Source: Tetramitus jugosus
Lineage: Eukaryota; Protista; Heterolobosea
Length of the DNA stretch: 64,000 nt
Assembly: GCA_937625935.1 (NCBI GenBank)
Contig: OW569376.1
Location: forward strand, 310,001-374,000
Direction: 5' to 3'
The notes under the pieces are model-generated. The model did no database searches, was not told the origin of the DNA, and worked only from the letters and a program-made list of their open reading frames with translations. Of this stretch, positions 1-64,000 are shown piece by piece (within the stretch, counting starts at the first letter, position 1; every line of letters starts with the position of its first letter). Made by a program: the position numbers and the translations under genes.

Positions 1-775
1 GCTTTCTACTACTACTACTACCACGAGGATTCTTCTTTCGTTCTCTACTCCTTGTGTTCGCATGAGCAGTATCATTGTTATTATCATTCTTATTATCATT
101 GTTGTTATTGTTGTTATTGTTGTTAGTGTTAGTAGTGTTGTTGTGAGTGGTAGTAGGAATAGGAGTAGTAGGAGTAGTTGCTGTCTTGTTTGTATCATGA
201 CCATCTGTTAAAGTGTACGTAGTTGTGGTTGTTGTTGATGGTGGTATGGTTTGATCATTTGAGTCACTGCTGCTCAGGAATGGTGAATCATTATCATCCA
301 TCTGTTGTTGTTGTTGTTGTTGTTGTTGGTTGGAATCATCATCACTCTGACTCTTGTTAACATAAATATTTTGATTGTTCTTGTTGTTCTTGTCATGATC
401 ATCAGATTCATCACTATCACTCAAGAATGGTGATGTATGATCATCATTATTTTCAGGTTGTGATGTCGATGGTGATAATGATTGTTGTTGTTGTTGTTGT
501 TGTTTTGGAGATGATTCTTTTTTCTTCTCACTACTGCTGCTGCTGCTGCTGCTGCTGAGAAATGGTGAATCACTCAAGTCATCCTTTTGTTTTTGTTGGG
601 AAGAAACTGTTGTTTGATCATGACTACTACTGCTGCTGCTATCACTCAAGAATGGTGCATCATCAACAATTGGTTGATTGTTTTTTGTCTTGTCTTCCTC
701 TTCTTTTTTTTCATTCTTTTCATTATCATCAGCATCTTCATCACTACTGTCTGTCAAAAATGAACTATAAGTCGT

Positions 776-816
<41 letters not shown>

Positions 817-1063
817 GGTTGCTATGATTCGTATTTGAAGTATTGTTGTTGTCATTGTTATAGTGATGATGATAATCATTGACAATCATATCTTCATCAT
901 CATTGTTATCATCATTGTATGATTGTAGAATGTCATGTGATCTTATGACCATTGCATTGCTATTGTTGTTTTCGGTGTTGTTATTGTTATTATTGTGCTC
1001 AAATGGATCATGGTAATACAAATCACCATATTCATCTTCTTCATCTCCATTCATTCGGCTCAT
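1..1063 (-). CDS. N-terminal part of a low-complexity (N/D/S/Q-rich) protein that runs off the window start
   Basis: Manual translation from ATG at 1063 (MSRMNGDEEDEYGDLYYHDPFEH...) found no stop in the segments read down to base 1. It contains five (S/A)(P/S)FL(S/T)(D/S)S motifs and is absent from the ORF track, probably because it has no stop codon. Confidence 0.7.
776..816. repeat. (TGT)n microsatellite encoding poly-Asn on the minus strand; representative of many coding trinucleotide tracts in the window
   Basis: Visible run of TGT/GTT triplets. Confidence 0.85.
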
Positions 1064-1404
1064 GATTTATTGTTGATTGATTCGGTGAAACATCTATTAG
1101 GAATGTGTATTCGTTTTCTCCAGGAGGTCGTTGCCCGAAAATTCAAACTTTTTGTCGTGCATTTCTTGATTTTTGCCACCTCTTGAAATTCATTGAGGAA
1201 TGGAAAGCGCGGTTTTCTACCTTGTTGTTTATTAATAGCGAAATCGGAGTTTATTGACTCATAGTTCAATGAATTCAATATCGTCCAAGAGTCTCCTCCA
1301 GCTTCGACTCCACTCACACTACCATCTATTGAAACAACAACAGTCATCTCACCCACCCACTCACAACAATAACAACAACAACAACAACAACAACAAATAA
1401 CAAA

Positions 1405-4400
1405 ATGGTCATTACAACAGCATCCATGTACAAGAGTCTTGGTGAGGCATTGGCCATGGAGTCCAGTCATCCACCCAAAATCAAAGAAGCCTACACTCAA
1501 TACCTGTGCTGCATTGAAATGTTGATTGACAATATGAAGACGTTGGCAACCACTGACGACACTAATTTTTCACTTTCAATCGACAAGATGTACTATTTTA
1601 TTCGAGAGTGTACGCAACGGAGTGAACAATTGTTGTTGAGTCATCCTCACTTGTTTAAACAACAACAACAACAATTGTCATCTGCTGCAGCAACACCACC
1701 ATCGTCATCATCTCTCTCCTACATTATAACATCACCAAGATCAACACAATCTGATCATCAGAGCAGTCAATACATACAACAACGCGCAACAAACAAAATC
1801 AATAGTCCTAGCAATGGAACATTCCTCATCTCTGATACATCCTCTACTCTGACTCATAATCACAATTACAACAACAGTAATGATAATGATATGAACATGA
1901 ATAATTCGTATTATATTAACGCTGGTGATAATCATCATCATATGGTACCCACCACGACTATGAAACAAAAGTACAGTACGTACAGTCCGAGTGATCATCA
2001 AGTAATGTATCCCAACATCAATAATCAATCGCAGTACATTGCAGAATACTTTCCCAAGAATCAAATACAATCTCAACAATCACAATCTCAACAACAACAA
2101 CAGTTTACCCATACCAATCATCCAACGATACTTGATTCAAGTGCTCCATCTGTACCTATTCTCCTCCCTTCGTCATCATCATCATCATCATCATACCATA
2201 CAACAAACCATTCTTCCATTCACAATCAAAATAATAATACAAAAAATGGAGATCACATGTTATTGTATCATGATGACCTTCCATGGTCATACACTCCAAC
2301 GAGTAATACTGTCAATCACACAACTGTACCATCAACATCAACCATTGCATTAGCCAACAATAGAAACTCTCTACAATCATCATCAGCACCTCCACCACCC
2401 ATACCACACTCACTCTTGTTCAATCAACAACAACAACAACCAAAGCAACAACAGTCAAAACAACAACAACAATCATCACTCTATCATCCTCATCAGCATA
2501 TTGCCAAGAATGAAATTGAACATTGGAAACAAACATTTCAAAAGTATCAATCCAAGAGTCGATCACTGACTAGAATCATCAATCATCAATCCTTTTCATC
2601 TCTACTCTCTCTATTGTCACTTGTTCCCTTATCATCCTCATCATCAGTATCAGCATCATTAGCCATTCCATCTACCAATCATCATCATCATCACATGAAT
2701 CATCAGAGAAACAACATGGTTCCCTACACATCCATACCATCACTCTTGTATCACTCATTTGATATGAATCGATCCAATGAGATGGAATATGAAGATTGGA
2801 GTCAATCCATGTATGTTCTCCTGCATGGATCACACAAGGATCAAATTCAATTCTCCTATTCCATGTTTGATCCCAATGGTATCGGTTACATTAGCAAGAG
2901 TATGTTTATTCATACAATGACCATGATGTATGAGTTGTTGAATCACATGGGTATTGATTTGTTGATGATTATGATGACAATGAATATGAAGAAGACAACA
3001 ACAACAACAACAAATTCTGCTTCTACTTCTTTTGGTACTACCAATCCATTATTGTACAATGAATCATCACCACAAGCATCTCCATCATCCTTTGTTGCAA
3101 TGATTGAATATCGAATGAGTCAATTGTTTGATTCATTGTTTCTATCATCATCATCATCACTATCATCATCACAACAACAACAACAGAATGTGACTCGCAA
3201 TCAATTCATTAACATTATGATGAACAATGAGAATCGATTCCGATTATCCACACTTGATCTATTCCCTCTTCATCATCATCATCAAAAGAATGAATTGAAT
3301 CATCATCATCATCATCAGACTCATCATCACATGGATGCATCATCATCATCATCATCATTGCCTCCACTCATTCATCGAGTACAGAGACAATTTCATCGAT
3401 CGGGATCACCAGTCATACCAGGCAGCTCCAGTTTTGACAAGGTACTCAACATGATGCTCGGCATTCGAATCGCTCAACAACAAATTACTCAAATGTGGAA
3501 CATGAGACTGTATGGTGGTACTCTGATGAGTCATCCAAACAATCACAATTACAATAATAGTAGTAATAATAATAGTAATAATAATATTAATATGAACAAC
3601 AATGAGAATCGCATCATGAAACTGTATGCTAGAGATTGTAACTACATCATGTCATTTGAACTCCCTAGAGTCATGGCGACATCTAACAATAGTAGTAGTA
3701 GTCATTCTCGCAGCAGCAGCAGCAGCAGTAGTAGTATGATGATGATGGATAGTCTGTTCATGGATCAATCCAATCCTCCTGTTGTACAACAGACACCACT
3801 GGACGATCAACATGGTGAACAAACAAACAGTCAACGATCGTCAAAGAATTTTGTCTTCAAGGATTATGCACCACTGGTATTCCGCAGTATCCGTAGTCGA
3901 TTTGGTATATCAGAAGACGAGTATGCCATGGCTCTCGCACCTGAACAATTATTGGGTAATTTGTTGGTTGGACGACTGACGACTCTGACAGAGAAGATTA
4001 CCGATGGAAAGAGTGGCAATTTCTTCTTTTATAGTCACAATGGTCAATATCTGTGCAAGACGATCTCGGCAGGGGAACTGGAAACATTCCTACGAATTCT
4101 ACCAAAGTACTATAATCACATGTGTCGTTACAAGGACACTCTGATCACACGGTACTATGGTCTCCATTGTTTGAATGACACTGTGTTCGTTGTCATGGGT
4201 AACGTGTTCCAGACGAGCTACAAGATGGATTGCGTGTTTGATTTGAAGGGTAGTACTGTGGGCAGATCTGCATTCACAAACGCAGAAGAGTGTGTCAAGG
4301 CGGACAGTGAGAAATTGAAGAGTAAGATATTGAAAGACTTGGACTGGATAGCATTGCAGAAGAAACTGGCATTGGGTGATGTGAGTGGCAAATTTTTGCA

Positions 4401-4761
4401 TCAGCTCACCATTGATGCCAAATTGTTGGAGGAGTGCGAGATTATTGATTACTCTCTTTTGGTGGGCATACGTAAGTTGCCTAGAGTGTTGCCACCACAT
4501 CATATCGACGAAACGAGCTCACTCCCATTCCATCAACAGTTCGAAGGTGGTATTCTGTTTGGTGACACGGTGTTGTACCTCGGTATCATTGATACTCTCA
4601 TTGAATATGGTGTGAAGAAAAAGGTTGAACACAACATCAAGAGTCTGTACTATGGTGACGGAACAGGTATCAGTGTGACTGATCCAAAGAACTATGCTAC
4701 ACGATTCCTTGCCTTCCTTCATACACAAGTCCCTGGTGATTTGTCCACTATTTATTATTGA
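1405..4761 (+). CDS. Phosphatidylinositol-phosphate kinase (PIP5K family) with N-terminal MIT-like helical domain and NCS/frequenin-like EF-hand pair
   Basis: PIPK motifs FKDYAPLVFRSIR, GKSGNFFFYS, KTI, FDLKGS, LKDLD, IIDYSLLVGI and YLGIIDTL; EF-like segment FDMNRSNEMEYEDW...GSHKDQIQFSYSMFDPNGIGYIS. Confidence 0.9.
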   Translation: MVITTASMYKSLGEALAMESSHPPKIKEAYTQYLCCIEMLIDNMKTLATTDDTNFSLSIDKMYYFIRECTQRSEQLLLSHPHLFKQQQQQLSSAAATPPSSSSLSYIITSPRSTQSDHQSSQYIQQRATNKINSPSNGTFLISDTSSTLTHNHNYNNSNDNDMNMNNSYYINAGDNHHHMVPTTTMKQKYSTYSPSDHQVMYPNINNQSQYIAEYFPKNQIQSQQSQSQQQQQFTHTNHPTILDSSAPSVPILLPSSSSSSSSYHTTNHSSIHNQNNNTKNGDHMLLYHDDLPWSYTPTSNTVNHTTVPSTSTIALANNRNSLQSSSAPPPPIPHSLLFNQQQQQPKQQQSKQQQQSSLYHPHQHIAKNEIEHWKQTFQKYQSKSRSLTRIINHQSFSSLLSLLSLVPLSSSSSVSASLAIPSTNHHHHHMNHQRNNMVPYTSIPSLLYHSFDMNRSNEMEYEDWSQSMYVLLHGSHKDQIQFSYSMFDPNGIGYISKSMFIHTMTMMYELLNHMGIDLLMIMMTMNMKKTTTTTTNSASTSFGTTNPLLYNESSPQASPSSFVAMIEYRMSQLFDSLFLSSSSSLSSSQQQQQNVTRNQFINIMMNNENRFRLSTLDLFPLHHHHQKNELNHHHHHQTHHHMDASSSSSSLPPLIHRVQRQFHRSGSPVIPGSSSFDKVLNMMLGIRIAQQQITQMWNMRLYGGTLMSHPNNHNYNNSSNNNSNNNINMNNNENRIMKLYARDCNYIMSFELPRVMATSNNSSSSHSRSSSSSSSSMMMMDSLFMDQSNPPVVQQTPLDDQHGEQTNSQRSSKNFVFKDYAPLVFRSIRSRFGISEDEYAMALAPEQLLGNLLVGRLTTLTEKITDGKSGNFFFYSHNGQYLCKTISAGELETFLRILPKYYNHMCRYKDTLITRYYGLHCLNDTVFVVMGNVFQTSYKMDCVFDLKGSTVGRSAFTNAEECVKADSEKLKSKILKDLDWIALQKKLALGDVSGKFLHQLTIDAKLLEECEIIDYSLLVGIRKLPRVLPPHHIDETSSLPFHQQFEGGILFGDTVLYLGIIDTLIEYGVKKKVEHNIKSLYYGDGTGISVTDPKNYATRFLAFLHTQVPGDLSTIYY

Positions 4762-4831
4762 TCATTAAACTTATGAGTGTCCAATTGGAAAAAGAATACA
4801 TTTTACTGATTTTGTTACAAAATTATGTTTT

Positions 4832-6358
4832 TTAGAAGATTCTGGCATCGACTCTGAGAACGACACACGAGTTGGTTTGACCTGCAACACCTTCCAAGTG
4901 ACCCGATGTCACAACAACGTACTCACCGCTCTTGACAACACCCTTTTGCTTTTGTTCTTCAATGGCTCTCTTGATAACAGCATCACCACCAATCACGGAT
5001 CCGACAACAACAGGGAACACGTTTCTAGACACGACGAGTTGTCTAGCAGTTTCCTTGTTCTGGGTAATGGCAACAACAGGAGGTGTTGGTCTATACTTGG
5101 CCACCAATCGAGCAGTGTTACCGGACTCGGTCAATGAAAGAATCAAACCAGCACCAATGTCGTTGGCAGTCTTGACAGCAGAGGAAGCAATGGTCTCAGT
5201 GACAGTCACCTTGCCCACAGCCTTGACAATCGAGTCGTACGATCCTCTCTCGTCAATCAAATTCTCAGTAGTCTCACAAATCTTGGCCATGGTTCTCACG
5301 GATTCAAATGGGAACTCACCCTTGGCAGTCTCACCAGACAACATGACAGCATCCGTTCCGTCCAACACTGCATTTGCAATATCAGTCGATTCTGCTCTCG
5401 TTGGTCTAGGATTCACAATCATAGTCTCCAACATTTGTGTAGCAGTAATGACTGGTTTGCCAGCGACATTACACTTGGCAATCATCATCTTTTGTGCCAA
5501 TGACACATTCTCCAGTGGAATCTCCACACCCAGGTCACCACGTGCCACCATGATACCATCTGTCACCTTCAAAATATCATCAAAGTTCTCCAATCCCTCC
5601 GCATTCTCAATCTTTGAAATAATCTTAATGTTTTCACCACGTGCGCCCAACACTTTTCTAATCTCATGAACATCGTCAGCCTTTCTCACAAAACTGGCAG
5701 CAATGAAATCAACGCCTTGCTTGACACCAAACGTCAAATCCAATCGATCCTGTTCAGTCAATGCAGGCAAATCAACCTTGACATTTGGCAAGTTGACACC
5801 CTTCTTCTCACCGAGTTTTCCACTGTTGAGCACAGTGGTGTGAACGAGACCAGCGTCCACTTCAATGCTAGTCACCTTGCATGCAATCAATCCATCGTCA
5901 ATGAGCACAATGTTGCCCTCGGACAACACTCGAACAATATTCTTGTAATCGACGCGAATCTTTTGATCATTGCCCTTGAATCCGTCCTCTGTGGTCAATG
6001 TCAATGTCTGACCCTTCTTGAGTGCCACTTCTGAGCCACTGACTTCCAATTGACCTGTTCGGATCTCTGGTCCCTTTGTGTCAAGCATGATGGCAATCAG
6101 CTTCTTCTTGTTGGATGCAGCCTTGCGTGCATTGGTGATGGTAGTCTTGTGGAATTCGTGATCACCGTGTGAAAAGTTCATACGAACCACGTTGACACCA
6201 GCATCAAACAATTGTTCGAGAGCTTCCACAGATTGTGTCTTTGGGCCAATGGTGGCCACAATCTTTGTTCTTCTAGGGTATTCAGTGTGTGTTGGTTTGA
6301 ATTCTTTGGTGAATTGATGACCGTTGACTTTGATCCATACGTTGGTTGTAAGACTCAT
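4832..6358 (-). CDS. PK: Pyruvate kinase (508 aa from ATG 6358)
   Basis: RRTKIVATIGP, RMNFSHG, DTKGPEIRTG, IISKIEN, DGIMVARGDLGVE, ATQMLETM and DAVMLSGETAKG. Confidence 0.97.
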   Translation of the reverse strand: MSLTTNVWIKVNGHQFTKEFKPTHTEYPRRTKIVATIGPKTQSVEALEQLFDAGVNVVRMNFSHGDHEFHKTTITNARKAASNKKKLIAIMLDTKGPEIRTGQLEVSGSEVALKKGQTLTLTTEDGFKGNDQKIRVDYKNIVRVLSEGNIVLIDDGLIACKVTSIEVDAGLVHTTVLNSGKLGEKKGVNLPNVKVDLPALTEQDRLDLTFGVKQGVDFIAASFVRKADDVHEIRKVLGARGENIKIISKIENAEGLENFDDILKVTDGIMVARGDLGVEIPLENVSLAQKMMIAKCNVAGKPVITATQMLETMIVNPRPTRAESTDIANAVLDGTDAVMLSGETAKGEFPFESVRTMAKICETTENLIDERGSYDSIVKAVGKVTVTETIASSAVKTANDIGAGLILSLTESGNTARLVAKYRPTPPVVAITQNKETARQLVVSRNVFPVVVGSVIGGDAVIKRAIEEQKQKGVVKSGEYVVVTSGHLEGVAGQTNSCVVLRVDARIF

Positions 6359-6687
6359 GTTGTTGTATATATGTGTGTGTTGGTTTGGTTTGGTTTGGTT
6401 TGTTGGTAAGCTTTTTTTTTTGATGATGCTTCCAGATCTCGGCCAAAGCTTTGTTGTGTGGAATGTGGGAACCAGGGAATATTCGATCGAAAATTCCAAA
6501 TGGCGGCCAAATACCGAGATTTGTAACCGTGTGGACAGTCATTTGCTGTAGGTGACACACAGTGAAATTCAGAAAGAGAATCATTGACCAATGTCAAGTA
6601 TGATTTGTTCGACAGGAGAACAATTCTAAGGTGGTTCAAATTGGAAGTGCTCCAAAGGTGTTCAAAATGATAATGCGTTATTCTTGT

Positions 6688-8434
6688 TTACTGTAGTGTA
6701 CCTCTCTCTGGCTCGACCTTTTGGTTGAACAGAGATAGTGCAATCGTCGCATGATCTGTCTGCAGGAAATTCATACCATGTTGTTGGGGCTGCTGCTGGT
6801 AGTGCTGTTGTGGAACGGACGACGCTGATCTCACAAAATGAGTCAGCGTATCTACAGTGATATAGTTGAGTGTTGCCTGAGAGCTTAAAAAGGTCTTCTT
6901 ACCATCCAGAGACACATTGATGACCACTTCTCCTACTGCTCCTTGCAGAGAGGGTGGCACCTCACATACAATCACATCATTTCTTGCACTGAAAATCTCC
7001 CGAGACTCCTGCTTTCCAAAAAAGACAGAAACAAGACCACTGGACACAAAGGATCCCCTGTGATTGCTTCGACTGGATTGATCTGAATGAGGAGAGCTCA
7101 TTGTACTTCTCGATGTGTCATCCTCCAGCACTGTTGAAAGTGCTCCCACCACAGAAGGATATCCCACACCGAGTGCAATGCTCGAAGGCAGATTTTGCAC
7201 ATGAATCTTTACCAGGTTACCTCCTTGAACAAGACTCGTGCTCGGTTCCACACGCAACACATGCGGCGGAGGCAGCGTATTGTTCTCATCTTCAATCTTC
7301 TTCTTGATAATCAACTCTTTTTGTCTCTGTTTTTCGATACCTCTTCTCGTAATCGTTTCAAACTCTGCCGACTCTGCCACATCAATCACCTTGCCATTCG
7401 GTAGTGTCAGATTGAAGCGGCAGAGAAGCTTTTGACCGTGATTATGACTCGAATGCTTCACCACAAGATTTGAGAATTTCATGACAATGACTTCATCAAT
7501 CGTTACTGCTGAACGATTATTGTTGCTTGTGCTTTGTGGGATCAATGATTGCTTTTGCAATGGTGAAAGCATCACCTTGTCCTTCATGAGCATCGGCTTC
7601 TTGTATCCAACCAACTCTGCTGCCACTTCCATCTGAGGTATCGACTGATGATACATGGATGGTATTCTACGCGTATAAATGTGCAACACGTGCTCAACAA
7701 TTGGTTCTCTATTGTCTTTTCCTCCAATTTGCTTTGATGTTGGTGGAGTGAGAAAGCCACGAACGAGTTCCATGATTCGAACACTGGCAGTAGCAGCAAC
7801 AGTAGCGCCATTGCCTACAGCTGTAGGAGTAGTGGCTGATTGTTGTTGCTGTTGTTGCTGGTGATGATGATGATGATGAGAACTAATGGAGAGAGAGAGT
7901 GGTGATGACGATGAAGATGATGCAGAAGGAGGAGTAGATGGCGTAATGACAGTAGTACTAGTACTACTAGTAGTAGCAGATGAGGGTTGAATCGATTGTG
8001 AAACAATCATGTGACCATTTGCATTCATTACATTGACATGTTGACCACCTCCACCACCACCACCACCCATAACATTGTTCATTACACCATGTGAGTGATG
8101 ATTGTTCATGTCAACTGCTCTCACAACAATGGATCCTTGTTGATGAATTGGTTGATGAATGGGTGCATTGTTTGTTGCAATTGTTGTTGCGGCAGTTGCA
8201 GTATGAGGGTGTTGTTGTTGTTGCTGTTGATTCTGGTGATAATAATTATTATGTTGTGGTTGTGGTTGTTGTTGTTGTTGATTTTGATGATTATGGGAGT
8301 GATGATTGAGTATGGAGGATGATGAGGGTGGTGATGGCTGTTGTTGTGGTTGTGGTTGTTGATTATGAGAGTAGTGATAATAATTGGGTTGCGTACTTGG
8401 TTCATGCGTCGAATAGACTGTAGCGTAACCAGTG

Positions 8435-8468
<34 letters not shown>

Positions 8469-10014
8469 TACTACTGTTAATGACAGAATGATGAGTGTGA
8501 TTATGATTCGCCGTAGTCATTGATGAAGATGAATGATACTGATTCTGATGATGATAGGGTGCACTATTATTATTATTACTATTATTACTGTTATTCACAT
8601 GTTGATGATGATGATGATGATCACCACCACTTCCATTATTATTGTTCATCATCATATTATTATTATTATTGTTGTTGTTGTTGTTATGGTTCATGCTGTT
8701 CCTTCGTTGTTGCAATTGTTGTTGCATGGGCAGCATGGGCAACGGTGGCGGTGGATCCATAGGTGCACCACCATTGCTGCCATGAAGAACATGATTGGAT
8801 GACATGGATGATGTTGATGATGGAGGAGAATGCTTGTTCAGTCCTAGGAGTGAAGGTGGTGAGAATGAACTTGACGATGAAGAACTTGAGGAGGATGAAG
8901 ATGTTGACAGAAAGGGAGTGAGAGATGGTAAACTGAATAAATTGGCACTACTACTACTACTGTTATTATTATTACTATTGTTATTACTATTGTTATTGTT
9001 ATTGGATAGGGATGGAAGTCCAATAATGTCCTTTGGTGATGGTAACTTACAAGATGGATAATCAAGCATAATAGGTGATGGAAACAGTGGACTATCAGAT
9101 ATTAGTGGTGGTAGTCTTTCTCTCGTGTAGGACGATGATGAAGCTGAAGAAGATGATGAAGATGAAATGATATGATGTTGTTGTTGTGGTGGTGCTGGTG
9201 CTGGTTGTGAATGTTGACCAGTGTTTGGACTATTACTATTGTTATTGTTTGTTGGTGGTGATGGTACTGCACCACCAGTACTACTACTACTACTACTGTG
9301 ACTACCACTCGTGTTATGATTACCATGTCGATTGGAATGACTGCTAAACAGTGTATCAGGTGATTTCTTCTTCATGATGGATGACACATGTTGTTCATGA
9401 TCACTTGCATGACTACTACTACTACTACTGTTAACATGGTCATCATACTGTTCCGACTTGATTGTTGAACTATTGTTATTGCTGTTATTCATGGAAAAAT
9501 CATTCATAATGGCATGGATGGGTGTCGGAGTAGGAAGAAACACACCTGGTGTGATTAAACCATCCAATGAAGGAGTCAACAGTGAATTTGGTGTTTGAAA
9601 ATGGTTATTATTCTCTTGACTATTATTCTGACTGTTATTATTACTATTATTGGTATTATTATTATTATTATTGGTATTCGTATGATAGGAATGATTTTGT
9701 TGTCGGTGATGATGAGAAGAAGAGGATGATGATGAGGGTGGTACATGGGACAAGTGGTCAAAATTCAATTGAAAACCACTCGAGTCACCTCCACTCTGCA
9801 TGTCTGTTCCATCTACATGATGATGATGAGGATTGTTGTTGTTGTTGTTGTTACCATTATCAACACCCATTCTTCTCTTTTTATGGTGAATGTCTGATGA
9901 TTGTTGTTGTTGTTGTTGGTCTTGTGAATGATGATGATGAACCTCTGAATTCAATTTTCTCTTGTTTTGTGGCACAGTTGCAGAGTGCAAATTGTCTTCC
10001 TCTGATGATATCAT
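6688..10014 (-). CDS. Low-complexity protein with a C-terminal putative Ig-fold DNA-binding domain and an IPT/TIG domain; probable transcription factor
   Basis: About 750 aa of N/H/Q/S tracts, then a beta-rich domain (FSNLVVKHSSHNHGQKLLCRFNL...SAEFETITRRG), a basic helix, and an IPT-like PHVLRVEPSTSLVQGGNLVKIH...VFFG...VIVCEVPP...VINVSLDG segment. Confidence 0.65.
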
Positions 10015-10573
10015 TTTGTATTTTTTATTGTGTAATTGTGGATGTTGCGGTTGTGGTCGGCGCGTAGGTTTTTGTGTGTGAGAGAGTAGTGCGGTGGGTG
10101 TCGTTCTCTTGTGGTGTGAGAATATTGTTGTTGTTGTTATTATTGCGAGATTTTGGGAAATGGGTATTGGATGTTTGTTCTGTTTGTGGGTGGATTTGAG
10201 TGCAAAGATTTTCTTTTTCTATGTTTCTGAATTCTGTTGTTGGAACAACGGCACGGTCTGTTGCTTGGTTTGGGTTGATGAGTTGCGCAGGAGAAAAGAA
10301 CAACTGCCAGAGGAAATACCGAAAGAAGACGAGCGAGTTTCAATCGTGAGGTGGTGATGAGGATATTACTGGGTTGTGAGAAAAAAGAGAACTTGAGTAC
10401 TCTCGCAATGCAATAACAAACAGTTTGAAGTTGGATGTCTATCGTAGTTCCTCGGTTGGAGAGCCGAAAGTCCGTAACGAACTACCGCTGAAAGTGGACG
10501 AAAAAACTCCGAGTTTGACAAGTTCTTGTCAATGTCTCAGCGTGAGGTGAACTGGGTCAACTATGTTGTTTAT

Positions 10574-13500
10574 TTATACAACCCATCGATTGCGACCATT
10601 ATCCAAGCTGGTGCAAGAACTAATTAGATTTTGGGTGGTCCTTACAATGCTATGACATTCCACAAATGATAGATCACAATCAATATTTTGTACGAGACCT
10701 CCATCTCGATCAATTCTGGCCACCAGATCAACCCCAGGCTTCACATTCACATCCACTCGATTGATATCTTCAATCGAGAGACCTAGTTTTCTTCTGCTCC
10801 AGACAACACCTGGGGCACTAAAAGATATTGAAGGTAGACCGTGTCTAGCTCCTACAATCTTGGCCAAACCTCCTCCCAGACTGTGTCCTGCTAGAACCAC
10901 ATTCCGTTGTGTCTTAATATCTTCAACATATTCGTCTAAAACTTGATAGTAGAAACGTTGTTGTTCCATGGACGGATTCATCGTGAATAATTCAATGCGA
11001 TAAATCCAATAAATAATACCTGTTGTCAATCGCTCGGGCCAAAAAGTTACAAAGGGTCCCAGCAAACTAGCTCCCTGTAAAAGAACAGCTTCCTTCCAAA
11101 TATCAAAATCTTGAATGATATCTTGTGCAGTTGTCGTACCACGCACACCAACAATTGACAAATTCTTTGCGGGTACATACAGATCGTAGAAATAAATCGT
11201 TTCGTTGTATCTGGCCACAACTCGGCAATCATGGCATTGTGGAAACCAAGTTTTAAAATCATGAGTCCAATATGGATCGTCAGAGTACGCCAAAGTAGCG
11301 AAGAAGGCATAATCGACGATTGAATAACCATGCCAACGCTCTGAGCATATATCATATGGCATTTTGGTATTGTTTGGTATGACACCAGTTCTGGCATAGT
11401 CTCTCACCTCATTTGCATTATCACTTAATCCACCAATGACAAACACACAACCCATCAGCACAATATAGAAAAAGAAGAAACCGAACAGAGAATCGGCTGC
11501 ATCTTGTTCAAATCTCTTGAATAGAACGAAACACACTGAAAAGAGCATGCCCAACAACACTAACATGGCTGCCCAACTAACTGACACACCAGTTAGAATT
11601 AGCAATGCAACTACTAAAACTAACGTGACGCTTGTGAATGTCATCACGGAGAGTACTCTGAATAGAGAATGCTCCAATCCATTGTGTAAGTAGGCAGGAA
11701 CTTGACGAGTTCCACCCAAGAAAATATCAGCCTTGCTACTAAAGGGTACACGCAGCAGGTTCGATGCTTCTCCAATTGCCGAAACAACAGCATTGGGCTC
11801 TTTCTCATCTTTTTCCTCAATACTTTTTCTTGAGAGCCACTTGGGTATCCACCGTTTGATCGATGCAATGTAATTCTTGACGTTAAATCTGAGGATATAC
11901 AGGAAACATATATAGGCACAGAGAAACAGTGGAAGAATGAAAACTAAATAGGAATGTGTGAGTGTTGACGTACAGGTTATAAATGTCTTGCATGATGAAT
12001 AGAACAGAACATACTCAAGTGATAGTCTGAGAAATCAAAAACACCACACACGGCCAGAACCATCACGAACAGATAGGTGAGTAGCTTTGATGATGTAAAT
12101 ACAACCTCTGGTGAGTTGTAGAACACTTCTTCGATTACTGCAATGTATCTCTGCATAAAGGAATCACGCCAAGCACTCTTTAGTCTCTTCTTGCTTGGTT
12201 TATGGGCAGGAATATAAACAAACTTGTTGATTAACATGTTTAAGATGATCACTCCCAGAGTAACAGCTGACAATGTATAGACTTTCCATTGTTGAATCAC
12301 TCCTAGAGCACTTACACAAATAATAAGAACCAGCATTGCTAATACAATCCATAATTCACGAATCAAAAAGTAAACTTTTGCCTTGCTGCTTCGATCTCTG
12401 AAACGTCGCACAAGATTGGGAATACCAATCGGTGTCAAGCAACAATACCATGCCAAAAGAATCCAAAGATTCTTCTCCTTTGATACATCGACAAAATTAG
12501 AGCTGTAGCGTGCGGTAGGCGCTTCTGCAACCGACTTCACCTCATGATACTCTGAGATCTCATCCAATGTACTTGCATTCAATATTGAAATATAGCTATC
12601 GGATGGTTGACGCGAGTGACGAGGGGGTCTCATCGTGGGAGATGCTTGCTGAGTAGTCGTTCCCAAAACTACAGTCGTCTTTGTTTTCGATACTTTGACA
12701 TTCACCTCCTTTGTTTGTGGCAATGCAGATTCAACATCTCCTTTTCTTGGAGATACATCTGGTTGTGCCTGATTGAGCGCGCCGTGAATTGTTTCAGAAG
12801 TTACACCGTCCTCTGCTTCAATCTCCATCTCTCCGTCCTCTACGCCATTATCCATTGCTTCAATCGCAGAACCCAATGTTCCATCGTCATCCTCATCCTC
12901 GTTACCATCAACATGATTCCCATAATCACCACCGTTCATATGACCCTCCTCACCCTGATGATTCAAATCATTACGTGTAAGATCGTCATCATCATGATTC
13001 ACGCGATCAAGAGGCTCCAATGCTGTCTCATGTGTGTGTTTGTTCAGATCATGATGCTCCTCTTGTTCATCAAAATGCTGTTGCTGTTGCTGCTCTTGTT
13101 CATGTCTCTCGGCCAATTCGTCCAGATTGTGCTGCGAAGACCTCATTCTCTCAAAGTACTTTCTCCGATGAGTCACAAACATGAGCAATCGCTTGTAGCT
13201 CTCAACAACACTGCCCAACCACCACAACAATATAACGGCTAGTGTCACAAATGAACCCACACTCAAAAACGCTTGTACTCCAATGGACACATTGGCAAAC
13301 GTAATCATAAACACGACTCCACACACAACGGGAACAATCTCCAACACGATAATCATCATGAGTTGCAAAAACAAATCGACCCATCTAGGAATGGAACATT
13401 CGGTTCGGAAACTGACGAGAAACATTGTAAATTTCTCTGAAATCTTTGTGAATTGATCGTGACTCCAGATGAGACGAATGAACTGAACAGATTTGCTCAA

Positions 13501-13914
13501 CAGGGACGCAAATGTGAAACAAGTGACTCCCAACATGCCTACAATGGACAATTGATAACAGACGATTCGTGCATTCGAATAGGAAGGAGTAGGTATGATA
13601 CTACTGCCTATACTACTGCTCATACTGCTGTTCGTAGCACTCATCATGAGCTGTCGTTTAAAATTGACAGTGGAAGTGATGTTTTTTTCCTGTTGTTCCA
13701 CTAGTCTGAACATGTAAAACAGCTGGATGCCAAACGAGATGCCCTGCAACGTGACCAACAGCGATGCGAGAATGGCATTGTATGTGAGATAGACTCGACG
13801 AACAAGCATAAACCAGTGCTTGTCTATTGGATGTGCATATTGTGATTGTTGTTGTTGTTGTTGTTTATTGTGATTGTTGTGATTCGATGCACGAAGCAAC
13901 TTCACATTATCCAT
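10574..13914 (-). CDS. Multi-pass membrane protein with C-terminal class-3 (Atg15-like) lipase domain; 2 exons, intron 11944-12014
   Basis: Splicing the 71-nt GTATGT...TTTAG intron joins ORF 11977-13914 to the frame of ORF 10574-11719 (DYHL-IFILPLF...LGGTRQV). Lipase motifs are VGVRGT, GHSLGGG and SFSAPG. Confidence 0.85.
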
Positions 13915-14036
13915 TGTTTTTTTTTCTTCTTGTGGGTCGTTTCTGAATGTGTTGTTGTTGTTCTTTGCTGGTGTTGGAATCTGTGAATTCAGGTGCGCAG
14001 CAGAAATGCCAAAAAAAATTTCCGTTCGGAATGGAA

Positions 14037-15895
14037 CTACGACAGTTCGAGTGAATTCCTTTTGGTGAGCTCTTCTTGTTCTTGTGGCGATGATGATATC
14101 ATGTTGGTGGCGTTCAGATCTGCAGAATCGACATCATCTTTTGAGGGTACACCTTCTTGATTCTGTTCTGACAATTCTTGCTCAACATTGTTCTTGCCAT
14201 CTTCTTCTTCCAAGCTCACAAACTGTGTATCCTTTGGGCCAATCTTACAGAATGCAATGTATCCGAGAGTAGTGACAAATACGAGACATCCCAAACATCC
14301 AGCAATCCAAACAACTACGGATGATTCCCTAAAGTAAGATATAAACAGATCAATCACCAACCAAATGTTCAATCCGATCACGAATAGCACACAGGACCAA
14401 CCAACAATCCGTGTAAGTATTCCATTCCTATATTCTTTCATTTCAGAGTGACTAGTGATTCTTATGAGTGGAATCATTGCAAAAGGAAGCTGAATGGACA
14501 GGATGACCTGAGACCAAACAAGCAATGAGGTACCATTCCTCTCACCAAATATCACAAGAACTAAAACAGCTGGCAAAATAGCAATTCCTCTCGTAATTAG
14601 TCTTCGAATCCATGGTCTCACCTTCAAATTGACAAATCCTTCCATAACCATTTGACCTGCCAGTGTTCCACAAATGGTAGATGATTGGCCAGAGGCGAGC
14701 AGTGCGACTCCGAACACAACAGATGCGGCCTTTCCAAACAATGAGTGCATCATCTCGTGAGCATCCTCTATGGCCACAATCTCCTTTTTGCCAAAGAATG
14801 AGGCACATGAGACGATCAAGATTGCCGCATTGACGAATAATGCCATGTTCAACGACAAGAATGCATCCACAATCGCGAACCGGCAATATCTCTTAGTAAT
14901 GACTGGATTGTCGGATGCACGAGAAAGAATGAGTCCAGAGTGCAAGTACAGATTGTGAGGCATGATAGTTGCGCCCAATATACCTGTCACAACAGGCAAA
15001 CTTCCACGTGGTAACGAAGGCACAGCACCTCGCACAATTCCCTTGATATCTGGCTTTGAAATCACCATCTCAACAACAAAGCATGCAGAAATGAGTGTCA
15101 TGAGACCCAAAATAACAACTTCTGTGATTCGGTGCCCCAAACGTTGCAACAAGAGAAATAGGAGAGTATCAAAGGCAGTGAGCAAAACACCCCATATGAG
15201 CGGCAGTCCAAACAACAATTTCAAGCCAATCGCTGTTCCTAACACTTCTGCCAAATCTGTGGCAGCAATCGCAACTTCAGCCAATATCCACAACAGTGGA
15301 GTCACATGCGAAGGATAAAAATTGGAGCACTGCTGTGAGAGATCCTTCTTGGTTACGAGTCCCAGCTTGGCAGACAACGACTGAAGAACAATGGCAAACA
15401 TGTTTGACACCAGCAACACCCACAAGAGAGAGTATCCAAATGTTGATCCGCCCTCAATGTCAGTCGCCCCTATGAAAATACAACACAACAACCAAGCATT
15501 GTTAGTACAGTAATCAAGCGTTTTAATAAAAAATCCATCTTCTTACAATTTCCAGGATCAACATATCCAACTGAAATGAGCACAGCAGGACCTAGAAACT
15601 TCAAAAATTGTTTGATTTTCGTCATCAATGTGTCATTCTCTGGCAGTGAAGTCACACCCATTCCATTCTCCATCTGAATACTACTAGCTTCTTCATTCAT
15701 TGTTGTGTCTATTGCTCGTTCAATACTCTCCACTGAGTCACTCGTGATGTTTTGTTGGGTGGCAGCGTTTGCTTCCACAACGGGCGATAACCGACCTTTT
15801 ATTCTATTGTTGTCTTCCTGAATAGGCATGGTATGATCGGTCATAAAGTACTCGTGAGGAGTCGTGGGACTCGCAGTTGCTGTCGTTGTTGGCAT
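14037..15895 (-). CDS. NRAMP: NRAMP/MntH-family divalent metal transporter; intron 15470-15546
   Basis: Splicing the 77-nt GTAAG...CATAG intron restores YVDPGNWATDIEGG. Also has MPHNLYLHS and GQSSTICGTLAGQMVMEGF. Confidence 0.95.
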
Positions 15896-16090
15896 TGTTT
15901 TTTGTTTGTTTTATTTTTGTGAAGTTTTGTTGGTGGGTGATGTGTTCCAAGTGTGGGTTCGAATGATCTGATCTTTTCAAGCAGCAGGCAGCACGTGTCG
16001 ATTCGGGTGCGCGTTTTTTGGGGACCCAAATTTCATTAGATAAACAGCGAACGGTCCAAGAAAAATGAATGGAAGGTGGCAATTGACCTG

Positions 16091-18709
16091 TTAGTTTATT
16101 CGATTGGGTTGACTATTGTCAATATCATTAGTTGCTGAAGAAAATTGTTGTTGTTGCCAACTCCATTCTGCATGATTGTTGTTCGCCAGTGGTTGGACTT
16201 GTTGCTGCTGGAACAGACCACTGTTAGCAGAAGAAGCCATCCATCCCTCGTGATGCATAACAGGAGGACCTCCTCCCAAGTGTTCTGAACTGGAGACACC
16301 AGATGTTGTCATATCCGTGGGAAGTTTTCTGTTATTTGAACCTACAGTCTCAATCATATTCATGGACTGCATCTGTTGACTCAACCGCCGTACTCCCAGT
16401 CCAACATCCTGTTGTTGAGAATTAAATAATTGCTGTTGATGGTGCTGTGATCCTGATGACGACGAGGAAGGTGGTGATGCATTGCTTGTCGTTGTTGCAG
16501 TGTAGTGGAACTGTTGTTGTTGTGGATTGGATGTTGCTGACTGATGATGATGATGATTGTAACCAAAATTGTTTGCACTATTGTTGTTGCTTGCATTCTC
16601 TCTCATAATGTCCACAAAACTAGAATGATCATGACCACCTCTTCTCTTGTGAATAAATAGTCCATCTTGATGCTGAGACATGGGTGTTGACTCTTGTTTA
16701 ATGATGACTCGACTTCCTGATGATGACGACGATGATGCTGGAGCAACACTGCTCATGTTACTCTCCACCATATTCGAATGTTGTTGATGATATGGGAACA
16801 TGTTCTGTGCAGAAGATGATGTCAATTGATCATGTTGTGAATGAGCAGTGCTGCCTTGATTGATTGTGATGGATGGTGCATTGGTCGTCGTAGTAGTCGT
16901 AGTAGGATAGGGAGAGTACCGATGTGTCTGATTGATAATTAATTTGCTCTTACCAGAGTTCACATTGTTTGAAGCTGTAATCTTCAATGGTGTGACAACA
17001 GATGTGATAATTGTATTGCCAGCTGTGCTTGTTGTCGATGTGGGAGAAGTGGATGGATGAGGATGATTCTGGTGAGGATGCTGATGATGATGATGAGACA
17101 TGTGATCATTGGATGTCGGAGATTGCATATCATATCGTATCGAGTGGTGATGAGGTGATGGCGCATAGAGTTGTTGTGACGCAGCAGAAGGTGACGCTAG
17201 TGAATGTTGTGGTGATGGGGAGGGAGATGGTTGTTGATAATAGTGCATGTTTTGATTCGAATGAGGAGATGGTGATGCATTGGTAAAGGACAAAAATGGT
17301 GTCTGCTGTGGTTGATGTTGCTGTTGAATCACGTGTTGATTGATCATTGATCCTCCATGATATTGCTGTTGCTGAGACATGGAGTAGTGAGTTGATGATG
17401 ATGGTACAATTGTGGATGACGATGTGTTCTGATGTTGTTGTGGATGATAACTACCATGGAGGAGGAGATTGTTGGGACCATTGGGTGATTGTGGTGTTGA
17501 GGTTGAACTTGCAGTAGGTGATGATAATGGTGGTTGTTGATGATGATGAGAGTGATGTTGTTGTTGTTGTTGTTGCAACACTTGCAGTTGAGGTACTGTT
17601 GTAGGTTGATGTTGATGGAACTGATACTGTGAAAAAGCAACTCCATTGTTATTGCTATTGTTGTTGTTGTTGTTCTGCATCAAATAACTGCTCGTATTAT
17701 TATTGTTATTGGTGGTGTTGTTGGTATGATTCATAGAGAGAGCAGAGGAAGCACCTCCAACAGTAGCCGCAGCAGTAGCAGTCACAACAGCAGCGGTAGT
17801 AGAGGTATTTGTGGTGGTGGTGTTACCACCTCCCAATTCATCATCATCATCTTCATTCTCACTGCTTGATCCATCAGAGTATCCATATGGGATACCACTC
17901 AATGGTGTCGTCAGATATTTTGGATCATTTTTGATTGTTTGAACTTCCTCTTCCAATTTCGCCTTTTCTTCAATGGTTTGAGCATAACTCTTCATATCAC
18001 CACTTTCTTCACACCGTTTCAACATGATCAACAAGACATCGATTCTACGCTGTATGCTATTCAACTGTTCATCACGCAAGTGTAAAAGTTTATCCAATAC
18101 AAAAAATTTAGAATACAAAAAAAAATGGGTCAGCTAATCGTGTTCAACAACAACAACAAAATACAAGTAAATTTTTGAGATACATACTCTTCTGTAGGGC
18201 CACCTCGAAATATTGTATTCTCTGCACAGTCTCTTGAGTTGTGTTAAGCTAATGCCCAAAATCTGAGAGGCATCTCTAATGGGCATCTCAAAACATTGTG
18301 CAATATCATCCAATGTAATGTGTTTCCTGTGCTTCCGTATTATAATTTCCTTGTTGTTGGTCATTGTTGTCTTCTTTGGTTTCTTGGTCCTCGATTTTCG
18401 AATCTTATTCTTGTTGTCCTTTCCATTGTCATTGTCCATGGAGGGTGATGATGGTGATTTATTGTCCAGGTCGTGACCTTCTGTTGGTGATTGAGATTGT
18501 TGTTGTGAGGATGGTAGTGATGAGCCAGCATGAGATGGATGTGTAGAAGGAGGTTCAGAATGATGATGATAGCTACTACCACTGCTGGAATTCATCATCA
18601 TGTTCATGTTGGTTGGAGGTGATGAAGATGGAGAACTGTTGTTGCTATTGTTATTGCTACTGTGAGTGTGGTTGTTGTGGGTGTTTATGGCTGATGACGT
18701 TGCGGACAT
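16091..18709 (-). CDS. RWP-RK domain transcription factor with long low-complexity C-terminus; intron 18065-18187 (alternative start at 18829)
   Basis: ITLDDIAQCFEMPIRDASQILGISLTQLKRLCREYNISRWPYRR. Removing the 123-nt GTATGT...AACAG intron gives RWPYRR-LNSIQRRI, in frame with ORF 16091-18118. Confidence 0.9.
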
Positions 18710-19285
18710 GTCTGTTCTATTGAGTGAAATCTTGTTGTTGTTATTGATGTTATTGTTGTTGTTGTTGTTGGTGATGATGTCGTTGTTGGTTGTTGTTGTT
18801 CGGGTGAATGTACGGTGATGAAGCAGCATGCAGGAGGATTGAGCTCTTTTATGGGTAATTTGAGAGGGTTCTCGAATTCGAAGAGAGATGACAATAGAGC
18901 AACACGCGTGTGACCTCTTGATTGATCGTGTGGGTGAGTGGGTCAAGTTGCGGGGAGAGGTAGTGGTAGTGATTCACACAGATGATGATGATGTCCTCGA
19001 GACGATGGTGACGTTTTTTTGGTTCTCGCTCTGTGGGAGAACGTGAATCCTCTTTCCCGTGTTTTTTTTTGAGCTCTCGACAGGCACAATATTCAACCAA
19101 CAGCGGAACCAAAAATTTGCGACTGTTTATGACGGCAATACTGTACTTTTTGAGAAGAGACCAATTTTTAAAAAAGGAAGGTTGAGTTGCCACAATTCAG
19201 AGAATCTCCCCAAGCTCTCTGTCACAAAAGAAAGGATGCGAAGGTTCGAGGGTTCTATATCGCAAGAGGCAGTAAATGGACATGC

Positions 19286-20563
19286 TTATACTACGCATTG
19301 TTCGGACTGGTCCTTGACTATCAAATGATTGGTCACTTCATCGAACAAACTCCATTCGCAGAAATCGGAATCGATGACCGCTGGACACACTTTGGTTGTC
19401 ACATCGACTCCATCATATAAAACTTTGACAGCAAACTGATTGTTAGAGCTTGTTGTTCTCTCATACAGTTCAATTACGATATTAGCGGCGTACTTTGGCC
19501 ATCTTTGATCATAGAAGCCGAGCATGGCAGCCAACGGTGCTACACTTGTGTCATGACCAGAGTGCAATGAGAAACGGATCACACCTTGTTGTTGAGACAC
19601 ACGATTATTTGGACTCTTCATGGCAGTCATCAATTGTTCCTTGATTCGCTTGAGGAATGGTCCCATTGATAATCGGAGGAACAATTTGTCTGCCAACAGC
19701 AACCCATACTCTGTCTCCGCACCCAATGTCAACTCATTCACAAGCTGTTGTGTCCAACCGTGTGTTAAGCTATAGTTGTGTGCACTTCGACACGCAAACA
19801 CATCATAGAGTGCTGTCCATCCGGGAAACATTGTTGTACCCAAATTCTTCAACACTTGTTCTCTCACATGAGCAAAATTCTTCTCAAATTGCTTGTATGA
19901 CTCACCATTGACCACATTTTGACGCAACAGTGCCAACTTTGGACACTGAGCAAAATTGGGAAACATGTCACATGTGCCTTCTGATTGTACTTGAATGGGA
20001 AAGGTGGTGGGTCGATGGTTCGGTGGTACCAGACCCAAGAATTGACTCTGTGCACTCTGAATGGTTCGAGGCACATCAGTCGACTCGATACGTATCTGGT
20101 CCATCAATGATCGATCATTGTCCCACAATTGCATCTCACTGTACTTGTTATAAAAGTGTTTTCCCAGTTCAAAGTGCTGTTGCATGCCTACTTGTGTCAA
20201 CTGACCCATGCTACAATTGCCTGGCAACGGATTTCCATGATTGTCAATTCTTTTAATGAACATTGTTGTCGTTGATGATGATGATTGAGTGATCGTAGTA
20301 GAGAGAGGATTGACTGAAATGTCATTGGGTAGTGCACAGAGCCATGTGACTTCAGATAGATTGGATATGGTGTGCACTGGTGTTCTATCACCGTGTCTTG
20401 TCAACACTTGAACTTGTCGAATACGATAATTGTCATTGTTGTTGCTTCTGAGAGTAGTAGACTCTACATGGTAGATGAAGAAGAAGAACAACAAGGTGAG
20501 TATCAAGAAGTGTACTCGAGATGATGGTTGTTGTTGTTGCGAGTGACGTGTTGTTGGCGACAT
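19286..20563 (-). CDS. Secreted/lysosomal histidine acid phosphatase (branch 2)
   Basis: Hydrophobic signal segment, RHGDRTP, GQLT..G..QH, RTIQSA and SGHD. Confidence 0.93.
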   Translation of the reverse strand: MSPTTRHSQQQQPSSRVHFLILTLLFFFFIYHVESTTLRSNNNDNYRIRQVQVLTRHGDRTPVHTISNLSEVTWLCALPNDISVNPLSTTITQSSSSTTTMFIKRIDNHGNPLPGNCSMGQLTQVGMQQHFELGKHFYNKYSEMQLWDNDRSLMDQIRIESTDVPRTIQSAQSQFLGLVPPNHRPTTFPIQVQSEGTCDMFPNFAQCPKLALLRQNVVNGESYKQFEKNFAHVREQVLKNLGTTMFPGWTALYDVFACRSAHNYSLTHGWTQQLVNELTLGAETEYGLLLADKLFLRLSMGPFLKRIKEQLMTAMKSPNNRVSQQQGVIRFSLHSGHDTSVAPLAAMLGFYDQRWPKYAANIVIELYERTTSSNNQFAVKVLYDGVDVTTKVCPAVIDSDFCEWSLFDEVTNHLIVKDQSEQCVV

Positions 20564-20925
20564 TGTGTGTTGTTTTTTTTGGTGTCCCGATTTCAGTGTT
20601 ATGTCGGTGTTATTCTTGATCCCAGAACAGTTTCAGGTGACTATCCCCAGTAACGTATGTCCCACAATATCATGGGGGCACCCAGAGACAGAAGATCTCA
20701 CAATTCAATAGAAATCGCAAGGTCAAGGAGATTGAGGCCCCTCTTTTAGAGGTGATATGGGTATGGAACCCACTAACAATAGAATTACAATCATACACTA
20801 AGCAATTATCCATGAGCAATGCACAGTAAACTGGAACTTGTTTTTGATATAATTCACAGTAGCTAGTCTTCCCCTTGACAAGAGATCACAACCAGCTGTT
20901 ATCATGTCGTTTATTTATCAGTGTC

Positions 20926-22686
20926 TCACTCCTTGATAATCCAAAAGTCATCGATCACGTAACCGTCAACCTTCACAAATTGGAAGTGAAGTGATGTAGC
21001 ATTGACAAGGTCCATTCTTGTGAAACCATATTGCAATCCACGAACAAGAGACCAAGATGGAGAAGGATCTTGAAATTTCTCGGCAATCATGGCACCACTG
21101 GTTCCAATGGTTAAGTGAGTTGTTGCCTTTGGATTTCTGTAAACATCCCTAGTTATCTGGGAGTCAACTACTGGGACACCGTTAAATACTGGCCATGTTC
21201 TCTCATAGCAGTGCATGTGACCCCAGATGGCCAAATCGACACCATATTTCTGTAGGAGTGGTTCAAGGGTTATTAATTTGCCGGAATCAGTTGAAACATC
21301 AGATGAATACATGGGTCTGTGTCCCAACAGAATGATCCAAGGTGTTATGCTCCTCCTTTCATTGGCCAACTTGAGATCATACTCTAACCATGTGTGTCCA
21401 GGCGTACCTGGGACATAGTCTGCAATATCACGTTCTGTGCACATCGACACAAAATGAATACCTTCATAGTCAAAACTATAGAAAAAGTTTGCATTGGAGG
21501 GAGGGGCTTTAGGGTCTGTCCTAATGTCTCCAAGTCTATCACCTGGCATGTGGAATCTGTTAATAAATGAAGTATAATTGTAATACTTTTCGTGATTTCC
21601 GACTGAAACCATGTAGGGAATGTAAGCACCGAGAGGAGACACTTGCTTACCCCACAAGTCCCAGAATATCTCAAATTCCCATTGCTTGCCTGTACCTGCG
21701 TAGCTTATATCTCCAACGTGGACTACCATGTCAAAATTTCTCTTCTGATGCTCGTTCATGAGTCCTTTCATGACAGCAAAACCAAGCGGCATCACTGTAC
21801 CCATATCACCATAGGTTGCAAAGCTAACAGGGTATTGGGTTTTGCCAGGCAATGATGGTGTTGTGAATGAGAATATTTCACTCCAACAGTCTTCATCTCT
21901 CGATCCCACTCGATAGTAATACTTGGTGGCAGGCTTCAAATCCTTGACAAAGACCTTGTGTATCCATCCATCCCATCCAAGTACACCTGCCTCATAGGTA
22001 TAATTTGTGCCCAATGCAGCCAAATTCAATGCATTCTCTGCAGTTCCGTACAACACTTTGGTGACTGGTGTTGATTGACGAGTGATCCACATAATGACCA
22101 TCTCGCTTGTCGTATTCCTTCCCAGGGTCAATCGAACTTGTTCTGCACATGTACGATCGTCATCTCCCAATGGGCCATTCCTTGGAGCAAAGTGTGGAGA
22201 CTTTGAAAAGATTTTTTCAAACTCAACAAAAGACAAGGACCATGACTCAGCGAACAATCTTCCATTGTCTGATGCTAATACTGATTGTTTCGTCAGCATT
22301 GGTCGACCCAACATTTGTTGATTCATCACATTCAACAACTGAGAAACACTTGCTCTCTTCTCTGCAATAAATGGAAATCTCTTTTCACTGACAATCTTGG
22401 CGGACAACAAATCCTGAACTTCACTGTCCTTCCAATCATCGTCATCATGTTCGTAGAACAGCTCTAAAAACACTGCGAACTCGTCAGCTGAAATCATTCG
22501 GTCTTCATTCTTGTCAATCAGAGAGAATAGTTGCACTAAATCTCGATCAATGTACTGGGAAGTTAACATGGGACTCTTGTTGTTCTTGTCTGGAGATGAT
22601 GCTGCACAAACATTGATGATAACGACAAGCAACAGTGCTGCCAGAACAAGCCCTACACACATATAATTCTTGAAACCACTTCTCAT
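20926..22686 (-). CDS. Purple acid phosphatase (FN3-like N domain plus metallophosphoesterase) with an N-terminal EF-hand
   Basis: GDMG, GDISYA, GNHE, GHRPMY and GHMHCYER; signal peptide after ATG 22686; EF loop DKNEDRMISADE. Confidence 0.92.
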   Translation of the reverse strand: MRSGFKNYMCVGLVLAALLLVVIINVCAASSPDKNNKSPMLTSQYIDRDLVQLFSLIDKNEDRMISADEFAVFLELFYEHDDDDWKDSEVQDLLSAKIVSEKRFPFIAEKRASVSQLLNVMNQQMLGRPMLTKQSVLASDNGRLFAESWSLSFVEFEKIFSKSPHFAPRNGPLGDDDRTCAEQVRLTLGRNTTSEMVIMWITRQSTPVTKVLYGTAENALNLAALGTNYTYEAGVLGWDGWIHKVFVKDLKPATKYYYRVGSRDEDCWSEIFSFTTPSLPGKTQYPVSFATYGDMGTVMPLGFAVMKGLMNEHQKRNFDMVVHVGDISYAGTGKQWEFEIFWDLWGKQVSPLGAYIPYMVSVGNHEKYYNYTSFINRFHMPGDRLGDIRTDPKAPPSNANFFYSFDYEGIHFVSMCTERDIADYVPGTPGHTWLEYDLKLANERRSITPWIILLGHRPMYSSDVSTDSGKLITLEPLLQKYGVDLAIWGHMHCYERTWPVFNGVPVVDSQITRDVYRNPKATTHLTIGTSGAMIAEKFQDPSPSWSLVRGLQYGFTRMDLVNATSLHFQFVKVDGYVIDDFWIIKE

Positions 22687-23059
22687 CTCTCGGACTTTGT
22701 TACTTTTTGTTGGGGGAGATGATAGCAAGCTGCTCACTTCAAATTTTTGTTTCTGATGTTGGAGTTGAAGGTTGAAATGGACAGGGCCCAACAAAATTTA
22801 GAAGGTTTTTCAAGATGACATCATCAACGAAGATTGAATGTCAGGCTCGTGCTGCTCCCGATATAAAAGGTGATACCGCGGTTTAAAAAATTTACAACAC
22901 AAACGGAGATATAATTCATCGGTGTTATTCACACAAAACCCGATCTATGACCACGTGTGTGTCAAAGAGCTTTCTTTCAACAGTGCGAGTTCGCTTCACA
23001 AAACAAAGAACAAATTATTAATTGATCGATCACACACACACACACAACAGAACAAGAAG

Positions 23060-24477
23060 ATGAAAAATTTCTTGACAAAACATTCCTATCTGAGTGCGAA
23101 AGCAAAGGACTCTCTGCTCCATTATCACTACTGTGGAACCGATGGTTCTTTTTTCTCAATGATCCTCAATCCATTCTGGGAGAGATGTGCCTCCATGTTA
23201 CCCTCCAAGATTGCACCCAATCTTGTAACCTTTTTGGGATTCATTGGTGTTCTTGTTGCGTTTGCAACAATGTTCTTTTATAATCCGGATTTGGATGGTG
23301 GAAGCGTAACACCTCAATGGGCCTTTTATTTGAGTGCGTTCCTATTGTTTTATTATCAGACAATGGATGCGATCGATGGTTGGTATTATTCATGTTTTTA
23401 ATCATGATGACGGTGGCGATCATTGTGATGTAGTTATTGTTGTGATTGTTGATTTGTCGCTCAGCTGTGTGCGATTCGTCTTTTTTGTCCTCGATTTCTC
23501 ACACTAGTGATCTTGCTTATTCGTGTGTGGATTTTTTTTGATGAAATTTGGTGCATGTGAAACAAATCGTGTATGAACAAAATTATGAATGAACAAATGA
23601 ACAATATATAGGCAAGCATGCTAGAAATACAAAGTCTAGCTCTGCGTTGGGCGAATTGTTTGATCATGGATTGGATGCTGTTACGACAATGTTTCAAACG
23701 ATAATCATTATGGCTTCTCTGCAGTTGGGGCCTGGTTATTGGTCCTGTCTAACCATGTTTCTCATGTATATTACCTCTTATTTGGTTATTTGGGAGGATT
23801 ATGTGACTGATGAGTTGCGATTTGGTGCTTTGAATTCACCTACCGAAGCAATTCTTTTGGCTGTGAGCATTTTGGTGGCTACAGGTATGATTGGTTCTCA
23901 ATTTTGGTTAACCAATATCTTTGGTACCTCCTTGAACAAGTGGGTGATCAGTGCATCGACTCTGTTGGCTGCTAGTGTCGTGTATGACACAATTAAGAAC
24001 GTGTTGACAAAGGCTAGAGGCGGAAGCAATAATCGTGCAAATTCTATTGGTGGTATCGCTGGAGCTCTTCGTGGTTTGTGGCCCATTTTCGGTGTCGTTG
24101 CCCTCTATGTCATTTATTCAATCGCCGCTCCAGAGTTGGTACATAACCATATTGTTTCCTTTGTGTGCTCCTATGGATTGTTGGGAAGTTACATGCAAAC
24201 GAGAATGATTTTGGCTCGAGTTTGCCATGAGACCATTCCTATTGTACAAACCATTTTGGTGCCATTACCGTTTGTTGTTTTCAATGCAGTATTTATTAAG
24301 TATAATGTTGTGTTTGTTCACTCATTGTATTTGATTTATATTCTTGCATGTTACAGCCATTTGGTTTATAATGTGATTACTGAAATTACTTTGGTTTTGG
24401 GCATTGAGTGCTTCTCACAAAAGAAGCATCCACGAGTGGAGAATGGCTTTGCTGAAGTGAAGACAAAATCTCAATAA
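23060..24477 (+). CDS. CEPT: Choline/ethanolamine phosphotransferase (CDP-alcohol phosphotransferase); intron 23379-23611
   Basis: APNLVT; splicing restores [26 protein letters not shown], the DG(x2)AR(x8)G(x3)D(x3)D signature. Confidence 0.93.
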
Positions 24478-24504
24478 AAGACATAAAAGTTGGGTGAAAC
24501 ATTA

Positions 24505-26838
24505 TTAATTCAATTGTATTTTTTCAATATCAAGCTTGTAAGAGCTCGATTGTAACCGCACAACCATTGGCACCGAATAAATGGACCATTGGGACCTATT
24601 TTGTCTTCTTTGAATTTGGAAAGCCTGTTTAGGTATGGCAAAGAGCTTGAGAGTGATGACTCGCGATAGTTCGTTCTCTTGCTTCTCAGGACCTTCCACA
24701 ATATTTAATTTCAGATATGTTGCATCGCATCCAGACAGCTTGTGCAAGTATTTTTGCGATATGTCAACAGAGAATCCATTGTTAGGGTGGGTAATCATGT
24801 GTGTGTCCTTCTTTGTGTGGTTGGAGAGAGGAACAGTCAGCAACTGTTTATCCTCCAAGTCGAGAAGCATGCAGAACCAGTAGCTATCAGAGTCAGCTGC
24901 CTGTGCGACCTTGAGGTACACTTGTTCTTGAGTATTGAGCTCCACCACACCAGTTGTCGTGCAAGATGAATCAATTGGCTTGAATTTATCATTTACCTTC
25001 ATCAAAGGCTGGACGTGAATATCACAATGTTCATTGGATTCTGTTCTCATCCGTTTCAGCTTGTACATTTCAGATCTCTCTTCTTGTGTATCTAGGCCGA
25101 ACTCACTCATTGTTAACATGAACTGGTGAAGTTGTTCAATTTGCAATGGTGGAATGAATTGTCCTGGTTTGTCCTCACAGTTGCTCATAATCTTTGTGAG
25201 TTGCTTTGTCACCGCTTCCTGGAACAACTGTTGAGCCTCCATAGCCTTCTTGATTTCATTAGCCTGCTTCTCAAACATGGTTGCTATCGTTGCACTGATT
25301 GGAGGGTCTACTACATCAGTGTGGTCTGGAGAGTGTGTCGAAGGAGACATTCTTGGAGATTCTGCACCAACATCATGGCCAATCTCATGGCTTTGATCTT
25401 GGTCAGTAATGGTTGGACTGGTGTTGGACTGGTGTCTTGAATGGTTCATTTCTCTGCTCTTTTGCTTTCTTATCTTGACTGCCTCAGGTAGTTTTGAGTA
25501 CATGAAGAACTGACTGCTGATAAATGTCAGCTGACTCGTTTCCATACTCACTGTCGAGTTTCCACATTTGCTGTACAGACCAATGGCATCTGGTTGCAAA
25601 TGAAGCACAGTGACAAAACGAAGAGGAGAGTGAGTGATACCAGATTTGACAGGGAAGCCCTTTTGACATCTATAAACAAACTTCCAGCTTTGATCATAGA
25701 AGCAAAAGTCATTGCTTGCTGTTTCATCTGGTGAAGGGCCTGAGAGTGTCGAGTCTCTTTCCTCGTCTTCTAGCTCTTCAATCTTTCTCTTTCTTTGTTT
25801 TTTGCTACTCGTGTGATTCGTCGTCGTAGCATGGTTTGCACTGGAGGTACCTGAGGCCTTGCTGTCATCTGGAACAGAAAACACAATTGTTCTCTTGTTG
25901 TTGGTCTCCTTTTCACAGTACACTGTGCATTTGATCAAATGAGAGCGATGAATATTGGTTTCGACTAAGATGTGAATCTTCTTCTGACCTTCATCTAACC
26001 AACACTCTCCCATTTGATCAAAACGACCATTTACAATCTTTACATTGCAGAATGGTTCAATAGCTTCATCTTCCTTGGAAGGTACAGCACTGTGAGAATG
26101 GGAGTGGCTCGTAGAGGTTGTTGCTGTCATGGGTATTTGAGGAGATCTTCTTGTTTGTGGGCTGGCAGTTCTTGCTGGGACAATGATATCATCCTTTTGT
26201 GCAACTTCATGTTGTAGCTCTGAGTGGTTGTGAGCTTCTTGTGAAGTGTATGATGGTTGGTGATGGTGGAAGTTTGTGCGCTGGTGGTGTCGGTTAAATA
26301 AGTGGTCAACCGAGGAATACAAGCGCGGAGAATTTTCCCTTGGTGTATTTGTTTGTTGAAGTCCAATTTCCCGCATCGAAGGAAGCACACATGCGGAGGG
26401 AGAGGAGTTTCCACCTTGACTAACCGTAGAAGTGGTTGGAGAGGAAGGACCATAGAGCCGTTGTGAATTATTGGATGGAGAGCTCGACACCAAGTGAGGT
26501 GTCGACGATGTCGTCATTGACGATGGAATGAACACATTGGAGGCTGAAGGTGCTGCTGCTGGAGAATGAGAAGATGAACTGCTGCTACTCGATGATGATT
26601 GGAAAGAAGAGTTGTGTGATGTTGGTGTTTGGTGATGATGTGAGTGAATGACGTGGTGATAAGGAGTTGTTGTCGTACTCGTGTGAGAGTAATGAGGGGC
26701 AGGTGAGCCGTTGCCACCGTCTCTATACAACGTCGTCGAATTTGGTCCGTATTGGTAATGATAGGATTGCATATGGTGAGGATGATGAATCTGTTGTTCG
26801 TGTTGCTGCTGTTGCTGCTGTTGTTGTTGACTGTACAT
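24505..26838 (-). CDS. Hypothetical 777-aa protein with Q/H/S-rich N-terminus, basic NLS-like motif and possible beta-sandwich domain
   Basis: Long ORF; KKQRKRK motif; no confident family match. Confidence 0.7.
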   Translation of the reverse strand: MYSQQQQQQQQQHEQQIHHPHHMQSYHYQYGPNSTTLYRDGGNGSPAPHYSHTSTTTTPYHHVIHSHHHQTPTSHNSSFQSSSSSSSSSSHSPAAAPSASNVFIPSSMTTSSTPHLVSSSPSNNSQRLYGPSSPTTSTVSQGGNSSPSACVLPSMREIGLQQTNTPRENSPRLYSSVDHLFNRHHQRTNFHHHQPSYTSQEAHNHSELQHEVAQKDDIIVPARTASPQTRRSPQIPMTATTSTSHSHSHSAVPSKEDEAIEPFCNVKIVNGRFDQMGECWLDEGQKKIHILVETNIHRSHLIKCTVYCEKETNNKRTIVFSVPDDSKASGTSSANHATTTNHTSSKKQRKRKIEELEDEERDSTLSGPSPDETASNDFCFYDQSWKFVYRCQKGFPVKSGITHSPLRFVTVLHLQPDAIGLYSKCGNSTVSMETSQLTFISSQFFMYSKLPEAVKIRKQKSREMNHSRHQSNTSPTITDQDQSHEIGHDVGAESPRMSPSTHSPDHTDVVDPPISATIATMFEKQANEIKKAMEAQQLFQEAVTKQLTKIMSNCEDKPGQFIPPLQIEQLHQFMLTMSEFGLDTQEERSEMYKLKRMRTESNEHCDIHVQPLMKVNDKFKPIDSSCTTTGVVELNTQEQVYLKVAQAADSDSYWFCMLLDLEDKQLLTVPLSNHTKKDTHMITHPNNGFSVDISQKYLHKLSGCDATYLKLNIVEGPEKQENELSRVITLKLFAIPKQAFQIQRRQNRSQWSIYSVPMVVRLQSSSYKLDIEKIQLN

Positions 26839-27555
26839 GTCTTTTTAGGGTTGTGTGGTTGGATAATGTTGTTGTTTGCTGGATGTGGAATACGAGTGAG
26901 GGGTAATTACGGATTAACTTAAAGCTCAGAAAAAGGAAGAAGTTTTCAGTGGTGTTTAGGTTGTACTTTGTGAGTCATTCGTTTGTTTTTGGAGGACATA
27001 GTGGGTGGATCTGTGCGTGATAAGCTTACAAAACGCCAATGGGACGGACACGGACTTCAGGTGTTTCGGCCAATTCTTTTTCTCTCCACCGGATCCGAAG
27101 AGATTTGTACCCACAAAATCACGTGTGTCTGATATTTTCGGCCCTTCATCTTCCTTGCATTTTCCTCGGTCTTATGAGATTTCAGGTAGAAGGTTCATGG
27201 AGAATTGGGAATTCGGAACAAAGTTAAGCTACGAAATATTCGCCATGTCCGATAATACCACGCAATCCGCAGCGAATAATCGAGATAACATGAAGTGCCA
27301 TGCAAACGTACCCAAAAGTATCGTAGGTTACGCAGTTTTTCGGCCTTTATCTCATGTCAACTACTATTTCGCCACTAGAAAAGAATATCCTATTGTGCAT
27401 TGGTTTTATTTTTTGGGTGCGCTGAAGTTGTAGTTGTAGATCCGATTAGAAGTTACCAAAGGGAGATCCAGAGTGAGTTCCTCCGCTTCTACAATGAACT
27501 GAGTGATAACATTTACAAGCACAAAAACAAGAGAAATATTTAATTATGAATCAGG

Positions 27556-29016
27556 ATGAAAAATGGAAGCAACCACAATGGTAGAAAACAAACACCATCG
27601 TTTTCTTTGGCTGAACACTTGAAAAATACACCTATTCCTGCTTCACCACAACAGGACATGAATAGTTGTGATGAAATTACTTCCAGAGACATCTTGTTGT
27701 TAAAGTCCTGTGTTTCGGTGGATGACAGTTTGTCTCTGGATTTCGAGATTCCAATAGAATCTCCTGTGAGTCACCACATGAGAGAAAAAGAAAATAAGAG
27801 GAAAACTCAGCAACCACGGATCCCTTCGAGGGAGATAACAAGAGCTGATTTATTCGCAAGGGACTATGACAATGCAATGAAAAAGATCCACCATCCATTA
27901 TTATTGGCCATTATTGATGCAATGGCGTTCGCTGGATTGCTGCTAAAGCTGGTATGGCCTGCGGTCTATCCATTTATTGCTGGACCCAACCGAGCAGGAG
28001 TTTCAAAGGTAGCCCAGTATCTTCCCTATTTAGCTCTTGTTTCTATATGCTTCGTCTCTTTTTTGTTCTGGCCCCTATCTTATATTGGTGGGCTGCGCAG
28101 ATACAGTGGAATGGCTCCATCTTTTGTGTTTCATATCGGTTACACTGTGGCAAACATTATACTACTCGTTGTTCATGACCACAATTTTTGGTGGTTATTG
28201 CTGATGGATTTACCGCTGTTCGCTCATTCTTTGATAATCTTTAGTTGGCAGAACTATCAGATGCATATCGAAGGATCAGAACACAGGAGGCTTGTTATGA
28301 ACGCATACTTCACTCGTCCTGTTCAACATTTACAAGCTTTTCTGTTTATAACTTTGGAATATGTTGATACCTACCAAGGTTACTACTCCTACTGGGCACA
28401 TAAGAATGCTGTAGGGCCGATACGATCTTCGTACATCGCATTCGCAGCCATTAACAGTTTTTTAATACCGGTTGTTTTCATCATTTCATCCAGTATAGGT
28501 TCAACCACTCCCAAGGATTGGTTTTTGAAGAACGCATGTTGTGGGTGTATCTATGATATGAGACGTAATTTCGCTTTGAATCTCATTGACTTTTTCACTG
28601 ATGTCCCATTCATCATCATCAAGTCTATTGACTTTAAAATCAGTATTGTTTCAGGAGGATGGTTTAAAATTACTCTGTATGTATTTAATATCCTGATGTG
28701 TCTCAAATCTCTGATCATGGGAGTTTTTGGATTGTTCCTGGTTTTCGTTCTGGGATGTGACAATGATTGTTATGATTGTACTCGAGTCTGCAATAAATTC
28801 CCTGTTGGGGATTACCGTTTAGAGGATATTAAACGAGTGTTTAGAGAGACTCCATGGAGATTTTTCATCATATGTCCCCTTCTTCCTTGTTTTGCTTACC
28901 GGGATTCATTCTGTGGTTGTTTGCCAGATTGGATTGGACAACAAAGAAGAGCCGAGCAGGAAATCAGTATTCAAGAAGTGGAACTTGATTGTTCACAAAC
29001 TTCCTCTATCCAATAA
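27556..29016 (+). CDS. Hypothetical multi-pass membrane protein (486 aa)
   Basis: Long ORF with about 7-8 hydrophobic segments and a Cys-rich tail. Confidence 0.7.
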   Translation: MKNGSNHNGRKQTPSFSLAEHLKNTPIPASPQQDMNSCDEITSRDILLLKSCVSVDDSLSLDFEIPIESPVSHHMREKENKRKTQQPRIPSREITRADLFARDYDNAMKKIHHPLLLAIIDAMAFAGLLLKLVWPAVYPFIAGPNRAGVSKVAQYLPYLALVSICFVSFLFWPLSYIGGLRRYSGMAPSFVFHIGYTVANIILLVVHDHNFWWLLLMDLPLFAHSLIIFSWQNYQMHIEGSEHRRLVMNAYFTRPVQHLQAFLFITLEYVDTYQGYYSYWAHKNAVGPIRSSYIAFAAINSFLIPVVFIISSSIGSTTPKDWFLKNACCGCIYDMRRNFALNLIDFFTDVPFIIIKSIDFKISIVSGGWFKITLYVFNILMCLKSLIMGVFGLFLVFVLGCDNDCYDCTRVCNKFPVGDYRLEDIKRVFRETPWRFFIICPLLPCFAYRDSFCGCLPDWIGQQRRAEQEISIQEVELDCSQTSSIQ

Positions 29017-29081
29017 AAGTTTTGATAGGTCATGTCAACTGACACTAGTTGTAATCCGTTACCCACAACTCAAAAAAGAAA

Positions 29082-31583
29082 ATGAACCGAGACAACGAAA
29101 TATCTATCCTTTTACCAGATGCACGTCAATGTTACCAATCAGGAGAGGAACTCTGTGGCTCCATCCAATTACGATTGTACTCTCAAGTGAATGTTGAAGA
29201 GCTAGTGGTTGTATTTTATGGTGTTGAAAAGACAAACCTTCCAGAGAGACCACAAGAGAATAACAACTTTATCACAAAAGCTATTTCTCTTGAGCTTCAA
29301 AACAAAGAAAAAAGTCAAGATACTAACTTGTTAAATATAGGCTTGCATAATGTTCCTTTTTCAATGAGACTACCAGAGAGATTATCCCCAACATTCATCC
29401 ATGAGAAAAGTTTCGGTTTCATCAAGTATTTCTTGCAAGTGGTTTTCACTACAGCAAAGAATTCGCATGACAATCAAAGTGTAACCAAAACACTGGAGTG
29501 TGCCAAGACAGAGATCCCTGTTTCAGTCAGGGGTTCTTCGCTTCATTTCTCAGATCCTGATTGTTGTTTGAACCAATCTATCGGTGATATCAGTTTCATG
29601 ACAGACAAAAGCTATCGAATCGAGTGCATAGCTTCCCTGGACAAGAAAATTTATACACCAGGTTCTGCTCCTAAATTAACTATCAACATACTGAATGCTA
29701 GTGAGAGTAGAGTATCGTCTGTTACCACAAAGTTAGTCCAGAATATTCAATTTGGTAGCAATGAGAATGAAATTGTTCTTCTGGACGAGTATGTTGAATT
29801 GGGCTATACACGAGCAGGAATGGTTCTACCAAACTCGAGGTTAATCGACAAGAGAGTATTAACAGTTCCTCTAGATGCAGTCGAAACCATCAACCAACAA
29901 CAATATCCCAAACTGAGGTTGATATCGATTCAGTACTATGTCGATGTTCTTGTGGATAGCCAAACAAACAGTCCACTCCACCTGAAGGTGCCGCTCATTA
30001 TTTCCAATTCTTTAGATGGTGATGATACACATAGTATTTCTGATGCTCTCAACGAACAGTGCAGTCAATACGTTGCGGAAATCAACACTTTTCCAACTCC
30101 CAAAGGACAAGACGAACTTCAATCCTCCTACAGAGGTTATGGTGTTAAAACTAACACAAATCTGGTTAGTATCTCTTCTCTATTGCGAAGTGAGATATCT
30201 AGGTCGGATACACCCACCCCTTTAAGATATCAGAATGAGAGACCTTACTTGATGGACTCTCCAGTTAGCAGTCACTTTACTTTAGACGGCATTCACGCTC
30301 CTTCATCCATTCCACGCTCTCCAAGGGACAAGAACACTCGACATCTGAAGTACCACCCACTCTCCAACACCTCTGACAAAGGAGATAGGGTCACATCTCA
30401 TCAACAAGAGACTCAGAAGATGGATCTGAATAGAAGATTCAACCAGAATGAAGTTAGTATCCAAACTGATATCCTCGTGGAGAGTAATGGAGGAATTCAA
30501 CCAAAAACTCCTCATTCAGAAGAAGAATTAAAAATCTTAATATACTTGGATAGTCCAATGCACAAAGAAGGTGTTTCAAAAGAAGAAACTAGAGTTGAAG
30601 AGCCTGAGTACTCTTTCCTCACCAATGAAAAACTGGAACAAGATGAACTAGAATCTAACAAAAACAACGATTTAATCACAGTTTCTAGAGATGAGGATAC
30701 TATCAGGTACAACAATCGAGAGAACGGAATTAAAACTCTCAGTAGTGATCTATCAAGAAACAGATCTTCCGGAAGCCCTGTAATCGAAACAGTGGAGATT
30801 GGATTCGAAAACGGAGGACGGTATGTTGGACAACAAGAAGATGGAGTAATGAATGGTTTAGGAGATTACTTCTATCCTAATGGTAGCGTGTATCGAGGTC
30901 ACTGGTCCAGTGGATTGAGACATGGAGCGGGGAGACTCGAGTATTCTGACCAGAGCGTTTATCATGGAGAATGGTTCAATGATCTTAGACATGGTTTTGG
31001 TGTCTACACAACTGAACACTATCAATATGAAGGACATTGGTCTTTCAATCAGAAACATGGAGAGGGGATTATTTCCTATAGCAACGGAGAGAGATATGAT
31101 GGAGAGTGGCTATCTAACTATCCTTCTGGAATCGGGGAATATGTTTTTAGAGATGGATCAAAGTATTCTGGACAATTTTCTAAAGGTTTAAGACATGGGC
31201 ATGGTTCATTGTTTTATAGCGATGGATGCACTATCTACGATGGCGAGTGGGTGTTCGACAAGAAAAATGGGTATGCGAGAATCACCTTCATTAATGGTGT
31301 CTACGATGGAGAGGTAAAGAACGATGTGAAAGAAGGAATGGGAACCTATCGTTACAACAATGGAGATTCTTATGAAGGATATTGGTTCCAAAACAAGAAA
31401 CATGGTAAAGGTGTGTACAAGTTCAACGAAGGAGGATTGTACAATGGTTCCTGGGTCTGTGGTGTAAAGCAAGGGGAGGGGGTTTTAGAGATGCCTGATG
31501 GGACCTTGTACGCAGAAAACTGGAATAATGGGGCTCTCACCAGCAAAGTTCGATTGGACAACAATCGAAACCCACAGTCCTAA
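29082..31583 (+). CDS. Arrestin-fold (N and C domains) protein with C-terminal MORN repeats
   Basis: YQSGEELCGSIQL...VPFSMRLPERLSPTF...GFIKYFL (arrestin_N); LDKKIYTPG...INILNAS...ISIQYYVDV (arrestin_C); about 10 YxGxW/F...HGxGxYxY units from about 30800. Confidence 0.85.
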   Translation: MNRDNEISILLPDARQCYQSGEELCGSIQLRLYSQVNVEELVVVFYGVEKTNLPERPQENNNFITKAISLELQNKEKSQDTNLLNIGLHNVPFSMRLPERLSPTFIHEKSFGFIKYFLQVVFTTAKNSHDNQSVTKTLECAKTEIPVSVRGSSLHFSDPDCCLNQSIGDISFMTDKSYRIECIASLDKKIYTPGSAPKLTINILNASESRVSSVTTKLVQNIQFGSNENEIVLLDEYVELGYTRAGMVLPNSRLIDKRVLTVPLDAVETINQQQYPKLRLISIQYYVDVLVDSQTNSPLHLKVPLIISNSLDGDDTHSISDALNEQCSQYVAEINTFPTPKGQDELQSSYRGYGVKTNTNLVSISSLLRSEISRSDTPTPLRYQNERPYLMDSPVSSHFTLDGIHAPSSIPRSPRDKNTRHLKYHPLSNTSDKGDRVTSHQQETQKMDLNRRFNQNEVSIQTDILVESNGGIQPKTPHSEEELKILIYLDSPMHKEGVSKEETRVEEPEYSFLTNEKLEQDELESNKNNDLITVSRDEDTIRYNNRENGIKTLSSDLSRNRSSGSPVIETVEIGFENGGRYVGQQEDGVMNGLGDYFYPNGSVYRGHWSSGLRHGAGRLEYSDQSVYHGEWFNDLRHGFGVYTTEHYQYEGHWSFNQKHGEGIISYSNGERYDGEWLSNYPSGIGEYVFRDGSKYSGQFSKGLRHGHGSLFYSDGCTIYDGEWVFDKKNGYARITFINGVYDGEVKNDVKEGMGTYRYNNGDSYEGYWFQNKKHGKGVYKFNEGGLYNGSWVCGVKQGEGVLEMPDGTLYAENWNNGALTSKVRLDNNRNPQS

Positions 31584-31651
31584 TTTCGCGAAATAAAATC
31601 TACCGCTCAACGGTTGGGGGAGGATTCCATCTCAGCACCAACAACAAAATA

Positions 31652-32752
31652 ATGTCCACAATTCCATCCAAGTATGTTCCACATAAACTGAGAGCTCATA
31701 ACTCTAAGAATATTGAACATCCAAGAGATGCATGTATACCTATAAAATGCTCTTCAGGGGTTTTACAATCATCCATTTGCTTAACCGAGAAACGACATGA
31801 GAATAGACCTTATGTTTTGATGCATTCTATAAAAGAGTTAGACTACGATGTTACTGGTAGAAAGCTGTTGGAAGACGAATTAGCATTGAACCAAAAAAAT
31901 ATAGATAAGGAGGGTGTGCAGAGACTCATCAAGGACATGAGATCAAAACATTATGACTTGGGTACCGATGAATCCACGGGCGCCTCGGTTTATGGCAAGG
32001 ATTTTGTATCCAATGATTCTTCTCACTTACATGAGAATAAAGCTAATCTCGTTCGATTTGGATCAGACATGGGAATGACGAAGGTACTAAAGTTGGGAAC
32101 GAACACTGGTTACTTTGTGTCTGAAATGGACAGAAACAACTGGAATGATCAAACACTGCATAACACCAAGTACAAGAATGATTATCGCAGCCCTGGAGAT
32201 CAATTAGTTCAAAACAAAGCAGTCGGACGAGATATCCTTCTAGATTCTCATCATAAAACTAGACAACAATTGAGACAAGAGAGATTACATTCTCCCGAGC
32301 TCTCTGATCCAAACCTCGCAATGCAACAGGCTCAGATGAAGATTCAACAAGAATGCAAGGATATAAAGAAGGATATGGTGAGAAGTCACTTCTTTTTGGG
32401 AGACGACCCAGATACATTGACGACAACTCACAATCGAGAATTCATCCAACGAGAACCCGAAAAGAATGACTCACACTTCGGAGCAAAAGAAATGGGAACT
32501 AGCACGATTGTTCTGGGCCATCAGAGTGTAACTGAGAGAATGGATGACTATAACACTGTTTATTCAAGTGAACTATGTCAACCTGCACAAAACAGAGATC
32601 CACAAACCCAAGCGAATCGACCCAATGCAAGAGACGACATTAAGAAAAGAATGAACAAAACAAGTGTAACTTTGGGTAGTGACGAACCGCATGGTCGTTA
32701 CACATCTCAATACAAGGGAGAATTCAGACCCATATCCTACATAAAACCATAG
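31652..32752 (+). CDS. Repeat protein resembling SAXO5/TEX45-type ciliary microtubule-binding proteins
   Basis: Five spaced units: SKHYDLGTD..SVYGKDF, VLKLGTN..SEMDRN, SHFFLGDD..TTHNREF, STIVLGH..TVYSSEL and TSVTLGSD..SQYKGEF. Confidence 0.5.
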   Translation: MSTIPSKYVPHKLRAHNSKNIEHPRDACIPIKCSSGVLQSSICLTEKRHENRPYVLMHSIKELDYDVTGRKLLEDELALNQKNIDKEGVQRLIKDMRSKHYDLGTDESTGASVYGKDFVSNDSSHLHENKANLVRFGSDMGMTKVLKLGTNTGYFVSEMDRNNWNDQTLHNTKYKNDYRSPGDQLVQNKAVGRDILLDSHHKTRQQLRQERLHSPELSDPNLAMQQAQMKIQQECKDIKKDMVRSHFFLGDDPDTLTTTHNREFIQREPEKNDSHFGAKEMGTSTIVLGHQSVTERMDDYNTVYSSELCQPAQNRDPQTQANRPNARDDIKKRMNKTSVTLGSDEPHGRYTSQYKGEFRPISYIKP

Positions 32753-32780
32753 GCGCCTTCCCGCCAAAAATTTGGCGCCA
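32752..32780. promoter_or_regulatory. Tandem E2F-like sites (TTCCCGCCAAA at 32758-32768, TTTGGCGCC at 32771-32779) just upstream of condensin II G2
   Basis: Both match the TTTSSCGS consensus, in opposite orientations, within a 50-nt intergenic gap. Confidence 0.55.
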
Positions 32781-32802
32781 TTCCACTCACAAGCACAAAA
32801 AA

Positions 32803-35800
32803 ATGTCCAGTAACCCAATCACGACAATTGACCACAACGGTAGTTTGAATGACAACAGGGATGAGCCAACAACCATCGAATCCTCTGCTGCCTCGCCACC
32901 TTCTGACATTCATGCTGACTTTTTAAAGCTTTTGTCTCTCGTTTTCATTGACGACAACATCAGTCAAAATGAAAGTCACCACGAAAGAGATGTTGTCTGT
33001 CACATGTCAGAGTTTCAGTCGTCTTGTGAATTTATTCAACGATATTGTGCTCCCAATGTTCAGTCATCTGATAGCTTCTTTGCGAATCTAGAGAAGAACA
33101 ACACGGACTTTAAGGGAGCAAAGGATCGAACAAGCTATGTTGAGGAATTGTGGTCAACGATTGAATGTAACTTGAAGGAAATTGTGACACAGAATCCATT
33201 TAGAGAATCTGTTGATGATCAACGTGGCTCCTTTGATGACGAGGCTAATGAAACAAGAAAGGAGAACTTGTTGTTGCCTCTGTTGTCATTTCTGGATGTG
33301 ATCAATAATCTTTGTATGGATTATTTGCAGTTTTTGACGAAAAAGAAGGACACAAATGTGAACGAAATGTTTTTGAGGTGTGCAGTTTTGTTGCATGACT
33401 TATTGTTGATTGTCAACTCGACAAACGAGGGTATCGAGTTACAGTCAAAAATATCGTTGCTATGTGAGCGTGTGTATCTGGCATTTCCGGAGAATGATAT
33501 TGCCTGTGACACTGTTCCAAACAATATTGTGTATTTATTATCAGAGTCATTGCTTCTATCTGCCAAGAAAATTTTAGTGAAGAGAGTGTACAAAATGAGA
33601 AGTGCTCTAGATTTACTGGATTATTCTCAATCCACAGTTTTGCACGATATTCTATTGAGAACAGTCATTTCACCACTGTATCTATCAACAAAAGAAGGCA
33701 TTAAATTTTTGGCTTATGCCTTTAATGTTGATCCCTCTCTGCCACCCTTATTCCACTCTGCAATTGTTCCTCAAATACCACAAGCCAATGAGACAACGAT
33801 TAAGTCCTATGGAGAGTTATACTTTAAGAGTTGGAGAGGTTCTCAAGCCCAATCTCTCCTTCAGATTGAACATAATTGTATTCAAGACTTGATGTTTCAT
33901 GCAATTCATGCCCGAAATCCTACACTCTTCTCAAACCTCAGACTTTTGCTCAATGCTTTTCATGAACAAAAGAATCAAGCTGGCGTAGATGAGGTGCTTT
34001 TGAGACTATATGAGCCTATTCTCTTCCGCTCCTTGAATGTTGCAAACTCACTTGTTAGACGGAATGCGACATGCATATTTGTTGATGTATTTCCTTTGCG
34101 AGATCCAGAGTTCAACAAAGAAGATGCCGAAAATTTGCTTCAAAAACAAATTGGACTGCTGAAAGAAGTATTGATCGATGATTGTCCCTTTGTCCGAGTT
34201 GCTGCAGTGGAAGGATTGTGCAAAATATTAACCCTTTACTGGGAAGTGTTTTCATCTGATGACTGCTTCAGTCTCTTGAAGAAATTGGTAGCCAAGCTTG
34301 CCTATGATGCTAACTCTATTAATGTTCGAGTGTCTGTGTGTAGGGGATTAGCATATTTGCTAGATAACCATCTATCCCACCACGTTCTTAAAAGTAAGTA
34401 GGATTTCTCTTGATTGTCCTGGACAACACACTAATCATCAATTGAACAGAATTGTTACCAAAGCTTGGGTCTCTCATTAACGATAACTCAGCACTGGTGA
34501 GAAGCTCTCTCATTTCACTTCTCCTTCGTATACGTACAGTACGTTCCATCGAATTCGACTCAGTTGTATCTGAAGAGAGTTTACTCGATCGCCTGGTAGT
34601 TGACTCAGAACAAATCAAAGTTCATATCTCCTCTTTGCTTTTAAACTCATACTTTCCATACAATCAGGCCCAATCAGAAATTGTATGTACCTCCATTCCG
34701 CTAATATTTTGATGTTTTCAAAATACTCACACCATTTCTTTTCAAGCTCGAAAGAGTATTAAACTTAGTGTCATTGAATGCCCATGCAGCCAAACAGTTT
34801 TATAGATATGTATTAGAAAGTGTACCTGACTCAGCTCCTGCCAAATTAATCAAGACTATCAACAAACTGCTCCGAAAATGCATGAAAATAGTATGTCCCT
34901 TACTACTACAACTTACGAACCTTAACAATCATTCACCACTAACCGCTTGTACTGTCAGACGGATGAAACCGAACGTTCACAAGAGGATAGTAAATATGTC
35001 AAAATTGCCCAAGATGTCAGTCTCGTCGGCGATCTTATCGAAATCCTTTCCAATACTTTCTCATACATGACAGCACATTTGAATAATACGGAATCTTTAG
35101 AGGTAAGTTCTGTTGTTCTTCCCTATATTCATTCCTTGTTCCATGGCTTACTTTTAGTGTTTAGTTTTTAAGGTCTGAGTTTACGAGTATCTACCTCCGT
35201 GATTTGAACATTAGCTTTCCGACATTACATATCGCGTCTCAAGTATGGGCCATAGCGAGGTTTCTCCCACAAGAGAGTATGGACGTTCTCATCTCTGATG
35301 CCATGTTTAAACTTGAACAAATGTGCAAATCTGGATCGCTACGAACAGACTACGAATATATATTTGAGTGCATAGTTGGGTGGGGCTATGAAGATAAACT
35401 ATTGAGTTTAATACATCGCTATCATGATATCCATATCCGAAAAATCGAGGAGTCCAGACAAAAGAGACAGAAGGTATCACAGAATGATGAAGTGCCACTT
35501 AAAACTAGGGTTAAGCAATCGATGGTGGCATTAACATTGCTGCACTGTACCTTGAAAAATGAGAAACTGTGTACCTATTTAATGAAATCAAAGAAAATAC
35601 TGGATTCAATATGTACATACCAATACGGTGTGATCAGTGAGGTACTTACGAAATATATTGCAACAAACGAAGAAGAAGAGATTATAGACCGCGAAACATA
35701 TGAGATGTACATGAGTATGATATTACATACACACTCAATGGTGATTACTCGGAAGATGCTTCAACCATTACGAACCAAGAAATTTCAAAAGAAGAAAAGG

Positions 35801-37103
35801 AAGGATCAAGACCAACTGTTCGCAAAAGTAAGTGATATCCCTTTCATATTTCGCCCTATGATTAACGATTTAACACGTATGCTTTTAGATGAATCAAACA
35901 ATACCCACCGATATTCATCACCTATTGGTACTGTTCATTAAGATCATTATTCCAACAATCATGGAGAGCTCCGATAATTTTGGTTTAGAAGTTGTTGAAG
36001 AGTTGGGTATTCAATCTGTCAAAAGTGGAAAAGAATACAAGATTGACTTTTATCCTCTGGGTGTAACAATACTGAAAAGTATCTGTTCGTTCATCAACGA
36101 ATGGATTCAAGTAGGCATTATTCGATTTGGAAATGATGAAGTGAGTGACGACCAAAACCCTCAAACCCTTTTGACTTCTTTGTTTGATTCCTTGTGCAAT
36201 CCGAAGAGTATGTAGTTCAAATCTGTCGTTAGTTAGTTTTCTCTTCAGTTCTAACCAAATCAAATAGTGCGCCCAATTCTGCAGTATATTCTACCCGATC
36301 TACTTAAGTCAATCTGCATGATTCAAAATCAGCATGTTTTTGAGTTCCCTGTACAACTCCTTTCTCAACTACTGTTCTCTGCTCCAGAGTTCTTTATTCC
36401 ATCTTTGAGTCCACCAGTCATCCATATGAAACTGGAGGAGGAAACACCCGGTCTTGGTATCAAGTATCCCAAATCTGTGCGCTCAAAGATCGAAAGAGTA
36501 GTTAATCATAGGAGAGACTACATACAACAAATATTGTTGAACTCCTCAAACACTTGGGCCAACGTGATTTATCTAGCTCGCATACTTCTGCAATCCTGTT
36601 TCAATGCACTGCAGGAAAGTTCGGATCAGTCAGAAGTTTCACCCTATCATGCGATTTCACTATCTATTGATCTTGTGCACGAACTGACACTGCATAAGAG
36701 AAAGAAGAATACGAACCAATGCATCACTGCCTTCTCATCCGAACTATGCAATTGGCTACAAAAAATATGTGATAATCTGGGCATCACTGACAAAGAAGAA
36801 CACGAAACAGCAGAGCTAATGTTATGTATCGTGTTGGATCTGTGTGCTCTGGTACTGAACAAGTTCACCCAACTGCTCGAACAACACCAACAATCGCTCA
36901 TGAAGCGTCTATTGGCCAAATTGAAGCTCGATTTGCCCATGATTCTCTCTCCCATGAAGGACCGAGTCAAATTTGAAGAAACGAGGAACAAAATCCAACA
37001 TTTGACTCTGCTATGCACTAAAAACAGCGCTGAAACCCCACAACAACAGCCAAACAAGGAGGACTCAACAACCGCCACCTCATTCGAACTGAGTATTGAA
37101 TGA
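32803..37103 (+). CDS. NCAPG2: Condensin II complex subunit G2 (HEAT); 7 exons, introns 34394-34449, 34683-34746, 34891-34958, 35103-35164, 35828-35888, 36208-36267
   Basis: GVDEVLLRLYEPILFRSLNVANSLVRRNA..FVDVFPLRDP, VRVAAVEGLCKIL..YWE and LAYDANSINVR. Six GTAAGT/GTATGT...AG introns of 56-68 nt join seven ORF-track segments in frame. Confidence 0.9.
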
Positions 37104-37194
37104 ATGACAAACAATGAAAAATCATATTTATTTTGTCACTTATGAGTACACTTCAGTTTATATTATATGCTACAATTCGAATCCATCGTGGTGG

Positions 37195-37374
37195 TTAGTT
37201 GGTTTGTTTGTTATGAAGCATGAGCACACTCAGTGTCAACAGAGCAAATATGCCCGCCACGAAAAAAGATGATTTCTCGCTTTGATTATTCAAAAGTGCC
37301 CCAGTCATGAGAGAAGCATGAGTGGATGCACTAGGTAGATCATCTTCGCTTATATCCAAATGCTTTTGTCCCAT
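37195..37374 (-). CDS. Possible 59-aa tail-anchored microprotein
   Basis: ATG at 37374 after an A/C-rich leader like other starts in the window; single C-terminal hydrophobic helix FFVAGIFALLTLSVLML. Confidence 0.35.
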   Translation of the reverse strand: MGQKHLDISEDDLPSASTHASLMTGALLNNQSEKSSFFVAGIFALLTLSVLMLHNKQTN

Positions 37375-37905
37375 TGTGTTCTGCTTTCTTTGCTGTTGTT
37401 TTTCGGTTTTCAAGCTGTTTTTTGAAATCCCAAAGACAACTTGACATTTGACGAGTGAAAACTGTAGACAACAGGTGAGATGAACTTCAATGAATGGAAC
37501 TAGTGGAAGAACATTCCGGATGTGATGGACCCAAAGGAATTGTAAGTTTCTGATGACAAAGAGTTTGCACCGTCATACTCATCAATTCTAAGAGAAATGC
37601 CTTCTCCGAGGAGTTCACGTCTAGCCTTCTAAAAGGTCTATCATTCGTAGTTGTGTCAAAATTGTGAACTATCACAAAGTGGCCAACTGCCGTCCATCAT
37701 CCCGAGCTCCGGATAAGGAAAATGAGGACCCCATGGACCTTCGAATTCCTGAAAATTGATAATACTCCCGCGAAGAGCAAGGGAAACGGAAAAATTATCG
37801 CTCGACGCAGTCACGGTTGGCCTGCGTTTTTATTCTGCGTGTTTTTTGCACAACTTTCAACAAAACATCAAAACATCATTAACAACTATTAACCCATATA
37901 ACAAA

Positions 37906-39456
37906 ATGAGAGCTGTGTCCGTATTCATTGCTTTGGCTATTATTGCCATTTTTGCTGTCATGATTCAAGCTTCCGAGTCCAGACACCACAGAGTGTCTAG
38001 ACTTGTCGAGTCAAGAATTGGAAAGCTTCCACTTGCTGATAGCTCCAAGATTGACTTGGACAAGATTTTCAAGTACATTGACACCGTCCAAAAGGTTAGA
38101 GATGTCTTGAGAAACGAAGAATTTGCTGACAAGTTCAACTGGGAAAAGACTGGTGAGTACTTGCAAAAGGCCAACGAAGTCTATGACAAAGTCAAGTCCA
38201 TCAGAGACATCTTGGTCTCCTTGAAGAAGAACAAGTCTCTTTCTGACGAAAGCTTCGACTGGGCTAAGATTGACCAATACTTGAAGAAGGCTGAACAAAT
38301 TGTTCAAATCTTGAAGACTGAAGAAGTCCAATCTGACAAGTTCAACTTCAAGAAGGCTTTGAAGAAGGTCGGAAACGTCGCTGTCAAGGCTGGCAAGGCT
38401 TACGCAAACTCCAAGGGAATCCCTTTGGCTGATGCTGAAAAGTTCAAGATCAAGAAGTTCTTGAAGAAGGCTGGAAACGTTGCTGTCAAGGTCGGAAAGG
38501 CTTATGCTAACTCCAAGGGAATTCCTTTGGCTGATGCTGAGAAGTTCAAGATCAAGAAGGCTTTGAAGAAGATCGGTAACGCCGCTGTTAAGGTCGGTAA
38601 GGCATACGCTAACTCCAAGGGAATTCCTTTGGCTGATGCTGATGCTCAAAAGTTCAAGAACTTCTTGAAGAAGGCTGGCAAGGTCGCTGTCAAGGTCGGA
38701 AAGGCTTACGCAAACTCCAAGGGTATTCCTTTGGCTGATGCTGAGAAATTCAAGATCAAGAAGGCTTTGAAGAAGCTTGGCAATGCTGCCGTTAAGGTTG
38801 GTAAGGCTTATGCTAACTCCAAGGGAATCCCTTTGGCTGATGCTGAAAAGTTCAAGATCAAGAAGGCTTTGAAGAAGATTGGCAATGCTGCCGTTAAGGT
38901 CGGTAAGGCTTACGCAAACGCCAACGGTATTCCTTTGGCTGATGCTGAAGCAGCAAAGTTCAAGAACTTCATGAAGAAGGTCGGAAAGGTTGCCGTTAAG
39001 GTCGGAAAGGCTTACGCAAACTCCAAGGGAATCCCTTTGGCTGATGCTGAGAAATTCAAGATCAAGAAGTTCTTGAAGAAGGCTGGAAACGTTGCTGTCA
39101 AGGTCGGAAAGGCTTATGCTAACTCCAAGGGAATTCCTTTGGCTGATGCTGAGAAATTCAAGATCAAGAAGGCTTTGAAGAAGATTGGTAATGCTGCCGT
39201 CAAGGTTGGCAAGGCTTACGCAAACGCCAACGGTATCCCATTGTCTGATGCTGAGAAATTCAAGATCAAGAAGTTCTTGAAGAAGGCTGGCAATGTTGCC
39301 GTCAAGGTTGGTAAGGCTTATGCTAACTCCAAGGGAATTCCTTTGGCTGACGCTGAAAAGTTCAAGATCAAGAAGTTCTTGAAGAAGGCTGGAAACGTTG
39401 CTGTTAAGGTTGGCAAGGCTTACGCTAACAGCAAGGGTATTCCTCTTTCCGAGTAA
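37906..39456 (+). CDS. Secreted tandem-repeat polyprotein (516 aa); putative precursor of cationic amphipathic (antimicrobial/cytolytic) peptides
   Basis: Signal peptide MRAVSVFIALAIIAIFAVMIQA, three divergent helical modules, then 11 units of 34 aa. No Cys; strong AAG/GCT/TTC/AAC codon bias. Confidence 0.9.
   Translation: MRAVSVFIALAIIAIFAVMIQASESRHHRVSRLVESRIGKLPLADSSKIDLDKIFKYIDTVQKVRDVLRNEEFADKFNWEKTGEYLQKANEVYDKVKSIRDILVSLKKNKSLSDESFDWAKIDQYLKKAEQIVQILKTEEVQSDKFNFKKALKKVGNVAVKAGKAYANSKGIPLADAEKFKIKKFLKKAGNVAVKVGKAYANSKGIPLADAEKFKIKKALKKIGNAAVKVGKAYANSKGIPLADADAQKFKNFLKKAGKVAVKVGKAYANSKGIPLADAEKFKIKKALKKLGNAAVKVGKAYANSKGIPLADAEKFKIKKALKKIGNAAVKVGKAYANANGIPLADAEAAKFKNFMKKVGKVAVKVGKAYANSKGIPLADAEKFKIKKFLKKAGNVAVKVGKAYANSKGIPLADAEKFKIKKALKKIGNAAVKVGKAYANANGIPLSDAEKFKIKKFLKKAGNVAVKVGKAYANSKGIPLADAEKFKIKKFLKKAGNVAVKVGKAYANSKGIPLSE
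38338..39453 (+). repeat. Coding tandem array: 11 copies of a 102-nt (34-aa) unit, last copy 32 aa
   Basis: Unit consensus KFKIKK(F/A)LKK(A/I)GN(V/A)AVKVGKAYANSKG-IPLADAE; 1116 nt = 10x102 + 96. Confidence 0.97.
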
Positions 39457-39671
39457 ACACTCCTAGCTTAATTTTTCTTTTTACAGCTGTAGATCCAATC
39501 TTGTTTCTGATTTTTGTGAGCGCGAAATTTTTGATTTTTGACGAGTGGAGAGTTCCAATATTCGTTGAGCCATGGTGCCTCTTTGGAGAAGTTGTCAAGT
39601 TGCAGCAGTGCTTCCTCCTCACACAACAACAAGAACAACAAACAAGCAACAATTGTATTTTATCAGTGATC

Positions 39672-40772
39672 ATGCCTATCGATGAAACCAACCATCATCA
39701 CCATCAAGAAATGGATGACGTACCTGTTGAGCACATGAACATTGACGAACAAACAGCTCCTTCACAGTTTGATCCTCCATCCATGAAGACAACAGGTGGT
39801 AATTACAGTCCAAACGGTACTCTCAATTGTCTCTCATCGACCATCTTTGTCGTTTCGATCATCACATTGGCAGGTGGTCTCTTTTGTGTCATGTTTCTGC
39901 TCGGATACTCTGTTCCATTGTTTCGATATGCCAAATCCTACAACAAGTCCATTGTTGAGAGCAATGCTTGCTATTTGACCAATGAGACAGACGTTAGCTA
40001 CTTGTATCACACCAAAGTCGGTTCCTACTTTGACGTGACGCAAAATTTGGCGACTACGACGGATGATGGCGCGCAATTGATTTTGGAGCCTGCTTTTTGC
40101 GGAAGATTTATTTCGAGAGACAATGTGAATCGAACCACGTTGGTGGAGAGACTGTTGGCTGCCTATCCAAAGGACTCGTGCCTGTCCAGGATTGATGCTG
40201 TGAATCAAACATTCCCCTGCTGGTATAATCAAGATGAAACTTCTCTGTCTGATCCAAGAGTAACAGCTCAAGAGCTATCAGAGTATAAGCTATTGATTGC
40301 AGTGATTAGTATTATTGCGTTTATTATGCTTCTCGTTTCCATTGGACTCATCATATTCTCCACTGTTGTCATTCTGAGAGACAATATGAACGATAGGACC
40401 GGTGGAAGGAAATCTACTGGTTTTATGATGTCTCTGTTGACGAATATGGGTCTTCAGGCATGCACTATTGCCATTTGCTTTATTATGCCATGGTTAGGAT
40501 GGATATTGTGGCCTATTGGAACATATATTGGATTCTTGGTGTTTGCTGTTGTGTTGGGCTTGTTGATCATCTTTGTTGTCGCAACTGTTGTTTCTCTTAT
40601 TTTGTTCCGTGTAGTGTTCAAGAGAGTTCACATTCGGTACTTTAAGATTATGTTGATTGTGTTCCTAGGTGTGAGTTTGGCTGGCATTCTCTATCAGATT
40701 GCAATGGTTTACCCTGTTGGTGTCTGGGGATTACAATTTTTGAGCAGGAGTGACTTCCTTCCGATTGCATAA
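39672..40772 (+). CDS. Multi-pass membrane protein; the first two TMs flank a Cys-containing loop reminiscent of BK-channel beta (KCNMB-like) modules
   Basis: TM1, loop with C residues ending NQTFPCWYN, TM2, then about 3 further TMs; ATG at 39672. Confidence 0.6.
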   Translation: MPIDETNHHHHQEMDDVPVEHMNIDEQTAPSQFDPPSMKTTGGNYSPNGTLNCLSSTIFVVSIITLAGGLFCVMFLLGYSVPLFRYAKSYNKSIVESNACYLTNETDVSYLYHTKVGSYFDVTQNLATTTDDGAQLILEPAFCGRFISRDNVNRTTLVERLLAAYPKDSCLSRIDAVNQTFPCWYNQDETSLSDPRVTAQELSEYKLLIAVISIIAFIMLLVSIGLIIFSTVVILRDNMNDRTGGRKSTGFMMSLLTNMGLQACTIAICFIMPWLGWILWPIGTYIGFLVFAVVLGLLIIFVVATVVSLILFRVVFKRVHIRYFKIMLIVFLGVSLAGILYQIAMVYPVGVWGLQFLSRSDFLPIA

Positions 40773-40806
40773 AGGGTTGATTGTTTGCATATTTCAATCA
40801 ATAAAA

Positions 40807-42000
40807 CTAGTATTTAATGGATAGTGTTTTCCTCAAATTCATCGCTTTGTTGATTGTTGTGGAAAGGTCCTTCTTAACTCCATCGAAGCATCCAGATAAA
40901 TCGATGAGTTGGAGAGAAGAGGATTCATTCCTGGTCACAGCCTCGATCAACAAGGTGGCATCTTCCCGAATTAGATTATTTGACAGGTTTAATACCTTGA
41001 GAGAACTATTTTCCTTGAGACCAGAACACAAGAATCGAATTGCCTCTCCATTTCCAAGTGCGTGATTGTTGGAGATGTCAAACTCTTCCAGAGCAATGTT
41101 ACTCTGAAACATGTGACCAAGCTTTTGGGCAGCTCCCTCACTGATCCCATTCCATCCCAATCGAATCCTAGACACTGCATTATTGCTCCTCAATCCTCCT
41201 AATACATGAATGGCTCCTAGAGTTCTCAGCATATTCCATTCTAAATTGATCACCTTAAGTTCCGAGTTCGAACTCAACATTTGACTAATAAACAATCCAG
41301 ATCTTTCTCCCAACTTATTGTAGCTCAGATCGAGATGTCCCAAGGTGTAGTTTTCGGTAAGAGACGAACAGATATCCTCTACATCTGTATCTGACACATT
41401 GTTAGATTTTAACACCAGTTTCTTCAATTTTACATTCCTTAGCAGCATATTCTTCAATACTGCCCCAAGAGTCGATTTTGACCTTCCTAGTCCCTTGTTG
41501 CCCAATCGATTTTTCGATAGATCCAACTCAGTGATTGACTTATTCATCCTCATCACATTCATCAAGACTTCTACACCATCGATAGTTATTGAGTTGTCGC
41601 ACAAATTCAGACTAGTGATCAATGGATTCGATTTAATACATTGTGCGACAGCGATGCAGCCCTTGTCTCCAAGCCCATGCATGGTAAGATCCAATTCAGA
41701 TGTAACCAATTTCTCTACAACCGTCTTCAAAGGAAATATGTAAAAGTCGAAGGATTTACATGCTCTCTCATAAGCTTCAATTCCTCTCCTTGTAAAATTC
41801 TGTTTCTGTTCTTCTGAGAGCTCCATTTTTGAGTAGTCCTCTTGTTCTTGTACATCTTCACTATCTCGGGCCACAGTTTCGTTGCTCACATACTCTGTGT
41901 CGAATCTCAGATCGTCGTACTTTCCTTTGGGTATTTGTATCTGATTAGATAACCTCTTCAACTCTTGTTGAATTAGTTCTTCTACAGTCGTATCATCCAT
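40807..42000 (-). CDS. RNI-like leucine-rich repeat protein (LRRC74-like)
   Basis: 28-aa LRRs (LxxLDLSxNxLGxxG); N-terminal YERACK..P and LDLTMHGLGDKG. Confidence 0.85.
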   Translation of the reverse strand: MDDTTVEELIQQELKRLSNQIQIPKGKYDDLRFDTEYVSNETVARDSEDVQEQEDYSKMELSEEQKQNFTRRGIEAYERACKSFDFYIFPLKTVVEKLVTSELDLTMHGLGDKGCIAVAQCIKSNPLITSLNLCDNSITIDGVEVLMNVMRMNKSITELDLSKNRLGNKGLGRSKSTLGAVLKNMLLRNVKLKKLVLKSNNVSDTDVEDICSSLTENYTLGHLDLSYNKLGERSGLFISQMLSSNSELKVINLEWNMLRTLGAIHVLGGLRSNNAVSRIRLGWNGISEGAAQKLGHMFQSNIALEEFDISNNHALGNGEAIRFLCSGLKENSSLKVLNLSNNLIREDATLLIEAVTRNESSSLQLIDLSGCFDGVKKDLSTTINKAMNLRKTLSIKY

Positions 42001-42067
42001 CGAGGAACCTTGTTTTTTGAAGCGATGAATCCGCTGCTTACTGAAAAAACCACGAATTCGAGCGCAT

Positions 42068-45000
42068 TTATTTCTTTTGAGATTCTTTCCATTCCTTAAT
42101 CTTTTGTTTCATCTCTGTTGCTTCTTCGAGCATGTCGTGTGTTAAATGAGATCTGTTGAATGGATCTGTCTGATCATTCAACAAATGTCTCTCAATTGTA
42201 CTCCGATCAATTACAATCTTGCTGGCTGGGAGAAGAACTGGATCAGACATGAACATGAAGGTAATTGGATCAAGGAATTCGTCTGGAACATCACCCATGT
42301 CTTCTTCTTCATCGAGGATTTGTTGAGCAGCGTTTGTAGCAGCAGTTGCAAACTCTTCAAACTTGTGAATGACAGTGGGAGTTCTTGTTCCAATCTTCTT
42401 CAAGATAGCAATAACCTTGTGGAAGACTTCAGGCTTGAATGAACGAGAGTCTGTTGCAACTGCAGTCACAAATTCTTCGAACTTGGAGAAGTGAACGTAG
42501 GTGTCCACAATCTCTGAGAGCAACTCCTTTGGATTGAAGTTGTATTTCTCTGGGTTCTTGACCTTCAAGTTCTGGCATTGAGGACCTGCCAACTCAACAA
42601 GGAAAAAGTTAAGCATACTGGCAACTCTATCTCTCATCTCAGGTCTCAAGAATGGCTTTGGTACATCTCTACTCAAGTAGGACATCATATGTACAGTTTC
42701 TCTCGCAAGTTCCATGTATCCACGCAATTGTTGTTCGTCTCTTCTACGGACGGACATTTGCTGGTCATTTGGTCTTGTACCGACACCGGTTGCCTCATCG
42801 TATTCCATCTCATAATTACGGATATTGTTCAAAAGTTTCAGAGATTCATCGAGCAAGTAGGTGGCATCATTCAGCATCAAATTGAAGAACTTGACAAACT
42901 GTGTGTTCTTGTTAGTCTCAACCACAAATGCATCTCTATAGGTTTTAAATTGCCACAAGAATTTGAACAGGAGGGAAATGTAGAATCTAGGAGTGAATTT
43001 CTCATAGAATTGATGACTCGATCCAGTGTGTTCCATATCAATGTACAAGTCAATAAATGCTGGCATCAAATGCTCTTGACTTGGTTTGTGGTGCATCAAG
43101 AAGTTTTGCAGAGACATTGGCAAGTCTGTGTCTCTCGAACGATGTAATTCCTTTGGTACAAAAGTACAATACAACTCTGGTACCTTGGCTCTCACGTGAT
43201 TCTTAAGATAGTGATCATAGTGAGTAAATGTGATCAACATTGTAAGAATAAAGTCCAATTCATCACCCGAGGCCAGTGATTCAACACTTCGCTGTGACAA
43301 GAACTTGCACATTTCAATCATGTCCATAACCATAAATTCACTCAGACACTTGTATGAACGAGGAATTTGATCTGCTTGTCCAGGATCCACAATCAATTTA
43401 CCATCCTTGTTTGGTGATGCAGAGAATAGTAAAAATTGACTGGCAAATTTGTAGAACTGCAGCTGTTTCTTGTGATAGTCAGGGTCCAAAATGTGCACCT
43501 CAGCTGCAACAATCATAATCAGCATGCGTTGCATCTCTTGTTCACCTTGCGCATAATTAGGGTCATCTCTTGTAATTCTTCTCATCTCTCTTCTCAAATC
43601 ATTGTAACGCTGGAGGACATGTTGATATTTCTCCAATGTTTTCAGCGCACCAATCTTCAATGCTCTATAACACAAGAAGAAACACTCGGTAATGAAGCTG
43701 AATTCGCGACCCTTATTAAACTCATCCTTATACAGTTCTTTGGCCTCTGGTTCCGTTGCAATAATATGCGTATCATCAGAGAATGACACAAAGCTGTTCA
43801 CCATTGGATAATCACCATCAACAGTCTTGAACTTGTCCGAACCCACAAATGGTTCGCACAATCGTAGCATTAGTGAACAGAAATTGGTCAGGAATGATTC
43901 GCTGGAGCTCGCATAGACATCTTCGTGCATCTTGAGACGAGATTTGTTACCTTCTAGAACAGAGTACAACCATTGCATGGCCTGAGCTCTCGTCTCCTTT
44001 GGTCTCACAAAATTCATAAAAATCTTGTGCAAGAAATCTTGATACATTCGCACTTCACTCCTAATGGTTGTTCTCTTGAATTCCAAGTCCTGTTGTGTCA
44101 TACCATTCAATTGACCACCACCAAAGAACTGTTCACCGACCTTTGGATGATCATAGTAGGCAGACAATCGGAAGAATGGACCCAACAAGGATTGATTCTC
44201 CATGCTGGAGCCGTTCTTCACAACAGAGAGCCACTTTGGATGATTGACCATCAATTGTGCCACTTCCTTGTACTTTGTCAATCGCAACAGGCATGCCAAA
44301 TAGGGATAATAACGATCCAGGAAACTCAACTTGGAAAATTGATTGCTCAACTCTTCCAACACATTTTCAAAAACAATCTTCAGTCGCTCATTGGTATCAA
44401 TCTGTTGAATCACGTGACTCAACACTCTCTCGTCCAATTGAATTGGACTTTGGAGAGCGCCACCACTACCACCTATTCCACTCAATCCACCACTGGTTGA
44501 TTCCTGATCTTGCAACAACATGGCCAATAATTGAGTGGCAGTCATGGGTGACATGATGAAACAATCGGTTTCCGACAAGCACAACACCAAATAGTTCAAC
44601 AACAGATCAATGTACTGTTGCAAGCATTGAATTTTGTCTGGTCTGCTCTTTGCTTCACCTCTACTCTTCTCACGACTCAACTCCTCACTCGATGCAATCA
44701 TGGCACGATTGATCAATTGAATGGCGTCGCTGCACGAACGAATACTCTTCAATTTTTCAAACAAGAGCAGTTCAGCGTGTTGTTCAATGGAGAATTTTTG
44801 ATGAGGTGAGAGCAAGTGTTGTGGAATGGACAATGATGAAGTTGTTGATGATAGATTCAACGTGTTCGTCAACAAGTCGTGCTCAAACTTTTGCTGTGCC
44901 AATTTCAATTTTTGTTCATCACTCACAGATGCTGGTGTAGTAGTAGCAGTTGTTGATTTTTTGGATGGTGGTGTAGAGTCAATGTCCATTGGTTCAGATT

Positions 45001-45280
45001 GTCTTTTAATGGTGGTTGCTGGTGCAGGAGAGTGTGATGATGATGATGTTGCTTGTTGAGTAGTAGTAGGTGATGAAGAGGAGGAGGACGGAGAGGATGA
45101 TGATTTTGCTGCTGGAGAAAATCGGTTCAACATGGCCAAACGCTTGAGACGCATCTCTTCAGGTGTAAGCTGTTGTGCACCGGAGCTATTTGGATCCAAT
45201 TGCTGTGCTTGTGGTTGCTGCTGTTGTTGTTGGTCATTGTTTTCATCAGCATCACCGGCTTTCGCTTTGAAACTAAACAT
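42068..45280 (-). CDS. UFD2: Ubiquitin conjugation factor E4 (U-box)
   Basis: LLGPFFRLS, FITECFFL, EHTGSSHQFYEKF, FFNLMLNDATYLLDE, LKVKNPEKYNFNPK and U-box VPDEFLDPITF..MSDPV.LP..IDRSTIERHLL..TDPFNR. Confidence 0.96.
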   Translation of the reverse strand: MFSFKAKAGDADENNDQQQQQQPQAQQLDPNSSGAQQLTPEEMRLKRLAMLNRFSPAAKSSSSPSSSSSSPTTTQQATSSSSHSPAPATTIKRQSEPMDIDSTPPSKKSTTATTTPASVSDEQKLKLAQQKFEHDLLTNTLNLSSTTSSLSIPQHLLSPHQKFSIEQHAELLLFEKLKSIRSCSDAIQLINRAMIASSEELSREKSRGEAKSRPDKIQCLQQYIDLLLNYLVLCLSETDCFIMSPMTATQLLAMLLQDQESTSGGLSGIGGSGGALQSPIQLDERVLSHVIQQIDTNERLKIVFENVLEELSNQFSKLSFLDRYYPYLACLLRLTKYKEVAQLMVNHPKWLSVVKNGSSMENQSLLGPFFRLSAYYDHPKVGEQFFGGGQLNGMTQQDLEFKRTTIRSEVRMYQDFLHKIFMNFVRPKETRAQAMQWLYSVLEGNKSRLKMHEDVYASSSESFLTNFCSLMLRLCEPFVGSDKFKTVDGDYPMVNSFVSFSDDTHIIATEPEAKELYKDEFNKGREFSFITECFFLCYRALKIGALKTLEKYQHVLQRYNDLRREMRRITRDDPNYAQGEQEMQRMLIMIVAAEVHILDPDYHKKQLQFYKFASQFLLFSASPNKDGKLIVDPGQADQIPRSYKCLSEFMVMDMIEMCKFLSQRSVESLASGDELDFILTMLITFTHYDHYLKNHVRAKVPELYCTFVPKELHRSRDTDLPMSLQNFLMHHKPSQEHLMPAFIDLYIDMEHTGSSHQFYEKFTPRFYISLLFKFLWQFKTYRDAFVVETNKNTQFVKFFNLMLNDATYLLDESLKLLNNIRNYEMEYDEATGVGTRPNDQQMSVRRRDEQQLRGYMELARETVHMMSYLSRDVPKPFLRPEMRDRVASMLNFFLVELAGPQCQNLKVKNPEKYNFNPKELLSEIVDTYVHFSKFEEFVTAVATDSRSFKPEVFHKVIAILKKIGTRTPTVIHKFEEFATAATNAAQQILDEEEDMGDVPDEFLDPITFMFMSDPVLLPASKIVIDRSTIERHLLNDQTDPFNRSHLTHDMLEEATEMKQKIKEWKESQKK

Positions 45281-45489
45281 GTTGGAAGGAATGAATATAT
45301 GAAATAGAGGAGGAGTGTTTGATTTGAAAGTACAGGTGGTTGTGTTTGTTGTTGTGGTGTTCTGGTGCTGGTGGGCGGAACTAAATCTTTTTTTTTCGAT
45401 TTTCCATTGGATCTAGAAATCTATTTTTAGGGGAGTTTACAAAGGGAATTTTGTTGGGGCGATGATTGCAATGTATTCATCACTTCGAC

Positions 45490-46782
45490 TCACTTCTTCT
45501 TCTTTGTGATGAGCAAAGGAAAGGTCACGTTGGGTGACTTACAACGTGCGTCAAAGTTTGCCAAGTACTTTTGGTATTCTGGTTGGCATTCCTCTAAGAT
45601 TCCCTTCTCGTTCGCGCAGACAACAAGTGACTGAAACACAAATTGATCCCTGATGTATTCACAATCAGAGTATGCTGTGACATAGTTTGCTGGAACACTA
45701 AAGGAACCAACTGTGGAATCGATTGGTATCCGAAGTATTCTCTTCAAAGTGTCGTAGCTGATGGCTTCGGTTGGGAATTGATCCTGAATGGTCGAGTTGA
45801 CCTGCTGTTGTCCTTTGGACTTCAAAATCTTGTCCATGTTCGCTGTGACAGACTTGTAGACCTTTTCTCTCAGCTCTAGAGCCTGGCTAAAGTATTTATC
45901 TTGCTCATATGAAGTCTGATCATTCACGGGCAAGACTGTTGGAACGCAACGTCCATACCTCTCATAGTGAGATTTCCATAAATCGATTGCACTGTCTGGG
46001 TTGACCAGAGAGGGCCAATATCGATTCAATCGAGACCTTATGTCCGTACTCAACTTGTCTTGCTCAAACTTTACTGCACTCTTCTTGCACAGTGAATCAG
46101 GATCATCCTCCTGTGCTCTCTTTAGCTCTGTTATAATGAATCCTTGAGTATAATCCGGAAGCTTGAACTGATTCGATGGCAATGGACAATTCTTGGCCAA
46201 CGTTCCGTTTGATATGTAGCACGACGAAGGAGACCACGTAATCTTGAAACTCAATTGAAACTTTTCACCATCTCCACCACCACTGTCCATTCTCAGTACT
46301 TTGATCGATACTACAATCATTGACACAATCACAAACAACACAAACGCAATCATCAATGCATAATAAATGCGCAGTTTTCGCTGCGACGTGCTCTGTTGTC
46401 TACGATGAAACTGTTTTCCGATACGATTTCTGCGTCGACGACCAGAAGAAGGCAACAATCCACCTTCATCATCATCCTCGTCTCCTTCTTCTTCTTCGTC
46501 ATCCATATAGTCATCACCATTGGCTCCACTAGAGTCAAACAGACCAGTGTTATCATCTTCAATCATCATCATGAGATCATGATGACTATGATCTATTTTT
46601 CGTTGTTCTACAAGTTGGTGTTTCTTATTGTTGTTGGGCAGTTGTTGAATGACACTTTGATTAAGAAACAAGTTGTTTTCTTCTTCTTCGTCGTCTTCCT
46701 TGTTGTTGTTGTTGTTGTGGTGATCATCGTCGTCGTCATGAGTGTTGACAATGTGGTATTGTTGCTTGTTGCCGGGTATCAT
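45490..46782 (-). CDS. Type II membrane-anchored RNase T2-fold protein, predicted catalytically inactive
   Basis: Acidic cytosolic N-terminus and one TM, then ITWSPSSC, LNRYWPSL, LWKSHYERYGRC and KYFSQALEL; both catalytic His positions are substituted. Confidence 0.75.
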   Translation of the reverse strand: MIPGNKQQYHIVNTHDDDDDHHNNNNNKEDDEEEENNLFLNQSVIQQLPNNNKKHQLVEQRKIDHSHHDLMMMIEDDNTGLFDSSGANGDDYMDDEEEEGDEDDDEGGLLPSSGRRRRNRIGKQFHRRQQSTSQRKLRIYYALMIAFVLFVIVSMIVVSIKVLRMDSGGGDGEKFQLSFKITWSPSSCYISNGTLAKNCPLPSNQFKLPDYTQGFIITELKRAQEDDPDSLCKKSAVKFEQDKLSTDIRSRLNRYWPSLVNPDSAIDLWKSHYERYGRCVPTVLPVNDQTSYEQDKYFSQALELREKVYKSVTANMDKILKSKGQQQVNSTIQDQFPTEAISYDTLKRILRIPIDSTVGSFSVPANYVTAYSDCEYIRDQFVFQSLVVCANEKGILEECQPEYQKYLANFDARCKSPNVTFPLLITKKKK

Positions 46783-47086
46783 GATTGTGTGATCTTTCGT
46801 TGATTGATGAGCTTTCTTTGCTGTTTGTTTTGTGTGCTGCTCAGTTTATTGTTTTTGAGCCTTACCGAAGAAAAAACCTTAAAAACAACACGTGGCTAAT
46901 GGTTCGTTGGCTCTTGTTCCCTCACTACTTTATGGACAAGGAATTATACTTCTTTGTTACATCGATGTAACTGATATCACAGAACACAACTTTCTTTGGC
47001 CTTGCTCATTTCTGTTCTGTTTCAAAAAACAAAATCGAGTCGAAACTTTTTGAGATCAAAGAAATGACTTTCAAATACACACATCA

Positions 47087-49513
47087 ATGAAACCAAGTTT
47101 TGACTGTGCCTCAACAAGTAGTCTCCGTGTTGCCATGCTCCAATTATGGAATCAAAAGATGAATCTTGCCAATCTCACGAGTATCATCTCACGAATCACT
47201 TCTCATCATCAAATGAGATCAGACTTGTACTCGAGTGATCATCTCTTTCATCACATGCTCAATATTGAATTTTTTGTGAATGTTGTGGATCTAGCAGACT
47301 CTGATATCATATCACATGATGATAGTGATGCTTGTGATCGTACGACTGTGATGATCACCTGTTTTCCTATTTTAGGTCACTTGACTCTCAATGCTTCCCT
47401 GTGGACAATGACTACAACTAGAGAAGATGACGATGACAATGATACATGTTGTGTGACCATACCTTACTTGTTGGGTGTTCATCTCAGGTATCAAATCAAT
47501 GTGAATCAATGGGTGAAGTCAAGTGTTTTTAGTGTACATCAACCCATTCAAGTCAAAATAGTGTTGCCAGGTGGATTCTGTTGTTGTGTGAGAGCTCATT
47601 GGATCATTGATAGACATGTGGTCAAGAAATATTCAACAATGGGTAATGAGGACAATGAAAAGTATCATGAAAATGGCAATAATGTGGATGATATGGCCAA
47701 TGTTGCCGTGGAAGAGTATTTGAATCCGTTTTTGAGTGTTCCCTGTATCAATCTACACAATATTAGTCAGGAGATTCATGCAGTAATGTTGCGATTGTAT
47801 GTAGGAGCGTCTGAAGAGGCTTGCTTGTTGGGATTTCCTGCTAGAAAATTAGCTTCTTTTCATGGGTATTCACTAATGAATGTGGAAACTCAAAGCACAG
47901 TCGATAACGTGTCGTTGGCTCTCAATTCAATGAGCAAAGATTGCATTGTTCCATTTCGATTGACAAAGTTGCTATCTGTTGGAGATGATGTACAAAGCGA
48001 GAATGATACGAATGGCGAAGACAAAGATGAAAGCAAACAGATCGAATTGATGCCGCTCCCCCCGCTGAATTCATTTTTATTTCCTGAGGTCTATACAACA
48101 TATCATAATAGCCTTCTTGGTGAGTTGGATGAAAAATCAGCTATTTTACCAGTTCGTTCAGCACCTCAACACGCAACTGATATTCTCCAAATCTTTCCAA
48201 ATGCAAATAATCGAGCAACATTAATTGTTTATTCAGCGGAGCCAAAAGACGAGAGCATTCTTGACCAATTTGGCGATCTTGGGTTGGAAAGCGAAGATGA
48301 AGAACGAAGTTTTTCAGAGCCAGTGCGGACGTCTGCACCTGGATTAGACCTAGACAATATGAATGCACAGTTAATGCCATTATTAGTTTCCCGAGTCGGC
48401 CAACGCTATGAGCTACTGGCCTCAGAATCACAACAAGCACTTTATAAGGGAATAGCAGTGACAAACGATAAAACAATTTTCATAGGCAGTAGTTTCTGGG
48501 AGGTGAGTTCTGTACGCTGTCCAGAGGAGAAGAATCAAATCATTCAAAACTCTAGACTTCCTCGATTAGCATGTTCAATTCATAGTCCGAATGACTTCAG
48601 TTCAAAATCTTTCATTGGTATCGAAGGAATGTCCATCGCAAGTGTTGTTGAAGACTTTTGCCAAGCATCAAATGATTTCATCTCATTATTCATGTCACGT
48701 CAGATCCAGATGCACTTTTCCAAAGATTGCAAACTTTACTGGTCTTACAATGCAAATTACTCTGCTCCCAAATATTATGACTCTCAGAAGATTTTTAGTT
48801 TTAAACCCACTGACGTAGTATGGCCAATATTTAAGAGATATCGAGGGAGAAACACTTACATGAATATGAATTACAATATTGGAAGCAACGCACCCTTGAC
48901 ATTAGCCAACTTGTCGGCTCTCGTTCTCACATTCCCGAACGATGCGAATGAATCATTGATCAGTAGAGAACTTGCAAATAATATGCAAAAATTAAGTTCT
49001 AATCAGCCAGTAATTAAGCTCAATGAACAATGTAGTATGGATGTTCACTTGTGTGGTGTATCTCTCTGTGATCTAAAGTTTCGAGTGGTGGACAGCATAC
49101 CACTGCCCATCCTTAACACGAGGCAATTGCTGAATGAAGCACGACGCGTTGCTATTCGTTCAAAAAATGAAGATTTACAAACCCTTGTGGATAGCAGTGA
49201 CAAACATGGCACGATAAATGAATTGAGAGAACGATTCTTCAAAATGTGTGATGTTACGTTCATCACTGACGAAGACGAAATTCGAATTCAGTGGCCTATA
49301 TGCTTCGCCTCTTCGATACCGAATAGAATTCATATCAGCTTCTTTCACCAGAACTACTTCCAACTGAATCACAACATTCAAGTGTATGTACACGTGCATT
49401 CAGCAAAGCCCAAAAAGCGTTCGTGCAACGCTCACTATCATTTTCAAGCCAACCAGATTACCTGGAACACGGCCGAGGAGTATCCTGCCTTAATCGAAGT
49501 AAAGAACCTGTGA
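47087..49513 (+). CDS. Hypothetical 808-aa protein
   Basis: Long uninterrupted ORF; no recognised motif. Confidence 0.65.
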   Translation: MKPSFDCASTSSLRVAMLQLWNQKMNLANLTSIISRITSHHQMRSDLYSSDHLFHHMLNIEFFVNVVDLADSDIISHDDSDACDRTTVMITCFPILGHLTLNASLWTMTTTREDDDDNDTCCVTIPYLLGVHLRYQINVNQWVKSSVFSVHQPIQVKIVLPGGFCCCVRAHWIIDRHVVKKYSTMGNEDNEKYHENGNNVDDMANVAVEEYLNPFLSVPCINLHNISQEIHAVMLRLYVGASEEACLLGFPARKLASFHGYSLMNVETQSTVDNVSLALNSMSKDCIVPFRLTKLLSVGDDVQSENDTNGEDKDESKQIELMPLPPLNSFLFPEVYTTYHNSLLGELDEKSAILPVRSAPQHATDILQIFPNANNRATLIVYSAEPKDESILDQFGDLGLESEDEERSFSEPVRTSAPGLDLDNMNAQLMPLLVSRVGQRYELLASESQQALYKGIAVTNDKTIFIGSSFWEVSSVRCPEEKNQIIQNSRLPRLACSIHSPNDFSSKSFIGIEGMSIASVVEDFCQASNDFISLFMSRQIQMHFSKDCKLYWSYNANYSAPKYYDSQKIFSFKPTDVVWPIFKRYRGRNTYMNMNYNIGSNAPLTLANLSALVLTFPNDANESLISRELANNMQKLSSNQPVIKLNEQCSMDVHLCGVSLCDLKFRVVDSIPLPILNTRQLLNEARRVAIRSKNEDLQTLVDSSDKHGTINELRERFFKMCDVTFITDEDEIRIQWPICFASSIPNRIHISFFHQNYFQLNHNIQVYVHVHSAKPKKRSCNAHYHFQANQITWNTAEEYPALIEVKNL

Positions 49514-49806
49514 CATAACATGTAGGAATATGTTGTGCTTACAGGTTGTTGCTTGAAACACAGTAAGGTATCGTTCGATATTCCCGTGTGCCTTTCTTTG
49601 AGGTCTTCCACTGTCTACTAATGACTACCACTTTGAATCGAGAACTGTTCTTTGCTTTACATCTCAATCCCGTGAAGTCAGACACTGGAAATCTCCTCAA
49701 TACAACAGAGAAAATACCAACCATCGGACAATCCCTTCAAAAACGCATCAGATCCACCAGCAATAAAAAATTGTGGTTGATTCACAAGCAAACCACAAGA
49801 AAAAAT

Positions 49807-51222
49807 ATGATGAGCATAACAGTGTTAACAAAAGATGATGAATCTCTTGCACCAACCCCAACGAGTGAGAATAACACGATCATGGTTGCACCCAACAAGA
49901 ATGGTGATCACATGGAAGATGATAATGAAGAAGAATTCATTGATCCAAACGAACAATTTTACTATTATTCTTCCACTGAGGATCGCGACGATGAAAACGA
50001 GAATGAACAAGAGGAACAAGGAACATCTGAACAACAAGATGATGGTAGTGAACAACCGTATCAATTGATCAAGGGTACACTGGCTCAGAATTTGATGGAA
50101 AAAATTGTTCGAAACAAGATTATTGCCTGCACGTACTATAAGCTTCACTGTTTTGGTTTGACTGCGGAAACTATGATTGATCGCGCCATGGAATTGGAAT
50201 CTGTCGGAGGAACTTTTGGCGGCAATCGAAAACCTACGGCTTTTCTGTGTCTGTTGTTCAAATTGCTTCAAATTCAACCGGAGCGTGAAATTATTTTAGC
50301 TTATATTACGAATAGGAATCACAAGTATGTGACAGTGTTGGGTGCAGTGTATTTGCGGTTGACTGGCAAACCAGTGGATGTCTACACGTATTTAGAGCTA
50401 TTGTACAGTGATTATCGAAAGATTGTGAAACAACGAGTGAATGGAAAGTATGAATTGGTGCATATGGATGAGATTGCAGACGAGTTGTTGACGAGCAATT
50501 ATATGTTTGATATGAATTTACCATATTTGCCGAAACGGAAGCTGTTGGAAGATGCGGGTCAATTGGATCGGAGAGTGAGTGTGCTCAGTGAGCAACAATT
50601 GGAGCAGATGGCACTCGAAGAAACCAAAGAAGCGAAGCAACGAGACGAACAGAACAAAAATAGAGGTGATGAGAGGAGTAATGTCCGTACAGACAAGAGT
50701 CTGCGCAACACTGAATACGACAAGAGAGAAAATAGAGATTATAGGAGGAGCGATCGATATGAGGAGGAACGAAAAAGTGAGCGCCGGTATGAAGACAACA
50801 AGTATTATGATCGAAGAGATGATCGCCGACGTGACTCGCGAGATGTTGAGTATGATAATAGGGACCGTCGTGGTCGTGATGAGTATGATCGAAGTGACCG
50901 ACGAAGAGGAGAAAGGCACGAAACAGATCGATATCATCGAAGTCACGAACGCGCTGATGAATATGATCGATATGAACGGAGCGATCAGAGAAGGGACTAC
51001 AGACGCGATACTAATGATGGGTCTATGACCCACCGTGGGCGTCGTGATCACCCTCATGATGACAAATCGAATCCCAGGGATGCGCGTGGACGCACAGATG
51101 ATGTTGTTCCCTATTCAAAGTACAGTCAAACACACAAGAAACATTCGAATGAGTTGTCCATGTCAGTGGAAGATACTAATAAACTGCGAGCGAAGCTGGG
51201 TCTGCGCCCACTGAGACTCTAA
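49807..51222 (+). CDS. PRP38: Pre-mRNA splicing factor PRP38A with RD-rich tail and C-terminal HIND
   Basis: KGTLAQNLMEKIVRNKI..YYK.HCFGLTA, GGTFGGNRKPTAFLCL.FKLLQIQP, KYVTVLGAVYLRL and DYRKI; tail SMSVEDTNKLRAKLGLRPL. Confidence 0.95.
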   Translation: MMSITVLTKDDESLAPTPTSENNTIMVAPNKNGDHMEDDNEEEFIDPNEQFYYYSSTEDRDDENENEQEEQGTSEQQDDGSEQPYQLIKGTLAQNLMEKIVRNKIIACTYYKLHCFGLTAETMIDRAMELESVGGTFGGNRKPTAFLCLLFKLLQIQPEREIILAYITNRNHKYVTVLGAVYLRLTGKPVDVYTYLELLYSDYRKIVKQRVNGKYELVHMDEIADELLTSNYMFDMNLPYLPKRKLLEDAGQLDRRVSVLSEQQLEQMALEETKEAKQRDEQNKNRGDERSNVRTDKSLRNTEYDKRENRDYRRSDRYEEERKSERRYEDNKYYDRRDDRRRDSRDVEYDNRDRRGRDEYDRSDRRRGERHETDRYHRSHERADEYDRYERSDQRRDYRRDTNDGSMTHRGRRDHPHDDKSNPRDARGRTDDVVPYSKYSQTHKKHSNELSMSVEDTNKLRAKLGLRPLRL

Positions 51223-51383
51223 GTCAGTAGAACAACATGAAATTTAAAAGTCTGAAGAGTTTAATGACAAGATGGAACTCAATAGAATCACATGTGTACA
51301 GATCTGCCAAGCGATTTGAGTCCAATGTTCTGTTCAATCTCAACAAAAGAGTATAGTCCTCTGATTGATTCATTGAATCTCAT

Positions 51384-52484
51384 TTAGTCTTGTTTCGTGT
51401 GCTTGGTGAAACCAGCTGCATCTTCCTCATCGGCAGTTGGCTCCACTGTCGTCATCTTCTTGTTCTTCTTGTGTCTGATATCGCCAGGTACATTCCCACC
51501 AGCCGACAATGTCTTGATCAACAGTTTCACAATCATTGAGAACCAATAGACGTGCAACACGAGCAGCACCAACAACAAAGTGTTCAAAAAGTGATAAGTA
51601 CTGATACAGTATTGATTCACACAGAGTCCATAACTACTACACTCAATGGGAGAGGCAGCATTGGGCACATGACGGTACAAAAAGTGAGTACCTGGCCAGT
51701 GCAATCTCTCTGGATTCGTATACAAGCGATAAATGATACGAGGGAACAGGACCAATCTCAATCCAAAGAACGACAGAGTAAATATGAAAAAGAGCACATT
51801 GGCACTCATTTGCTTCTTTGCAGAGTGCATCATCTTTGCAGAGTAGAGGAAAATGTCCACCACATCATGCAAAATCAAAATGATACTGCCCACTCGATGA
51901 TGCATGGTAAACACTGATAAAAAGATGAGGGCAATCGTAGAGGCATGATGCACCAACATCTCATTAAAGTCCTTCATTCGTTCATCGACAAACACGAGTG
52001 CAAAAATGGCTTGCAAATAAAATGCACATCCAACCAGTGCATACAGCTTGAGCAATGGAGTGTTTGATCCAGCTGCAAAATCAGCCAAATGACCACTGGG
52101 AAACTCTAAAAACAAGTAATTCAAATCCCAGAACCAACTTGCATTCCACAAGACTACCAATCCAAACGCAACAATCACTGGATGATAAAGAGTGAACCAG
52201 GCACTTTCACAGAATCGATGAATTTCTTCATGGGCAACCTTCCATCGTATAGCCAACGGTTTGAACAAGAATCGAGTCAATACTCGTCTCACCAAAAACA
52301 ACAAGAGAGCAGACAACAGAATGACAGACAGGTCCTTGGACTCAAAGTTCCAAATTCGATCATTGGGGGAGACTGGAGCTTTGGCATCGAAAAAAGAGTT
52401 GCTAAGAATGACGCACCAAGGTACGTAGCTGCTGTTGGAAGCCAGAGAGAATGAATGATTGTTTTTCACAATGGTATCACACAT
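51384..52484 (-). CDS. LAG1: Ceramide synthase (LAG1/LAC1, TLC domain)
   Basis: RFCESAW and the Lag1 motif RMKDFNEMLVHH...GSIILILHDVVDIFLYSAK; LHVYWF. Confidence 0.93.
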   Translation of the reverse strand: MCDTIVKNNHSFSLASNSSYVPWCVILSNSFFDAKAPVSPNDRIWNFESKDLSVILLSALLLFLVRRVLTRFLFKPLAIRWKVAHEEIHRFCESAWFTLYHPVIVAFGLVVLWNASWFWDLNYLFLEFPSGHLADFAAGSNTPLLKLYALVGCAFYLQAIFALVFVDERMKDFNEMLVHHASTIALIFLSVFTMHHRVGSIILILHDVVDIFLYSAKMMHSAKKQMSANVLFFIFTLSFFGLRLVLFPRIIYRLYTNPERLHWPGTHFLYRHVPNAASPIECSSYGLCVNQYCISTYHFLNTLLLVLLVLHVYWFSMIVKLLIKTLSAGGNVPGDIRHKKNKKMTTVEPTADEEDAAGFTKHTKQD

Positions 52485-52788
52485 GATTTGGATGTTGTTA
52501 ATGTTAAATGGTTGATGATGATGATGGCGATTATTTGAATGAGTTGGGTATGTGAGTGAGTTATATTAGGTGTTATTTCGGTTAGTTGTGCTCGCCAGAG
52601 CTAAAAGTGTGTGCTCAGTGGTAGGAGTTCAGCGTACGATCGAGGGAAGAAGAGTCGAAGAAAACACTCCGCCTTCAAAGTGGGTGGGTTTCTGCGACGC
52701 AATGTCGGGCTAGATTTCTGAACGTTGGAAGCAAAAGCTTGATGTGTGACATTGGCCGCACGCATCGGATTAAAAACTACAGTGCCAT

Positions 52789-55700
52789 TTATTGCTTGGT
52801 GGGCTTATGAGAGGATATGCTGGTCACTCTAACGCTTCTTCTGATACCTGGGAGTTCGTTCTCGAGAATACCATAAACTTTGTTCAGTTCTTGGCTATCT
52901 TCCTTGGTTTTGCGAAGGATCTGAACGGCGGCGATATGGGTCATTAATGAATACTTGGCGATATTAGGGTGCACCTTGTTCTCTGTAAACTTGTCAATCA
53001 TTGCCTTGTCTTCCACGGGCAGTACGATAAACGCATGGATAAACATGCCAGGTTCATCATCCAATGAAGCATCTGGTTCCTCCTTTAGTATCACTGATCC
53101 AGGATATAATCGCAACAATTTGTTTGTGAAATCAATTTGCTTCTCCAGAGGCTTGCCACGGTAAACAAAGGCATCACCTGTCAGACCCATTTGCTTGAAT
53201 CCTTGTCCATAATAACGAGCATAAAAGTATCTTGGAACAATTCTTTCTGTCGAGATGATTTGAGTGTAGAATGATCCCTCATTTTTCATCACATCCCTAA
53301 TCTTTGCATATGTCTTGTTTTGTTGGTAGATGTCACGGAGTTCTTTGCAATAGCCAATTGCCCTCTCAAAATCAGCACCTTCACTCAATAGGGATATCAT
53401 ATCCTTGACAATTTTTTCTCTTCTCTGGAAGGAGGTTTCTTCTGGATATTTTCCGGAGAAGTAGGGTAGGATTACCTTCCTGTCCCAAGATAGAGCATCA
53501 TAGTGAAGCTTCAATGCTAGAGCAGCTTCAATGTGGTTACCAAACTTAATATGCGAGTCACTGAGAATATGGATATACTTGAAGTACAGTTCCGTATTTC
53601 CACCGAACTTTAGAGATTCCATAATTTGAACGATAGCCTGAATTTTCAAGTCTTCATTATTGCCATACTGTTGTACTTTGACAACATCAGCCAGCATCGT
53701 ATTTAACCTAGATAGGAATGGAAATCCAATAGCGTTCATACTTTCATCCTTCTTAAATAGGAACTCCAGACCATCAATAAATGAGTTTCGGAACATATCA
53801 TCAATAGTACGTTCGAGCACACATCTCTGTGTAACATCTTCACAGAGTTCGATTGAATTTGATGTCTGATATTCATACTTCACGACATCATAGTAAAATT
53901 GGACAGCACGTTTGTGCATTTCTTCATTTCTAACATCAAGTAGGTTCATAATTGAGTTGATAATGGATGGTATAAAGGAGCTTCTTCGATTATCGATATC
54001 ATTCCAAAACTCCACAATGATCTCAACACAAGACAATCTCAGATCTCCTAACCTATTGTTGCTCATTTGTCTGTACTTTGTGAACGACTCAACTTGAATG
54101 AAGTCCGCAAAAATGAACGTAAACATGACAGAGAGCCATGAGTTCCACAGGTCAATGTCAAACTTCTCAGAAAATAGCAATCGCTTCTGTGCATTCTTTG
54201 CGACACTGCGCATGTTCTGAAGAACTGCCTCATACATTAGTGATTTCAGAGAGATGAAAGAGTTTTTGATGAAGGAGTGATTTTGGAGCAGTATTTTGTT
54301 CATTTGAACAAACTTTCTAATCGTTTCGAGGCTTATGCCAGATGCTACTTCTTCATCGCGAGTTAGATGATAGTCAAGTGATCCTTCTAGGCGATACAAG
54401 TTGACAAAGGTGAGCATAAAACTGAAGACATCACTCTTGGCTCTCTCAGCAGACTGAACATCACTACTCAGAGAAGATACTTTGTACACATCTGCTGTTT
54501 CACTCTTCTTGAGAGCATCCATAGATTGTTTTAACTCGGCAATTGTGACATTCATTTCATCAAAAGCTTGTGTAATATTCGATACGAGAGCAAACATTAA
54601 GAACAAGCAATCGGACACAGAATGCAATCCTTGATTCTGTATACTGACCTGGATTGAATCGAGCAATCCTTTGAGGATTTGAATGCAACTAATTCGTTCA
54701 GAATAACTTCTGTGGATGTGATATTGAGTCTCTTCAATCACTTTTGGTAATACAATCATTCTCGATTTGTTGTTGCTGAACACTCTACTCTTCACTACTT
54801 GTGTGATTAAGTTGAGCTTATACTGAGTCAACGAGGAGCTCTTACTTGAGCTCGAACGAGGAATTTCATTCAGGAATGTAAGTGTCAGATACCCAGACTG
54901 TTCAGCATCAAATATTTCCACAAAGCTATCGAATATACCTCCAGCATACTTAAACAGATTTGCTTGTGCGCCAACAAGAATATTCTTCTGAGAATTCATT
55001 AGTTCATAGAGTCGCTCCATAGCATATAAGAACTTTTTCTGGTATTCATTCTTTGGATCAACATCCTTGATTGTAAATTTTTGATCTTGTTGGTTGTCTT
55101 CTGCAAACTCAGGCTCAGCTTCGTTACTGTGATCTTCCACTTCTGTAATATGTATAGACAAGTCGAGATCAGGACTTTCTTGCGGTGTCATGGCACTCTC
55201 GCTTCGCTTATGCTTGGGAATGTAAAATGAAGTTTTCTCAAGTGCTACCTCTTCATCATTGTGAATCTCGCCAACCTTATGAGCCGCTAGGTACAATGTT
55301 CTCGATCTAACGATAAACTTGAACAAGTAGTCCATAGCTTTTATGCTTTCTCTAACCTTGGCTGCCATTGATAGTTCATCCATCTTATTCAAGTTCTGAA
55401 TCAAGAAGTAAAGGAACCATTTTTGAGCCTGAATAGACTTAAAGTGTACCGTTACATATTCATCCATCACATGCTTAAAATGATCAAATTGACTGTGACT
55501 CACAAGACTACAGATAATTTCAACAATTGCTTCATAGATGAGCAATGAAACTTCCTTTTGATCATATTGATCAAGAATTTCGAACATGGCATCGAAAATT
55601 TCTCTTAACAATGCAACTTTCTCTTGCATTGGGCAGAAAAGGAATCGATCCAGGATCTCCTTCTTTGGGGTTGATACCTTTCTCCAGTTTAATAAGTTTC

Positions 55701-58155
55701 GAATGTCCTCATTCTTACTGACCCTGGTCGATACGATCGTGTGCTGTACACTTAAAGTGTGTTTTGTGAGCAGCTTGGACACATGCTCATCATTTTCATT
55801 AAAGTTGTGAATGTTCTCCTCCAACTGTTTGCTATACTTGTAAACAGGCATGGTAAATAGTCCATCATTGGACATATTTCTGTTCTGCAAATTGAAGGAT
55901 CCACCCTTCTCAGTTACTTTCCAGGAAGCAATACCAAATGGTGTACCTTTGGAGGATTGCTTTCCTGCAATATCAGTAAATAGAAATACAACGGTTGCTT
56001 TGTCCAAATCTTCGGGAGCAACACCAATTTTAAACATATCATTCCACGATGGGTTCTTGACATGGTAGTAAACGGGCGCACTATATGAATCGGACATGTC
56101 TGACTCACTATTCGTATGAACACCACCAACGATACATTTGATAGGAGCTGGTTTGTCATGGGGGTTAAATGGTCTGAATAGAACTTTTGCTTCTACTAAA
56201 ACACTTCTCAATTTGGTGCTCTTAAATGCGGCGTTAGCCATTGTGATGTAAATATCATTCCTCATATCACCTGGAGAGATAGCAGAGGGAAAGTGTAGCA
56301 TTCGGCACGATTTTAGTCTACCCCACTCTGGACCGATTTTTACAACGTCGTTGTAGTGACCAGATTGCGCTCGAAGACCGATTGTCAATCCTCTTTCCAG
56401 TTCATGTTGAGGCGCAAAATCGTATGATGCAACCTTTTGATGGATAATAACATCATAAAGCGATGCGAATTCATCCTCTTTCGATGTAATATACATTTGA
56501 AGTGTGTCTGATGTGAATCTTCCTCCAGACATTAGCGTAGATACTACAACAGGCGAGAGCTCCAAGATGGAGCAACCGTATGGTCTCTTGAGTTCTAGCG
56601 CAGACTTTTCTTTTGTTTGTTTTGTTGAAGTGCGAAGCATGGCTCCGACACGATAAACCTTGGCAATCAAGTATAACTCACTCTTGAAATCATTCTCATC
56701 CAGATCTCTTATCAAAATTCGATGTGCTACTTGAGAGGATTGACCTACAATAATCTGTTCACTCACAGTTTGCTTTTTCTTGGCACTGTACAACGATAGA
56801 TGCACCTCCGCATGGATATTAAACTGGTTCGTAAATGTACACGGATCAATCTGAATCATTAATTGATGATTTCCTTCTTGTATGTTGGTAAACTCCTTCA
56901 CAGTTTCTTGTGCATTGTTCGTTAGATTCGATGGAGAGAGCTGCAGCTTTAGTTGAGCACCGAGGAATCCCGTGATATTTCGGATGCTTCGATGAGTGTC
57001 ACTTCTAGACAACATGTAACCCTGACTCAATCGATTTGTAAGTTTGTTGCTTGGACTGCCAACAGTAGGTGAGGAAGAAGTAGAAGGAGTGGAAGCATCT
57101 TGGTGAGCATTAGCTCTTCTTGGACTTATAGAGCTATCATTGCTATACGCTCGCAACAAATCGGATATCGATGTCAAGTTGACGTCTTCATTCTGTTTCA
57201 ATGCAACATCTTCATGCACCAACGATGCCAACGATCGCATCGACTTTAGAATTTGGTCGTTCTGAGATTGCAACTCATTCGAATTCTCCTGTTTGTGAGC
57301 ATTTCGATAACTACGAATACAACGTACCAATTCACTCAAAATACACATTAGCGATTCAAAATTTTCCTCTGATTCAATCAAATGTCTCAACAACATTCTC
57401 CAATCATAAACAATCTCCAACACTTTTTGAGTCAGTGGTATTCTCCATTCAGGAAACATTCCATCACCACCATCATCACCATCATCACTTCCCACACGAT
57501 TAAAAAATTGAGTTTTTCTCATCTTTGACTTGAAATATTTGGATTCAGAGATGAGATCCAATCGATTCTCAATTGAATCATTGTTCGCTGCCAGTTTTTT
57601 CAATTGATTCATTTGATGATCCACAGCAAATGCATCATAACTACTCTGTACAGAATTGGATTGTAGTTCACTGAGAATGAACACGTGATTCGATCGAATG
57701 AATCCCATGGTCGTTGCACCAGAAATCTTTGATGATGAGAGGCCCATCATTGACATTCGAACACTTGCTACTGCATCTGCAGTGGACATGACCGATGATG
57801 GAAGAGGAGGAGAGGACGGTGACGATGGCAACGACGAAAACGATGACGAAGGCGACAGTGAAGTAAAGGAGGAAGAAAGAGTCGGTTCAGAGGGCCTCGT
57901 TGGCTTGTAGAGTGCAGCTCTATACCATCCACATTTTTCATCCGTGATGAACACGAGGTCGCCTACGTATTCATTGAGCTCGGTGGAGCTTGGTGTTTGA
58001 ACCACTGTGAATATCACAAAAAAAAATTGGCTGTAAGCTTTTTTTTCCGATGGATCCGTTATGAAAAAGGCGGGAGAGAAGAGTGTGAACTTACCTATAC
58101 CAATGGCATCTCTTGGAGTCCAATCATTGTTGCTCTGATGTTTGGTGTGATTCAT
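52789..58155 (-). CDS. DOCK: DOCK-family protein (SH3-like, DHR-1/C2, ARM, partial DHR-2); probable in-frame intron 58005-58094
   Basis: GDLVFITDEKCGWYRA (SH3-like), KRPYGC, RNDIYIT, YYHVKNPSWND.FKI, YFKYIHIL..H...GNHIEAALAL.LH, YFYARYYGQGF...FVYRG and LPGIRR. Confidence 0.9.
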   Translation of the reverse strand: MNHTKHQSNNDWTPRDAIGIGKFTLFSPAFFITDPSEKKAYSQFFFVIFTVVQTPSSTELNEYVGDLVFITDEKCGWYRAALYKPTRPSEPTLSSSFTSLSPSSSFSSLPSSPSSPPLPSSVMSTADAVASVRMSMMGLSSSKISGATTMGFIRSNHVFILSELQSNSVQSSYDAFAVDHQMNQLKKLAANNDSIENRLDLISESKYFKSKMRKTQFFNRVGSDDGDDGGDGMFPEWRIPLTQKVLEIVYDWRMLLRHLIESEENFESLMCILSELVRCIRSYRNAHKQENSNELQSQNDQILKSMRSLASLVHEDVALKQNEDVNLTSISDLLRAYSNDSSISPRRANAHQDASTPSTSSSPTVGSPSNKLTNRLSQGYMLSRSDTHRSIRNITGFLGAQLKLQLSPSNLTNNAQETVKEFTNIQEGNHQLMIQIDPCTFTNQFNIHAEVHLSLYSAKKKQTVSEQIIVGQSSQVAHRILIRDLDENDFKSELYLIAKVYRVGAMLRTSTKQTKEKSALELKRPYGCSILELSPVVVSTLMSGGRFTSDTLQMYITSKEDEFASLYDVIIHQKVASYDFAPQHELERGLTIGLRAQSGHYNDVVKIGPEWGRLKSCRMLHFPSAISPGDMRNDIYITMANAAFKSTKLRSVLVEAKVLFRPFNPHDKPAPIKCIVGGVHTNSESDMSDSYSAPVYYHVKNPSWNDMFKIGVAPEDLDKATVVFLFTDIAGKQSSKGTPFGIASWKVTEKGGSFNLQNRNMSNDGLFTMPVYKYSKQLEENIHNFNENDEHVSKLLTKHTLSVQHTIVSTRVSKNEDIRNLLNWRKVSTPKKEILDRFLFCPMQEKVALLREIFDAMFEILDQYDQKEVSLLIYEAIVEIICSLVSHSQFDHFKHVMDEYVTVHFKSIQAQKWFLYFLIQNLNKMDELSMAAKVRESIKAMDYLFKFIVRSRTLYLAAHKVGEIHNDEEVALEKTSFYIPKHKRSESAMTPQESPDLDLSIHITEVEDHSNEAEPEFAEDNQQDQKFTIKDVDPKNEYQKKFLYAMERLYELMNSQKNILVGAQANLFKYAGGIFDSFVEIFDAEQSGYLTLTFLNEIPRSSSSKSSSLTQYKLNLITQVVKSRVFSNNKSRMIVLPKVIEETQYHIHRSYSERISCIQILKGLLDSIQVSIQNQGLHSVSDCLFLMFALVSNITQAFDEMNVTIAELKQSMDALKKSETADVYKVSSLSSDVQSAERAKSDVFSFMLTFVNLYRLEGSLDYHLTRDEEVASGISLETIRKFVQMNKILLQNHSFIKNSFISLKSLMYEAVLQNMRSVAKNAQKRLLFSEKFDIDLWNSWLSVMFTFIFADFIQVESFTKYRQMSNNRLGDLRLSCVEIIVEFWNDIDNRRSSFIPSIINSIMNLLDVRNEEMHKRAVQFYYDVVKYEYQTSNSIELCEDVTQRCVLERTIDDMFRNSFIDGLEFLFKKDESMNAIGFPFLSRLNTMLADVVKVQQYGNNEDLKIQAIVQIMESLKFGGNTELYFKYIHILSDSHIKFGNHIEAALALKLHYDALSWDRKVILPYFSGKYPEETSFQRREKIVKDMISLLSEGADFERAIGYCKELRDIYQQNKTYAKIRDVMKNEGSFYTQIISTERIVPRYFYARYYGQGFKQMGLTGDAFVYRGKPLEKQIDFTNKLLRLYPGSVILKEEPDASLDDEPGMFIHAFIVLPVEDKAMIDKFTENKVHPNIAKYSLMTHIAAVQILRKTKEDSQELNKVYGILENELPGIRRSVRVTSISSHKPTKQ

Positions 58156-58351
58156 GGCTGAAATCCGCTTTTTGTTTTGTTGTGTTTTACCAAACCGAAA
58201 AGAGAGGAGAATCATCCCGATTGTGACAATGGTAAGGAGGAGTTTATTTGACATGTGACAACGAACCGAAATCGGGACGGAGAAACAGTCGATCGAGAAT
58301 TTGATCGAAGAGCAGTTTCAGCAAAGGATTGCTGAAAGTCACAACAAGAAA

Positions 58352-59152
58352 ATGAGTAACAATAGCAAGAATGGATCGAAAAAGTCCATTAGAACGATTG
58401 TAAATAAAGGAATTGGATTGTTTCACACTGGTGGATCATTTACAAGGGGTTCTAGCAAAAACTTAAGTTCGGAAGAAAAGCCTTCGATGACACTCGAGGA
58501 ATTTATGCAAAAAGTAAACAGGGAAAAAGAGTCCAAGAGTACAGATCGTGATAGAATTGAAAAACCAAGTAAAATGCACAACACAAGACAGAATAAGATC
58601 TTGCTCTTGAAGAGTGATGAACATCGTAACTTTGACAATTATTGGGAGACGAGAGTTGAGAAATTAAGGAATCAAACACCAGATCTAAGTGTTTATGGCA
58701 AGTTAGATATTGTCAAGAATGGTACATTGATTGATGAGGGTGGTAAAATGCAAGTGAAGCAAATATTTAAGGGCTATTCATTTTATTTCAATGGGCTGAC
58801 AACTGCGAGTTGTGGCAAGGAGAATAATTTGTCACAGACACATCTGGCTCATTTGGCAACATTGCATGGAGCAGTGGTGTTGCCCTATCTAGCAAAGAAG
58901 AAACTGACACACATTATTTGTGAGAATGTGTGTCAATCAAAACAAGAACGAGTCCTCACTCTGAAAAAGGGGTTAAAGTTCTCTTCTGTTCGAGTCGTTG
59001 ACGGTGTGGCGATGAACATTTCAGCTCTACATTATGTAAAGCCCTCATGGTTGATCGAATCGATTAAGAACGGATGCGCACTACCTGAGCTTCAATATAG
59101 CACCATGTCGGATCACACCGCCCGCACGTTGAGTGACTTCACACCAAAATGA
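58352..59152 (+). CDS. Stand-alone REV1-type BRCT domain protein
   Basis: YWETRVEKLRNQ...IFKGYSFYFNGLT...LHGA....Y..KKKLTHII.EN...VKPSWLIESIKNG..LP..QY, which parallels the REV1 N-terminal helix plus BRCT. Confidence 0.8.
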   Translation: MSNNSKNGSKKSIRTIVNKGIGLFHTGGSFTRGSSKNLSSEEKPSMTLEEFMQKVNREKESKSTDRDRIEKPSKMHNTRQNKILLLKSDEHRNFDNYWETRVEKLRNQTPDLSVYGKLDIVKNGTLIDEGGKMQVKQIFKGYSFYFNGLTTASCGKENNLSQTHLAHLATLHGAVVLPYLAKKKLTHIICENVCQSKQERVLTLKKGLKFSSVRVVDGVAMNISALHYVKPSWLIESIKNGCALPELQYSTMSDHTARTLSDFTPK

Positions 59153-59185
59153 AGGACTTATTACAATAGAGCTCCAATTCGTTTA

Positions 59186-62100
59186 TTAACATGGACTGGG
59201 AGGTGGTTTACCATTCTCGTCCAAGAAGAATGTGTGCATTTCGCCAATTCCTTTCGCCATAATCGCACCTTCTCGTTCTCTGATTGTAAATTGTGATGTT
59301 CCACCTTCTGATAGAGTGGATTTGAGATTGGGCGAGATATGAATATGATTCACAAGCCCCGTAGTTGTCATTCTGGATGCTTCATTGATTGTTGTTCCAA
59401 AGCAATCGTACAGAAATTTGTCGTCGCCAACTACACCACTGATAATTGGTCCCTGGGCAGCTCCAATCTTGATACCTATACATTCTGGTTTCTTCAAGTA
59501 TTGGGCATGTTCATTTAAGATCTTTCTTGAGACCTTTCTCATGCGTACCAACAGATTTGCCATCTTAACAGCGGATCTGTATCGACCCTCGTGCTCATCA
59601 TTTGTTGCAGGACGTCTCAGACCAGTTACAACCAAGAATAAGTTGTTGATTGATTTGATCTTGTCACAATCCAATTCCTCGCATAAGGAATCAAACTCAG
59701 TAAACAGATTGTTCAACAGTGACAGAGCGTGCCCAACGTTATGATAATTGAAACACTCATTATCAAACCCAACAACATCTATAAATGCAGCACATCCATC
59801 TGGTATGTAATCCCATATTCTCTCAGGATCTTGTTTCAAGGTATCAGCCACAGATTGAGGCAGAACACATCTCACCAGCCGATCATTTCTCATGTTTTCA
59901 ATTTTTGAGAGCTTGCACTGACTTCCCAAGTTCTTCTTCATAATCCATGCTTCGATCATTGACTGGTCCATGAAGTAACTGGTAAAATTCATACAGACAA
60001 CACAGAATATTCCGAATACCATATCGTTCATCTGGAAGCTAAACTTGTCATTCTTGTTAAAAAACCTTGTAATCAGTTGATCGGTTGACAAAAACAGAAG
60101 CAAGGTTACACTTGAGAGTATCAATCGAAGGACAAATGGCACCAGTGGCATGACTCCTACTACGACAATAATGCCCCATACGACACAGAGCGCAGTGACA
60201 TCTTGTTTCAAGTTGTTTTCGAATTGAAGTGCCAACGGACAGATAAGAGCCAATAGCAATGATATCCCTGCTCCCAAAAACACCATCCGAATACTCTTTC
60301 CATATTTCGTATATGAGACAGCAATTACAATCAATTGCAGCAGAGCGGAGAGGTATAATACCACTGCCGATAGGACATGAGAGAATGGAAAGTATCCAAC
60401 CTGGAGTACGTTGACAGCTAATGTACTGATAATCATCAAGATATAGAAAGTACTTTGAAATGCGAAAATGGCTCTATATGAATGGAGTGCTTCTTGGAAC
60501 GAGCTCTTAATGAACATTAGTCCCGTTTCGAAACTCTTGAACATCAACAACCAATTATTTACCTCCAAGTTGAGCTGTGGTTCTTCATACTGGGGTATAT
60601 CTTCAAAATCTAGAAATTCTGTCACTTGCTCCAACATCTTGTGACTAGAGTATGCCTCGGAAGAAAAATTACGGTACGTGGCGCAAGTTTTGCTCTCTTC
60701 GAGTGCTGCTTCCTCCCCCAAAAACTCACATGTTACATAATACGAAGTAATGTTAGGCATAGAATCGTCGGTCGCATGGGGACAAGAAGCGTAGACATCA
60801 CTCGGGCTAAACACAAAATTATTGGGTACGTGTTGCAATTCCTTCATAACAGCTTCTGTCACATGAACAGAATTGACTTTTGATGTACGCTCCATGATTG
60901 CTGCATACGCGACAGACTCCAATCCAAATATGTCAAATGTGATTCTTGATTTGCCCAAAATACAGGCATAAGCATCCCCACATGCAACACCGATTCGAAT
61001 ATTGAAATGCCAACCATAGTCCTTGTTTAACTGACTCATTGCCTCAATCATCTCTAGTGCCACCATTACACAATCTCTAACATAATGAGCTTCACACGTC
61101 TTCTTCTGACATATCGATAGAGCAAAATATGCATCACCAACTGTTTTCACCTTGGATACATTATGAGCCTGAGTAATTTGGTCAAATCTTGAGAATTGGA
61201 GATTTAGAATATGCAAGAGATCTCGGCTAGAAACAGTTCGAGAAAAATTGGTAAACCCTTCAATGTCTGACAAAAGAACACATGTTCGTTTCAGGTAGTG
61301 CACTCTCTTCAGCTCCTTTGACCTTGCTGATGAATACTCTGCCTCCAGAAAGAACAAAAAATGAGCAGGTAAGATATTGTTCAATAATTGCTCCGTTTGG
61401 AGGTACTCCTCGTGCAGCTCCTTCTTTTGATTTTGTAGTGACATCTCTGCCAAGAAATGAGACCGATAGTACCTCTCTAGAAACCTCAATTGACACAGAC
61501 TCATCGATCCAAATAATAGAATCCATAGCGAGTAAACTGTTCCTCGAACATAAACCGTTTTACTCATACTATAGCGGCTCATGATGAAAAATGTGACAAC
61601 ATAGCTGGTCAATGATAGTATGGGGATAGCAAACATGAAGAACGACCGAACATGGAAGAGAGTAAATGTCACAAATGTGATAATGAGCGGTGCAGTGGGG
61701 AACTGTCTGTCCTGTTGATCGAACCAAATAGCAGTTTCGATACACGAGTAGACACAAACCACATTACAAATCATGGCAGTCAACAACTCACAAATCTGGT
61801 GCGTCGTTCGTTTCTTCTTCCGTTCCTCTGAATTCATTAGATTATGTATCACAGCATACACCATGGAAGCAAATATCAGAATAGAAACGTTGATGATCAA
61901 GTCTACAATATAACGTACGCTGGCACGATCTCTCTCTGATGGATAACTTGGTTTGATCAAGGCAAAATCAACAACAAGATAGAGTGTTGATATGATGATA
62001 GCTACGAACAGAGTGACTCTCAATGTTTCCATATCACTACCATAGTATCTCTGAACGAATTGGAACTCTAGATCCGAGTCGACAAACCACTGACTGAACC

Positions 62101-62824
62101 AGTATTGATGATCCTTTGTTTGCATTGGTTTCTTTTGCGCTAAAGAACCTGTTTTAAAGGTTCCGGAGGTTGTTGAGGAGGCAGTTGGAGGAGAGACTTC
62201 AAAAGACTGGATAATAGCAGGAATTTGAGAGTGTGGTTGAATCAATAGACTTGTTGCATTCCCGCTCCCCCTTCTCTCCATAATAGACTGCTTAGCATCG
62301 GGACTGTTAACACGAGTCCCCTGGTGGTGGTGTTGAATCGCCCCATCGGTACTTTGAGCTCGTAATAAAGCACTGCCAAGTCGGTCCTTGACGTCCACAT
62401 TCTCCTGCAAAAAACTTGTGAAAATATTGTTCTCTCCTGGCGATGTTTGTCGCGAAAAATGTTGACGCAAAGCGCGCAAGGCTGGTTGACTGACCACTGG
62501 CGGAGCAGAGAAAGTTCCTGAACCAAATGTAACTGCCGTGTATGGACTGTGAACAATGGTTGGAGTTGTGGAAGTACTGGAAGCAGTCCTGCTTGATTCA
62601 GGTGTGTGAACTGAGATGCTGAGATTGCGAGGCAGTGAAGCACGTCTCTTGATCCACTTGCGATTCGTGGAGAGACCTATTCGCTTTGGAACTTTTAATG
62701 AGCCAGAACGTTTCTGCTCTGGTTCTTCCACCTCACCGTTGTTTAATTGTAAATTGTGCTCGCTGCCGTGATTGACGTTCGATGAATCCTCGTCTAATAA
62801 CGGTTGATACTTCATTTCCTGCAT
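59186..62824 (-). CDS. Class III adenylyl cyclase with 6TM-C1-6TM-C2 topology
   Basis: C1 has SDIEGFT and KTVGDAY (metal-binding Asps). C2 has KIKS, YDCFG and TINEASRM (Lys/Asp for ATP specificity, Asn/Arg for the transition state). Confidence 0.92.
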   Translation of the reverse strand: MQEMKYQPLLDEDSSNVNHGSEHNLQLNNGEVEEPEQKRSGSLKVPKRIGLSTNRKWIKRRASLPRNLSISVHTPESSRTASSTSTTPTIVHSPYTAVTFGSGTFSAPPVVSQPALRALRQHFSRQTSPGENNIFTSFLQENVDVKDRLGSALLRAQSTDGAIQHHHQGTRVNSPDAKQSIMERRGSGNATSLLIQPHSQIPAIIQSFEVSPPTASSTTSGTFKTGSLAQKKPMQTKDHQYWFSQWFVDSDLEFQFVQRYYGSDMETLRVTLFVAIIISTLYLVVDFALIKPSYPSERDRASVRYIVDLIINVSILIFASMVYAVIHNLMNSEERKKKRTTHQICELLTAMICNVVCVYSCIETAIWFDQQDRQFPTAPLIITFVTFTLFHVRSFFMFAIPILSLTSYVVTFFIMSRYSMSKTVYVRGTVYSLWILLFGSMSLCQLRFLERYYRSHFLAEMSLQNQKKELHEEYLQTEQLLNNILPAHFLFFLEAEYSSARSKELKRVHYLKRTCVLLSDIEGFTNFSRTVSSRDLLHILNLQFSRFDQITQAHNVSKVKTVGDAYFALSICQKKTCEAHYVRDCVMVALEMIEAMSQLNKDYGWHFNIRIGVACGDAYACILGKSRITFDIFGLESVAYAAIMERTSKVNSVHVTEAVMKELQHVPNNFVFSPSDVYASCPHATDDSMPNITSYYVTCEFLGEEAALEESKTCATYRNFSSEAYSSHKMLEQVTEFLDFEDIPQYEEPQLNLEVNNWLLMFKSFETGLMFIKSSFQEALHSYRAIFAFQSTFYILMIISTLAVNVLQVGYFPFSHVLSAVVLYLSALLQLIVIAVSYTKYGKSIRMVFLGAGISLLLALICPLALQFENNLKQDVTALCVVWGIIVVVGVMPLVPFVLRLILSSVTLLLFLSTDQLITRFFNKNDKFSFQMNDMVFGIFCVVCMNFTSYFMDQSMIEAWIMKKNLGSQCKLSKIENMRNDRLVRCVLPQSVADTLKQDPERIWDYIPDGCAAFIDVVGFDNECFNYHNVGHALSLLNNLFTEFDSLCEELDCDKIKSINNLFLVVTGLRRPATNDEHEGRYRSAVKMANLLVRMRKVSRKILNEHAQYLKKPECIGIKIGAAQGPIISGVVGDDKFLYDCFGTTINEASRMTTTGLVNHIHISPNLKSTLSEGGTSQFTIREREGAIMAKGIGEMHTFFLDENGKPPPSPC

Positions 62825-63177
62825 ATTTTGTTAAATCTTCTTGTTCTTCATTTACACTTTTCTGTGAATTTGCTGATATCAAGAGATGGTAATTTGAACA
62901 CATTTCCCTTGTACAACACGTTGTGTTTACCATGTTTTTTTATATATAAAATATATAAAAAAACATGCGCCCAAAATACTTTGCTCCAGAGATCACAGAA
63001 TGTCCAAAAACACATCGGATTGTTTGTCGTTCGTTAAGCATCGAAGGAGTTCCTCAGGTATACACTTGCAATATATGGTAGGAGTGATAAATAATTAAAG
63101 TTTACAATATTGTAAATGACAATGTAGAAATTTGTACAAAATAAAACAACACGAAGGGAAACTGGGCAAGGAGCAGA

Positions 63178-64000
63178 TTAATCACCACGAGCCAAAACAC
63201 CTTGTTGAATACTCTTCTGAATACACAAATATCTTGTCAATTGCGTTTGGTATCTCTCATCTCCCAGTTGCAACAGAAGATCAATTTTACAACTAACCAA
63301 CTGTTTGATCCCTTCGTGATCCGAGCCAACTCTCTTCATTCCATGATCGAGCACGCCTAATGCCTCATGAGTTTGATTGTTGTGAAAGAAATGATAGGCA
63401 ATAGCCGTGTAAGGATAGTAGTAATGAGGGAATCGTCTCATTAGATCAATGTAGGACTTGTGAGCCCTGTCATAATATCCCATCGAGTATTCACTGTCTG
63501 CCTGCTCTGTCAATAGAGTCATAATCAAGTCCATGTTCTTCACATGGCGCAACAGACATTCCAAATCCTTTTCGGCCTCCTCATATCTATTCATCACTGA
63601 AAAAACGTCTCTGCGGTGCAAGTACACGACATAGAGCGAAGGAAACAGTGTGATCGCTCGACCATAACTGCTCAAAGCTCTATCCAGCTCATTCAATTTA
63701 TGAAAACATCGACCAATCTTAAACAAACAAAGACTGTCCCAATATTCATGCACTATCTTGATATCCTTTGGATGGTTACACACACTTTTGGCCATCTTAA
63801 ACATGTGAATTGCGTCATAATGTCTGTCGTATTCATACATTGCGACACCCATGTGATAATATGCAACCATTGCATTCAATCGATGATTTTTGCAGTGGTC
63901 AATCGCCTTCTGATAGAAAGACATGGCAGCCTTCAAGTTCTTCTCTAGTTCACACGAGTAACCAAACAATACCAATGACCAATACTCTAATAACCTCAAC
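63178..64000 (-). CDS. TPR-repeat protein, C-terminal part (5' end outside the window)
   Basis: Successive TPR-like units (YYHMGVAMY..YDAIHMF, LFKIGRCF..ALSSYGRAITLFP, YEEAEKDLE). Confidence 0.8.
   Translation of the reverse strand, partial: LRLLEYWSLVLFGYSCELEKNLKAAMSFYQKAIDHCKNHRLNAMVAYYHMGVAMYEYDRHYDAIHMFKMAKSVCNHPKDIKIVHEYWDSLCLFKIGRCFHKLNELDRALSSYGRAITLFPSLYVVYLHRRDVFSVMNRYEEAEKDLECLLRHVKNMDLIMTLLTEQADSEYSMGYYDRAHKSYIDLMRRFPHYYYPYTAIAYHFFHNNQTHEALGVLDHGMKRVGSDHEGIKQLVSCKIDLLLQLGDERYQTQLTRYLCIQKSIQQGVLARGD

Follow-up and report, generated by a model that had tools for sequence, protein, structure and literature searches.

Linear antimicrobial peptides such as magainin, bombinin, cecropin and pleurocidin are amphipathic helices of 25-35 residues, rich in Lys and free of Cys, and the magainin precursor carries tandem copies separated by acidic spacers. 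The precursors of such linear peptides in frogs, insects and fish are processed at mono- or dibasic sites, often with amidation at Gly. The naegleriapores, the amoebapores and the Dictyostelium Apls are disulfide-bonded saposin domains with six Cys residues. Asp-directed release of peptides is known from plants, in which phytaspase acts on prosystemin and phytosulfokine and legumain acts on cyclotide precursors.

Multi-peptide precursors occur in both animals and amoebae. The cupiennin-type complex precursors of spiders consist of a signal peptide, a propeptide and many related cationic linear peptides, between which lie short anionic linkers that contain a recognition motif of four residues; Arg stands at both ends of each linker, and cleavage follows Arg (PMC7889660, PMC8290080). 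Naegleria fowleri likewise cuts a pore-former precursor into separate peptides, and naegleriapore B is derived from a multi-peptide precursor (PMC11542183). In Trichomonas, laterally acquired NlpC/P60 enzymes (DL-endopeptidases) help to outcompete bacteria (10.1101/320382) and an Lcn972-like peptide is the homologue of a beta-sheet bacteriocin (PMC12612818). The amoebal killing peptides that we found described are saposin-like or bacteriocin-derived, and animals are the main known source of precursors of linear helical antimicrobial peptides.

Here we analysed a 64,000-nucleotide stretch of the genome of the heterolobosean Tetramitus jugosus, a protist of soil and groundwater (contig OW569376.1; hereafter the window), which contains a gene for a secreted-type polyprotein with eleven cationic cassettes. 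The original prediction, made from the letters of the DNA, was that this gene encodes an animal-style precursor of linear antimicrobial or cytolytic peptides. Our reading, which we hold to be probable on the strength of sequence comparisons, is that the polyprotein is cut at Asp into membrane-active antibacterial peptides, which relatives would deliver together with wall hydrolases.

A transcribed single-exon gene

The gene occupies positions 37906-39456 on the plus strand as a single, intron-free open reading frame running from the ATG at 37906 to a TAA at 39454-39456, and its product of 516 aa (55.8 kDa, pI 10.2) contains no Cys. The features are as follows, with the end of the signal peptide estimated by eye:

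37866..37905, plus strand: 5' untranslated leader, with the mRNA start near 37866 (adaptor as a loose end in one contig of run X16)
37906..39456, plus strand: single-exon coding sequence of the 516-aa secreted-type cassette polyprotein (RNA contigs in three runs; strong codon bias)
37906..37971, plus strand: putative signal peptide, aa 1 to about 22, cut after Ala22 or Ser23 (hydropathy; similar hydrophobic leaders in relatives)
37972..38040, plus strand: basic pro-piece, aa 23-45, ending at the first Asp border, L-A-D
38041..38130, plus strand: near-neutral amphipathic module N1, aa 46-75, net charge -1, moment 0.48, ending F-A-D
38131..38247, plus strand: amphipathic module N2, aa 76-114, net charge +3, moment 0.52, ending L-S-D
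38248..38337, plus strand: near-neutral amphipathic module N3, aa 115-144, net charge -3, moment 0.46, ending Q-S-D
38338..38433, plus strand: cationic cassette 1, aa 145-176, net charge +7 between Asp borders
38434..39351, plus strand: cationic cassettes 2-10, nine exact 102-bp units, aa 177-482, net charge +6 or +7 each, closed by G-I-P-L-[AS]-D (29-38 bits each with the Willaertia/Naegleria HMM)
39352..39453, plus strand: cationic cassette 11, aa 483-516, closed by G-I-P-L-S-E and followed by the stop codon

Public sequencing data show that the gene is transcribed. In the oligo-dT RNA run X16, a template-switch adaptor was joined to the sequence at 37866 (in one contig only), so that the ATG at 37906 is the first of the mRNA. 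Part of the window was present in 20 public runs from 15 studies, of which nine runs are recorded as RNA, mostly soil metatranscriptomes, and contigs of three RNA-type runs covered the gene from about 37866 through the array. Contig depth was 975-4897 over the unique 5' part compared with 2-52 over the neighbouring genes, whereas a DNA run was nearly flat; the runs were chosen for holding the gene and contig depth cannot rank genes, so the high values are a hint of an abundant transcript and are read no further. Codon usage agrees with this hint of high expression: AAG accounts for 106 of the 111 Lys codons in the polyprotein gene, compared with 40-62% in five neighbouring genes.

The units of the array are under purifying selection (pN/pS of 0.16 among the in-register DNA units). 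All 11 units differ from one another in DNA, mostly by synonymous changes, which rules out an assembly artefact. A bacterial contaminant was ruled out as well, because the flanks (32803-37103 and 40807-45280) encode condensin II subunit G2, an LRR protein and UBE4B/Ufd2, ordinary eukaryotic housekeeping genes, and the relatives that carry enzyme fusions lie in eukaryotic contigs. No second cassette gene or local cluster was detected within the 64-kb window by a cassette HMM scan. The same locus in another strain (L028:297-929; 95-96% identical) contains two cationic cassettes only, which is either a real short allele or the result of array collapse when short reads of low coverage were assembled. 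A contig whose match is confined to the 35 bp at 38429-38463, flanked on both sides by the same foreign sequence, was seen in one RNA run and in one DNA run; it probably represents a paralogous gene sharing a border and the start of a cassette.

Eleven cationic amphipathic cassettes and three further modules

The first 18 residues are strongly hydrophobic (mean of 0.99 on the Fauchere-Pliska scale), and the N-terminus looks like a signal peptide. The predicted layout of a leader followed by 11 Cys-free units was thereby recovered, with the units following an exact 34-aa period that appears in DNA as a 102-bp array at 38333-39444 with a higher-order period of 306 bp. The units contain seven distinct 26-aa cores, as had been proposed, each with a net charge of +8 or +9, no acidic residue and a mass of 2.77-2.87 kDa (predicted, about 2.7-2.9 kDa); the commonest core, present in four copies, has the nine Lys residues originally counted.

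The best 18-residue hydrophobic moments of the cores ranged from 0.52 to 0.59, and that of the commonest core peaks at 100 degrees and was matched by only 1.3% of 20,000 shuffles. The helix is amphipathic as predicted, but calling it clean slightly overstates the case, since F2, V16 and A23 are hydrophobic residues outside the listed positions. Mean hydrophobicity of the cores is low (0.07-0.12). The best 18-residue segments of the cores carry a charge of +6 or +7 at a hydrophobicity of 0.05-0.21, lower than that of strongly lytic peptides, which points to a preference for anionic membranes with little effect on animal cells and makes the term 'cytolytic' doubtful.

Three near-neutral modules at aa 46-144, with borders like those of the cationic units, had gone unmentioned in the original prediction. 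They may be co-acting or pH-dependent helices, which is a guess.

An Asp motif at the module borders

The proposed animal-style processing was not borne out: KR, RR and RK are absent from the protein, and no Arg occurs after residue 100. All 15 Ala/Ser-Asp pairs instead coincide with module borders, compared with a mean of 4.8 in shuffles (P=0.0005), and the remaining eight Asp residues are never preceded by Ala or Ser. Cutting at these borders would yield the pro-piece, three amphipathic modules of 30-39 aa and eleven cationic cassettes of 32-34 aa with a charge of +6 or +7.

The same signal was seen in 23 family proteins. The border motif reads [ELQ]-[AS]-Asp, with E, L or Q at P3 in 142 of 176 distinct sites; as the motif was defined from the same sequences, P2 and P1 are fixed by construction, and the independent evidence lies in P3, spacing and phase. 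Ninety-nine of the 160 distinct internal pieces are 30-39 aa long. Among pieces of 25-45 aa, 98 of 118 (83%) reach a moment of at least 0.45, compared with 18% of shuffles, and across the family the five residues preceding the border Asp carry a mean charge of -1.3. From the sequence pattern we infer that an Asp-directed cut is the primary processing step, most likely after the Asp, because the conservation lies on its upstream side. One cargo type contains an internal [AS]D. No candidate for the Asp-specific protease was found.

These borders also redefine the unit. The cationic cassettes invariably have a tail G-[ILV]-[PQN]-[LA], two residues after which Asp or Glu follows in 50 of 52 cassettes, and other cassette types in relatives end N-[FW]-D, with no terminal Gly. 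GIPL is therefore part of the conserved cassette, and the proposed 26-aa unit ending at Gly is doubtful. The short acidic spacers originally described do contain two acidic residues each in the window protein, but their GIPL part is a conserved cassette tail in all relatives.

A cassette family in Heterolobosea

Of the more than 20 uncharacterised homologues that searches revealed, nearly all combine a signal-like leader with the same cassette. Willaertia magna supplies at least 11 of the named members, and the others belong to Naegleria lovaniensis and N. fowleri; every named member is annotated as 'hypothetical' or 'uncharacterized'. Further members were found in eukaryotic contigs; W. magna, too, is a heterolobosean. 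Cassette homology holds in both directions. An HMM of the window units matched the cassette in the relatives and not in false search hits, and an HMM built from 13 Willaertia/Naegleria cassettes picked out each of the 11 window units, with scores of 29-38 bits, and had no other match in the window (control: 45 bits for a real unit against 12.5 bits for the highest-scoring of 2000 shuffles). About 40 of the 55 hits of an exhaustive search look unrelated; those inspected were Sel1-type repeats with a short Gly-x-Pro motif, and none reached 15 bits on the cassette HMM. The number and order of cassettes vary between genes, as expected of separable units.

The earlier statement that no such protist family had been described held as far as the literature was concerned, since our search, which did not cover subscription journals, found no paper describing the family or naming its members in the main text; the protein is not, however, an orphan. 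The family is not pathogen-specific, because a member is present in N. lovaniensis, which is non-pathogenic, as well as in the human pathogen N. fowleri. The N. fowleri protein FDP41_005569 (P0074) has no InterPro match and was detected in an extracellular-vesicle proteome at 10.4% coverage as one of 2,270 proteins (PMC10558758 Table S2), which shows that it is translated and little more, and is silent on cleavage.

Several relatives depart from the plan of the window protein. A closer relative (P0001, L003:76-1065) shares the N-terminal neutral modules, and two of its cationic pieces are 69-aa double helices in which the middle Asp is missing. In the W. magna gene ABK040_012163, the annotated model omits a 207-nt in-frame stretch (L027:6397-6603) that contains no stop codon and encodes an extra border and cassette; without splicing, the frame stays open over 389 aa, and the intron call is probably spurious. 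Other W. magna members, including that at L010:10001-11044, carry Arg-rich, Pro/Arg-rich and small Cys-containing pieces between the helical cassettes, with the same border motif, and these pieces resemble other classes of antimicrobial peptide. A 448-aa secreted-type protein (P0030, L009:33-1379) is likewise built of cationic helices and acidic linkers, but its border motif is another one and the cassette HMM does not match it; it possibly represents a second, convergent family.

Comparison with established families gave no assignment. The window protein had no match to antimicrobial peptide families in Pfam or NCBIfam and none in the PDB, and a Willaertia member gave only sub-threshold matches to the Ocellatin and Styelin models. 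A bombinin-precursor cluster was among the nearest by features in the ESM Atlas (0.76), a weak lead. The LEA-like or other described-family match that the original prediction had asked about was sought, and LEA, perilipin and apolipoprotein repeat models in Pfam and NCBIfam did not match the protein, whose unit measures 34 aa with a net charge of +6 or +7. Whole-protein hits in Pfam and NCBIfam (YpeB, YycE and others) were rejected as sums of weak repeat matches, which vanished with a single unit or the N-terminal part as the query.

Enzyme-type domains fused to cassettes in relatives

In eight relatives the chain ends in an enzyme-type domain, six of the NlpC/P60 type and two with a putative Zn domain of the Hedgehog/DD-peptidase fold, and all eight begin directly after [AS]-[DE]. 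The window protein itself has no enzyme domain. One JGI sample accounts for three of the NlpC/P60 fusions and W. magna for the other three; five of the six are complete with Cys and His, and one of those of W. magna, P0070, is truncated. P0002, P0003 and P0004 match PF00877 at 52-61 bits (cut-off, 23), P0069 and P0073 also carry PF00877, and the one NlpC/P60 cargo searched by structure matched solved peptidoglycan endopeptidases of clan CA, family C40.

The other cargo, a C-terminal 130-aa domain in P0005 and P0006, shares 62-63% identity with small actinobacterial proteins and has no Pfam match. Its alignment-based model (pLDDT of 95) gave a Z score of only 5.0-7.4 with its top eight structural matches, all of which have the Hedgehog/DD-peptidase fold, among them Hedgehog, VldE, MepA, LdcB, a Zn DD-peptidase and VanX. 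The Zn-ligand pattern His-x6-Asp plus a third His (H74, D81 and H123) is conserved in at least 90% of the aligned rows. The model thus makes a Hedgehog/DD-peptidase (M15/LAS) fold likely, and a Zn peptidase activity can be inferred from it. The locus of P0005 (L005:10001-10942) and the loci L011-L026 show an unannotated domain family, with no Pfam model, that is common to actinobacteria and eukaryotes.

The fusion genes sit among eukaryotic genes, one of them adjoining TOR in W. magna. By guilt by association, the fusions are the strongest independent sign in the sequences that the cassettes are aimed at bacteria. The antibacterial multi-peptide precursor of the original prediction thus gained a conserved, shuffled set of cassettes and eight wall-hydrolase-type fusions in its support.

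Discussion

The following course of events is proposed. The polyprotein would enter the secretory or lysosomal route and lose its signal peptide, and an Asp-directed endoprotease would cut at the [ELQ]-[AS]-D borders, freeing eleven cationic helices of 32-34 residues together with three near-neutral ones. Exopeptidases may trim the freed helices further, and dipeptide trimming could follow the Asp cut. The cationic helices would then bind and permeabilise the anionic membranes of bacteria, either inside the food vacuole or immediately outside the cell, while relatives would co-deliver bacterial-type cell-wall hydrolases by means of the same cassettes and borders. Tandem repetition would raise the dose per transcript.

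An intact chain is an unlikely alternative. Here the helices would form a polycation of beads on a string that coats anionic surfaces (bacterial envelopes, lipid, or a cyst or granule matrix), the Asp motifs would be helix-breaking hinges, and the cassettes of the enzyme fusions would be targeting tails. Such a chain would account for the lack of basic cleavage sites, the exact 34-aa period, selection on the linker as strong as that on the helix (ratios of 0.13 and 0.11), the undivided double cassettes of P0001, and a low hydrophobicity that suits surface binding. It sits poorly with the relatives, whose linkers vary widely in length yet always end in the same motif, which combine unrelated module types in any order, and in which the motif falls exactly before the enzyme domains; nor does any LEA, perilipin or apolipoprotein family match, the Pfam hits being repeat artefacts. 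By analogy with the granule-lattice proteins of ciliates, which are processed matrix proteins, the chain could also be cut into pieces that are not weapons and serve as the matrix of granules or extrusomes, or as packaging or sorting elements for co-stored hydrolases. An abundant product is suggested by the strong codon bias and by the presence of RNA contigs in many soil metatranscriptomes, and cationic and neutral or acidic helices, which occur together, could co-assemble. Against this, the folds of both cargo enzyme types are known to cleave bacterial walls, the cationic cassette resembles a lipid-binding helix in charge and moment, and no homology to such matrix proteins was found; we regard a matrix role as improbable.

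The two remaining alternatives keep the peptides as released effectors. In a promelittin-type route, cutting after Gly, removal of X-Pro/X-Ala by a dipeptidyl peptidase and C-terminal amidation would give amidated peptides of 26-27 residues with the same function. All 11 spacers of the window protein can indeed be peeled as two to four X-[APS] dipeptides, the ten internal ones ending in E-K, Q-K or A-K. This route nevertheless requires a Gly-Ile cut with no basic site, fails in the 28 of 41 homologous cassettes that allow none or one such dipeptide, and conflicts with the conserved GIPL tail and with the Gly-free ends of the other cassette types, so that it is very unlikely. Action mainly on eukaryotes (competing protists, fungi or oomycetes), or signalling between amoebae, could be read from the large gene set of W. 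magna; low hydrophobicity with high charge favours anionic bacterial membranes instead, the cargo enzymes point to peptidoglycan, and we give such targets hardly any credence. We therefore retain release at Asp of antibacterial peptides as the preferred reading.

A wider picture, on which we are evenly divided, is that heterolobosean amoebae possess a modular, innate-immunity-like system of their own, in which a lineage-wide set of secreted polyproteins made of shuffled cassettes (linear membrane-active helices, peptides rich in Arg/Pro or in Cys, and wall hydrolases gained by lateral transfer) would be opened by one Asp-specific protease. This would be the first cecropin/magainin-like family of linear peptides in a protist as far as our searches reach, with an origin independent of animals and a new processing code. 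A conserved family in Naegleria, Willaertia and their soil relatives would show convergent invention of that weapon in bacterivorous protists, based on another cleavage code and combining the peptides with wall hydrolases in one chain. The cassettes are defined, synthesizable candidates for the killing of prey by amoebae and for the unexplained activity of the W. magna biocontrol lysate; the family may be a natural source of new antibacterial peptides, and it points to an Asp-directed maturation protease.

Compared with known systems, the window protein resembles the spider precursors in its leader, its pro-piece and its tandem Cys-free cationic cores with anionic linkers, and differs from them in its Asp-ended borders, in the lack of Arg after residue 100 and in the absence of sequence homology; enzyme cargo occurs in its relatives, whereas none is described in the available parts of the spider reports. 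The cassettes share with the magainin, cecropin and pleurocidin peptides the character of Cys-free, Lys-rich amphipathic helices, in tandem copies as in magainin, but, unlike the frog, insect and fish precursors, the polyprotein has no basic sites and matches no antimicrobial peptide family in Pfam. With the naegleriapores it shares a lineage and, on the proposed reading, the design of a multi-peptide precursor, while the absence of Cys from all 516 aa and of any saposin match in Pfam separates it from the saposin-like pore formers. As in the Trichomonas toolkit, bacterial-type NlpC/P60 domains (PF00877) are found in a protist, here as cargo of the relatives only; the accessible portions of the Trichomonas papers report no cassette polyprotein for those enzymes and peptides. 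Although the precursors are not homologous, the proposed release at Asp in place of basic sites recalls maturation by phytaspase and legumain in plants. Judged from its sequences, the family is apparently an undescribed form of multi-peptide antimicrobial precursor, characterised by Asp borders and an optional cargo of wall hydrolases.
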